Positions 1 through 64,000 are shown, counted from the stretch's first letter. The stretch is DNA of 64,000 bases from Mobula hypostoma (GCF_963921235.1 NC_086097.1:85686001-85750000), one strand, 5' to 3'. The notes: generated from the sequence alone by a model not told the origin. Translations and numbers: made by a program.

Positions 1-325
1 TGTTGGGGAAGTCCAGAACGAGGGGTCACAGTTTGAGGACAGAGGGGAAGCCTTTTAGGACCGAGATTAGGAAAAACTTCTTCACACAGAGAGTGGTGAA
101 TCTGTGGAATTCTCTGCCACAGGAAACAGTTGAGGCCAGTTCATTGACTATATTTAAGAGGGAGTTAGATATGGCCCTTGTGGCTACGGGGGTCAGGGAG
201 TATGGAGGGAAGGCTGGGGCGGGGTTCTGAGTTGGATGATCAGCCATGATCATAATAAATGGCGGTGCAGGTTCGAAGGGCCGAATGGCCTACTCCTGCA
301 CCTATTTTCTATGTTTCAATGTTTC
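1..325 (+). mobile_element. CR1 LINE 3' end (ORF2 C-terminus, 3' UTR and tail)
   Basis: ORF 3..230 reads SRTRGHSL...FFTQRVVNLWNSLP, the CR1 ORF2 C-terminus. It is followed by the 3' UTR GGGCCGAATGGCCTACTCCTG and a TTCTATGTTTC-type tail. Confidence 0.93.
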
Positions 326-2033
326 GATAACCCTGGAACAAAGTTGATGCACAATAAGATTAAAGAACTAACAGGGAAATTACCTTACTCAGCAAGTGGA
401 TGAATCAAGGCAAAAGATGGCAGCTTAATTATGAACAAAAAGGAATTCCTAAACAGATGGACGGAATATATAAAAGAACTTTTTGAAGACCAAAGAGGAG
501 AAAAACTGAACATAAAGAAGAATCTTGAAGGACCTAGCATTCTAAAATCAGAAGTTCGAGCAGCCGTAAATAAAACAAAACATAACAGAGCAACTGGTCC
601 AGACAACATCGCTGTTGAAATGATACTGGCCTTAGAAGATTTTGGAATAGAGAAAATAAAAGAAATAGCAAATGAAATCTACGATCATGGGGAGATACCT
701 GATGATTTAAGTAAATCAGTGTTCCTCACACTTCCAAAGAAAGAGAGAGCAACAGAATGTGAGTTACATCATACAATAAGCCTGATGAGCCACGTGGCAA
801 AAATTATTCTCAGAGTAATCATGATGAGAGCAAGACGCTGTATAAAACCAGAAATCAGTAAAGAACAATGCGGCTTTGTGGAAAACACTGGAACCAGAAA
901 TGCAATTTTCATGCTACGGATGATCAGTGGACGTGCCATACAGGTACAAAAAGACATCTACCTATGTTTCATTGACTATACAAAAGCTTTTGACACTGTC
1001 AGACAGCAAGATCTTCTGGAAATGCTTCAAGATCTTGACATAGATGGGAAAGATGTACGCTTCTTAAGAAACTTATACTGGGACCAGACTGCACCCATCA
1101 GAATAGAAGGAGAAGTGAGTGAGTATCTGAATATCATGAGAGGAGTCAGGCAAGGTTGTGTCTTTTCACCAGACTTATTCAACCTGTATAGTGAAAATAT
1201 CTTGAGAAGTATCAAAGACAGCAAAGGATTCACAATCGGAGGCCATAATATAAATAACATCAGAAATGCTGATGACATCGTACTAATAGCTGACTCAGAA
1301 ACAAAACTTCAAGAACTACTCACTATAGTGGCAGCAGAAAGTAATCGCAGAGGCCTCTCAAGGCAGAAAGCATGGTCATCTCCAGAAAGACAAACATCCC
1401 ACAATGTGTGATCAAGATCGGAAATACAAACATCAAACAAGTCAACAAATTCAAATATCTTGGCAGCCTAATAACAAGTAATGGCGGGTGTGACACAGAT
1501 ATCAAATACAGAATAGCAACGGCGAAAGAAGCATTCCAAAAAATGAAGACCATATTAACAAACAGAAAGATGAGCATGCACACTAAAAACAGAATACTGC
1601 AGTGCTACATTTATTCTATCCTGACTTATGGAAGTGAATGCTGGACCATTTCTCCAGCAATGGAAAAGAGACTAGAGGCAGCTGAATTATGGTTCTACAG
1701 GAGAATGTTAAAAATATCATGCACCACACACACATCAAATGAAGAAGTTCTCAGAAGAGGCCAAGCAGTTCGATCACTCATACCAACAATGAGAGAAAGA
1801 CAACTCAGATTCCTAGGACACATCATGCGGAAAGATGAACTAGAAAAACTCATAATCTCCGGAAAAACTGAGGGGAGTAAACCTAGAGGAAGACCTTGGC
1901 TTATTTACATCAAAAGCATAGCCAGATGGCTGCACATCGAGGAAATGGAAGTTATCCAAAAAAAGGATAGATCTATATGAAAAACCATGGTCACCAAAGT
2001 CCCCATCGGATATAGTACCTAGACAGACAGACA
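326..2033 (+). mobile_element. RTE-clade LINE, frameshifted reverse transcriptase
   Basis: ORFs 431..1411 and 1372..1980 carry RT motifs (ATGPDNI, FIDYTKAFD, GVRQGCVFSPDLFNLY, YADD mutated to NADD, FKYLGS, YGSECWT, GSKPRGRP). There is a frameshift near 1360, a short 3' UTR and an (AGAC)n tail at ~2021-2033. Confidence 0.9.
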
Positions 2034-2424
2034 GTCACGTTCCTGTCCACTTGAACCAGTCGGACTATTCTCCTCTGGCCTCTCTCATTAACAAGGCATT
2101 TTCATGCACAGAACTACCACTCACTGGATTTTTTTTTTTGGTTTTTGCACCATTCTCTGTGGACTCTTGAGATTGTTGTACATGATAATAACTAGAGATC
2201 AGCACTTCCTGAGATACTCCGACCACCCTGTCTGGCACCAACAATCACTCCACAGTCAAAGTCGCTTAGGTCACATTCCTTCCCTATTCTTATGTTTAAT
2301 TTGGATAATAACTAAACACTTCAGCATTGCTTTATGCATTGAGATGCTGCCAAATGACAGGCTGGTTAGATATTTGCATTAATAAGCAGGTGTACAGGTA
2401 TATCTAATAAAGTGGCCGTTGAGC
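2034..2424 (-). mobile_element. Tc1-derived non-autonomous element, partial (same family as 7914-8461)
   Basis: Reverse complement matches ~7914-8290. TIR remnant CTAATAAAGTGGCCGTTGAG lies at ~2404-2423. Confidence 0.8.
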
Positions 2425-3199
2425 ATTCTCTAAGGTTTTCATGGTGTTCCCTGTTAAAAGCTAAAATTTCAAGGGAAAGCTATGAGGATTCAAGGTAGTT
2501 GGTAGGAATGAATAGGAGACCGACTGAGGAATGGGGAAGCACTCATTAAGGGGTTATGCCAGAAAACTGAGGGGGCCAAATGTAATACTCAGTGATTAGT
2601 GCTGCATCCAATTCACATACAGTTCATAACTGCACTTCAGAAGCTTAGTGTACATTGGTGTGATTTGTAAAATGATAACACATAGAAGTAACTGCCTCAA
2701 TGTGGACAAGCACAAGTGTAGATTCCTTACAGCTGAAAACTCGAGGAAGCTTTCGCTCAGATACAACCTACATCATCTGCATCTCTAAAAATCAACAGGT
2801 TTGCAACCAGAGTTCTCTCAAGGCAAGCATGAAGTTTTGTGGTAAGCTTTGGACCAAAATTGATGCTCAAATCAAAATAACTGCGTCTCTACATGGAGGC
2901 TGAGGTTAAGCTGTAGCTTCATCCACTCTCCTTTCTTTCTTGAAGATGCTACCACAGGCTTCAATAATGACTAGTAGTTCTCTGGCACCAAGCTCATTTT
3001 GAAGGCTTATTAGGAAATGGCAGGAGGAAGCACAGCCAAGCTTAATCCTACCTGCATTTTCCAGCAGGTTATTCGTAATGAGGTGTCTATTTTTCCTCCC
3101 AGCCTGTTAAAACCAGGCCATTGGTAGTATCTAGCAAGCTAGGTCATGCTAACTACCTCAGCAAACTATAATGTACAAAATATGTTAACATACCTGCAA

Positions 3200-3470
3200 C
3201 TTCATTAAATGGTGTTCAAGATATTAAATAGGAGAGATACAAAGTTTTCCACAGGTTGTGCAATCTGGAACCAGTGGGTACAGTTTAAAATTATAGCTGG
3301 GCCATTCAGGAGCAAAATTTAATAAACTTCATAGAAGATGGTAGTAATTTGGAACCTTTTTCACTATATGGAAGATCATGCTACATTATTGCTTTTATTT
3401 AAATATGAAGTTGGGAATCTTTTGATTTAAAAGGTATGGAGAAGTGTGATGAAAAAGGTGGGTTTACGGA
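3200..3470 (+). mobile_element. Old degenerate CR1 3' fragment
   Basis: Diverged similarity to the CR1 ORF2 end (CTGGAACCAGTGGGTACAGTTTAAAATT...GCCATTCAGG). Confidence 0.55.
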
Positions 3471-3660
3471 GTCAGGAGAAATATCACCCCTCGGTCTCAC
3501 CAGGTATCAGGTGTGCTCTGCCCACTCAGTAGCCCACTCCAACAAAAATCCAGCACCTTCTGATTACTATTATCAGCTAGAAAGAATCTTCCCTCAAAAG
3601 ATTTTAATGAAAATCAGTTCACAAGCAAAATGCAGGATTCCAAACCATTAAAGATTGCTG

Positions 3661-4580
3661 ATAGAACAAAGAACATTGAAAAGTTCAGCACAACAAGGCC
3701 CTTCATCCCATGATGTTGAGCTGACATACAGTATGTAAATCTACTCCACAGCAAGCTCACCCTTCTCTCCTACACAGCCTATAACCTTCCATTTTTTTCT
3801 TAGATCCATATGAATATCTAAGAATCTTTTTACATTTCCCTGTTGTATAAGCCCCTAACACCACCAAAGGCAGTACATTCCAGGCACCCACCACTCTGTA
3901 TGTGTTTAAAAAAAAACACTCTTACATCTCCCTTAAACTTTCCTCCACTCACCCTAAATGAATATCTTCTGGTATTGGCTACCGTTGCACTGGAGGAAGA
4001 AAAGGTGCTGGCTGCCCACTCTTTCTATGGATCTCCTGCATAATATTATATACTTTTATCAAGTTGCTTATCATCTTCTGTCACTCCAAAGAGAAAAGCC
4101 CTAGCTCACACAACCTTTCATTACAAGACATTTTCTCTAATCATTACAGCCTCCTGGTAATTGTGCTCTGCACCCTCTCTAACACTTCCACATCTTTCCT
4201 ATAATGAGATGGCCAGAACTGAACACAATACTCCAAGTGTAGTCTTGCCAAAGTTTTCTAGAACTGCGACATTACCTTGCAGTGCAGCTCTTGAACTCAA
4301 TCCCCTTACTACTGAAGGACAGGACAGCACACGCCTTCTTAATATCCTAGCAATTTGTGTGGCATCTTTGAAAGACCTATGGATCTGGACCCGAAGATCC
4401 TTCTGTTCCTCCACATTGCTTAGAATCTTGCCATTAACCTTGCACTCCATCTTCAAGTTCAATTTTCCAAAGTGTATCACTTTAACTTTTCCATACTGAG
4501 CTCCATCTGCAACATCTCTGCCCATCTTTGCATCCTGTCTATATCCTATGGTAACTGATGATAGCCTTCTACTCTACAAT
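3661..4580 (-). mobile_element. CR1 LINE, 5'-truncated, degenerate
   Basis: Tail ATAGAACAAAGAACA at the left end. The minus-strand ORF reads VIHFGKLNLK...VEEQKDL, typical of CR1 ORF2. Confidence 0.88.
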
Positions 4581-6069
4581 GTAGGAACCAAATTGCCCAC
4601 AGCAACCTCACAAAATGATGTGAAAATGTGATGTTAATTACTTTATCAGTGTTTAATCTAGGTATATCTTTCTTGCTCCTTTCTAATGTCCACAAGAGAG
4701 ACCAGATGACAACCTGCAATAACATCTCACTCAGAAGTCAGGTTTCCAACAAGGGAGTAGATAATCATCTTTTCTTTGGTCTTGGTTAAGAAATCAAGAG
4801 TTGTGTTTAAATGTCATGCCTATTCTGTCTATCTGCTACAAAGGGAAGGATTTTCTTTTGAAGACATGTTAAACTCCCTTGCTTTCATGGTTCTTGAGGT
4901 AGGTTAGAGCAGTACATGGAGTCAGATATGTTGGAGGCAAGAAAGCAGAAATAAAACATTACTAACGTAGAGGTGGGTGTGAATTAGTAACACCTCTTGT
5001 TTTGGTAGTTTAGCTGTTGTTGCTGCACGATTGGATGCTTTTGATTGCATGGGTGCAGTGACTCAGTGATGTTTCGGTACTCCATGTCAGTCCAGCAGGC
5101 CCTAGCCAATATTGGCACTAGGTTTTAGCTTCCTTGCCGTTTTAAATCTTCTAACTCCAAAACAACTCCCAAATCCCTAACGCAGAACCTAACAGAGCAG
5201 TGGATCGATTCAACATGGGCTAGGTATTGACAAGCAGGAAAGTTATAGATGATGGAATTTTCAAATAAAGACAAAATACTACAAGGCAGGGAGAAGAAGC
5301 TGATATGAAAAGAGAAACAATGTTATTATTTCAGGTAAAGAGATTTCATTAGAACTATTTGTTAATATAATTAGCGAATACCTATTTAATAGTTGTTAGC
5401 AATGGAGTCACTTCTATTGCTACCGGTTTTCAAGATGTTTCAATGCCATCACAAGACATGCATCTGATATTCACTGTTTCAGGGAACTGGATGTTCAGAC
5501 TGAAGGGTACTCAGAACCTGATTATTCAGTTCCTGACAGTCTATTATATTTATTCAGAGCAAATCTTAACATGCTCAGAGTCTTTTCATTCAGGTCTTTT
5601 GTAGTTGAGGATGGATGATCGTTTGGTCTTCGTGACCAGTTTCAATAATGCCAATGTAGGGCTTCAACCAGGCAACAGTTCTCTACTTTTCCCCCTTCTA
5701 TTGATAATACTGCTTTGTAAATTGTGTCTGAAATTATACTCCTACTATGTGGGAATGGTAGAGAATGTTTCCTCAGATGTTTTCTATAACTCTTCACTGC
5801 CAACCATGGAATCATGTTCCTTCCTTATAGATTAGTTTCTGCCCCTCTATTTTAGGGGATTTATCTTCAATAAGTTCAGCTTACAAGACACTGACAATGC
5901 ACATGGCTTGATACATATATATCAATAGGATAGTGTAGTGAAGAGAAATGGGGAATGTAAAGCTTTATTCCTGAACTACATAAAAGTCCATACATGAATG
6001 CCTCAATGAGCCAACTTCTGTCATGGGATAACATTGATTATTATGTCTATGTCATTAGTACACTTTAAT

Positions 6070-6495
6070 ATTAAAGTTCAAAGTTAATTTATTATCAACA
6101 TATGTACAGTATATGTCACCATATACTACCCTGAGATTCATTTTCTTGCAAGTATTCACAGAAGAACAAAGAAATCCAATAAAATCAAAGAACAACTGCA
6201 CACAAAGACAGACAAGGAACCAATGTGCAAAAGAAAACATACTGTGGAAATACAAAAAAGCAAATCATAATAATAATAAATAAGTAAATAATTCTTAGAA
6301 CATGAGTTGTAGAGTCCTTGAAAGTGAGTCCATAGGTTGTGGAATCAGTTCAGTGTTAAGGTGAGTGAAGTCATCCATGCTAGCTGAGGAGCTTGATGGT
6401 TGAAGGGTAATAACTGTTCCTGAACCTGATGGTATAGGACCGAAGGCTCATATACCTCTTTCCTGATGACTGCAGCAAGAAGACAGCATTGTGTA
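6070..6495 (-). mobile_element. 3' end of a Rex1/Babar-type LINE
   Basis: Tail AAAGTTCAAAGTTAATTTATT (reverse complement of AATAAA...TTGAACTTT), then 3' UTR and an ORF-end-like segment (...TAACTGTTCCTGAACCTG...). Family assigned by recall. Confidence 0.6.
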
Positions 6496-7913
6496 GATAT
6501 CTATTCAAATATTTAAGCATTTGTGTTAAACACAGCAGCATCATGCTTAGAATGAGAAAACACTTTTCTGGTTGCTAAAGTTGAAGGTTGAAGAGGTAAC
6601 TAGTATGGGCTTGATTAAATATCATTTATTTACAAAAGACCTTTAGTAATAGACTGATTTCAGATGCTGACAGCTTTGTCGCCTGTCTAGATGAGACATG
6701 ATTAAGCACGAAATTCACTATTTCTCACATAACACATCAATAAAATAATGGCAGGTGACTCTACTAGCTTTATTCATTTTGGAAACATCAGTAGAATAAT
6801 TCAATTTTCATTTTACAATCTCACACTGGCTTGATTTGATGCTTTTGTTTATTCTGCTGTTGAATAATCGATAAAACCTAATCTGAATCACCTAGGTTTC
6901 ATGAACTGCATTTTAGGTATAAGCTAAAATATATGGACAAACACAAGGTGGATAGTGCAGATTTTCTGGAAATCTGGAAGGAAGAGTACACATAGGGTAC
7001 TCATGATTACTCATCCTTCACAGAGCACAAGAGTGTCCTTACCCTCATTTCTCATTTTGCAAGTAATCCAATGCTTATCCATATATTTTGGCCTAGAAAT
7101 TACCATCGATAATTTGGTGGAAAATTGTTTAATGTATTCATGTTTATTTTTCATATTGTATAAAATATTCACCAACTACACAATGTATTTTTGTATAACA
7201 GTTCAACAAGCATGTTAGGCCCTGCTTGATCTATATCTTGTTTCTATATGCTTGTCATGAGTTGTAACCGTTATTACCCTTGCTAGAATAACTCTTAATC
7301 TTAGCTTTCAAATTCTATATAGGTTGGTCTCCCACTGTTTGAGTGAAGAGTTCCAGAGTTGCACCAGTCATTACGTAACAGAATGGCTGCTGTCAGTACT
7401 TCTGAAGCTGTATGCATTTGACTTATGTTTATTAAATAAATTGCTTCAACTTCACTGCACGTCATTCTAGGCTGTATCTTGAATTGAATGGATGATTCAC
7501 TTGTGGTATTATACTCCCAAAATATCACGAACTAACAAAATTGATCACTGGTTTGGCATTATAATTATTGAAAAGCTCACAATTCCTCATTGTGCAACAT
7601 AAAACCATACGTCAAAATTCAATGGCAACAGTTAATGGTGAGGGGGCGGAATGCAAGGGACTTTGAAGGAAAAGGAAGGTAACAATAAGTACAAAGTCAG
7701 AATGCATTTGGCTAATATATTGGATGTATATTCATATCATTGTTGAAAACAATAAATCTGATGAGATAGCCTCTATTAAAAGTACACTATTCTATCAGCA
7801 ACCAGATGAATGAGCCCCAATTAAAGATCACCATTGGAAAGAATGATGGTACGTGTCTCAGTGCCAACTACTAAAACTACTGTATGAAAACAAAGAAGCT
7901 TCAAGTTCTGACA

Positions 7914-8461
7914 TACTCAGTGACCACTTTATTCTGTACACTTTCTCAATAATTCAGATATCTAATCAGCCAATCATGTGGCAGCAACTCCAAGCATAAA
8001 AGCATGCATACATAGTCAAGAGGTTCAGTTCTTGTTCATATCAAAAATCAGAATGGAGAAGAAATGTGATCTAAGTGACTTTGACTTTGGAATAATTATT
8101 GGTGCCAGATGGGATGCTATCTCAGAAAGTGCTGATCAACCCGCACAACAGCCTCTGGGGTTTACAGAGAATGGCGTGAAAAACAAAAAAAAACATCCGG
8201 TGAGTGGTGGTTCTGTGGATAAAAGTGGCTTGTTAATGAGAGATGTCAAAGGAGAATGGCCAGACTGATTCAAGCTGACAGGAGTGTGACAGTAATTCAA
8301 AGAAACGCGTGTTACAACAGTGGTGTGCAGAAGAACATCTCTGAATGCACAACATGTCGAACATTGAAGTGGACGGGTTACAGCAGCAGAAGACCTCAAA
8401 CATACACTCAGCGGCCACTTTATTAAGTATAGGAGATACCTAATAAACTAGCCACTGAGTG
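7914..8461 (+). mobile_element. Tc1-derived non-autonomous element with transposase N-terminal remnant
   Basis: TIRs ACTCAGTGACCACTTTATT and AATAAACTAGCCACTGAGTG. Internal remnant MEKKCDLSDFDFGIIIGARW resembles a Tc1 transposase start. An extra TA+TIR copy lies at 8403-8429. Confidence 0.82.
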
Positions 8462-9074
8462 TGTTTCTGACAATGCAAAATACCCCATGTTGACTGTTAG
8501 CACTGAAAAAAGGTTGAAAGAATTCTAAAATAATGCATAAATCACTCATCTAAGTCCTGAGAAAATCCAGCCATTTTATTCATGATATGGTAAGGGGATC
8601 AGTGGAAATCTCCATCCTTTCACAAGGAACTGGAGGTATACATCATTGGAAACATGTTCAAAATGACAATTTTAACAAAAGAGTTAAGAGGTACAATATG
8701 AACACAGAGCTGTGGGAGAAGCACAGTCATATTCTTACAGATGGAATAGGCCCAAAGGATCAGTAAGCCTACTCAAGTTCTATTTTCTTAGACTCTTATA
8801 CGTAAGTCTGTAATCAAACAAACCCTTAGATCACTTGAGATTATTTTCTTGCTGCCCAGACAATATTTGCCATATCACAAATAAGCATGGAATAATTGAT
8901 AATGCCTACAGATTGCTTATCACTACAAGATGCTTCTCAACACAACATCAAAGTGGGTTCTTTATACCCTATGGTAATGAATAACAAACCAAACCATGTG
9001 TGAGATGGAACATTGCTTACATCACTCTGACAAAGATGGTGCTGGTAGCATTGATGACGTAAAATGGCAGCAAG

Positions 9075-9338
9075 GGTTAGTATACCACTTTGGATACTGT
9101 TGGGGGTGAGCAAACTAACAGGAGGAAACTGAGGTGACTGAGTCTCTGACACTGAGTCTGGCTCTGTGGTTCAGAAGGGAAATGGGGGGTGGGTGGAGAA
9201 GGGAAGTGCAGTAGTGAGAAGGGATTCCACAGTTTCAGGAGCAGACAAGAGATTCCATGGACATGGAAGGGAGACCCAGACGGTATGTTGCCTCCCAGCT
9301 GCTAAGGTCAGAGATGTCTCAAATTGGTCCACAGCATT
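9075..9338 (+). mobile_element. CR1 ORF1 fragment (SGNH esterase-like region)
   Basis: Translation SAVVRRDSTVSGADKRF...VCCLPAAKVRDVS matches the GDS...CLPGA esterase motif of CR1 ORF1. Confidence 0.75.
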
Positions 9339-11122
9339 TTTTTCAGTTATTTAAAGAGTAAAAGGGAAGCAAGAGTTGATATTGGACCACTGGGAAATGA
9401 TGCTGGTGAGGTAGTAATGTGGGCCAAAGAAATGGCAGATGAACTTAATGGGTACTTTGTACCTGTCTTCACTGTGGAAGACACTAGCAGTGTGCCAGAC
9501 GTCCATGAGTGTCAGGAATCAGGAGTGAGAGCCATTGCTATTACAAACGAAACGTGCTAGGCAAACTCAAAGGTCTTAAGGTGGATAAGTCACCTGGACC
9601 AAATGGTCTACATCCCAGAGTCCTAAGAGAGGTTGCTGAAGAGATAACGGATGCATTGGTTATGATCTTTCAAGAAACACATATTCTGGCAAGGTCCCGG
9701 AGGATTGGAAGATTGCAAATGTCACTCCACTCCTTAAGAAGGGAGGAAGGCAAAAGAAAGGAAATTATAGGCCAGTTAGCCTAACCTCAGTGGCAGGAAA
9801 AGTGTTGGGAGTCCATTATTAAGGATGAGGTTTCAGGGTACTTGGAGATTAATGATAAAATAAGTCAAAGTCAGCATGGTTTCTGTAAAGGGAAATCTTC
9901 CCTGACAAGTCTGTTAGAGTTCTTCAAGGAAGTAACAAGCAGGGCGGATAAAAGGGAGGCAGTGGATGTCATTTACTTGGATTTTCAGAAAGCGTTTGGT
10001 AAGATGCTACGCATGAGGCTGCTTAACAAGATAAAATCCTATGGTGTTCCAGGAGAGATACTGACATAGATAGAGGAGTGACTGACAGGCAGGAGGCAGC
10101 GAGTGGGAATAAAGGGGGCCTTTTCTGGTTGGCTGCCAGTGACTAGTGGTGTTCCTCAGGGGCCACACTAGTTTTCACATTCTTTGTCAATGAATTAGAT
10201 AATGGAATTGATGGTTTCGTGGCAAAGTTTGCAGAGAAAATAGGTGGAGGAGTGGTGCTGAGGAAGCAACTGGATTGCAGCAGGACTGAGACAAATTGGA
10301 AGAAAGGGCAGAAAAGTGGCAGATGGAATACAGTGTTGGGAAATGTATGATAATGCGTTTTGGTAAAAAGAACAATAGTATGGATTATTATCTAAATAGG
10401 GAAAAGATTAAACCACAGAGGTACCGAGGGACTTAGGAGTCCTCCTGCAAGACTCCCAGAAGGTTAATTTACAGGTTGAGTCTGTGGTAAAGAAGGTAAG
10501 TACAATGTTGGCAGTTATTTCAAGGGCAATAGAATATAAAAGCAAGGAGAGAAGACACCAGTCAGGCTGCATTTGAAGTATTGTCAATAGTTTTGTGCCC
10601 CAGAAAGGATGTGTTGTCGTTGGAGAGAGTCCAGAGGAGGTTCTCCAGGATAATTCTGGGAATGAAGGAGTTAATATGAGGATTGTTTGGCAGTTTTGGG
10701 CCTGTACTCACTGGAATTTAGAAGAATGTGGGGGGGAATCTCATTAAAACCTAATAAATGTTGAAAGGACTAGATAGGGTGGATGTGGAGAGGATGTTTC
10801 CTGTAGTGGGGTTCTCCAGAACTAGAGGGTATAGCCTCAGAATTCAGGGTGATCCTTTAGAACAGAGGTAAGGAGGAATTTTTTTAGCCAGAGAGTAGTG
10901 AATCTGTAAAATGCTCTGTCACAGACTACGGTGGAGGCCAAATCCATGGGAATATTTAAGGCGGAAGTTGATAGTTTCCTGATCAGTCAGAGCATCAAAG
11001 GATATGGCGACAGGGCAGGTGTATAGGGTTGAGTGGGATCCGGGATCAGCTATAATGGAGTAGCAGAGCAGCCTCGATAGGCTGAATGGCCTAATTCTGC
11101 TACTATGTCTTATACTCTTATG
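9339..11122 (+). mobile_element. CR1 LINE ORF2 to 3' tail, degenerate
   Basis: [33 protein letters not shown] in broken frames. Ends GGCTGAATGGCCTAATTCTGCTACTATGTCTTATACTCTTATG. Confidence 0.92.
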
Positions 11123-13410
11123 TTACAATAGTCAAGAGGGATTTCAAGATGCAGGTAGATTTGGAAAATCAGGTTGTTGCTGGATCCTAAAGGAATTTGT
11201 AGAATGCCTATGAGATGGCTTTTTAGAGCAGCTTGCAATTGAGTCCACTAGGAGAAAGGCAATTCTGGATTGGGTGTTGTGTAATGAACCGTATTTGATT
11301 AGGGACCTTAAGGTAAAGGAACCCTTAAGAGGTAGTGATCATAATATGATAGAATTCATGCTGCACTTTGCGAGGGAGAAGCTAAGGTCAGATATGTCAG
11401 TATTAGAGTGGAGTAAAATGAATTACAGAGGAATGAAAGCAGGCCTAGCCAAAGTTGATTGGAAGGGGACACTGGCAGGGTTGTTGGCAGACCAGCAATT
11501 GTTGGAGTTGCTGGGGGTAATTCAGAGTTGCAGGATAGATACATCCCAAAGATGAAGAAATATTCTAAAGGTAGGATGATACAAGCATGGATAACAAGGG
11601 AAGTTAAAGACAGCATAAAAACAAAAGGGCGGGCATATAATACGGCAAAAATTAGTGGTTAGTTAGAGGATTGGAAAGCTTCCAAAAACCAACAGAAGGC
11701 AAGTAAAAAGCCATAAGGAGAGAAAAAATGAAATATAAAGGTAAGCTAGCCAATAATATAAATGACAATACCAAAAGTTTTTTTTTCAGGTATACAAAGA
11801 GCATAATAGAGTCTAGAATGGATATTAGATTACTGAAAAATGACACTGGAGAGCTATTAATGGGAACAAGAAATGGTGGATGAACTTAATAAGTATTTTA
11901 CATTAGTTTTCATTCTGGAAGACACAAGCAGTATGTCAGAAATCTCAGAGTGTCAGGGGCAGATGTAAGTGTAGATGCTATTACTAAGGAGAAGGTGCTT
12001 GGGAAGATATTGGATCTGAAGGTAGGTAAGTCACGTGGACCAGATGGACTACACCCCAGGGTTCTGAAGGAGGTAGCTGAAGAGATTGTAGAGGATTAAT
12101 TACCATCTTTCAAGAATCACTAGAATTTGGAATGGTTCCGGAGGACAAGGAAATTGCAAATGTCACTCCACTCTTTAAAAAAGGAGGGAGCTGGACTAAA
12201 GGAAATTATAGGCCCATTAACCTGACTTCAGAGGTTAGAAAGATGTTGGAGTCCATTATTAAGGATGAGGCTTCGGGGTACTTGGAGGCAAATAATAAAA
12301 TAGGCCAAAATCAACATGGTTTCCAGCCTGACAAATCTTTTGGAATTCCTTGAGGAACTAATAAGCAGAATAGACAAAGGAAGTCAGCAGATATTGTTTA
12401 CTTGGATTTTCAAAAGGCCTTTGACAAGGTGCTGCAAATGAGGCTGTTTATCAAAATAAGAGACCATGGTACTACAGAAACAATAACAGCACGGATAGAG
12501 CATTGGCTGATTTTCAGGAGGCAAGGACTGGGAATAAATGGGGCCTTTTCTAGTTGGCTGCTGGTGACTAGTGGTGTTCTCCAGGAGTCTGTGTTAGGAC
12601 ACTTCTTTTCAAATTTTATGTGAATAATTTGGATGACAGAATTGATGGCATTGTGGCCAAGTTTGTGGATGAGACAAGTAGTGGAGGGACAGACAAGTAG
12701 TGCTGAGGAAGCAGGGAGTCTGCAGAAGGAATTAGACAGATTGGGAGAATGGGCAAGGAAGTGGCAGATGGAATAGAATGTAGGGAAGTGTATTGGCATG
12801 CACTTTCGTAGCAGGTATAAAGACTTAGACTATTATCTAAACAGGGTAAAAATTCAAAAATCAGAGGTACAAAGGGACTTGTGCAGGATCCCCTAAAGAT
12901 TAACTTGCAGACTGAGTGTGGGGTAAAGAAGGCAAATGCAATATTAGCATTCATTTTGAGACGACTAGAATAAAAAAACAAGGATGTAATGCTGAGGCTT
13001 TATATGGTATTGTCAGACTGCACTTGGGAGTATTGTGAGCAGTTTTGGGCCCCTTATCTAGGAAGAGATGTGTTGGCATTGAAGAGGGTCCAGAGGATGT
13101 TCACTAGAATGATCCCAGGAATAAAAGTGTTAATGTATGAGGAGTGTTTGCTTACTCTGGGCCTGTTCTTGCTAAAGTTTAGAGGAATGAGTGAGGTTCT
13201 CATTGAAATACCTAGATGGAGTAGAATTGGAGGGGATGTTTCCTATAGTCGGCGAGTCCAGAACCAGGGGGCACAGCCTCACAATAGAGGGACATCCATT
13301 TAGAACTGAGATGAGGAGGAATTTCTTTAGCCAGAGGTTAGTGAATCTGTGGAATTCATTTCCACAGATGACTGTGGGGGTCAAGTCATTGAATATACTT
13401 AAATCAGACA
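11123..13410 (+). mobile_element. CR1 LINE (endonuclease C-terminal part through RT), degenerate, tail missing
   Basis: SDHNMIEF endonuclease motif, NVTPLFKKGG, NYRPINLTS, DFQKAFDKV, SRTRGHSL. Confidence 0.92.
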
Positions 13411-14419
13411 GATGATTAAAGAAAATTTCAAATATTCCTACAAAAAATGCTCATTTAAATTGCTTGGTCATTAGGCCAAGTGAACATGATGTTCTGAGTG
13501 TGAATGTTTTATAAATTTAAATGCAAGCATAAGTGTTCCGTTTGAAAGAGTGACATTGTTGCCCTTATAAACATAGTTAATTAAAAAATGGTAAAAAAAA
13601 AATTTTAAAAGATAGCATACTTAACAGTTTTGTTGGATTTATGTAAAGTTCAGTTTATAGATATTCAGCTCTCCTGCATTCATCTGTTATGCAGAATACA
13701 GCTCATACAATATAATCAGATTTCAGATAAACGTATATGTTATCTAACATATCAATGCACATAATATGCTCTGCTCCTCAAGGAGTAAAATGGAGTTTAA
13801 CAAAGCACTAACCATAGTGTCTTTTCTCCCTTTTAAGAGCTTTTGAACAGTGAATATAAACAGGGTTGGGTGGTTTGAATAAAAATGATTGTCTCTAAAT
13901 CCTCTTACTGTTTAATTTATGAGTTAAGCATTGCATTTTGTTTATTCATGTAGGGATATTAACCATTTAAACAATGCAGCTGAATTGAGTGTTAACCAAA
14001 CTAAATGTGGGTCTGGAGTCACAGTTAGACTAGACTAGTGAAGGATATCAGAGTTCCCACTTTCTTAGAAATCATCTTTCAGTTTCATTCCCTCAGTCAT
14101 CTTTTCTTCTGGCTGGTCAGCCTGAAAATTTACCTTATTTTGGAGTTCCTCAAGAATCTATGAATGACATCCTTTTTTTCAAAATCGTACTGAATGCACC
14201 AAGCTCCTTTCATCTTGATGGGTTGGATTGCTTATACAACATTAAATTTCCTCCAGCTAAATATGGCTCGACCAAGGTGCTGGCTCTCTGTCACAAACTA
14301 TTCCTTGCTCTCTCTGTTTCTTTGTCTTTGGATACTAACATGAGGCTGAAGCAGACTTCTTACATCCTCAGATTCTTTCTTTACCTTCAAAATTAAATTC
14401 AAAATCCAAAACTGCTCTT

Positions 14420-14870
14420 TCTCTCATTTATAATGCAACATCACCTCCAACCATCTGTTGCTGATATCCTCATCTATACTTCCAATGCTTCTAGGTTTGA
14501 CCATTTCAATGATCTCCCAGCTGCCCTTGTATTTTGCATGCTAATCTATTCAAAACTCTACCCGTAATTAAACTCACCCGTCCCACTTACACATTATCCT
14601 TGACATCACTGACCCACATTGGGTTTCAGCTGGACAATATCAAATATTTTTCTTTGACTTTCTTTTTCTCCATGACAACATGATTCCACATCTCCATAAT
14701 GCTGTTCAACCTGGCTATCCCTTGTACATCCCTGATTTTAATCACCTTGTAATTGACAACGGCTTTCTAAACCCTATACTCTGGAACTTTTCCCCTCTCC
14801 CCTCACCCAACCATTCCATTGCTTTAGCTCTCCATTTTGTCCTTACATAAGGTTTTTAAAACCAACCTCT
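14420..14870 (+). mobile_element. Highly degenerate L2-type LINE 3' fragment
   Basis: Decayed nucleotide similarity to the L2 ORF2 end (LIHAF..SRLDY.N.LL.GLP...HITP.L..LHWLP pattern), e.g. TCTAGGTTTGACCATTTCAATGATCTCCCAGCTG and CTGACCCACATTGG. Confidence 0.5.
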
Positions 14871-16199
14871 GACCAAGTTTGTCATGTGTCCCAATATCAC
14901 GTTCTGTAGCTCAGTGTCATATTTTGTTTGAAAAATTTCCTTTGGATTACATTGAATCTCTTTTTTATACAATTGTTACACAAGTGTGTGCTCTTGCTCT
15001 GTTTGTGAATGTTAAGGCATTCCATAACAAGGATATTCACTGAGAAGGGATCATATAGTTTCTGAACTGAACCCAGCCATCTCACAAATGAAGAAGCGTG
15101 ACTCCATCTGTGTGAGGTGCACCATCTCTTTATTTCCATGACAGACTCTACCTATGTACATTCAACACATTTAATTCAGATACACCATTTTAATTTGAGG
15201 TTTCATTATAATGGAAGTTTGCACAGCTTGTCATAAAAGCTGACATAATACAACGTTCAAAAGGCTTATAAATGTTAAATCAACCTCTAAATATATTATT
15301 TCCTTTGGACATTTGTTAAAGTTTCTGTTCATCGTAATTAGAGAACAGTTCTTTGTTTTCCTTTATCTACATTGCTCAGGTTTTATAGCAAACAAGAACG
15401 TGATGTGAACAGAATTTTTCTGTATGTTAGTTCTGGACATATGCCTTGATATATATTACACTGCACTGAATTGTCACAATAATTATAGGGTTAAAAATTA
15501 TGGATCACCAGAAGTAGTTTGCAAATGATCACAATGCAACAAGAGGTACAGTGGGAGTCTAAATTATTAGAGTACTCCTTGAGCAATTTATCAATTGAAT
15601 GTTAAACAGATTGCTGTTTCAACATGAGACAGTTTGGTGGAATTTGCTTTTCTTCACTCCCCTCTGTCATTCACCTCTTTGGGCCTGAGGTCCTGGGAGC
15701 AACCAGTTCCTTGATCTCTGCTGACATCACTTGGAAGTACCTCAGAGCAGTCAAGGGTAACTCTCACCTCTTGTGAACTGTCTAACCTGCCATGCAGGGA
15801 TCCCTTATTGGCATTACAGGCGTGCACTGTACGTAACTGAATGATCTGAGATTTGGATACCATGTAATTCAGTATTATAGAAATCCTAAAAGGCTGGCAA
15901 GGTGTTTCACAGCTGGATATTAAATAACAAGAATCCTGCTGCTATATTTCTCCATACATCTGTGTTCCACTGAGAAAGGTTATCAATTGCACAAATAGAA
16001 CATTCCTAAGTAATAATAATAAAAATGTCATAAGACTGCAAAACATAAACAATAAACCAGAGGCTCAAAAAGATAGCAGAGATTCACTCAACACCAAGAG
16101 CCCTACTTATAACTCTTCAGTTCAATGTGAATACACACCATCATTCTGTCAATTCAGTTAATATAGATTCTGTTGCTCCTGAAACAGAGATGGAGTAAT

Positions 16200-17700
16200 T
16201 CAACAACCTCTGGGAAGTGAGGCCAATGCCGACCCCGTATTTACAATATTTAGCAACCAATTGGATTTTATTTTATTGCATCAAAAGGATGCTCTTAGGT
16301 ACTTACCATATCGTAAACATTGAGAATGACTGGTTCATTTGCCATCGCTCGTTGCAGAGATCATTCAGTTTCCAATAATCCTCAGATCAGGTACTGGCCC
16401 CAGTTCGCTCTCACGTTACGGTTGCATTCAAGATCAAACACGCGAAACAATAATTTTTTCAAGCATGAATCGGAAATCTATCCAATGTCCAAAGATACAC
16501 GGTGTGCTCAGGACTCCCTCTACTTCGTACAATGTGATCGGGAGAGTGTACTGACAGTTCATCCATAGGTAGTACCCCGCTCCATAAATCCAGCCTAAAG
16601 GCTAGAAATCTATATTTATGCACTTCGAAGAAAATGCATTGGAAATGCCCAACAATATACCGGCTGAACTGCACGTTAGAGATTGCTTTGGTTGGAGCAT
16701 TAGATAATCACTGCATTAGGCGCCACTGCCCCATTGGAGAATGCTTGCTTAATGTCCATTGGTCTTGCTTGTTTCAGGAGACACTGGAGCTGAAGTGTAC
16801 GTTACTTTTCCGCCTGCGTGTTGCCGAGACTGGCAGCAGCAGCGGTGGCCGGCGCTGTCCAGGGTAGCGTTGCAGCGAGGCTCTCCCTCGCCTGGCTGGA
16901 GTTGGATGACATCACTTGAAGCGAGCCCGAGAAACCGGCTATCCGGCTTGGCTTTCAAAGCAGCCACTGCAAACTGACGGAGCTCGCCCTGAGCTGGTTA
17001 CATCATTAGCGTCCACAGCTCCGAGAGGCCCGGGAACGACTAAAGCTGAGCTGCAGCGAGAAAACTCGCTTAAAATCATTGACGTGGAAATCTCGTGTGA
17101 ATTAGCAATCCTCTGAATAAAAAAAAGACTCAATTTAAAACGTTATTCTTTATTGCAGGACTAATTCCTATCATTTAAGCGCACACTTATACATTAGAGC
17201 ATCTGAATTGGATCGAAGGTTAAAGTCAAAGGAGAGAAATGAATTGGATTATTCTCATTTAGAAGTGATCACTCTAAAATAAGAACTTGTCACTCGGTGC
17301 TACTGACGACATTGGCAAGAGACGGGATCATGTGAAAAATGCAGTCACTAGTTGCTGACAGCGCCGCCAGTCAGACGGAGAACATGTTTCTGCAGCGTGT
17401 TACATTGCGATTTCTAGCTTTCGAGCGGAAAATGGTCATATATTTTTTGCAAGCTGCCGCTCCGCTCTAGTCCAAAGTGGTGCCGCGGTTCATCTTAAAA
17501 TCCAGGCATCTAGGATTAGTTTATCCACTGCATTTCGACAATCCCAAAATAAATCGCCTCGTTCGAGTCAACTACACGTGATTTTCGAGGACAGTTAGCC
17601 CAGTACCGCACGGCTCGGAGGGGCTCCAGTTCGTTTACATTTCAACTAATCCTTCCCGCAAGAGACGGTAGAAGCTCACGGGGAAATGCACTTATTCTTG
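16200..17700. promoter_or_regulatory. CpG island: promoter and 5' leader of DESI2
   Basis: CpG dinucleotides are locally abundant against a CpG-depleted background. There is a GC-rich core at 16800-17070 and no recognisable TE in ~15900-19300. It lies directly upstream of the DESI2 ATG. Confidence 0.8.
16307..16345 (-). CDS. DESI2: Desumoylating isopeptidase 2 (PPPDE family), first coding exon
   Basis: Minus strand reads ATG GCA AAT GAA CCA GTC ATT CTC AAT GTT TAC GAT ATG | GTAAGT = MANEPVILNVYDM plus a perfect phase-0 donor (16301-16306). This matches the vertebrate DESI2 N-terminus (V.LNVYDM) and its first-intron position, and lies in a CpG island. Exon 2 (YW.NEYT...) was not found in 1-16300, so it probably lies left of the window. 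Confidence 0.9.
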
Positions 17701-19313
17701 AACCTCACAATCTCCCTTCCAAATGCCTTTAATTAATAAAAAGTCAGAATATTATTTTGTCAAATGCTTACAGTGAAAAACATCTGGATCAAAAACTTAA
17801 GTTTTTTTTTAATGTTCTTGAATGCTGCTAAAGATGGAGAAAGCAAGTATATACTAAATTGGCGGACCGGACCATCAAGGAGCTGTAATGGCAAACCACT
17901 GCAAATTCAAATCACTCTTTATGTTCATTCATATAATGGGGGGGGGGGGGTAGTCTGGATTGAAATTGACCACAGACCATCATTGCGCATAATGTATACG
18001 CATTCAAGTCCATACACGCATCTCAATGGGACCATTTAAAACCAGGTAGCCTCATATTTCAAGTCAGGATAACCCACGATTTATAATTCAGAAAGGTAGC
18101 AGTCATACTGAAATTGCTTCACACCCACTCTAACCCGTTAGCCGCAATGTGTCTTTGGATTGAAGGCAACCATTTCTTCATCTGTGATATAGTCTTTTAT
18201 AAAGGATTTAATATTAAAGTCATAACTCTGAGGCTCCCATATTGTCAATGTGATAACGTAATATAATTAAGATGAAAATTTATTCTTGTTAGGCAGTTCA
18301 TCAGGATCACAAATGATTTCCACTCTACGTTTTGTTCATTCTGAGGTGATTTATGAGGCCAGTGTAGGAATGAAAGATAGAAAGGACAGAAGGTACCTGA
18401 TGCAGTGGATGAATGGGTAGTTGTTAAGTGACTCACCCTGCTGCTGCTTATGTTGGACCTCTGTGAGCTTCTGCTGCAGAAGTTCAAGGTTTTCACGGCT
18501 ATCCTAAATAGACCAATAAACTGAACAAGTGTAATTGCGGCTCTAGTAATGGAGATGTTGCCTGGGAGAGAATACTGATATCAGTTCATTTTCACTTTTA
18601 GTGCATTTTGCAGACACAGCATTGATGGTATCTTATCAGCATTATGAGGTACCCACTGAAGGTATTCTAGATCCCAGAGCTGCTGAGGAAGCCACGAGTT
18701 TTGTTCCAGAACTGAGGTCTTCAATTCCTGCATCTGAGGTTCCTGATCCTTGCCACGACAAATGCAACATTTACCTTAATTCTAAATATACGTTTACATG
18801 ACATGATCAATGCAAATCTTTCTAGGACTTCTATTGTGGTACCCTCAATCCATTCTTTCTCTCTTTGTTCTTGTTCAGGCTTCCTGCCTCTTCAATCTGC
18901 ATGACCTGAAAATCCAACAACTTGCCAATGACTCAGAGCTAGTGGTCACTGAAAAGAAAACTTTGCTGGGGTTCCTAAATGTTTAATTATACAGATGCAA
19001 CATCAATGCTGTAATCTTTTTAAGTTTTTAATTAGTTATCTATCTACATGTCACTATGATCATAGCAATTGGTGCAATCATTGTATAATATACAAAGTGA
19101 ACTTTTGTAATTCTTTTTCTTTAATATAGGAATTCATTTCAAAATGTAGAGTTGGGGTTGAAAGGTGAAGATCATGACTTCTCTCTAACTGATAAACGTC
19201 AAGAACTGCACAGTTGATGATCTTTCCCTATTGGCTATATTGCACAATGTAACCACTTAGTAAAATAAAATCATAATAGATTCACAATAATATGGACCTA
19301 TGATCAGGTGTCA

Positions 19314-19638
19314 CATAAGAACAAAGAACACAACAGCTGAATTAGACCACCTGACTACCAATTCCCTCTCCCCAAAACAAACTCTTCCCCACCATTCAAT
19401 TTGATCATGCCTCATTTACCCCAGCCCTCAACTCCTTTCCTGTTTCAGATTCAAACCTCTAATCTTTTTCAAAAAATATATAATTTCACTTTAGATGCTT
19501 CTGAAGATCTACCCCCCACAAGTCTATGGGATAAAGAATTCTAGGGATTTGCCACCCTTGACAGGAAGGTTTCTCGACATGTCTCAGTATTAAATGACTT
19601 GCTCCGCATTTTGAAACTATGTTCCCTCGTTCAAGATT

Positions 19639-19672
<34 letters not shown>

Positions 19673-19885
19673 CACACACACACACACACGCACACACACA
19701 CACACACACATATACACAGAGCATGAAAACATTCTGATATTTACCCTGTCTTGCCCCCTTAGGATCTTATGTTTCAATAAAATCACCCTTCATTCTTCTA
19801 AAATCCAAAGCATTACAGATCAAGCCTGCTTGCTCTCCCTTGGTTGGAAAATCCTCTCATTTTACAAATTAGCCAGGTTTATCTT
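19314..19885 (-). mobile_element. Old CR1 3' fragment interrupted by a CA microsatellite
   Basis: Tail CATAAGAACAAAGAAC, decayed 3' UTR and ORF2 end. Confidence 0.7.
19639..19710. repeat. (CA)n microsatellite
   Basis: About 72 bp of CA with two CG interruptions. Confidence 0.98.
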
Positions 19886-19920
19886 TGGACTGTCTACAGT
19901 GCTACTATGTCACCACTATA

Positions 19921-20444
19921 CAGTATCGTGCAAAAGTCTTAGGCACATATACAGTATATAGCTAGGGTGCCGAAGTACTGTAGTATTTTATGTATTGCAC
20001 TGTGCTGCTGCCATAAAAAGAACAAATTTCATGTCATATGTGAGTGATGATAAACCTGATTATGATTTGGACCCGAGAGTGGGAAGGGGGCAGGGAGAGG
20101 AGAATCATGGTTGGAAAAGAAGAAAGGAGAGGGGAGGGAGTGAGAAACATCAGAGAAACATTCTGCAGTGATCAATAAACCAATTTTTTCGAATCAAATG
20201 AGCTTGCCTGGTGTCTCCGGGCTGGGAGTGTCTATACCTGCAACACCACCCACCCGACACTCCTTCTCTGCCACCTATTCCACACCCATCCCACGGTGCT
20301 CCACCCTCGCTATTCCCAACTTCCTTTGCTTCCGCCAGATTTACAAACTCGCTCACTGCTCCACTTTGACAAATACAGTACCGTGCAAATGCCTTAGGCA
20401 TCTTAGCTATAGACATATGAGCCTAAGACTTCTGCACAGTACTG
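19921..20444. mobile_element. Tc1-type MITE with composite ends
   Basis: Flanked by TA (19919-19920 and 20445-20446). TIR CAGTA(T/C)CGTGCAAAAGTCTTAGGCAC pairs with GCCTAAGACTTCTGCACAGTACTG. Extra internal TIR copies at ~19967-19980 and 20376-20401. Confidence 0.85.
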
Positions 20445-23400
20445 TATGTCCTCATTAACAACCTGTCAGTGTATTAAAACAGATTGTAGTTATGAACTTC
20501 TTGATTTCATTTGTTTGTTTCAATCCATTGTGTGAAAACAGAGACCAACTCACCAAACTGCTCTTAGAAGCATTACTCTTGTAATGAGTATGAATTTAAT
20601 TTTAACCCACAACAACATGAGCATGTATCACCTACAATAAAAGGAAATATGGATGTATTATTATCAAATCTCTTGAAAAGTTAGATCTATGCACATCCAG
20701 GGATAATCAAGGGGTAAGTAGATCCTAAGTAAATAGACACATTACAAGACTCTGTGATTAACTACCCTGCACTAAACTGGGAATTAGATGTCACAACCAA
20801 GAACATCAATAAAAGCCTGTGTGCTTTTGTAGCAAAGCTGCCTTATTTTTGTCTTGCCTTTAATTCAGCAATGGTTTCTCCAATTCATTGATCAATGATG
20901 TGTTAAAAATCAACTAAAGTTAAAATCTATGTCCCAAGACAAATTCATTCCAAGTATATTGTCCAGGACTGATTAAATCGAAGGAGGAATCATGCCATGC
21001 ATTCAAACAAAAACATATTCTACAAAGATGTTAAGAGTAAAAAAGTTCCTTTTTATGTATCAAATTCAATCATTAATCCAGAGAGTACCATTGCAATGTT
21101 TAAGCACATGCTCATCAATTATTGGTTTTAGAACTATATAGAAAATTAATTGGATTAATTGAAACAAGATTTGCAACTGATTTTTAATGCAGGAAACTTT
21201 GCAGGATTACTTCAGGTTCTAGGTTCCAAAAGGGGATGAATACCAGAATTCTGCTGGAGCAGTGAGGTGCTCACACTTGCCATTCCCCTGTCTATTAGGA
21301 TCACACCTATCTGATTTCGATCTTCCAGCAGCAACTTGGTTCATCAAGCTTCTCTAACATACATATCAACACAAAAATATTCAAAAAGCTAAAAATTAAA
21401 CATACTGTTCAAACTTTAAAAAAATAAATAAATAAAAACTCAAAAACTATTAATAAAATTAATGTAATTAATCCTCCTCCCCTAAAAATGTAAATTACAT
21501 GGAACAGGTTCATTTCTCTCCTAAGCTCACTGCTCCAGGGTCAAAGGTCAGGATTTCCAATGTCACAGCTGGAAGAACTGTAAACATTTGGCATTTCAGC
21601 ACTGCAATCCATGAGGACATCAGAGTTTAATCAGAATGACAGCAGCAAGGAACTTGGGAAGTTTCAGTCTACTGAATTCACCTGTGCTTTACACAGGAGC
21701 CCTAATCTTCCTGCTGCCATATTGAAAATACCAACCATTAAACACATAATGTTGGCTTTGCCTAGCAAAGTCCAGCCCAATAAACACTTTGCACAAAATT
21801 ACAACCAAGCATAACGGATTATGTGCAAGATAGTTTTCAATGCAGCTAAGTGTAAGATGGCAAATGTTAAAGGAAATTTCATATTCTTCAAATAGTGAAT
21901 ATAATCATTATAATCAGATAGCTAGGATATAAGGAGGAGAATTTTTGCAATGGCCATACAGAGCCATGATTAGATGGGTACTGGTTTTTGGCCTCATCCC
22001 CTACAAAGGAAAATTTGTCCTTTTATAAAGCACAACACAAATTCACCAGGATATCATATAGGCCTCCAGGATTCTACTACAGCTCAGAGAAATCACAAAA
22101 TAGGGTTGCTTCCATGGAATAGAACATAGAACATCACACCACAATACAGGTCCTTTGGCCCATGAGGTTGTGCCAACCACTTATCCTCCTCCAAGATCAA
22201 TCTAATACTTTCTTCCTATATAGCCCTACATCTTTCTATCATCCATATGTCTATCTAAAGAGCCTCTTAAGTATCTAATGTACCTGCCTCTACCAATACC
22301 CCTGGCAGCACATCCCACACACCCCCCACTCTCGGTGCAAAAACATCTAACTCTGACCCTATACTTCCCTCAATCACCTTAAAATTATGTCTGTCATATT
22401 TGTTTCTGGCTGTCCACTCTATCTATGCCTCTCATCATTTAATCACTTCTATCAAGTCACCTCTCATCCTCCTTCACTCCCAAGAGAAAAGCATTAGCTT
22501 GCTCAGCAATTCCTCATAAGACATGCTCTCAAATTCAGGCAGCATCCTGGTAAATCTCCTCTGCACCCTCTCTAAAGCTTCCACATCCTTCCCATAATGA
22601 AGTGACTAGACCTGACTACAATCCTCCAAGTGTGGTCTAACTAGAGTTTCAAGGAGCTTCAACATAACCTTGTGGGTCTTGAACTCAAACCCCTGACTAA
22701 TGAAGGCCAACACACCATATGCCTTCTTAACAATCCAATCAACTTGCATGGCAATTTTGAGAGATCAATGGAAGTAGATGCCAAGATCCCACTATTCCTC
22801 CACACTGCTAAGAATCCTGCCATTAATCTTGTACTGTGCCTTCAAGTTCAACCTTTCAAAGTGTATTACTTCACACTTTTCCAGATTGAGCTCGAGTTTG
22901 CACTTCACAGTGCAGCTCTGCACTCTATCAATGTCCCATTGTAACCTACAACAACCATCAATATTATCCACAACTCCACTAACTTTCATGTCATTGCAGA
23001 CATGCTCAGCCACTCTTCCACTTCCTCATCCAAGTCATTTATGAACATCACAAAGAGCAGGGTCCCAGAACTGATGCTTGCCGAGCATAACTTGTCACCG
23101 ACTTCCAGGCAGAATATGCTCCATCTAGTTCCACCCTCTGCCCTCTGTGGGCATGCCAACCTGAATCCATGCAGCCAAGTATCCCTGGAACCCATGCCTT
23201 CTGATTTTCTGAATGAGCCTTCCATGCGCAACTGTGTTGAACACCTTTCTGAAATCCATATGAATCACATTCACTGCTCTACCTTCATCAATTAGTTTTC
23301 TCACTTCCTTGAAGAATCTCAGGAAGCGTGACTTGACCTTCTTAAGCCCATGCTGACTATCCCTAATAAGACTATGCTTATCCAAATGGTTGTAAGTTCT

Positions 23401-23815
23401 GTCTCTAAGAATCCTCTTCAATAGTTTGCCACGACCAATGTAATACTCACTGCTCTATAATTCCCATGATTATCCCTATACCTTTCTTGAACAAAGCTAC
23501 AACATTTGCCACCCTCCAGTTTTCTACCACTCCTATGGCCAGTAAGGAAGTAAAGAACATCGCCAAAGATGCAGTAATATCTTCTGTCACTTCCAGTAGT
23601 AACCTAGGATATAACCCAACTATCCCAGTTTTTTAAAAGTTTCAACACATCCTCTTTCTTAATGTCAATACGTTTCAGCATATTGTCATTATACACGCTC
23701 CTCATATTCATCAAGGTTCCTCTTACTGCTGAATACTGAAACAATGTATCAATTAAGGACCTCACACAACATGCTGGAGGAACTCAGCAGGTCGGGCAGC
23801 ATCCGTGGAAATGAA

Positions 23816-23853
23816 CAGTCAACGTTTCAGGCTGAGACCCTCCGTCAGGACTG
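23816..23853 (-). ncRNA. Minimal type I hammerhead ribozyme-like motif (core variant)
   Basis: Minus strand: CAGTC-CTGACGG-A-GGGT CTCA GCCT-GAAA-CG-TT-GACTG. Stem I CAGTC/GACTG is perfect; there is one core substitution. Confidence 0.55.
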
Positions 23854-23854
23854 A

Positions 23855-23892
23855 GACTCCTGACGAAGGGTTCTGGCCCGAAATGTTGACCG
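23855..23892 (+). ncRNA. Minimal type I hammerhead ribozyme-like motif
   Basis: CTGACGA (23860-23866)-A-GGGT TCTG GCCC-GAAA (23880-23883)-TG-TT-GACCG. Core and stem II are intact; stem I is partly decayed. Confidence 0.55.
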
Positions 23893-24999
23893 TTCATTTC
23901 CACAGATGCTGCCTGACCTGCTGAGTTCCTCCAGCGTGTTGTGCATGTTGCTTTGACCCAGCATCTGCAGAGTATTTTGTGTTTAATTAGGGACCTCTCC
24001 CACATCATCTGATTCCAGGTACGTTTCCTCTTTTATTCCTGTTTGTCCCGCCATCACTCTAATCATCTTCCTGTTCTTCACGTGGATTTAGAACTCCTTG
24101 GGTTTTCTTAACCCTACTCACCAAGGTTTTCTCATGACTCCTTCTAGCTCTCCTAAGTCCCTTCTTAAGCTCCTTCCAGGCTATCTTACAACTTTCAAGG
24201 ACCCTGTCTAAGCCTTGTTTCCTAAATCTTAGGTGTACTTCCTTCTTCCTCTTGACAAAATGTTCCACCTTTACCCTACTGTCCTTTTCCTGCCTGAAAG
24301 AGACAAACCTATCCAGAACCCCATACTGGTGCTCCCTGAATAACCTCCACATTTCTGTTGTGTGTTTCTCCAAGTACATGTGTTTCCAGTTTATGCTCCC
24401 CAGTTCCTGCCTAATAGCACCATAATTCACGCAACTCCAATTAAATAGTTTTCACGCTCATGTTCAAGTTCAATTGTCATTCAACCATACATGAATATCG
24501 ATGAACATAGCTGTTCACCAACAAACCAATGAATTAGATTTGCAGCATTCCACAGCACCAACATTCAAAGGGATCTTATGATCAGGAGAAAAGCGACTAA
24601 GGTGACCACTCAATGTCAGACTGCACATCTCCTTCATGCACTGATGCCTCTCTGTTGAAAGGGGCATCACAATGCACTCCAAGTCCAGCTCCTTCAGTTT
24701 CTCCACCGCTAATGGGGTAGATCTGCAGTACTTTAAGTTCTTAATGTCCAGCAAGGTGTCGTGATAATAAAAATATGTTTAAAAAAGATAGTAACACCTT
24801 TGGTTGACCATGTAGAAGCCATCTTACCAGAAGCTCCTATCCCTGTCCAAGGCAATGCTAAATGTCAGGAAGCTGTGGTCACTGTTTCCAAAATGTCCAC
24901 CCACTGAGAGTATGTAATTTGACCATTTTCAGTGCCTAATTCTAGATCCAGTATGACCTCTCTGGTAGGCCTATCCACATATTCTGTGAATAGTAGAGG

Positions 25000-25370
25000 T
25001 CAACTGAAATTATGATTGCTGTATTAAGAATTTTGAAAGGAATTGATGAGGCAGATAGAGAAAATCCTTCCTTGCCTTTTCTTGACTAGGAGAAGAAGAA
25101 GAAATTACCATAAAATCAGAGTCAAGCGTATCTTTAGAGGGGGAAAGTAACATTTTTCCTACTAACACTGGTAATGGTATTAAGGTACATTCAATTAAAA
25201 GTAATGCCTGTTGTCGTAACTAATGATGTTAAATCTGAGATTGATAGATTACAGATAAGGATTTAAAATGTTGCATAACCAACACTATTTGACAGATTCA
25301 AGACACATATCAGCTATTGCACAGCAGAGCATCCTTAATGTGCTGAATGGTCTATACATGTTTCCCTGTA
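25000..25370 (+). mobile_element. Old CR1 3' fragment
   Basis: Decayed ORF2 end (TTTTGAAAGGAATTGATGAGGCAGATAGAG...TCTGAGATTGATAGATT) and 3' UTR (GCTGAATGGTCTA). Confidence 0.6.
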
Positions 25371-25984
25371 CGTCGTGGGTCTATAAAATGGACCTATGAG
25401 AACAACTTTTGGTGTGGGAGTTGATTTGAGAAAGACTAAAAAATCATAACAGTAAAGGACTTATCCCACTGATAATAATACAGAAACCCAGATCTATATA
25501 TCCAGTACTGAAACAATAACAACTCTTTCCTTTAATGAAATGAGAATCCATTGAAGTTGGGCAAAAGTTCACATCGTAACTGGAATAAAACAATACCTGG
25601 TCACTCAGCATTATAGAATACAGCACTTATTGTTAGATGGAAGTACCCGAGGTGACACTTAACCCAAATGAGCAATTAACATGCTAATTCACTATAGTGA
25701 CCAATCTGCTCCAGGGGACACTGCTCATTGTTAATACAAAGGATTTGATGTAAGAGGCAAGTTCAACACAAGTTAAAAAAACATTCAGTTCAGGCAACAT
25801 AAATCAAATCCAATTTGTGGACAGGGTTCTAGCTGGAAGATAACCAGTTTGTAAAATAGAAGAAAGATGTAAATAAATATTCCTGAAGGGAAGTCTTCCC
25901 CTAACCTCTTCCAGCCAGGCTCCCACTCTCATTCTTTGCACACTTCCAGACTTACACAATTCCTGTTTCAGTGTACACTGTTCT

Positions 25985-26150
25985 TTTCATCTATCACCTG
26001 GCACTTGTTGTCCACTCTGGCATCATCATAGTTTTAAAACATCTCATCCTTGCTTTTAGAGTCCACCATGGCCTCACTCTCCTCTGCCCCAGTAACTTTC
26101 TCCAACTGTCCCAGAGGTTTTCCATTTGGAGCTCTTGTATAATCTCAGTT
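25985..26150 (+). mobile_element. L2-type LINE fragment
   Basis: TTTAAAACATCTCATCCTTGCTTTTAGAGTCCACCATGGCCTC resembles the L2 FKILIL.FK.LHGLAP segment. Confidence 0.45.
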
Positions 26151-26503
26151 TCCTTTGATTTTCTTTGCAATACCAATAATATGAAAGGAAAAGACATCTT
26201 TGAAATGCATTCAGATAATTTTCCTTTATTAATATATGTACTTCTGACCTAACAAAAAAGACAGCACTGCTGGAGTTAATTCTGAGAAAATGAGCCAGGC
26301 TAAATGACGTGTCAATGGGGGAACATCTAAGGGTTTAGAACAGCCAAGGATCCAGACTGTTCTGAAATAAATGTATTCAAATGGATAAGAGCCAACGTCA
26401 ATTGGATGAGAACAGATCCGGTCCAGTTAAACTGAAAGCGAACTTGCAGGCATACTGCAATTGAACAATCAAGACCCAGTGGAGCTGTTTGCTTGTAGTC
26501 AAG

Positions 26504-26602
26504 CAACACACACAAAATGCTGGAGGAGCTAATCAGGCCAGGCAGCATCTATGGAAAAGAGTAAACAGTTGACGTTTCAGACCGAGATCCTTCATCAGAA
26601 TT
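26504..26602 (-). mobile_element. Penelope-like pLTR fragment with hammerhead-like motif (26566-26602)
   Basis: Same family as 23764. Minus strand reads CTGATGA-A-GGAT CTCG GTCT-GAAA-CG-TC-AACTG, with an intact core and a GUC triplet. Confidence 0.65.
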
Positions 26603-26679
26603 CCTTCAATGAGAGGGAAGGGAAATTGAACCGAGATGCTGGGATGACCAATAAATAGGCAGCATCCATGATTAGGGAC

Positions 26680-26945
26680 CCTCACCATCCTGTAATCCTC
26701 TCTTCCTATTACTATGATCAGGGAAGAGGTACAGGAGCCTGAAGCCCCACCCTCTACCATTCAGGGACAGCTTCTTTCTCCTCCACCATCTGATTATCGA
26801 ATGGTCCATGAACAATACTTCATTATTCCTTTTATCCATTATTTAGGTATTATGTAATTTATAGTAATTTTATGTCTTTACACTGCGGTCACAAAACTAC
26901 AAAATTCACGTCATATGAAACAATGTGAATAACCTGATTCTGAGA
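26680..26945 (+). mobile_element. Rex1/Babar-type LINE 3' end
   Basis: ATCAGGGAAGAGGTACAGGAGCCTGAAG...TTCAGGGACAGCTTCTT (SGxRYRSL...FRDSFF pattern). Tail AATAACCTGATTCTGA. Confidence 0.65.
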
Positions 26946-28999
26946 GCCATGCTTAATAATGGTCATTGGCACCTACACATTCTTAACTCTCTGCATCTCC
27001 CAAAACCACCCTACTTTAAAGCTGTTATGATCATAGTTCCAGTTTATCCTTCACTATATTTAATGCTACAACTGAAGGCTGTTTCCCTCTTTTCAGATAT
27101 CCTGAACCTTTTAGAGATATTACCATTGCTATCTATTCCTCCTATGCCCTGTTTGCAACCTAAAAGCAAGCTGTTTTCTCTCCTTTTAATTCTGACAAAA
27201 ACCAAAAAGTTTACTGTTTCTCTTTCCACCTCCGTAACCTGCTGAGTGATTCCTGCATTGTCTGTTTTTCTCACTAATGTAACTCCTTGCACAACTGTTG
27301 ATTTTATAGCTTACTGTGTATATCCCAAAAAGTAGCTGATTAGGAACTGTGAAGATTTTGATCTGGTGATCATCTTGGAAGAACCTTGGAGGAAAGCGGG
27401 GACATAATTGGATTTCCCACATTCCTGATATTCTTACTCTCTCAAGTGGCAACTTGCCAGATCTCTGTATTCCTTCTTGCTTGAACAATTTGATAGAGAA
27501 AGTGGATAGTTAAACTGGTGAATGCAATGCTAAAAAAGTAAAGTCTCTGGATAATATTAAGTTATTGAGTTATCTTGCAGCTGCATCATCTACACTTGGG
27601 ATGATAAGTGATATGCAAGTAGTAGATTGGTGAGCTTAAGTTCTCATGTGTTGCTCCTCTAGCCTTCACCAAAACTCAGATACGTTAGTCAAGTTCATTG
27701 GAACTCTACCAGGTTGATCAGTAGTTGGTACTACCATACCATTTTATTGAAATTTCACTGCCAATATACAACATATGCTGTATCCCCTCAGGGTTCTTAG
27801 AACAGAAGAGTACTTGTTCATCATCCCAGAAAAGATCACCAGGAGATTTTCTTATCTAAATTTGAGATGAAGGCATGAGATTTCAGAGGGAAAGTTGATG
27901 TTGAGAGTTCCTTGGACTACTTCCATCCTCTTTGGAATTACTGTCCCTATGAATGGTGATTGAAGGATCAGGGAAGTTGGTCGAGTATGTCCCTTTGTCA
28001 GGCCACTGTTCATCCAATATCAGAAGCAGTTCTTTCAACTTTTTGTGTCAATATCTAGATATTAGTGAGGACCACTTTGCATTGGGCGCATCTCGGTCAA
28101 TTTTGATCTCAATGTCCAGGTCACAGGCAAGCAGCCCAGATTTTTTCTATAGTTACTTTTTGTACTGGCTTGTTAAAACTTAACGAGTTTAAGACAGGAG
28201 GAGTTGAAATTTCAAACCCACTGAGGTGGAAGAGCATACAAGGAAAATAAATTTGTGCATGAATGAGTGTCAGGTGACACCATGTTATCAGGCAATGAGT
28301 TAAATTTTAATTTTTCTACATGGTGGAAAGACACGAGACGATTTGTGGGTGGATGCACAAGCAAGCAAAAGGCCCAACATTTTTGGCATTCAAGCAACCA
28401 CCACATTAAAATATTTGTATACTTTCCAACCAGTCAGCTGAGAAAGTATCATGAAGACGTACAACATGATTTCAGCTCCACTATTAGATCTTCATTCCAT
28501 GTATGGAATTCACTGCACAATACAAAGCATTTTCAGTGCCTAAAAACTCTGCACTGGTTGATTGCACTTAGGTGCCTGAAGCAGCAGTATGTTGTAATTT
28601 GGCATTGAGTTACTGGAGGTATGAAGGAGGGCTGGGAATGTTGTCCTCAGCTGCAGAATGCAATGTCTTAAGTTTTATGTCATCCTTCTCACCGTTAGCA
28701 TTAACATCCATTCTGTACATCCATTTGACATGTTATTACTTTCAGTCACAGTTCTCATCTTTTCATCCTTGCTCAAGAACATAGAGCATAAGGGGAGAAA
28801 CATGTCATGTCTCCTAACCCCATGATTAGCAATACAATGCATAGACAAAGAAGCTAAATCTGATTTTAACTGCCACATGAAGTCATCTGGTCTCAGCCTA
28901 TCAGAGATATGCCATTTGTTCTGCTCATCCTTTCCCTATCTTCTTTGCTACCTTAAAGTAACTTTCTTTTCTTCCTCACCCCTCGCCCCCCCCCCCCCC

Positions 29000-29095
29000 C
29001 AGTTCTAATGCAGGGTCCTAGACCTGAAACGTTAACTGTTTCTATTTTTACTGATGTGGCCTGAACTGCTGAGTGTTTCCAGTTTTTTTTCTGTT
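29000..29095 (+). mobile_element. Older Penelope-like pLTR fragment with decayed hammerhead core
   Basis: CAGTT-CTAATGC-A-GGGTCCTAGACCT-GAAA-CG-TT-AACTG, followed by GATGTGGCCTGAACTGCTGAGT as in the other copies. Confidence 0.55.
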
Positions 29096-29440
29096 AAAAG
29101 AGAGTACTGAATGGTTCAGACCATTTTTTTTCACTTCCTCACCATTGACTATGCTTCCAAATTTCATGTTATTTGCAAATTTAGGAGAGAAACCTATGTC
29201 ATTAACAGTAATCAAAAGCGTTAGTCCAAAAACTGATCCCAGGTGACACCACTGTACATTTCCAATAAACAATCATCCATCTACTTTCTGATTCTTAGAC
29301 AATTCATGAACATGTTTCTTTACCAAGAGGCTTTTAAGATCCACAGATATTAATAGCACTACACATGTAATACATTACTTAATCAAAGAATTCAACTCAG
29401 TCAAATACAACAAACCTTCTGTAACATCTATTAAACCCGG

Positions 29441-32092
29441 ATAGACCATATGACCATAAGATATAGGAGCAGAAAGAGGCCATTCGGCCCATCGAGTCTG
29501 CTCCGCCATTCAGTCATGGGCTGATCCAATTCTTCCAGTCATCCCCACTCCCCTGCTTTCACCCCATACCCCTTTGATGACCTGGCTAATCAAGAACCTA
29601 TCTATCTCTGCCTTAAATACACCCAATGACTTGGCCTCCACAGCTGCTTGTGGCAACAAATTCCACAGATTTTCCGCCCTCTGACTAAAGTAATTTCTCC
29701 ACATCTCTGTTCTAAATGGATGTCCTTCAATCCTGAAGTCGTGCCCTCTTGCCCTAGACTCCCCTACCATGGGAAATAACTTTGGCATATCTAATCTGTT
29801 CAAGCCTTTTAACATTTGGAATGTTTCTATGAGATTCCGCTCCCCCTCCCCCCCCCATTCTCCTGAACTCCAGGGAATACAGCTGCCAGACGTTCCTCAT
29901 ATGGTAACCCTCTCATTCCTGGAATCATTCTCGTGAATCTTCTCTGAACCCTCTCCAATGTCAGTATATCCTTTCTAAAATAAGGAGCCCAAAATTGCAC
30001 ACAATACTCCAAATGTGGTCTCACGATTGCCTTACAGAGCCTCAATATTACATCCTTGCTCTTATATTCTATACCTCTAGAAATGAATGCCAACATTGCA
30101 ATCACCTTCTTTACCACTGACTCAACCTGGAGGTTAACCTTTAAGGTATCCTGCACCAGGACTCCCAAGTCCCTTTGCATCTCTGCATTTTGCATTCTCT
30201 CCCCATCTAAATAATAATCTGCCCGTATATTTCTTCCACCAAAGAGCATGAGCATATACTTTCCAACACTGTATTTCATTCGACACTTCTTTGCCAATTT
30301 CCCTAAACTATCTAAGTCTCTCTGCAGGCTCTCTGTTTCCTCAATACTACCCGCTCCTCAACCTATCTTTGTATCATTGGCAAATTTAGCCACAAATCCA
30401 TAGTCCAAATCATTGACATACATCATGAAAAGCAGCAGTCCCAACACCAACCCCCAAAATAGGATCCCTTTATTCCCACTCTCTGTTTTCTGCCGATCAG
30501 CCAATGCTCCACTCATGCTAGTAACTCCCCTGTAATTCCATGGGCTCTTATCTTACTAAGCAGCCTCATGTGTGGCATCTTGTCAAAGGCCTTCTGGAAA
30601 TCCAAGTACAGCGCATCTACTACATCCCCTTTGTCTACCCTACTTGTAATATCCTCAAAAATTGCTGCAGGTTAGTTAGGCAAGATTTTCCTTTCAGGAA
30701 ACCATGCTGGCTGTGGCCTGTCTTGTCATGTGCCTTCAGGTATTCCATAATCTCATCCTTAACAATCGATTCCAACAACTTCCCAACCACTGATGTCAAG
30801 CTAACAAGTCTATAGTTTCCTTTCTGCTGCCTCCCACCCTTCTTAAATAGCGGAGTAACATTTGCAATTTCCCAGTCATCTGGTAGAATGTCAGAATCTA
30901 GCGATTCTTGAAAGATCATCGTTAATGCCTCCACAATCTCTCCAGCTACTCCCTTCCAAACCCAGGGGTATATTCCATCAGGTCCAGAAGATTTATCCAC
31001 CCTCAGACGATTAAGTTTCCTGAGCACCTTCTCAGTTGTAATTTTCACTACACATACTTCACTTCCCTGACACTCTTGAATGTCCGGTATACTGCAGATG
31101 TCTTCCACTGTGAAGACTAATGCAAAATATGCATTCAGTTCATCTATCATCTCTGCGTCTCATTACAATATCTTCAGCGCCATTTTCTATTGGTCCTATA
31201 TCTACCCTCAACTCTTTTTTAACCTTTATATAACTTTAAAAAGCTTTCAGTATCAGCAGCTTCCTTTCATAATTCATTTTTTCCTTCCTAATGACCTTCT
31301 TAGTTTCCTCTGCAATTTTTAAAAAGCTTCCTAGTCCTCTATCTTCCTACTAACTTTGGCTTCCTTGTATACCCTCACTTCACTTGTCAGCCACGGTAGT
31401 GTCCTTCTTCCATTCAAAAATTTCTTCTTATTTGGAATGTATCTGCCTTGCACTTCCCTTATTTTTCACAGAAACTCCAGACATTGCTGCTTTGCTATTC
31501 TTCCTGCTAGTGTCCCTTTCCAGTCAACCTTGGCCAGTTCCCCTGTTATGCCATTGTTCCATTGAAATACCGACACATTGGAATTTAGTTTCTCATTCTC
31601 AAATTTCAATGTGAACTCAATCATGTTGTGATCATCGTTCTTTAAGAGTTCCTTAACCTTAAGCTCTCTTATCACCTCCAGATCATTGCATAACACCTAA
31701 TCCAGCACAGCCGATTCCCTAGTGGGCTCAACAACAAGCTGTTCTAAAAAGCCATTACTTAGACATTCTACAAGATCTCTCTCTTGAGGTCCAGTACTGA
31801 CCTGGTTTTCTCAATCCACTTTCATGTTAAAATTCCCAATGATGATCATGACTTGCCCTTCTGACACGTCTTTTCTATCCCCTGCTGTAATTTGTAATCC
31901 ACATCCCAGCTGCTGTTTGGAGGCCTGTATACAACTGCCATTAGGGTCCTTTTATCTTTGCCATTTCTTAACTCAACCCGTAGAGACTCTACACCTTCCA
32001 ATCCCATGTCATCCCTTTCTAATGATTTAATATTATTTCTTATACACAGAACCACACCAACCCCTCTGCCTACTAACCTATCTTTCCGATAC
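29441..32092 (-). mobile_element. CR1 LINE (host copy): tail, RT and most of the endonuclease
   Basis: Tail ATAGACCATATGACCATAAG. Motifs RPHLEYCVQFW, NVTPLFKKGG, DHNMIEF, VVYRPPNS. Confidence 0.93.
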
Positions 32093-33719
32093 AATAGACA
32101 ATAGGTGCAGGAGTAGGCCATTCGGCCCTTTGAGCCAGCACCACTAGTCACTGTGATCATGGCTGATCACCCACAATCAGTATTCAGTTCCTGCTTTATC
32201 CCCATAACTTTTGATTCTGCTATCTTTAAGAGCTCTATCCATCTCTTTCTTGAAAGCATCCAGAGACTTGGCCTCCACTGCCTTCTGGGGCAGAGCATTC
32301 CACATATCCACCACTCTCTGGGTGAAAAAGTTTTTCCTCAACTCCATTCTAAATGGCCTACCCCTTATTCTTAAACTGTGGACTCTGGTTCTGGACTCAC
32401 CCATCAGCGGGAACATACTTCCTGCCTCCAGCGTCTCCAATTTCTTAATAATCTTATACGTTTCAATCAGATCCCCTCTCATCCTTCTAAATTCCAGTGT
32501 ATACAAGCCCAGTTGCTCTAATCTTTCAACATATGACAGTCCCGCCATCCCGGGAATTAACTTTGGGAACCTACGCTGCACTCCCTCAATAGCAAGAATG
32601 TCCTTCCTCAAATTTGGAGACCAAAACTGCACACAATACTCCAGGTGTGGTCTCACCAGGGCCCTGTACAGCTGCAGAAGGACCTCTTTGCTCTTATACT
32701 CAACTCCCTTTGTTATGAAGGCCAGCATGCCATTAGCTTTCTTCGCTGCCTGCTGTACCTGCATGCTTGCTTTCAGTGACTGATGTACAAGAACACCTAG
32801 ATCTCGTTGTACTTCCCCTTTTCCTAACTTGACTCCATTTAGATAATAATCTGCCTTCCTGTTCTTACCACCAAAGTGGATAACCTCACATTTATCCACA
32901 TTAAACTGCATCTGCCATGCATCCACCCACTCACCCAACCTGTCCAAGTCACCCTGCATTCTCATAACATCCTCCTCACATTTCACACTGCCACCCAGCT
33001 TTGTGTCATCAGCAAATCTGCTAAAGTTACTTTTAATTCCCTCATCTAAATCATTAATGTATATTGTAAACAGCTGCGGTCCCAGCACTGAACCCTGCAG
33101 TACCCCACTGGTCACCGCCTGCCATTCCGAAAGGGACCCATTAATCACTACTCTTTGTTTCCTGTCAGCCAGCCAATTTTCAATCCATGTCAGTAATCTG
33201 CACCCAATACCATGTGCCCTAATTTTGCCCACTAATCTCCTATGTGGGACTTCATCAAAGGCTTTCTGAAAGTCCAGGTACTCTACATCCACTGGCTTTC
33301 CCTTGTCCATTTTCATAGTTACAGTCACAAAAAATTCCAGAAGATTAGTCAAGCATGATTTCTCCTTCGTAAATCCATGCTGACTCGGACCAATCCTGTA
33401 ACTGCTATCCAGGTGTGTCCTAATTTCATCTTTTATAATTGACTCCAGCATCTTTCCCACCACCGACGTCAGGCTAACCGGTCTATAATTCCCTGTTTTC
33501 TCTCTCCCTCCTTTCTTAAAAAGTGGGACAACATTAGCCACCCTCCAATCCATAGGAACTGATTTTGAATCTATAGAACATTGGAAAATGATTACCACTG
33601 CGTCCACGATTTCTAAAGCCACCTCCTTAAGTACCCTGGCATGCAGACCATCAGGTCCCAGCCTTCAGACTCAACAGTCTATCCAACACCATTTCCTGCC
33701 TAATATAAATTTCCTTCAG
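32093..33719 (-). mobile_element. Young 5'-truncated CR1 nested in an older CR1, with an intact 481-aa RT frame (32177..33622)
   Basis: Uninterrupted ORF with YLDFQKAFD, QGSVLGPQLF, FADDTKL, RPHLEYCVQFW. Own tail (CAATAGACAATAG) at 32092. Confidence 0.95.
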
Positions 33720-34065
33720 ATATACAATATACACTGTATATCCTTGGATGTTCAACTACCAATGGCAGCCATCCTTTAGCCAAGTTTCAGAGATGGATTT
33801 CTTATGCTGCGTGCATTCAAACACAACACTTTCAGTCCAGTATTTGTTGCTTTCTGTTTTAATTGCACCACACCTTTATTGCCCTGTAACTCATCCCACT
33901 GGCTGTGATTATGTCTCATTTCCTGCCTGTCCTTTCTATCATCTCTGTTGCACGCTATCTTTGATTTATTTCTGTTTTCCCCTTCCTCAGCCCTATCACT
34001 CTGATTCCCATCCCCCTGCCAAATTAGTTTAAACCCTCCCTAAAAGCTCTATTAAACCTACCTGA
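33720..34065 (-). mobile_element. Continuation of the host CR1 (ORF2 start / ORF1 end)
   Basis: Resumes ATACACTGTATATCCTTGG, contiguous with TCTTTCCGATAC at ~32081-32092. Includes the reverse complement of NARSIRN (33801-33817) and GGTTTAAACTAATTTGGCAGGGGGATGGG. Confidence 0.85.
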
Positions 34066-36509
34066 TAGGTAAGGTTTAGAAGGATATGGGCTAAATACAG
34101 GCGAATGAGACTAGCATGAAGAAGCACCTTGATCAGCAGATTTGAGTTTGGTTAAATGGCCTATTTCCCTGCTGTATAACTTTATGAATTTAATCCCATA
34201 TTTCTCATATTAATTTTAATCCATATTAATTTTATCCCAGATTATTTTCACCAGAAGATCTTCAGCCACAATATTATTCATTTTTAAGTATGAAGTATTT
34301 AGAACAACTCCTCTGTTCTTAGAATTGTTGATTTCAGCTGAGGGATTTCCTTCAAGCAGACAGCAAATTATATCTTCCTTCTTGTTCTCACAGTGGGATG
34401 AGCCAATAACTTACTTTCTGAAGGCCTGTCATTATTGCAGGAGTCCCTATAAATATATATTTGGATAGGTGAAAGCCAATAATTCAACAAGCTGTATTAA
34501 TTTTAGGAGAATTATTGCAGTATACAGTAGGTGAATTTCATATGTCTTTTAAAGGAAAAACGATATTAGAATCTCAGGACTACATTTGTGCTGAAGGAAA
34601 ATCTTATCTCACATGGATGATTCCCTTGGCTTTCTGATTAGAGCTCTGCATCACAAATTGATATCAATTATACCAGCTATAAAGCTTTGATGCAGCTTGA
34701 CACTGTATTTTTCAGCAGGAGAAATCAATAGCACACACCAAAATAATTCATCTCAACAAAATTCTAGATTTAAATCCATTCTATTTATGAGGCATGGCTC
34801 GAAAATTGGTTGAATAGAATTGATAGACATCGCAATCTACCTTCCATTCATTCTGCTACATCACCGAATTCCAAACATCCATACTTCTGGGTAAAATTGT
34901 AAAGCATTACCCTGTCTTTTATTATCAGCATTACCCTGCTCAGATCCACTTACTAAATCCTTTCATTTTATCTATATTTTCTGAAAGTTATTTCCTGGAA
35001 TACAGAATATTTACCTCTTGATCAATTAAATTCACAAGTAACTTTGCTAAATGAATCCCGCTTAGGCATATATTTTGATGGCAACAAGTTAGCTGGTATT
35101 GTCAGTAGTGTGGATGGAAGTTGCATGATGCTTAGGGATATTGATATTTAAAGTAAGAGCATAAAACCATAGTCAACAGTGAGGAATGAGAGACCTAAGA
35201 CAGGCAAATCAGAATAATTTCTGAATGGTGGAAGCTAAAACCAATGGCAGAGCAGGGAGATTTAGATATCCATGGTCAACGATCACTGGAAAAGTGAACA
35301 GACACAAAAAGACATCAAGAGGCAAATGGAACATCTGCCTTTATCACAGTGAAATAATACTTTGCTCTATGGTACATCCAGATAAACTGGTTGAGAGCGT
35401 AATTTGAACAAAAGGCCAGTATGTGGACTATTATAAAACTGGTGAAAGTCCACTTGTTGATGAAAATATAAACAGAAAAACAATTCACAAAGACTGACAT
35501 CTGGGTTAATTGGAATTCAACAGAGGTGTAGATGTTCACTTTGTATACTTAAGCTGATGATTGGTATAAGGGCTTAGTTCAACCACTGCAACTTGCACTT
35601 AGAAAAATATGGTCCAGAGCAGACGTACAAAGTGAGAAAGAGAAAAACTGAGCTGAGTAGGGATGGAGAGAGGGGCTTTGAGTTTTGATTGATCCCTTAA
35701 TATGACTTCTGACGGAATGAAGAGTCCTTCAGGGAGAGAGAATGATAGCAATAAAGCCAAAACAAAAGACATGTCCTTACTCCATCAGAAATATAGCTGT
35801 CTGGTAAATGTTTTATTTGTAATGGGTTATGCTGTAACCGTTGCTCCTCAATAAACTAATAAACCACTTAATATTTCTCAACCCCTTGGATAATCTGTGA
35901 AGTTTGAGATGATGTAAAATTTACAACTAACCTTGGAGAGGACATAGTCCAGGTCCACCAGAATATTATTAATATACATATGTACGTACCTGCCTGTCTT
36001 GCTGCTTACAAACTGCAGTTAATATGAAACTGCAAATTTTCATTGCCAGCATTCTGCGCTGTTACTCTCATAAGGTGTCTTCAGACATCTAAATGTGAAG
36101 GAGCATAATAAACAAAATTACATTGTACATATATTTGCAACCACACGTTCTTAATATTGGCAGAAGAATGTTTTCTAGGATGCTCTTAGCTCCGTTCTGA
36201 AGTTGACGTTCCAACACCACACTTCGAGTTATAACTTTCAAAGTTGCACTGGGGTCCTAATCCAAAGCCACTCTCAAAACCACTCTAAAAATCTGCACAT
36301 AAGCTGCCAGAAAAGAGGGTTGAAGGAACAAGACCTTAAGAACATAGGACATAGGAGCAAGGGTAAACGCTTTTTCATTAAGAAGTTGGCTCTTGCATAG
36401 TCTGATGGTCTTTAGAGAATGTTCCTTTTTTCTTTTTCCGATCCTTACACAATCAAACTAGTTTTGATGCTTGAGACTGTTAATGAATCAAGGAGTCCAT
36501 TCCAAATGC

Positions 36510-37185
36510 AAGAGAGACACAAGAGACTGTAGATCCTAGAATCTGAAGCAACAATGGAATGGTTGGAGGAACACATGCGTAAAGCAGCATTTGTGGGGGG
36601 AAAGGAACGGTTGACATTTCAGGTCCTGTTGCGGTGTCTTGAACCACATCAACAAATTAGCATTCACTTTGAGAGTGCTAGCGTATAAAAGCAAGGATAT
36701 AATCCTGAGGCTTTACAAGGCATTGGTCAGACCACACTTGCAATATGGTGAGCAGATTTGGGCCCCTTCCCTAAGAAAGGATGTACTAGCATTGGGGAGG
36801 GTCCAGAAAAATGATCCCAGGAATGAAAGGATTAACCATGAAGAGCATTTGACAGGAGTTTACATGCTGGAGTTTAGAAGAATTGGTGTTGGGAAACCTA
36901 TCAAATATTGAAAGGCCTAGATCGAGTGGACATGAAAAGGGTGTTTCCTATAGTGGAATTTATTGCCACACACAACTGTGGATGCCAAGTTTTTGGATAT
37001 ATTTAAAGAGGAGTTTGATAGGCTCTTGATTCAAAAGGGTGTCAAAGGCAGGAGTTCAATCATGATGAAATGGTGGAGCAGGCCTGATTGGCTGAATGGC
37101 CTAATTCTGCTCCTATGTCTAAGTATTCTTTCTGCCCCACAGACACTACTTCACCCACTTAGTTCCTCCAGCAGATTGATCATTC
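36510..37185. mobile_element. Decayed Penelope-like palindromic arms enclosing a degenerate plus-strand CR1 fragment (~36650-37120)
   Basis: Left arm GGAGGAAC...GCAGCATTTGTGGGGG and right arm CCCCACAGAC...AGTTCCTCCAGC. Internal ORF LRLYKALVRPHLQY. Confidence 0.6.
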
Positions 37186-39354
37186 CAAATACAAGACAGC
37201 AAAACAGAAAAGATAGAATAAATAGTGTTTATACAGTGCCATCATACTTACGTTATCCACACTCCGATACAAATATGTATTTTGAATAGTATGCAACTTA
37301 TTGACAAGAAAGCCCTCCTAAATTAATAACAACAAGCAGTCCACCACCCCTATACTTGTGCAAGTGGTCCACCCAAAGCAGATCAACCATACACACAATT
37401 ATCTTACATGCTGCAAGGGATGACCATCACCAGACAAGAGCCAGTAATACTTCGAATAAACAAACAGCATAATCACTTCTTTATGCCCAAGTGTTAGCTA
37501 GGGTGCATCAGTTCAAGGTCAGGATGCATTCTGTTTCCCTGCTTAATCAGTGTACTTGACATTCTTCTAGTAACGGATCTGTTTGTCTTTCTGCAGCTTG
37601 TCATATACTTAAGGTCCATCAGTATAATGTTGCACAAACACTACTAGCAAAACACTCTAGTACAATAGAGGTTCCATTTTGTTTTAAACAAAAAATTCCA
37701 TATTGTTACTATAAGTAAAGTACATCTTCACAGTCTCAATATCATTGTGCAGTCTCTGCTCATAGAGAGCTGTCTCTAGGAGAAAGCAATGTTCCTTGGA
37801 CAGATGCTGAAGTCAGTCCAATGTAAGTGAACATCACCTATGTGGGGATTAAACTCAACTGCCTTCTGCTCTTGGTCACATAGTCTGATAGCCTTTACTC
37901 CGCTTTAAAAACTGGCCAGTTGGTACTTGTCGAAACCATTAAATATTCCCATGAAAAAGATGAAAACGGAGCAAGAGAAATGGAAAACAGTCTATAGTGG
38001 TTTCAGGACTGAATAACAATTGCCCTGTATGACGTTAACTTTGTGGTTGTGCAGAAGCAATAACATTTTTATTTGCTGTCAGTATGTAGCTGAAAAGGAA
38101 TTCCTTTCTAAACTGAGAAAAAAAATGAACTTGAAGATCCTGCCAACACTTTAGCTACACAAAACCAATATCACCATCTGTCAGAGCAGATGCATGGGGA
38201 GTGCACTGTATTTTCATATTGACAGAGCAGAACCTTTCAAAATACAGAAGTGTGGAATTCTATTATAGTAAGACCTTTAGAAATGGACTGAGTGACTTGA
38301 TTACACCAACTTCAGGAACATACAAATGGAAAGGAAATACCAATTGATTTGATGCTATTATAACTTTGAAAAACAAATAGATGTAGTGATCCTGACTCTC
38401 AAAGATTGCAGCACATTATGCATACAATGAAGTATTTAATTACAGGTAGTGGCTTTCTCATAAAACACTTCCTGCCATATCAATTGGGCAAATGACCAAT
38501 TTATCTCCTTGGTTGGCAGAAGAATTTTGACAAGGATAGTTCCCAGTTCCTCTTTAAACAAATATTCCAATGATTTACAAAAGAGTAGCACTATATCTTT
38601 TACAAAATTGGACATGAATGTTTATCCTTAATTCAGTGGCAGATAATGACAGAGAAGCTGTCATCACATACAGTCAGACCTTAGTTAGCAACATGATTAC
38701 ACTCAATTGACAGGCGTATACTAATGTTATACTTTGAAACATTCCTCATTTACAGCTGACATTCTGATTCTTGATCACCTTTCCCAGTCCAACAGAAAAA
38801 CAAAAATTGCAGCGCCCAATCAGCACCACTATCATATAAAAAAAAATTATTCACTTCCATGAGCCACACTGGGAGAAGTCTACATAATATTTATGGCCTA
38901 TTTCAAGCTACCCGATGCTGGTCTCTAATTTCTTCCAAAATCAATCACTTCACACACAATATTATCTCTTGTGCTGCCACATTTACACATTTAAAACATG
39001 CTCAACTGAAGAGAATTCTGTTTCCCGGAGACTGTTAATATTTTTTTACCATAATGGGACTTTCTGGTAAGCAATAAAACTGTGTGCTTCTATAATATTT
39101 TAGATAAGGAGAAAGCAAATGATGTGCTAATGACCCATGTTGCTGCCAAGGATAAACTGGTAGCTTGGGGTAGAAATTTAAACTTCTTAGGAAAAATTTT
39201 AAGTATATATTTTATGATGCAAATTATTTCCAACAGATTGGCATTGAAGCAATACATGAATGATTGATACTATAAGGCAAACTGATTTTCTACAGATGCA
39301 ATGAACATTGTTTCTTTTGCTTCTTATGTACTAATGAGCCCAGGAAATACACAT

Positions 39355-39356
39355 TA

Positions 39357-39402
<46 letters not shown>
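39355..39402. repeat. (TA)n microsatellite, imperfect
   Basis: Seen directly. Confidence 0.95.
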
Positions 39403-40008
39403 CACAGAATGGAAATACAATCAGAGGAAGCATTTAGCGATTATGGAAAAAGAAAGTTGGAAAAATGATCTATTGTAGAAACTATAAAGTACACGTGGCA
39501 GTAACTATTTGCAAATAGTCCGTGTTTATCATTGTCACATTAAGTGCAGCAACAAACACTTGGTACTTTTGAAAACATTATTGACCTTCTGCCCTGAGTA
39601 TGTGTATATCTCCTGACATTATTGGGTTACATGGTCATTGTCTATGGCACCAGCAGTAACTCCTCTTGCTTTAAGATATTTAGCAGGCAACAGAACAGTA
39701 ACACTTTTCTTCCTTAGCCATTAAATTTTAACTATGTATTTAATCTTAATGCGCGAGTTATTTCTGTATTCAAAGTAGAAGAGACAAGGAATGGTACAAT
39801 GGGCATTAGACAAAAGAAGATAATTAAATTAATAATTAGGAGAGAAGGAACAAGAAAGGATTGATAGAAATAGCTCCACATCAATAATTAAAACTCATTA
39901 TTCAGATTTATATTCAAAATTAAAACTATTCCTGCAGCATTCAGTGCATTTAAATCAATTCAGGATGTGTTATGTATGTTGATATATATTGGAGTTCTTT
40001 GAAACATA

Positions 40009-41629
<1,621 letters not shown>

Positions 41630-43179
41630 TATATTAGTGTTATTAGGTAAAAATGGGTCATCCAAGTTTATTGGTCAGAAACTCAAGAATCATTGTTTGC
41701 AAAGGTCACATAAAATACACCTGTATGTGAACTTACAGTTCTATTAAGCAAGCAATTGCTCACACTGGGAGCCAAGTACAGCACATCTATAGAGCAACCA
41801 TTGTTGAGCATATGACCAATGTAAAGTACCCTCAAAGGCAAGTCACCTTCTTGCATCCTTCTGATATTCACGAAAAGTTTACACTTATTATTTTTATTTT
41901 TAGTCTTCAACACTGCTTCTTTTTTCACTTTAGATGACCAAGAATTGCCAACAAAGAAAGGTAAGGCAATGATGATGAAAACATGCTGTCACTCAACTTT
42001 GCACTTGTGACTAACATTTCTGATACTGACAGGACATAGTGAAGAGATGTAGATTTGGCAAGGTAAAGGCTGCGAATAGCTGCCTGCCAGAGCAAGTGGA
42101 AAGAATACTATCCATGGCAGATTGCCGGCCATGGGAGTCACCTGAGCTCTGCCATAAACAATTTAGCTGGGGAATTAAATAGAGATATTATAGAAGAGAG
42201 ATGATGCAACATCCTATAAAACGCTGACCTTAATCAGTTAGTATATCCAACAACAATCTGGCCCAGGATTTTGTGCAGAATTTGGAGTCTTTCTTTTCCA
42301 GTTGGCCACTAGTGGAGGCAACATTGTTTCAGCAAAGCTTGGACATGATCTCTGCTGCCTTTGCCACTGGTTTTCAGAGGAAAATCAATCCATTGTTCTG
42401 CTGTCTACCTGTTGACAGTGTAAACGGACTGTTGCCCCCATGGTTACAGATTATTATGAAAAGTGGGGGGGTGTATACTTTGTCCTCTCTTGGGAAGAAA
42501 GATTTATTTTTGATATTTAAGCAATTGCTAGTGCCAGTACCTGCTAACCAGCTACCCAAGGTTGTTGCCAATCACAATGAGACTGTGTAGCCAGGACACA
42601 TGAAGTCTCCTTTGTTGTAAGTAAGTCTGCTTCCACTAGGCATGCCTCAGCCAGCAGGGTAGCATTTTGACTGCTATATGGGATATAGCACAATCTCATT
42701 TACGGGTTGCCTTGGCAGCCACCGGCAATGTAAATCTTGCTGTACTCTGAGGTTTCATTTGTGTCTTTAGTAGCTGAGTGTTCAGTCAGCACATCCTTTC
42801 TGAAGTGCTGACACCTCACATATGGACCCATGCTAAGGCTCAGGTAGATAAATGCTCCAGAATATTGAAGTTGCAGTTCCCTATAAGAATAATTCTGCCT
42901 GCCTGCCCTTTGCTAATTTTCATATATATGTTTGCTAATCACTACTATAGCAACACTACGACCATTTTGTACTACAATGAAGTGTTTTATTGTTCTAATT
43001 GTGTTTTTTCCTGAAAAATTGTATATTTATTTATATTTATATATTTTATATATATATATATGTTTCTTGTTAATGTTGTGTTGTTGGATCTTGATGTTTT
43101 TGATCCAAGCTTCTTTGGAAGTCAAGATTGAAGCATAACACTTGTTGATTATGATAGTTTATTAAGCGTTGTAAGAACA

Positions 43180-43300
43180 AAGAAGACAAAGGGAAAAAGA
43201 AGCATGAGGGAGGAAGGGAAGGAAGGGGAGAGTGGGAGAGGGAGAGGGACTGGGGCAGAGAGAGAAGGAGAGAAAAAAGAAAAAACAAAGACAAAGAGAT
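43180..43300. repeat. Purine-rich low-complexity tract
   Basis: Almost entirely G/A on the plus strand. Confidence 0.85.
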
Positions 43301-43352
43301 CGATCTATTATGGTCTGATCTTCTTATATTAGTTTGCTAATTCCATTGATTT

Positions 43353-45268
43353 CATAGAACATAGAACATAGAATAGTACAGCACAGTACAGGCCCTTCGG
43401 CCCACAATGTTGTGCCGACCCTCAAACCCTACCTCACATATAAGCCCCCACATTAAATTCCTCCATATACCTGTCCAGTAGTCTTCTTAAACTTCACTAG
43501 TGTATCTGCCTCCACCACTGACTCAGGCAGTGCATTCCACGCACCAACCACTCTCTGAGTAAAAAACCTTCCTCTAATATCCCCGTTGAATTTCCCACCC
43601 CTTACCTTAAAGTCATATCCTCTTGTATTGAGCAGTGGTGCCCTGGGGAAGAGGTGCTGGCTATCCACCCTATCTATTCCTCTTAATATCTTGTACACCT
43701 CTATCATGTCTCCTCTCATCCTCCTTCTCTCCAAAGAGTAAAGCCCTAGCTCCCTTAATCTCTGATCATAATGCATACACTCTAAACCAGGCAGCATCCT
43801 GGTAAATCTCCTCTGTACCCTTTCCAATGCTTCCACATCCTTCCTATAGTGAGGCGACCAGAACTAGATACAGTACTCCAAGTGTGGCCTAATCAGAGTT
43901 TTATAGAGCTGCATCATTACATCGCGACTCTTAAACTCTATCCCTCGACTTATGAAAGCTAACACCCCATAAGCTTTCTTAACTACCCTATCCACCTGTG
44001 AGGCAACTTTCACGGATCTGTGGACATGTACCCCGCGATCCCTCTGCTCCTCCACACTACCAAGTATCCTGCCATTTACTTTGTACTCTGCCTTGGAGTT
44101 TGTCCTTCCAAAGTGTACCACTTCACACTTCTCCGGGTTGAACTCCATCTGCCACTTCTCAGCCCACTTCTGCATCCTATCAATGTCTCTCTGCAATCTT
44201 TGACAATCCTCTACATTATCTACAACGCCACCAACCTTTGTGTTGTCTGCAAACTTGCCAACCCACCCTTCTACCCCCATATCCAGGTCGTTAATAAAAA
44301 TCACGAAAAGTGGAGGTCCCAGAACAGATACTTATGGGATACCACTAGTCACAATCCTCTAATCTGAATGTACTCCCTCCACCACAACCCTCTGCCCTCT
44401 GCAGGCAAGCCAATTCTGAATCCACCTGACCAAACTTCCCTGGATCCCATGCCTTCTGACTTTCTGAATAAGCCTACCGTGTGGAACCTTGTCAATTGCC
44501 TTACTAAAATCCATATCAATCACGTGCACTGCACTACCCTCATCTATATGCCTGGTCACCTCCTCAAAGAACTCTATCAGGCTTGTTAGACACGATCTGC
44601 CCTTCACAAAGCCATGCTAACTGTCCCTGATCAGACCATGATTCTCTAAATGCCCAGAGATCCTATCTCTAAGAATCTTTTCCAACAGCTTTCCCACCAC
44701 AGACGTAAGGCTCACTGGTCTATAATTACCCGTACTATCCTTACTACCTTTTTTGAACAAGGGGACAACATTCGTCTCCCTCCAATCCTCTGGTACCATT
44801 CCTGTGGACAACGAGGGCATAAAGATCCTAGCCAGAGGCTCAGCAATCTCTTCCCTCGTTTCATGGAGCAGCCTGGGGAATATTCCGTCAGGCCCCGGGG
44901 ACTTATCCATCCTAATGTATTTTAACAACTCCAACACCTCCTCTCCCTTAATATCAACATGCCCCAGAACATCAACCTCACTCATAGTGTTCTCACCATC
45001 ATCAAGTTCCCTCTCATTGGTGAATACCGAAGAGAAGTATTTGTTGAGGACCTCGCTCACTTCCACAGCCTCCAGGCACATCTTCCCACCTTTATCTCTA
45101 ATCGGTCCTATCTTCACTCCTGTCATCCTTCTGTTCTTCACATAATTGTAGAATGCCTTGGGGTTTTCCTTTACCCTACTCACCAAGGCCTTCTTATGTC
45201 CCCTTCTTGCTCTTCTCAGCCCCTTCTTAAGCTCCCTTCTTGCTTCCCTATATTCCTCAATAGACCCA
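43353..45268 (-). mobile_element. Relatively young CR1 LINE, 5'-truncated
   Basis: (CATAGAA)n tail. Four consecutive ORF2 pieces (KENPKAFY, DKSPGPDGIFPRLL, MDFSKAIDKVPH, KFADNTK, FFTQRVVGAWNALP) separated by few lesions. Confidence 0.95.
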
Positions 45269-46164
45269 TTTCCATAGATGACAGTTAACTACATGACTAC
45301 AACCACAAAGAAACACACTGGATATTTATATGTACATAGATCATTATATGAAAATACAAACAAGCATAAGAAAATTAAACTACAAGAAAATAACAATTAT
45401 ACAGTCCAATCCAACATGTACCTGATGCTATGAACCTGCGATGTTGCTGTAAGTGTGCACGTGTTCTTGAGCATATAACAATAAATTCAACTTTGAATTT
45501 CCTGGTCAGAAGGTGCAATCTGCGACTTTTCCATTCTAGACCTGCAGTTGAAATATTTAGAGAAAGTAACATTTTTAGTATTGTCATAGCAACAAGTAGA
45601 AGGAATTATCTCAGAAACTACTCTAAGTGGGAAATGACACCTTTAAATTGTGCATGTTGGGGAATTCCCTCTGCTGGTTAACCTATTTTCATTTGTTCAT
45701 TAATTAATGAACTACATTTGAGGGAAAAAACAAGGCTGAGATTTCAGGTTGATGACTTTCATCATCGCTGAAGAACTGGAAGTGATTCTGATGAAAGATT
45801 GGTGGGTAATTCCAATATAATTGGAAAGCGCAAAAACAAATTGACTTTTTATTTGCATTTGAGAATAAGAAAGGGAAGCAATGAGTTGTGAAAGAATACT
45901 CTCATATTAAATTAGCATTGCACATTAATTGACAATTTGATCTGTCACTCTGTGTTCTTCCAGTGGTTCAATCCGCTAATGGTTTCACCATTATCACTTC
46001 CAGAACCATTCGTTCAGGTATGTACATACCTGTAGATATAATTTTGGAAGTCTGAGGGCACTGATCCAAGCTTCATTCCAACAATTTGGCAGCACAGAAG
46101 CTATTCAATTATTTAAAAAGATAACAATATTTACTAAATGTCTTAATTATGACTATGGAGTGTA

Positions 46165-46660
46165 TGGGGTATCCAGGGAGGGGTAGCACTTCTGGTGAAG
46201 GGACTAGTGATGTCCATTCCAGGGTAGATTGCTCACCTTAGAGCCCACCAGATACTCAGCTCTCATCTGTGGCTTCACGTAGCTGTTTGCATGCAACAGC
46301 GGCCATCCCCTCCCAGTACACTGCTTAGACAGGTGGGCTAATCTAGGTGAGTGTAGCCAGTGGCCTCATACCCTTAGTGAGATAGGGACATGCCTGTCCT
46401 AGCATGCGAAACCAGTTCCGGCTTACTGGGAGGATGAGATCTAGAGTGAGGTTCAACGGCCGCGAAGGTGGTCCTGCAAATCTTCATAGAGAGTGAGAGA
46501 CATGACGAGGTAAGATGAAGTTATGTTCATCCACTGCAACCAAGGAAGACCCCATTTGTGACATTTGCTCATTACCTTGGACCCGGACCTCCGAGGTTAA
46601 GAGGGGGAACTGCCCCAGTGCAAGGGCTTTTCCACTTTAACATCTCTCCCACACAGGTTT
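46165..46660 (+). mobile_element. GC-richer interspersed repeat resembling an RTE-type 5' leader or derived SINE
   Basis: Abrupt composition change. GGGTAGCACTTCTGGTGAAGGG...CCAGTTCCGGC resembles RTE/Expander 5' UTRs by recall only. Confidence 0.35.
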
Positions 46661-47249
46661 CCTGCCAGAAACAACGGACAACCACCACCAACTATGACTG
46701 TAGTATTTATATGCTTGTACCAAGGATATAAACGTGCATTCCTGTAAACAGAAGATGGTGCAGAAATCTCAGTGAAGGCTTGCTTTAAATACCCATAGAA
46801 CTGCAAGAACTTGTGCTCCACAGACAGGTAGTTATTTGACAGTCTTAGGGCAGAAACCTGTAGATAATGTTCCCCAACCAAAGATGAGCACATTCAGGTG
46901 GTGAGATCAGATGATAATAAAGAAATCTGGGTTTATTGTACTTATCCCAGAATTCCACAATCATTTACATTGCACACACTCCTGCACCATCCCTAGCCTG
47001 CTTTTAAAAAAACTACTCCAATAACATCAGAGTCTGTTCCAAATACATATTCTAAAGATAAAGTCAAGCAGGCCTCAAATAATACTGTCAAGCACTGAAT
47101 AATTATTGTTTAAATTATATACCACTGCATTTCAAAAAGTTTATTATTTTCTAGAGAGCAAACAAAATGTTATAGTTGGGCTAAAGTACCAGTCTACAGT
47201 AGAAAATTATTTTGTCAAATGATTCCTGACAGTTTAATAGAATTAACCA

Positions 47250-48710
47250 ATGAGACCATAAGACCAAAAGACAGAGGAGAAGAATTAGGCCATTTGGTGC
47301 ATCGAATTTCTCCACCATTCCATCATGGCTGATTTATTATCCATCTCAACCCCATTCTCTTGCCATCTCACTGAAACCTTTGACACCCTGAATAATAAAA
47401 AAAACTATCAACCTTTACTTTAAATATATCCAGTGATTTGGCTTCCGCAACCTCTGTGGCAATGAATTCCACAGATTAACCACCCTCTGGCTTAAGAAAT
47501 TGCTCCTCATCTCTGTTCTAAATGGACGTCCCTCTATTCTGAGGCTGTGCCATCTGGTCACAGAATTCCCCTCACCAGAGGAAACATCCTATCCACAATC
47601 ACTCTATCTTGGCTTTTTAGTATTCAATAGGTTTCAAAGAGCTTCCGCATCACTCTTCTAAACTCCAGCGAGTACACGCCCAGAACCATGAACTGCTCTT
47701 TATACGTTAACACTTTCATTCCCAGAATTATTCTCCTGGACCCTCTTTAATACCAGCCATTTTGTTTTGGATAAGAGGCCCAAAACTTCTCACAGTACTT
47801 GAAGTGCAGTCTGACAAATACCTTATAAAGTCTCAGTGATACATTTTAGCTTTTATATCCTAGTCCGCTTGAAATGAATGTTAGAATTGCATTTGCCTTC
47901 CTTACAACCAACTCAACCTGCAAGTTAACCTTCAGGGAATCCTGCACAAGGACTCCAAAGTCCCTTTGCACCTCTGATTTTTTAAATTTTCTCTCTGTTT
48001 AGAAAACAGTCTATGCCTTTATTCCTTCTTACAAATTATTTAACCATACACTTCCCTACACTATATTCCATCTGTCACTTCTTTGCACATTCCCCTAATC
48101 TGTCCACATCCCTCTGCAGACTCCCTGCTTCCTCAACACTACTTGCTCCTCCACCTATCTTCGTATCATCCACAACTTGGTCACAAAGCCAACAATTCTA
48201 TCAATGCAAGTTACTAACATATAATGTGAAAAGAAGCAGTTGCAATACTAACCCCTGCGGACACCACCAGTCACCAGCAGCCAATCAGAAAAGGCCCTAT
48301 TTATTCCTACTCTTTACCTCCTGATAGTCAAGCAATCTTCTATTCCTGTGAGTGTCTTTCCTGTAATATCATAGGCTTTTATCTTGCTAATCATACTCGT
48401 ACATAGCACCTTTTCAAAGACCTTCTGAAAATCCAAGTAAACAACATCCACTGTCTCCCTTTTGTTTCTCCTGCCCGTTATTTCCTCAAAGAATTCCAAC
48501 AGATTTGTCAGGCAAGTTTTCCCCTTAAGAACACCACGCTGACTTTGGCCTACTTTATCATGTGCCTCCATCCTGTAACTTCATCCTTAATTATGGACTC
48601 CAACATCTCGTCAACCACTGAATTCAAGCTAACTGGCCTAAAATTTTCTTTCTTCTGCCTCCCTCTCTTCTTGAGGAGTGGAGTTATATTTGCACCTTTC
48701 CAGAATCTAG
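47250..48710 (-). mobile_element. CR1 LINE, degenerate
   Basis: Tail GAGACCATAAGACC. Motifs [34 protein letters not shown]. Confidence 0.9.
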
Positions 48711-48899
48711 AGATATGGCACAGAAAGAAATGATCCTGATCATTCTGGTCTTTCAATGAACAATCCAGTTAGTCTCACTCCCTTATATTTTCCCCATAAC
48801 TGTGCATATTTTACTTTTATTTATCCAACACCCAAAGATGTTTATTATTGAAGCCATAATCCTCATTCAGTAGTTTATTCTTATAATTGAAGTTTCTCC

Positions 48900-49680
48900 T
48901 CTTAGATCAACAGTATAATTTATCACTTCCTCAAAGTGGCCTTTCTACTTACAGTCATTTATGCCCACATACATTCAAGTCTCTCAATTCTTGTATCCCC
49001 TTTAGTATCTACTAATTGGACTATATTGTTCCTTCTTCCAAAATGTGTCACTGCATACTTCTCAGCATTAAATTCGATCTGCAGTTAGTCTGCCCATTTC
49101 ATCAGTCAATGTGCTCTTGAAATCCATTAACACCCTCTGCACAGATTAGCAAGAATCCAAGCTTTATTCATCTACAAATTTTAAATTATCATAAATGTCA
49201 CATATCAAAATTTATCTAAGTAACCATTTACTGAAACACTCTGCTTTCAGTCCCTTCGCCAATTTCAAACTGATGCTCCTGTTGACCCCTTTAGTGCAGT
49301 ACAACTTCTCATGAAATCCACACATCAATCATATAGTATTTATCAACTTTCTTCATTACTCATCAAAAATTTCAATCAGCCAAGCCAGGTAATTCAGACT
49401 TTTCAACAGTAAACAGTACAGCACTGGGCAGGCCATATGGCCCACGATGTTGTGCCAATCTCGATGCCAATTTATACTAAATGTCCTTCTCCTGTATGCT
49501 ATCCACAATTCCCTTCATTTTCATATGCCTAAAAGCCTCTTAAACTAATCCAAATTGCTTACTACCCACGTATTCCAGGTACCCTTTCACCCCTCACCGC
49601 GCCCCTAAAACCTTTAAAGCATGTCGTTCGATGTTTGACATTTCTATCCTGGGAAAAGATTCTGACTGTCCTTGCAACTA
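48900..49680 (-). mobile_element. Two old CR1 fragments
   Basis: Decayed RT region (CTTCCAAAATGTGTCAC...TTAAATTCGATCTGC) and a second 3' end at ~49410 (CAGTACAGCAC...GGCCCACGATGTTGTGCC). Confidence 0.6.
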
Positions 49681-50069
49681 GTTCTTTCCATATGACTAAG
49701 AAATTTTTCCTCCAGTTATTGTTTTTTAAATCTCCCCTATTGTCAAAGATAAACCAGTTAACCTACTATTGCAAGGACTGTACTGGCATTTGCCATTCTC
49801 TGGACCTCCATTGTGCTTACAGCAGCTTTCCAGTCAGCAGAGACTGAGGGGAAAGAGATGGGGCCCCCATAACAAACAGCACTGACAACACCATGTGGGT
49901 TTGGTTGTGGTAAAGTCAGCGAATCTTCTGAGAGTTTGATCAGTGAACAATGAGTATTCAGTTAATTACTTTTCAGGTGTAACCTCTGCCTTTTCGGTAC
50001 AGACTTCAAAGAAAGAATTTATTTCTTTGAGGTATTCTTTCTTAGGAAATCTTTTCACAATGCATTAAC

Positions 50070-50410
50070 CCATAAGATATAGGAGCAGAAGCAGGCCATT
50101 CAGCCCATCGAGTCTGCTCTGCCATTCAATCACGGGCTGATCCAATTCTTCCAGTCATCCCCACTCCCCTGCCTTCTCCCCCTACCCTTTGATGCCCTGG
50201 CTAATCAAGAACCTATCTATATACACCCAAAGACTTGGCCTCCACATCCACTCATGGCAACAAAATCCACAGATTTACCACACTCTGACTAAAGTAATTT
50301 CTCCGCATCTCTGTTCTAAATGGACGTCCTTCAATCCTGAAGTTGTGCCCTCTTGTCCTAGACTCCCCTACCATGGGAAATAACTTTGCTATATCTAATC
50401 TGTTCAGGCC
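50070..50410 (-). mobile_element. Short CR1 3' end, same subfamily as 29441
   Basis: Near-identical to ~29455-29807. Confidence 0.92.
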
Positions 50411-50764
50411 ACGTGCAAGTGCAGCTAAGAAAGAGAGAGGTAAGCAATGCAGCTCAATTTAATTAATTAACTTTAAGTATGTTTTCTTTTAGAATATAAC
50501 CAAGACATTTAAAAATATTCAAACTTTTGACAGTGTTGATAGTTAATTCATCTTGGGGCATTTATGTGGGTGGGGCTTGCTATTTATGAACCAAGGTGTC
50601 CATGTACCATACAGCCTTGCCATTTGGGATGAAACTGACTGCAGGGACTACTGAACCCACTCTAGGTAAGTACAGACCAACAGGTAAGAAAGTGGCAAAC
50701 ATAAGTGTCTGCCAGCTCCCAGGAAATTCAGGGTGGACATAAAGAATCTTCCAAGTTAAATATT

Positions 50765-50897
50765 ACATCCTGAAGAAGGATCTCAGCCCGAAATATCAAC
50801 TGCTTACTTATTTCCATAGATGCTGCCTGACCTGCAGAGTTCCCCCAGCATCTTGTGTGTGTTGGTTTGGACTTCCAGCATCTGCAGATTTTCTTGC
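50765..50897 (+). mobile_element. Penelope-like pLTR copy with hammerhead-like motif (50770-50802)
   Basis: CTGAAGA-A-GGAT CTCA GCCC-GAAA-TA-TC-AACTG, then AGATGCTGCCTGACCTGC...CCAGCATCTGCAGATTTTCTTG as at 23904-23984. Confidence 0.65.
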
Positions 50898-51941
50898 CTC
50901 TGTTGCTCTGACGACTCTAAGACCTAATTTACCTCCTGTTGAGAAGTGGTTCAAAACCCAAAAGCACCAAAGGCTGGAGCTGAAAACTGAATATGCTGGT
51001 AGTATTTAGCAAGTCATAGAGGTTCTAATAAAAGGTCACTGATCTAAAGCTCTGCTTCCTTCACCACTCACTGGTATTTGGTAGGATTCCACCTCTAAAT
51101 TAATCCTCTCAATATTTCAGTGATGTCCAGTATTAGCAAGAGATTCAAGTTTGTTTCCATCTTATTTTACAACAGATTTTACAGAAAGTACAAGTCACAG
51201 GCAATCTCCCAAGCCACAGGCAATAAAGGTCTGAGGTATGGGACCTGCCTTTGGATTGAGTTTATTTTATGAATAAGTGCCTCTTCCTGCCTTTCAAACG
51301 TCAGTAATTCCAGTGTCAGCATTTATAAAATATGGTGTGCTCTCTGACAAGAAATATACACAATTCAGATCTTCCTCGGAAATTTCATGTAATCAGCATC
51401 TTTTTAAGCAATGTGCATTTTTCTTTGTCATCCGTCTGTTTTTGTGAACAGCGATGTCATTAGCTGCCACATTACAGACAATAGATCATCAGTGAGAGAT
51501 CACCTACATTTGAAGGATGAGATTAAGCCCCAATCTCAGATGAGCAATTCCTAGTCCGATCAATGTGGCTTGCATCCTGTGGGAATGCATAAAGACTGCA
51601 ATAACATACAACCTTAAATTTCTATGCAGCCAATATCAATTATCCTGTTTATTGGATACATGTATTTGTCTCCTTAATATTATGTCTAATGTTTCATAAA
51701 GCCAATTCTATTAAAGGCAATGACATCCTTTAGTAGATAACATTGGGGCTATATTTGGTTGAAAAGGCCAGCTGAAGATCAAGTTACTCACCTTGAAAAC
51801 TCCAACAAAATCAATAAACCTCTTACCACTCCATTCAGTTTTGACCTGTAAAATTTCTCAGCACTGATATCCATCAGCATTCCCTCCCACTACCTGTTGT
51901 CTAGGAGACTTCTCGTTTCACTGTAGATACAGAACCTATTA

Positions 51942-53801
51942 TGCCTTGGCAGTCAAAGTGAAGGATAATCCAAAGAGCTTTTACAGGTATATTAAGAGCA
52001 AAAGGATTGTAAGGGATAAAATTGGTCCTCTTGAAGATCAGAGTGGTCGGCTATGTGTGGAACCAAAGGAAATGGGGGAGATCTTAAATAGGTTTTTTGC
52101 ATCTGTATTTACTAAGGAAACTGCCATGAAGTTTATGGAATTAAGGGAATCAAGTAGTGAGATCATGGAAACTGTACAGATTGAAAAGGAGGAGGTGCTT
52201 GCTGTCTTGAGGAAAATTAAAGTGGATAAATCCCCGGGACCTGACAGGGTGTCCCCTCGGACCTTGAAGGAGACTAGTGTTGAAATTGCGGGGGCCCTGG
52301 CAGAAATATTTAAAATGTTGCCGTCTACGGGTGAGGTGCCGGAGGATTGGAGAGTGGCTCATGTTGTTCCGTTGTTTAAAAAAGAATCGAAAAGTAATCA
52401 GGGAAATTATAGGCCAGCAAGTTTAACGTCGGTAGTAGGTAAGTTATTGGAGGGAGTACTAAGAGACAGAATCTACAAGCATTTGGATAGACAAGGACTT
52501 ATCAGGGAGAGTCAAAATGGCTTTATGCGTGGTAGGTCATGTTTGACCAATCTATTGGAGTTCTTTGAGGAGGTTACCAGGAAAGTGGATGAAGGGAAGG
52601 CAGTGGATATTGTCTACATGGACTTCAGTAAGGCCTTTGACAAGATCCCACATGGGAGGTTAGTTAGGAAAATTCAGTCGTTAGGTATACATGGAGAGGT
52701 GGTAAATTGGATTAGACATTGGCTCAATGGAAGAAGCCAAAGAGTGGTAGTAGAGAATTGCTCCTCCGAGTGGAGGCCTGTGACTAGTGGTGTGCCACAG
52801 GGTTCAGTGCTGGGTCCATTGTTATTTGTCATCTATATCAATGATCTGGATGATAATGTGGTAAATTGGATCAGCAAATTTGCTGATGATACAAAGACTG
52901 GAGGTGTAGTAGACAGTGAGGAAGGTTTTCAGAGCCTGCAGAGGGACTTGGACCAGCTGGAAAAATGGGCTGAAAAATAGCAGATGGAGATTAATACAGA
53001 CATGTGAGGTATTGCATGTTGGAAGGACAAACCAAGGTAGAACATACAAGGTTAATGGTAAAGCACTGAGGAGTGCAGTAGAACAGAGGGATTTGGGGAT
53101 ACAGATACAAAATTCCCTAAAAGTGGCGTCACAGGTAGATAGGGTCGTAAAGAGAGCTTTTGGTACATTGGCCTTTATTACTCAAAGTATTGAGTATAAG
53201 AGCTGGAATGTTATGATGAGGTTGTATAAGGCATTGATGAGGCCGAATCTGGAGTATTGTGTTCAGTTTTGGTCACCAAATTACAGGAAGGATATAAATA
53301 AGGTTGAAAGAGTGCAGAGAAGGTTTACAAGGATGTTGCCAGGACTTGAGAAACTCAGTTACAGAGAAAGGTTGAATAGGTTAAGACTTTATTCCCTGGA
53401 GCGTAGAAGAATGAGGGGAGATTTGATAGAGGTATATAAAATTATGATGGGTATAGATAGAGTGAATGCAAGCAGGCTTTTTCCACTGAGGCAAGGGGAG
53501 AAAAAAACCAGAGGACATGGGTTAAGGGTGAGGGGGGAAAAGTTTAAAGGGAACATTAGGGGGGGGCTTCTTCACACAGAGAGTGGTGAGAGTATGGAAT
53601 GAGCTGCCAGACGAGGTGGTAAATGCGGGTTCTTTTTTAACATTTAAGAATAAATTGGACAGATACATGGATGGGAGGTGTATGGAGGGATATGGTCCGT
53701 GTGCAGGTCAGTGGGACTAGGCAGAAAATAGTTCGGCACAGCCAAGAAGGGCCAAAAGGCTTGTTTCTATGCTGTAGTTTCTATGGTTCTATGGTTCTAT
53801 G
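51942..53801 (+). mobile_element. Young CR1 LINE, 5'-truncated
   Basis: ORFs 51946..52980 and 52916..53602 carry full RT motifs ([27 protein letters not shown]). Tail (TTCTATGG)n. Confidence 0.95.
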
Positions 53802-54069
53802 AGTGACTCCATTTAAAATAATTGGTATATGTTCACTCACCACTGAATCCATTACATAAAATATCACAAATGATACATGATTGAAGAACCTTCCTATTGT
53901 TTCTAGTAATTATAATGAAACTTCCTCTTTAACAAGAGGAGCTGCCCTTAAGTGGCACTAGACATGCATTGTTATATGCACTGCACGAGTTGTGCAAGTA
54001 CCAAACATACTCAAACCAGAAGCCATTGTTGAATCTGGAGCTCTTCAGCCTGTTAAGGGCTAAATCTGT

Positions 54070-55360
54070 GGTGTTCCAAGAACAGAGATCCAGAAGGCTT
54101 GCAAGAAATCCACATGCAAAAAAGGGAAGGTGATCATGAGAATGAAAAGGCAGTTCTGTGTGCAGTTAGAGACGCAACTGGATGTGGTAGGGTTTGCAGG
54201 GCATTACTTCCTGTAAGGTGAAACCCAGCAGCATAAACAGCAGTGATGCTTCACATCTGATGAGATCAATGCCATTTATGCACACTTTGAAAGGGAAGAT
54301 CAACATTCTACCTGTGAAAATCCCCACAACATCTGGCAACCTTTAGTCTCTGTCTTAGAGGCCAACATCAAAACATCTTTCAAGAGGGTGAACCTTTGCA
54401 AGATGTCAGACCTCTACAGTGTACCTAGCCAGGTATCGAAAATCTGCATCAACCAACTGGATAGAATATTCAAGGACATCTTCAACCTCTTATTGCTGCA
54501 GGAAGACATTCCCACCTACCGCAGAAGGGCATCAATGATACCAGTGTCCAAGAAGAGCAGGCTGAGCTGCCTCATTGACTATTCTCTGGTAGCACTCACA
54601 TCTACCGTAATGAAGTGCTTTGGGAGTTTTTTCATAGCTAGAGCTATCGCTTGTTTGAGCAAGGACCTGGACCTGCTGCAATTTGCCAACCACAATAGAT
54701 CTACAGCGAATCCAATCTCATTGGCTCTCCACTTGGCCTTGGACCACCTGGAGAACTGCAATACAAACAGGCTGCTGTTTATCAATTACAGCTTGGCATT
54801 CAGTGCCATCATCCCCTCAGTACTAATCAACAGACTTCAAAATCTGGGTCTTTGTACCTCCCGTTGCAATAAGGTCCTTGACTTCGTCATCGGGAGGCCA
54901 CAGTCACTGCAGATCAGTAGTAGCATCTCCTCCTCACTGATAATCAAAACAGGTGCACCTCAAAGTTGGGTGCTTATCCCACTGCTCTACTCTCTCTACA
55001 CTCGTGACCATGTGGCTATGCACAGATCAAACACTATCTATAAATTCACCGGTGACACCACTGTCCTCGGTAGAATCTTGGGTGGCAACGAGGATGTGCA
55101 CAGAAGTGAGATAGATCAGCTGGTTGAGTGGTGTTTCAGCAACAACCTTGTACTCAATGTCAGTAAGACGAAGGAATTGATTGTGGATTTCAGGAAGGAG
55201 AAAGTGGGAGAAAACACATAAGTTCTCTTTGCTGGTTCAGTGGTAGAAAGGGTGAGAAGGTTCAAGTTCCCGGACATCAACACCTCAAAGGATCTATCCT
55301 GGGCCCAACACACGGATGTAATCATGACAAAGGCATGCCAACAGATATACTTCATTAGGA
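54070..55360 (+). mobile_element. Rex1/Babar-clade LINE RT region, degenerate
   Basis: VALTSTVMKCF, LQFA..NRST, TGAPQ, YKFTGDTT (from FADDT), LNVSKTKELIVDFRK. Confidence 0.88.
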
Positions 55361-55364
55361 TACG

Positions 55365-55453
55365 TAAATACAAAAGATTCTAGAGATGCTGGAAATCTTG
55401 GTCAACACACACACACAAAATTCTGAAGGATCTCAGCAAGTTAGACAACATCT
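55365..55453 (-). mobile_element. Penelope-like pLTR 3' part, cut off by the LTR-like element
   Basis: Reverse complement of the segment at 50819-50897 (GATGCTGG...CAACACACACAAAA...CTCAGCA...CATCT). Confidence 0.6.
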
Positions 55454-55920
55454 TGTCATGGTCCAGTCCGTGAAGTCCGTATTCCATTTCACAGTCTGGT
55501 CCAGCGAACCTTGCAGGTTTTCCTATTTACCCTGTTTCTGGCTTGTTGAGCTAATTGAGTCAGCTGATGCTCTTTGGGGCTGGCTGCATAAATACCTTCA
55601 GAGACCAGGATATGGCTGCTGGATTGTTCTTGTTCTTGTCCTTACTCCTTGTATCCCTTGCATCCCTTGCTCTGCCTTCTGTTTCCTTGCCTGAATCACT
55701 GCCTTGTCTTGCTGGTAAATCTCGCCTTGTCATGCCTGCAGTATTGTCCTGGAGCCACCCTGTACCTAGCTCCCTTCCTGTCCCTTGCCTCTGGCGGGTA
55801 AGCCAGGCCGTCTCGCCGCTACCTGCGGTTGGTTCTGTCCCTTCCTGTTCCATGCCTCCGTCGGGTGGTGAACCGCGCCTGCCCAGGTGAACTGCGCCCT
55901 GCCCCGGAGGAGCCTGCCTA
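55454..55920 (+). mobile_element. LTR-like sequence, 5' part (possibly Gypsy)
   Basis: Starts abruptly with TGTCATGG, has a TATA-like CATAAATA at 55587-55594 and a pyrimidine-rich body that grades into the tandem array. The 3' end (..CA) is not in the window. Confidence 0.5.
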
Positions 55921-58900
55921 GCCTCAAGCTTGAAGACTCCAGCCTTGCCTTGCCTTAAGTCCCCTGCCTCCTGCCTCGCTTCAAGTCCCCTGCCTCCTGC
56001 CTCGCTTCAAGTCCCCTGCCTCCAGCCTCACCTCAAGTCCCCTGCCTCCAGCCTCATCTCACCTCACCTCAAGTCCCCTGCCTCAAGCCTTGCCTCGCCT
56101 CAAGTCCCCTGCCTCCAGCCTCACCTCACCTCACCTCAAGTCCCCTGCCTCCAGCCTCGCCTCACCTCAAGTCCCCTGCCTCCAGCCTCGCCTCACCTCA
56201 AGTCCCCTGCCTCCAGCCTCGCCTCGACGCCTCAAGTCCCCTGCCTCCAGCCTAGCCTCACCTCAAGTCCCCTGCCTCCAGCCTAGCCTCGCCTCAAGTC
56301 CCCTGCCTCCAGCCTTGCCTCGCCTCAAGTCCCCTGCCTCCAGCCTCGCCTCACCCCAAGTCCCCTGCCTCCAGCCTAGCCTCACCTCAAGTCCCCTGCC
56401 TCCAGCCTCGCCTCGACTCGCCTCAAGTCCCCTGCCTCCAGCCTAGCCTCACCTCAAGTCCCCTGCCTCCAGCCTCGCCTCACCTCACCTCAAGTCCCCT
56501 GCCTCCAGCCTCGCCTCACCTCAAGTCACCTGCCTCCAGCCTAGCCTCACCTCAAGTCCCCTGCCTCCAGCCTAGCCTCGCCTCAAGTCCCCTGCCTCCA
56601 GCCTCGCCACGCCTCAAGTCCCCTGCCTCCAGCCTCGCCTCACCTCAAGTCCCCTGCCTCCAGCCTCACCTCACCTCAAGTCCCCTGCCTCCAGCCTAGC
56701 CTCGCCTCAAGTCCCCTGCCTCCAGCCTTGCCTCACCTCGCCTCAAGTCCCCTGCCTCCAGCCTCACCTCACCTCAAGTCCCTTGCCTCCAGCCTCGCCT
56801 CGCCTCATCCCCTGCCTCCAGCCTCGCCTCGCCTCAAGTCTCCTAAGACTCCAGCCTCCTGCCTCGCCTCGCATCTCCTAAGACTCCAGCCTCCTGCTTT
56901 GCCTCGCCTCAAGCCTGAAGACTCCAGCCTCCTGCCTCTCCTCACCTCAAGTTCCCTGCCTCAAGCCTTGCCTAGCCTCGCCTCAAGTCCCCTGCCTAGA
57001 GCCTTGCCTCACCTCAAGTCCCCTGCCTCCAGCCTCGCCTCACCTCACCTCGTCCCCTGCCTCCAGCCTCACCTCACCTCACCTCAAGCCCCTGCCTCCA
57101 GCCTCGCCTCACCTCAAGTCCCCTGCCTCCAGCCTAGCCTCGCCTCAAGTCCCCTGCCTCCAGCCTTGCCTCACCTCAAGTCCCCTGCCTCCAGCCTCGC
57201 CTCACCTCACCTCACCTCAAGTCCCCTGCCTCCAGCCTCGCCTCACCCCAAGTCCCCTGCCTCCAGCCTCACCTCACCTCAAGTCCCCTGCCTCCAGCCT
57301 AGCCTCGCCTCAAGTCCCCTGTCTCCAGCCTACCCTCACCTCAAGTCCCCTGCCTCCAGCCTCGCCTCACCTCACCTCACCTCAAGTCCCCTGCCTCCAG
57401 CCTCGCCTCACCCCAAGTCCCCTGCCTCCAGCCTCGCCTCACCTCAAGTCCCCTGCCTCCAGCCTAGCCTCGCCTCAAGTCCCCTGCCTCCAGCCTAGCC
57501 TCACCTCAAGTCCCCTGCCTCCAGCCTCACCTCACCTCACCTCAAGTCCCCTGCCTCCAGCCTCGCCTCACCTCAAGTCCCCTGCCTCCAGCCTAGCCTC
57601 ACCTCAAGTCCCCTGCCTCCAGCCTCGCCTCACATCAAGTCCCCTGCCTCCAGCCTTGCCTCGACTCGCCTCAAGTCCCCTGCCTCCAGCCTAGCCTCAC
57701 CTCAAGTCCCCTGCCTCCAGCCTAGCCTCGCCTCAAGTCCCCTGCCTCCAGCCTTGCCTCGCCTCAAGTCCCCTGCCTCCAGCCTCGCCTCAACCCAAGT
57801 CCCCTGCCTCCAGCCTAGCCTCACCTCAAGTCCCCTGCCTCCAGCCTCGCCTCGACTCGCCTCAAGTCCCCTGCCTCCAGCCTAGCCTCACCTCAAGTCC
57901 CCTGCCTCCAGCCTCGCCTCACCTCACCTCAAGTCCCCTGCCTCCAGCCTCGCCTCACCTCAAGTCCCCTGCCTCCAGCCTAGCCTCACCTCAAGTCCCC
58001 TGCCTCCAGCCTAGCCTCACCTCAAGTCCCCTGCCTCCAGCCTTGCCACGCCTCAAGTCCCCTGCCTCCAGCCTCGCCTCAGCTCAAGTCCCCTGCCTCC
58101 AGCCTCACCTCACCTCAAGTCCCCTGCCTCCAGCCTAGCCTCGCCTCAAGTCCCCTGCCTCCAGCCTTGCCTCACCTCGCCTCAAGTCCCCTGCCTCCAG
58201 CCTCACCTCACCTCAAGTCCCTTGCCTCCAGCCTCGCCTCGCCTCATCCCCTGCCTCCAGCCTCGCCTCGCCTCAAGTCTCCTAAGACTCCAGCCTCCTG
58301 CCTCGCCTCGCATCTCCTAAGACTCCAGCCTCCTGCTTTGCCTCGCCTCAAGCCTGAAGACTCCAGCCTCCTGCCTCGCCTCAAGCCTGAAGACTCCAGC
58401 CTCCTGCCTCTCCTCACCTCAAGTCCCCTGCCTCCAGCCTAGCCTCACCTCAAGTCCCCTGCCTCCAGCCTAGCCTCGCCTCAAGTCCCCTGCCTCCAGC
58501 CTTGCCTCACCTCAAGTCCCCTGCCTCCAGCCTCGCCTCAACTCACCTCGTCCCCTGCCTCCAGCCTCGCCTCACCTCACCTCAAGTCCCCTGCCTCCAG
58601 CCTCGCCTCACCTCAAGTCCCCTGCCTCCAGCCTCGCCTCACCTCAAGTCCCCTGCCTCCAGCCTAGCCTCGCATCAAGTCCCCTGCCTCCAGCCTTGCC
58701 TCGCCTCAAGTCCCCTGCCTCCAGCCTCGCCTCACCTCACCTCACCTCAAGTCCCCTGCCTCCAGCCTCGCCTCACCCCAAGTCCCCTGCCTCCAGCCTC
58801 GCCTCACCTCAAGTCCCCTGCCTCCAGCCTAGCCTCGCCTCAAGTCCCCTGCCTCCAGGCTAGCCTCACCTCAAGTCCCCTGCCTCCAGCCTCGCCTCAC

Positions 58901-61900
58901 CTCACCTCAAGTCCCCTGCCTCCAGCCTCGCCTCACCTCAAGTTCCCTGCCTCCAGCCTAGCCTCACCTCAAGTCCCCTGCCTCCAGCCAAGCCTCGCCT
59001 CAAGACCCCTGCCTCCAGCCTCGCCACGCCTCAAGCCCCCTGCCTCCAGCCTCGCCTCACCTCAAGTCCCCTGCCTCCATCCTCACCTCACCTCAAGTCC
59101 CCTGCCTCCAGCCTCGCCTCACCTCAAGTCCCCTGCCTCCAGCCTAGCCTCGCCTCAAGTCCCCTGCCTCCAGCCTAGCCTCACCTCAAGTCCCCTGCCT
59201 CCAGCCTCACCTCACCTCACCTCAAGTCCCCTGCCTCCAGCCTCGCCTCACCTCAAGTCCCCTGCCTCCAGCCTAGCCTCACCTCAAGTCCCCTGCCTCC
59301 AGCCTCGCCTCGACTCGCCTCAAGTCCCCTGCCTCCAGCCTAGCCTCACCTCAAGTCCACTGCCTCCAGCCTAGCCTCGCCTCAAGTCCCCTGCCTCCAG
59401 CCTTGCCTCGCCTCAAGTCCCCTGCCTCCAGCCTTGCCTCACCCCAAGTCCCCTGCCTCCAGCCTAGCCTCACCTCAAGTCCCCTGCCTCCAGCCTCGCC
59501 TCGACTCGCCTCAAGTCCCCTGCCTCCAGCCTAGCCTCACCTCAAGTCCCCTGCCTCCAGCCTCGCCTCACCTCACCTCAAGTCCCCTGCCTCCAGCCTC
59601 GCCTCACCTCAAGTCCCCTGCCTCCAGCCTAGCCTCACCTCAAGTCCCCTGCCTCCAGCCTAGCCTCGCCTCAAGTCCCCTGCCTCCAGCCTCGCCACGC
59701 CTCAAGTCCCCTGCCTCCAGCCTCGCCTCACCTCAAGTCCCCTGCCTCCAGCCTCACCTCACCTCAAGTCCCCTGCCTCCAGCCTAGCCTCGCCTCAAGT
59801 CCCCTGCCTCCAGCCTTGCCTCACCTCGCCTCAAGTCCCCTGCCTCCAGCCTCACCTCACCTCAAGTCCCTTGCCTCCAGCCTCGCCTCGCCTCATCCCC
59901 TGCCTCCAGCCTCGCCTCGCCTCAAGTCTCCTAAGACTCCAGCCTCCTGCCTCGCCTCGCATCTCCTAAGACTCCAGCCTCCTGCTTTGCCTCGCCTCAA
60001 GCCTGAAGACTCCAGCCTCCTGCCTCGCCTCAAGCCTGAAGACTCCAGCCTCCTGCCTCTCCTCACCTCAAGTCCCCTGCCTCAAGCCTTGCCTAGCCTC
60101 GCCTCGTCCCCTGCCTCCAGCCTTGCCTCACCTCAAGTCCCCTGCCTCCAGCCTCGCCTCACCTCACCTCGTCCCCTGCCTCCAGCCTCGCCTCACCTCA
60201 CCTCAAGTCCCCTGTCTCCAGCCTCGCCTCACCTCAAGTCCCCTGCCTCCAGCCTAGCCTCGCCTCAAGTCCCCTGCTTCCAGCCTTGCCTCGCCTCAAG
60301 TCCCCTGCCTCCAGCCTCGCCTCACCTCACCTTACCTCAAGTCCCCTGCCTCCAGCCTCGCCTCACCCCAAGTCCCCTGCCTCCAGCCTTGCCTCACCTC
60401 AAGTCCCCTGCCTCCAGCCTAGCCTCGCCTCAAGTCCCCTGCCTCCAGCCTAGCCTCACCTCAAGTCCCCTGCCTCCAGCCTCGCCTCACCTCACCTCAC
60501 CTCAGGTCCCCTGCCTCCAGCCTCGCCTCACCCCAAGTCCCCTGCCTCCAGCCTCGCCTCACCTCAAGTCCCCTGCCTCCAGCCTAGCCTCGCCTCAAGT
60601 CCCCTGCCTCCAGCCTCGCCTCACCTCAAGTTCCCTGCCTCCAGCCTAGCCTCACCTCAAGTCCCCTGCCTCCAGCCTAGCCTCGCCTCAAGTCCCCTGC
60701 CTCCAGCCTCGCCACGCCTCAAGTCCCCTGCCTCCAGCCTCGCCTCACCTCAAGTCCCCTGCCTCCAGCCTCACCTCACCTCAAGTCCCCTGCCTCCAGC
60801 CTAGCCTCGCCTCAAGTCCCCTGCCTCCAGCCTTGCCTCACCTCGCCTCAAGTCCCCTGCCTCCAGCCTCACCTCGCCTCATCCCCTGCCTCCAGCCTCG
60901 CCTCGCCTCAAGTCTCCTAAGAATCCAGCCTCCTGCCTCGCCTCGCATCTCCTAAGACTCCAGCCTCCTGCTTTGCCTCGCCTCAAGCCTGAAGACTCCA
61001 GCCTCCTGCCTCGCCTCAAGCCTGAAGACTCCAGCCTCCTGCCTCTCCTCACCTCAAGTCCCCTGCCTCCAGCCTAGCCTCGCATCAAGTCCCCTGCCTC
61101 CAGCCTTGCCTCACCTCAAGTCCCCTGCCTCCAGCCTCGCCTCACCTCACCTCGTCCCCTGCCTCCAGCCTCGCCTCACCTCACCTCAAGTCCCCTGCCT
61201 CCAGCCTCGCCTCACCTCAAGTCCCCTGCCTCCAGCCTAGCCTCGCCTCAAGTCCCCTGCCTCCAGCCTTGCCACGCCTCAAGTCCCCTGCCTCCAGCCT
61301 CGCCTCACCTCACCTCACCTCAAGTCCCCTGCCTCCAGCCGCGCCTCACCCCAAGTCCCCTGCCTCCAGCCTCGCCTCACCTCAAGTCCCCTGCCTCCAG
61401 CCTCGCCTCACCTCACCTCAAGTCCCCTGCCTCCAGCCTCGCCTCACCTCGTCCCCTGCCTCCAGCCTAGCCTCACCTCAAGTCCCCTGCCTCCAGCCTA
61501 TCCTCACCTCAAGTCCCCTGCCTCCAGCCTCGCCACGCCTCAAGTCCCCTGCCTCCAGCCTCGCCTCACCTCACCTCAAGTCCCCTGCCTCCAGCCTCGC
61601 CTCACCTCAAGTCCCATGCCTCCAGCCTAGCCTCGCCTCAAGTCCCCTGCCTCCAGCCTTGCCTCGCCTCAAGTCCCCTGCCTCCAGCCTCGCCTCACCT
61701 CACCTCAAGTCCCCTGCCTCCAGCCTCGCCTCACCTCAAGTCCCCTGCCTCCAGCCTCGCCTCACCTCAAGTCCCCTGCCTCCAGCCTCGCCTCACCTCA
61801 CCTCAAGTCCCCTGCCTCCAGCCTCGCCTCGACTCGCCTCGTCCCCTGCCTCCAGCCTAGCCTCACCTCAAGTCCCCTGCCTCCAGCCTCGCCTAACTCA

Positions 61901-64000
61901 CCTCAAGTCCCCTGCCTCCAGCCTCGCCTCACCTCAAGTCCCCTGCCTCCAGCCAAGCCTCGCCTCAAGTCCCCTGCCTCCAGCCTCGCCACGCCTCAAG
62001 TCCCCTGCCTCGAGCCTCGCCTCACCTCACCTCAAGTCCCCTGCCTCCAGCCTCGCCTCACCTCACCTCAAGTCCCCTGCCTCCAGCCTCGCCTCACCTC
62101 AAGTCCCATGCCTCCAGCCTAGCCTCGCCTCAAGTCCCCTGCCTCCAGCCTTGCCTCGCCTGAAGTCCCCTGCCTCCAGCCTCGCCTCACCTCACCTCAA
62201 GTCCCCTGCCTCCAGCCTTGCCTCACCTCAAGTCCCCTGCCTCCAGCCTCGCCTCACCCCAAGTCCCCTGCCTCCAGCCTAGCCTCACCTCAAGTCCCCT
62301 GCCTCCAGCCTCGCCTCACCTCAAGTCCCCTGCCTCCAGCCTAGCCTCACCTCAAGTCCCCTGCCTCCAGCCTAGCCTCACCTCAAGTCCCCTGCCTCCA
62401 GCCTTGCCTCGCCTCAAGTCCCCTGCCTCCAGCCTCGCCTCACCTCACCTCAAGTCCCCTGCCTCCAGCCTTGCCTCACCTCAAGTCCCCTGCCTCCAGC
62501 CTCGCCTCACCCCAAGTCCCCTGCCTCCAGCCTAGCCTCACCTCAAGTCCCCTGCCTCCAGCCTCGCCTCGACTCGCCTCAAGTCCCCTGCCTCCAGCCT
62601 AGCCTCACCTCAAGTCCCCTGCCTCCAGCCTCGCCTCACCTCCCCTCAAGTCCCCTGCCTCCAGCCTCGCCTCACCTCAAGTCTCCTGCCTCCAGCCTAG
62701 CCTCATCTCAAGTCCCCTGCCTCCAGTCTCGCCTCACCTCAAGTCCCCTGCCTCCAGCCTAGCCTCGCCTCAAGTCCCCTGCCTCCAGCCTCGCCTCACC
62801 TCAAGTCCCCTGCCTCCAGCCTAGCCTCACCTTAAGTCCCCTGCCTCCAGCCTAGCCTCACCTCAAGTCCCCTGCCTCCAGCCTCGCCACGCCTCAAGTC
62901 CCCTGCCTCCAGCCTCGCCTCGCCTCACCTCAAGTCCCCTGCCTCCAGCCTAACCTCGCCTCAAGTCCCCTGCCTCCAGCCTTGCCTCGCCTCAAGTCCC
63001 CTGCCTCCAGCCTCGCCTCACCTCACCTCAAGTCCCCTGCCTCCAGCCTCGCCTCACCTCAAGTCCCCTGCCTCCAGCCTCGCCTCACCCCAAGTCCCCT
63101 GCCTCCAGCCTAGCCTCACCTCAAGTCCCCTGCCTCCAGCCTCGCCTCGACTCGCCTCAAGTCCCCTGCCTCCAGCCTAGCCTCACCTCAAGTCCCCTGC
63201 CTGCAGCCTCGCCTCACCTCACCTCAAGTCTCCTGCCTCCAGCCTCGCCTCACCTCAAGTCTCCTGCCTCCAGCCTAGCCTCACCTCAAGTCCCCTGCCT
63301 CCAGCCTAGCCTCGCCTCAAGTCCCCTGCCTCCAGCCTCGCCACGCCTCAAGTCCCCTGCCTCCAGCCTCGCCTCACCTCACCTCAAGTCCCCTGCCTCC
63401 CCCCTCGCCTCACCTCAAGTCCCCTGCCTCCAGCCTAGCCTCGCCTCAAGTCCCCTGCCTCCAGCCTTGCCTTGCCTCACCTCACCTCACGTCCCCTGCC
63501 TCCAGCCTCGCCTCACCTCACCTCAAGTCCCCTGCCTCCAGCCTCGCCTCACCTCAAGTCCCCTGCCTCCAGCCTAGCCTCGCCTCAAGTCCCCTGCCTC
63601 CAGCCTTGCCTCGCCTCAAGTCCCCTGCCTCCAGCCTCGCCTCACCTCACCTCAAGTCCCCTGCCTCCAGCCTCGCCTCACCTCAAGTCCCCTGCCTCCA
63701 GCCTCGCCTCACCCCAAGTCCCCTGCCTCCAGCCTAGCCTCACCTCAAGTCCCCTGCCTCCAGCCTCGTCTCGACTCGCCTCAAGTCCCCTGCCTCCAGC
63801 CTAGCCTCACCTCAAGTCCCCTGCCTCCTGCCTCGCCTCACCTCACCTCAAGTCCCCTGCCTCCAGCCTCGCCTCACCTCAAGCCCCCTGCCTCCAGCCT
63901 AGCCTCGCCTCAAGTCCCCTGCCTCCAGCCTCGCCACGCCTCAAGTCCCCTGCCTCCAGCCTCTCCTCACCTCAAGTCCCCTGCCTCCAGCCTAGCCTCG
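55921..64000. repeat. C-rich minisatellite array, unit 29/34/39 bp, with higher-order structure
   Basis: Core AGTCCCCTGCCTCCAG followed by a variable number of pentamers (CCTCA/CCTCG/CCTAG/CCTTG). Runs to the window end. Confidence 0.98.

Follow-up and report, generated by a model that had tools for sequence, protein, structure and literature searches.

A 221-bp hairpin insertion in Mobula hypostoma as the likely truncated 3'-end product of a Penelope-like element

Introduction

What kind of element leaves behind a 221-bp, almost palindromic insertion with a hammerhead-like motif in each arm, and is such a hairpin itself mobile or only the product of another element? The question is raised by a locus in Mobula hypostoma, located within C1:85686001-85750000 of the 3.48-Gb genome analysed; this whole stretch of 64 kb is called the window in the following. 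A first-pass annotation had attributed the insertion to retrotransposition by a Penelope-like element (PLE) and had taken the insert for a distinct non-coding, ribozyme-bearing retroelement. Canonical endonuclease-bearing PLEs and complex insertions were reportedly described by Evgen'ev and Arkhipova in 2005. In the literature, we found no description of the PLE family treated here, nor of hairpin PLE stubs in cartilaginous fishes. According to the relevant part of Craig et al. (2021, PMC8557442), the signature of a PLE insertion includes an inverted 5'-truncated copy and a one-sided tail of 30-40 bp, and the same tail length is given in a section of PMC11167929.

Structure of the insert

The insert occupies positions 23764-23984 and is bracketed by 13-bp direct repeats (Table 1). 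That these represent a target-site duplication (TSD), as the first-pass annotation held, is confirmed by the empty site. Seven of 11 host paralogues run uninterrupted across the insertion point, with a single target copy and no insert, and the remaining four have no match to the right flank. Because the flanks are contiguous with one target copy in the seven paralogues, insertion and TSD are considered genuine. The host, taken for a CR1 in the first-pass annotation, is a repeat whose flanks (23560-24130) have at least 606 candidate copies of 70-82% identity, and an RVT_1 fragment (E 2.3e-5, below the Pfam cut-off) is located in it on the minus strand (23125-23454).

Within the insert, the unit is preceded by an inverted partial copy of itself, a further feature that had been recognized correctly. 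The arms compared (23765-23850 and 23858-23943) comprise 86 nt each, lie 7 nt apart and are 87% complementary; the 11 mismatches over these 86 nt are all transitions. The outer end of the inverted arm lies approximately 41 nt from the PLE 3' end, and with each arm reaching to about 127 nt the copy is nearly symmetric. The right-hand tail matches the tails at the 3' ends of two PLE loci (L052 and L060) and the one on an inverted copy at a third (L061, see below). For either strand, the predicted RNA fold is a single long hairpin (-158/-159 kcal/mol, z approximately -20 to -21) whose stability was reached by no shuffled sequence. A transcript across the insert would mainly be a long double-stranded hairpin.

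Table 1. Positions and properties of the insert's parts, its target site and its two motif copies, in window coordinates.
Feature	Position	Strand	Description
TSD, left copy	23751-23763		AATTAAGGACCTC; direct repeat, and host paralogues with a single site
Inverted arm	23764-23850	-	87 nt; reverse complement of the PLE 3' region, without tail
Minimal-hammerhead-like motif	23816-23853	-	CAGUC-CUGACGG-A-GGGUCUCAGCCU-GAAA-CG-UU-GACUG; fails the descriptor
Junction/filler between the arms	23851-23857		CTGAGAC, 7 nt
Minimal-hammerhead-like motif	23855-23892	+	GACUC-CUGACGA-A-GGGUUCUGGCCC-GAAA-UG-UU-GACCG; fails the descriptor
Forward arm	23858-23951	+	94 nt; 5'-truncated PLE 3' region, up to the ...GTTGC boundary; relatives of 94-97% identity
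PLE 'tail'	23952-23984	+	33 nt; right end only
TSD, right copy	23985-23997		AATTAGGGACCTC; direct repeat

Copies of the family in the genome

A search of the genome with the 221-bp insert gave at least 6041 first-look candidates, and the 40 that were scored are all full length and 82-88% identical to the query. The uniform two-arm shape of these copies is a matter of ascertainment, since the query spans both arms. TSDs of 10-17 bp, each of a different sequence, flank 27 of 30 extracted copies. The right end of the family is constant (...ATTTTGTGTTT), and the left end shifts by a few bases (GCAACAC.., CAC.., ACAC..). Because the TSDs vary, the right end is constant and the left end shifts, the mode of insertion is, judged from these ends, target-primed retrotransposition and not that of a MITE. 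A preference for particular targets was not apparent, as 77 distinct 3' flanks gave four weak pairwise matches and a shared offset was seen in a single 37-nt pair only.

Queries with the last 100 and the last 60 nt of the 3' end recovered 49 unique loci of 94-98% identity. In these same-subfamily loci the forward copy ranges from 61 to more than 1400 nt, and of the 29 loci in the 100-nt sample, 12 have copies that extend into the sequence encoding the C-terminal part of the L061 ORF (tblastn). With the 100-nt query the 5' ends seemed to cluster at the hammerhead, an impression that did not hold, since forward arms of 61-106 nt are equally common with the 60-nt query. An adjacent inverted arm is present in about 17 of 48 loci of the two samples, a count that, like the other counts of such twins, is approximate in that a few nested cases (for example L100) are misfiled. 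The outer end of the inverted arm lies 33-82 nt from the 3' end in 17 twins, and in none of them does this arm include the tail. In seven of 16 twins the 5' reach of the inverted arm exceeds that of the forward arm (for example 129 versus 64, or 423 versus 127), and in the other nine it is no longer than the forward arm. At the junctions, the arms of a twin overlap by 1-7 nt or are separated by filler of up to 16 nt. Among the two-arm copies, 28 of 30 could be anchored, and the sequence between the fixed arm anchors, spanning 37-64 nt, differs in all 28; truncation points and fillers vary, and some arms enter a C/T-rich UTR. All inspected copies are single or inverted, and a tandem head-to-tail arrangement was not seen among them.

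At six position pairs, non-CpG changes that are diagnostic of subfamilies recur as mirror images in the two arms, for example in 13 mirrored versus two and zero one-sided cases. Such mirroring is expected if both arms are copied afresh from an RNA of one subfamily at each insertion. At a variable dinucleotide in the helix II loop, too, most copies carry the same type in both arms. The window copy is an exception: its arms are of the TCTC and TTCC types, respectively (23829-23840 versus 23868-23879). This mixed type hints that one insertion event drew on two template RNAs.

The window also contains five older, diverged single-arm fragments of PLE 3' ends (50767-50896 and 29000-29087 on the plus strand; 26498-26606, 55368-55453 and 36518-36625 on the minus strand), several of which retain the CUGAUGA...GAAACGUC build. 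Several such fragments in one 64-kb window imply that PLE debris is very dense in this genome. Elsewhere, young PLE stubs lie inside older PLE 3' units, as at L100 (C50:94557292-94560350) and L080, and this nesting shows successive waves of activity.

Link to autonomous Penelope-like elements

Upstream of older single-unit copies, blastn revealed no extended homology in the flanks, and the link to an ORF came only from loci that encode GIY-YIG domains. A GIY-YIG profile search of the genome gave 27350 first-look candidates, and 149 of the 150 that were scored exceed the Pfam cut-off. According to a family profile search, 17 of 30 GIY-YIG loci contain the right-arm unit of about 130 nt. In six of these 17, the unit is located at a constant offset on the same strand, approximately 300 bp behind the end of the ORF, and is preceded by a C/T-rich 3' UTR. 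Two loci retain open reading frames. The ORF of L061 (2678-5290, plus strand) encodes 871 amino acids with a GIY-YIG domain (23.6 bits, cut-off 22.6) and an RVT_1 match (E 3.4e-4) below the cut-off. That of L062 (2989-5343, plus strand) encodes 785 amino acids with RVT_1 and GIY-YIG matches as in L061. These open ORFs suggest that the element family may have been active recently.

The attribution of the insert to PLE retrotransposition agrees with the TSDs, which are variable (10-17 bp, seen in 27 of 30 copies), and with the identity of the unit, which is the 3' end of RT- and GIY-YIG-encoding elements; the linked ORFs that the first-pass annotation had envisaged do exist. The layouts of the larger loci also correspond to those published for PLEs (in part of PMC8557442). 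At L061, the forward 3' end terminates at ...GTGTTGC without a tail, and the tail is borne by a 5'-truncated inverted copy, about 700 bp long, that abuts the 5' side; L063 has direct terminal repeats. With canonical endonuclease-bearing (EN+) PLEs, as characterized in the same part of PMC8557442, the family shares an ORF for RT with a GIY-YIG domain at the C terminus (L061 and L062, by domain matches with RVT_1 below the cut-off), heavy 5' truncation, an inverted 5'-truncated copy that abuts the forward copy, a tail at one end (33 nt here) and a hammerhead motif in the terminal repeat region. Together with the variable TSDs, this is the insertion signature of EN+ PLEs. There is no difference in kind; the window copy is an extreme miniature of approximately 127 + 87 nt that lacks an ORF. 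The insert belongs to a known kind, namely insertions of EN+ PLEs in which minimal hammerheads are combined with a tail on one side and a 5'-truncated copy in inverted orientation.

In a contig of 621 kb, one strand carries GIY-YIG matches at intervals of about 4.9 kb (G000 C130:559000-576000; L035-L037, L047, L051 and L064). This repetition looks like a head-to-tail array of PLE copies.

The hammerhead motif

In its family form, the motif reads CAGUC (or UAGUC)-CUGACGA (or CUGAUGA)-A-GGGUCUCGGCCC-GAAA-CG-UC (or UU)-GACUG and has all published sequence features of PLE minimal hammerheads. The CUGANGA and GAAA boxes and the U-H site occur in the family form and at 20 sites in 254 kb. Helix I would have 5 bp (CAGUC/GACUG or UAGUC/GACUG), and helix II has 4 bp and a tetraloop. 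The base between 9 and 10.1 is unpaired (a bulged A), 10.1-11.1 is a G-C pair (within GGG...CCC), and 15.2-16.2 is palindromic (CG). The local MFE structure of an intact copy includes helices I and II. Metazoan PLE minimal hammerheads, as treated in the pertinent part of Cervera and De la Pena (2014, PMC4209133), share the boxes, the U-H site and probably the helix I of about 4-5 bp, and also the unpaired base after A9, G10.1-C11.1 and the palindromic 15.2-16.2 (ACGU), which leads to a dimeric helix III; these last three features lie outside the authors' descriptor. A difference concerns helix II, for which 6-8 bp are reported there in several PLE families. Judged by these sequence features, each arm contains the minimal type I hammerhead of the element itself.

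With a regular-expression version of the published descriptor, 254,266 bp of sequence yielded 28 hits that fall on 20 sites, all of them within this PLE family, compared with a mean of 0.05 over twenty second-order Markov simulations. The motif copies adjacent to ORFs are mostly intact. Few arms of the hairpin copies pass the descriptor (three of 30 on the plus strand and five of 30 on the minus strand), largely because of CpG decay. Among 129 motif copies, approximately 97% of the non-CpG core positions are kept versus about 93% of the stems, and the variation consists mainly of CpG decay and one subfamily dinucleotide; such core conservation would neither support nor oppose selection within this genome.

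The Rfam hammerhead families (Hammerhead_1, Hammerhead_3, Hammerhead_II, HH9 and HH10) gave no match at E <= 10 in 23600-24150, nor in an intact PLE-linked copy (L057, 2040-2240). This failure on the window copy says little, because the intact copy was missed too, and the Rfam models appear to be blind to hammerhead forms without helix III. The descriptor recovers the family, but neither arm of the window copy passes it. The statement of the first-pass annotation that each arm contains CUGANGA...GAAA applies to the plus-strand arm, which has the boxes and the U-H site (predicted cleavage after 23887); the junction has removed the 5' strand of helix I here, leaving 2 bp, and 15.2-16.2 is U-G. 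It does not apply to the minus-strand arm (CUGACGG), where helix I has 5 bp but A9 of the core is G and 10.1-11.1 is G-U. Likewise, transcripts of either strand would indeed contain a motif, but a damaged one. Compared with PLE minimal hammerheads, the window copy has lost core or stem positions on both strands, and both of its motif copies are predicted to be inactive.

A further comparison is that with the Anolis PLE Poseidon PAc. In the part of PMC11167929 on its hammerhead, the build CUGANGA-N-G...C-GAAACGUC is the same as in the family described here. The PAc hammerhead overlaps the start of the ORF, however, whereas that of the present family follows the stop codon at a distance of approximately 300 bp, with about 95-130 nt between it and the 3' end.

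Contigs from four runs of four organisms cover the element only, without its flanks, and their coverage peaks at 23904-23941 and at the mirror positions 23771-23808. In these contigs, the block GATGCTGCC.GACCTGCTGAGTTCCTCCAGC at the two peaks is covered far more deeply than the hammerhead part; conservation within the PLE 3' region may be highest in this block, which perhaps binds protein. The loose ends of the contigs extend upstream into ...GGGTCTCGGCCCGAAACGTCGACTG..., so that the unit, with the 3' half of the motif, occurs in other data sets as well.

Alternative explanations

Several other origins of a hairpin with these properties were considered. The long inverted arms would suit a DNA-transposon MITE or a hairpin small-RNA gene, and Rfam miRNA models gave matches to mir-1791 (37 bits, gathering 75) and mir-1253 (30 bits, gathering 103). 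Scores so far under gathering are typical for any long hairpin, and these matches were rejected as artefacts together with sub-threshold RRE and other hairpin look-alikes. A MITE with terminal inverted repeats to both ends and a fixed short TSD, which the first-pass annotation had itself named as a possible counter-reading, is excluded: an unpaired 33-nt tail is present on the right side only, the left end is variable, the TSDs vary between 10 and 17 bp and in sequence, and the arms are PLE 3' sequence. The chance that the insert is a MITE or a small-RNA gene is thus practically negligible. Another idea is that of a self-standing, non-autonomous retroelement, with a palindromic master of about 220 bp that is transcribed and copied whole by PLE enzymes. 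The best 40 genome matches to the 221-bp query, all full length and two-armed, would fit such a master, and so would the family consensus, which is a perfect palindrome at 94 of 95 positions. However, the uniformity arises from choosing hits to the full query, and the 3'-end queries revealed forward-only copies, unequal arms and ORF-entering copies of the same subfamily. A master should also have bequeathed its junction, which is different in every anchored copy, and mirrored subfamily changes would be unexpected if the two arms evolved separately. Because the junctions all differ, the arms are unequal and copies of the same subfamily enter the PLE ORF, the hairpin is, as far as its structure tells, made anew at each insertion and not a replicating unit. 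The notion of a distinct ribozyme-bearing retroelement is abandoned on the same grounds, the unequal arms having been seen in samples unbiased for arm length, and a hairpin master is regarded as very improbable.

If the hairpin arises at insertion, a single cDNA primed at the end of the tail might also fold back on itself and be copied into an inverted arm. This snap-back scheme agrees with the near symmetry of the window copy, with arms of about 127 nt each, and explains the nine twins in which the forward arm is at least as long as the inverted one. It fails for the seven with a longer tail-less arm, which the fold-back of a tail-bearing cDNA cannot yield, and a tail-less cDNA that folds back cannot create a tail. 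The different subfamily types of the two window arms at the helix II loop, which hint at two templates, also speak against it, and we consider snap-back unlikely. A separate doubt concerns the motif, which might not be a working ribozyme here but, within the PLE 3' region, a conserved structure of the RNA or a site where protein binds. The downstream block at 23904-23941 is more widely common than the motif, Rfam hammerhead matches are lacking, and metazoan minimal hammerheads cleaved poorly in vitro (within the part of PMC4209133 concerned). Furthermore, hammerhead mutants of the Anolis PLE left insertion unaffected, and no RNA-seq reads ended at the cleavage site (from a portion of PMC11167929). 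On the other hand, the family form shows all features of minimal hammerheads, including those outside the published descriptor, and the Anolis motif, whose build is the same, undergoes cleavage when protein is present and responds to C3 and G8 mutations in a hammerhead-like manner (same portion). A purely structural or protein-binding role is therefore judged to be the less likely option, although it carries more weight than any of the other alternatives.

Proposed origin of the insert

The preferred reading is that the insert is a dead-on-arrival, severely 5'-truncated copy of an autonomous PLE, in which the 3' end is present twice, head to head, and for which each strand of a staggered cut likely primed reverse transcription (rough probability 0.85). 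The PLE ribonucleoprotein would nick the two target strands 10-17 bp apart. One 3'-OH would then prime a cDNA from an outer start site, with the tail included, and the other would prime a second cDNA from an inner start site that lies on the tail boundary or inside it. The two cDNAs would abort after approximately 90-130 nt and be joined by microhomology or a few filler bases. In the full-length PLE RNA, the hammerhead motif may serve dimeric or protein-assisted self-cleavage, as has been proposed. Dual-strand priming, which we infer from the end structures alone, is favoured because the tail-less arm is the longer one in seven of 16 twins, an outcome that is impossible by self-priming of a tail-bearing cDNA.

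The scheme has a biochemical counterpart. The Anolis PAc protein cleaves and extends both strands in vitro, its hammerhead cleaves only in the presence of the protein, and reverse transcription starts at two adjacent internal sites whose interval corresponds to the tail (as set out in part of PMC11167929). Cleavage of both strands and two start sites fit the pattern of one tail per twin, which is read here from genomic sequence only. Beyond the window, the thousands of miniature twins in this genome might then record PLE integration by two cDNAs, each primed from one strand of the same staggered cut; an outer start that includes the tail would always be paired with an inner one that lacks it, and two template RNAs would sometimes be involved. 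This generalization is tentative, and we place it slightly below an even chance.

The proposed route partly resembles the twin priming of L1, in which, as Ostertag and Kazazian are said to have described in 2001, the second DNA strand primes a second cDNA and an inverted 5' part results. Both cases share the cDNA primed from the second strand and the inverted part. In L1, however, the two parts are adjacent stretches of one RNA, whereas the two arms of the insert overlap, each of them starting close to the 3' end, so that the same region is copied twice. Another group to be compared are the metazoan non-LTR retrozymes, reportedly the subject of work by Cervera and De la Pena in 2020. Like the insert, they are non-coding, hammerhead-bearing and related to PLE terminal regions, but they form head-to-tail tandem repeats that are thought to give rise to circular RNAs (compare the part of Li, Clavereau and Pollet, 2026, bioRxiv 10.64898/2026.07.22.740005, on non-coding, hammerhead-bearing non-LTR retrozymes). 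No direct repeat of the unit, and thus no head-to-tail tandem structure, was found at the window locus. The insert consists of one inverted pair flanked by a TSD of its own, and it is a by-product and not a replicating unit.

Significance

Taken alone, the insert is ordinary repeat debris with broken ribozyme copies, and as one of many natural end-products of PLE integration it is of modest value. Two practical points follow for annotation: long, perfect-looking hairpin 'families' can be by-products of truncated PLE insertion and need not be replicating elements or small-RNA genes, and PLE minimal hammerheads escape the Rfam models. The restriction to one tail per twin, arms of unequal length and junctions that vary between copies are all in line with the priming from both strands and the two start sites of the Anolis protein in vitro, and they could be mined genome-wide to test the model of both-strand priming. 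Only this angle is mildly new, namely that PLE stubs provide a natural read-out of such priming. If the generalization to the twins of this genome is true, the asymmetry of the dimeric PLE ribonucleoprotein would be readable from genomes alone.
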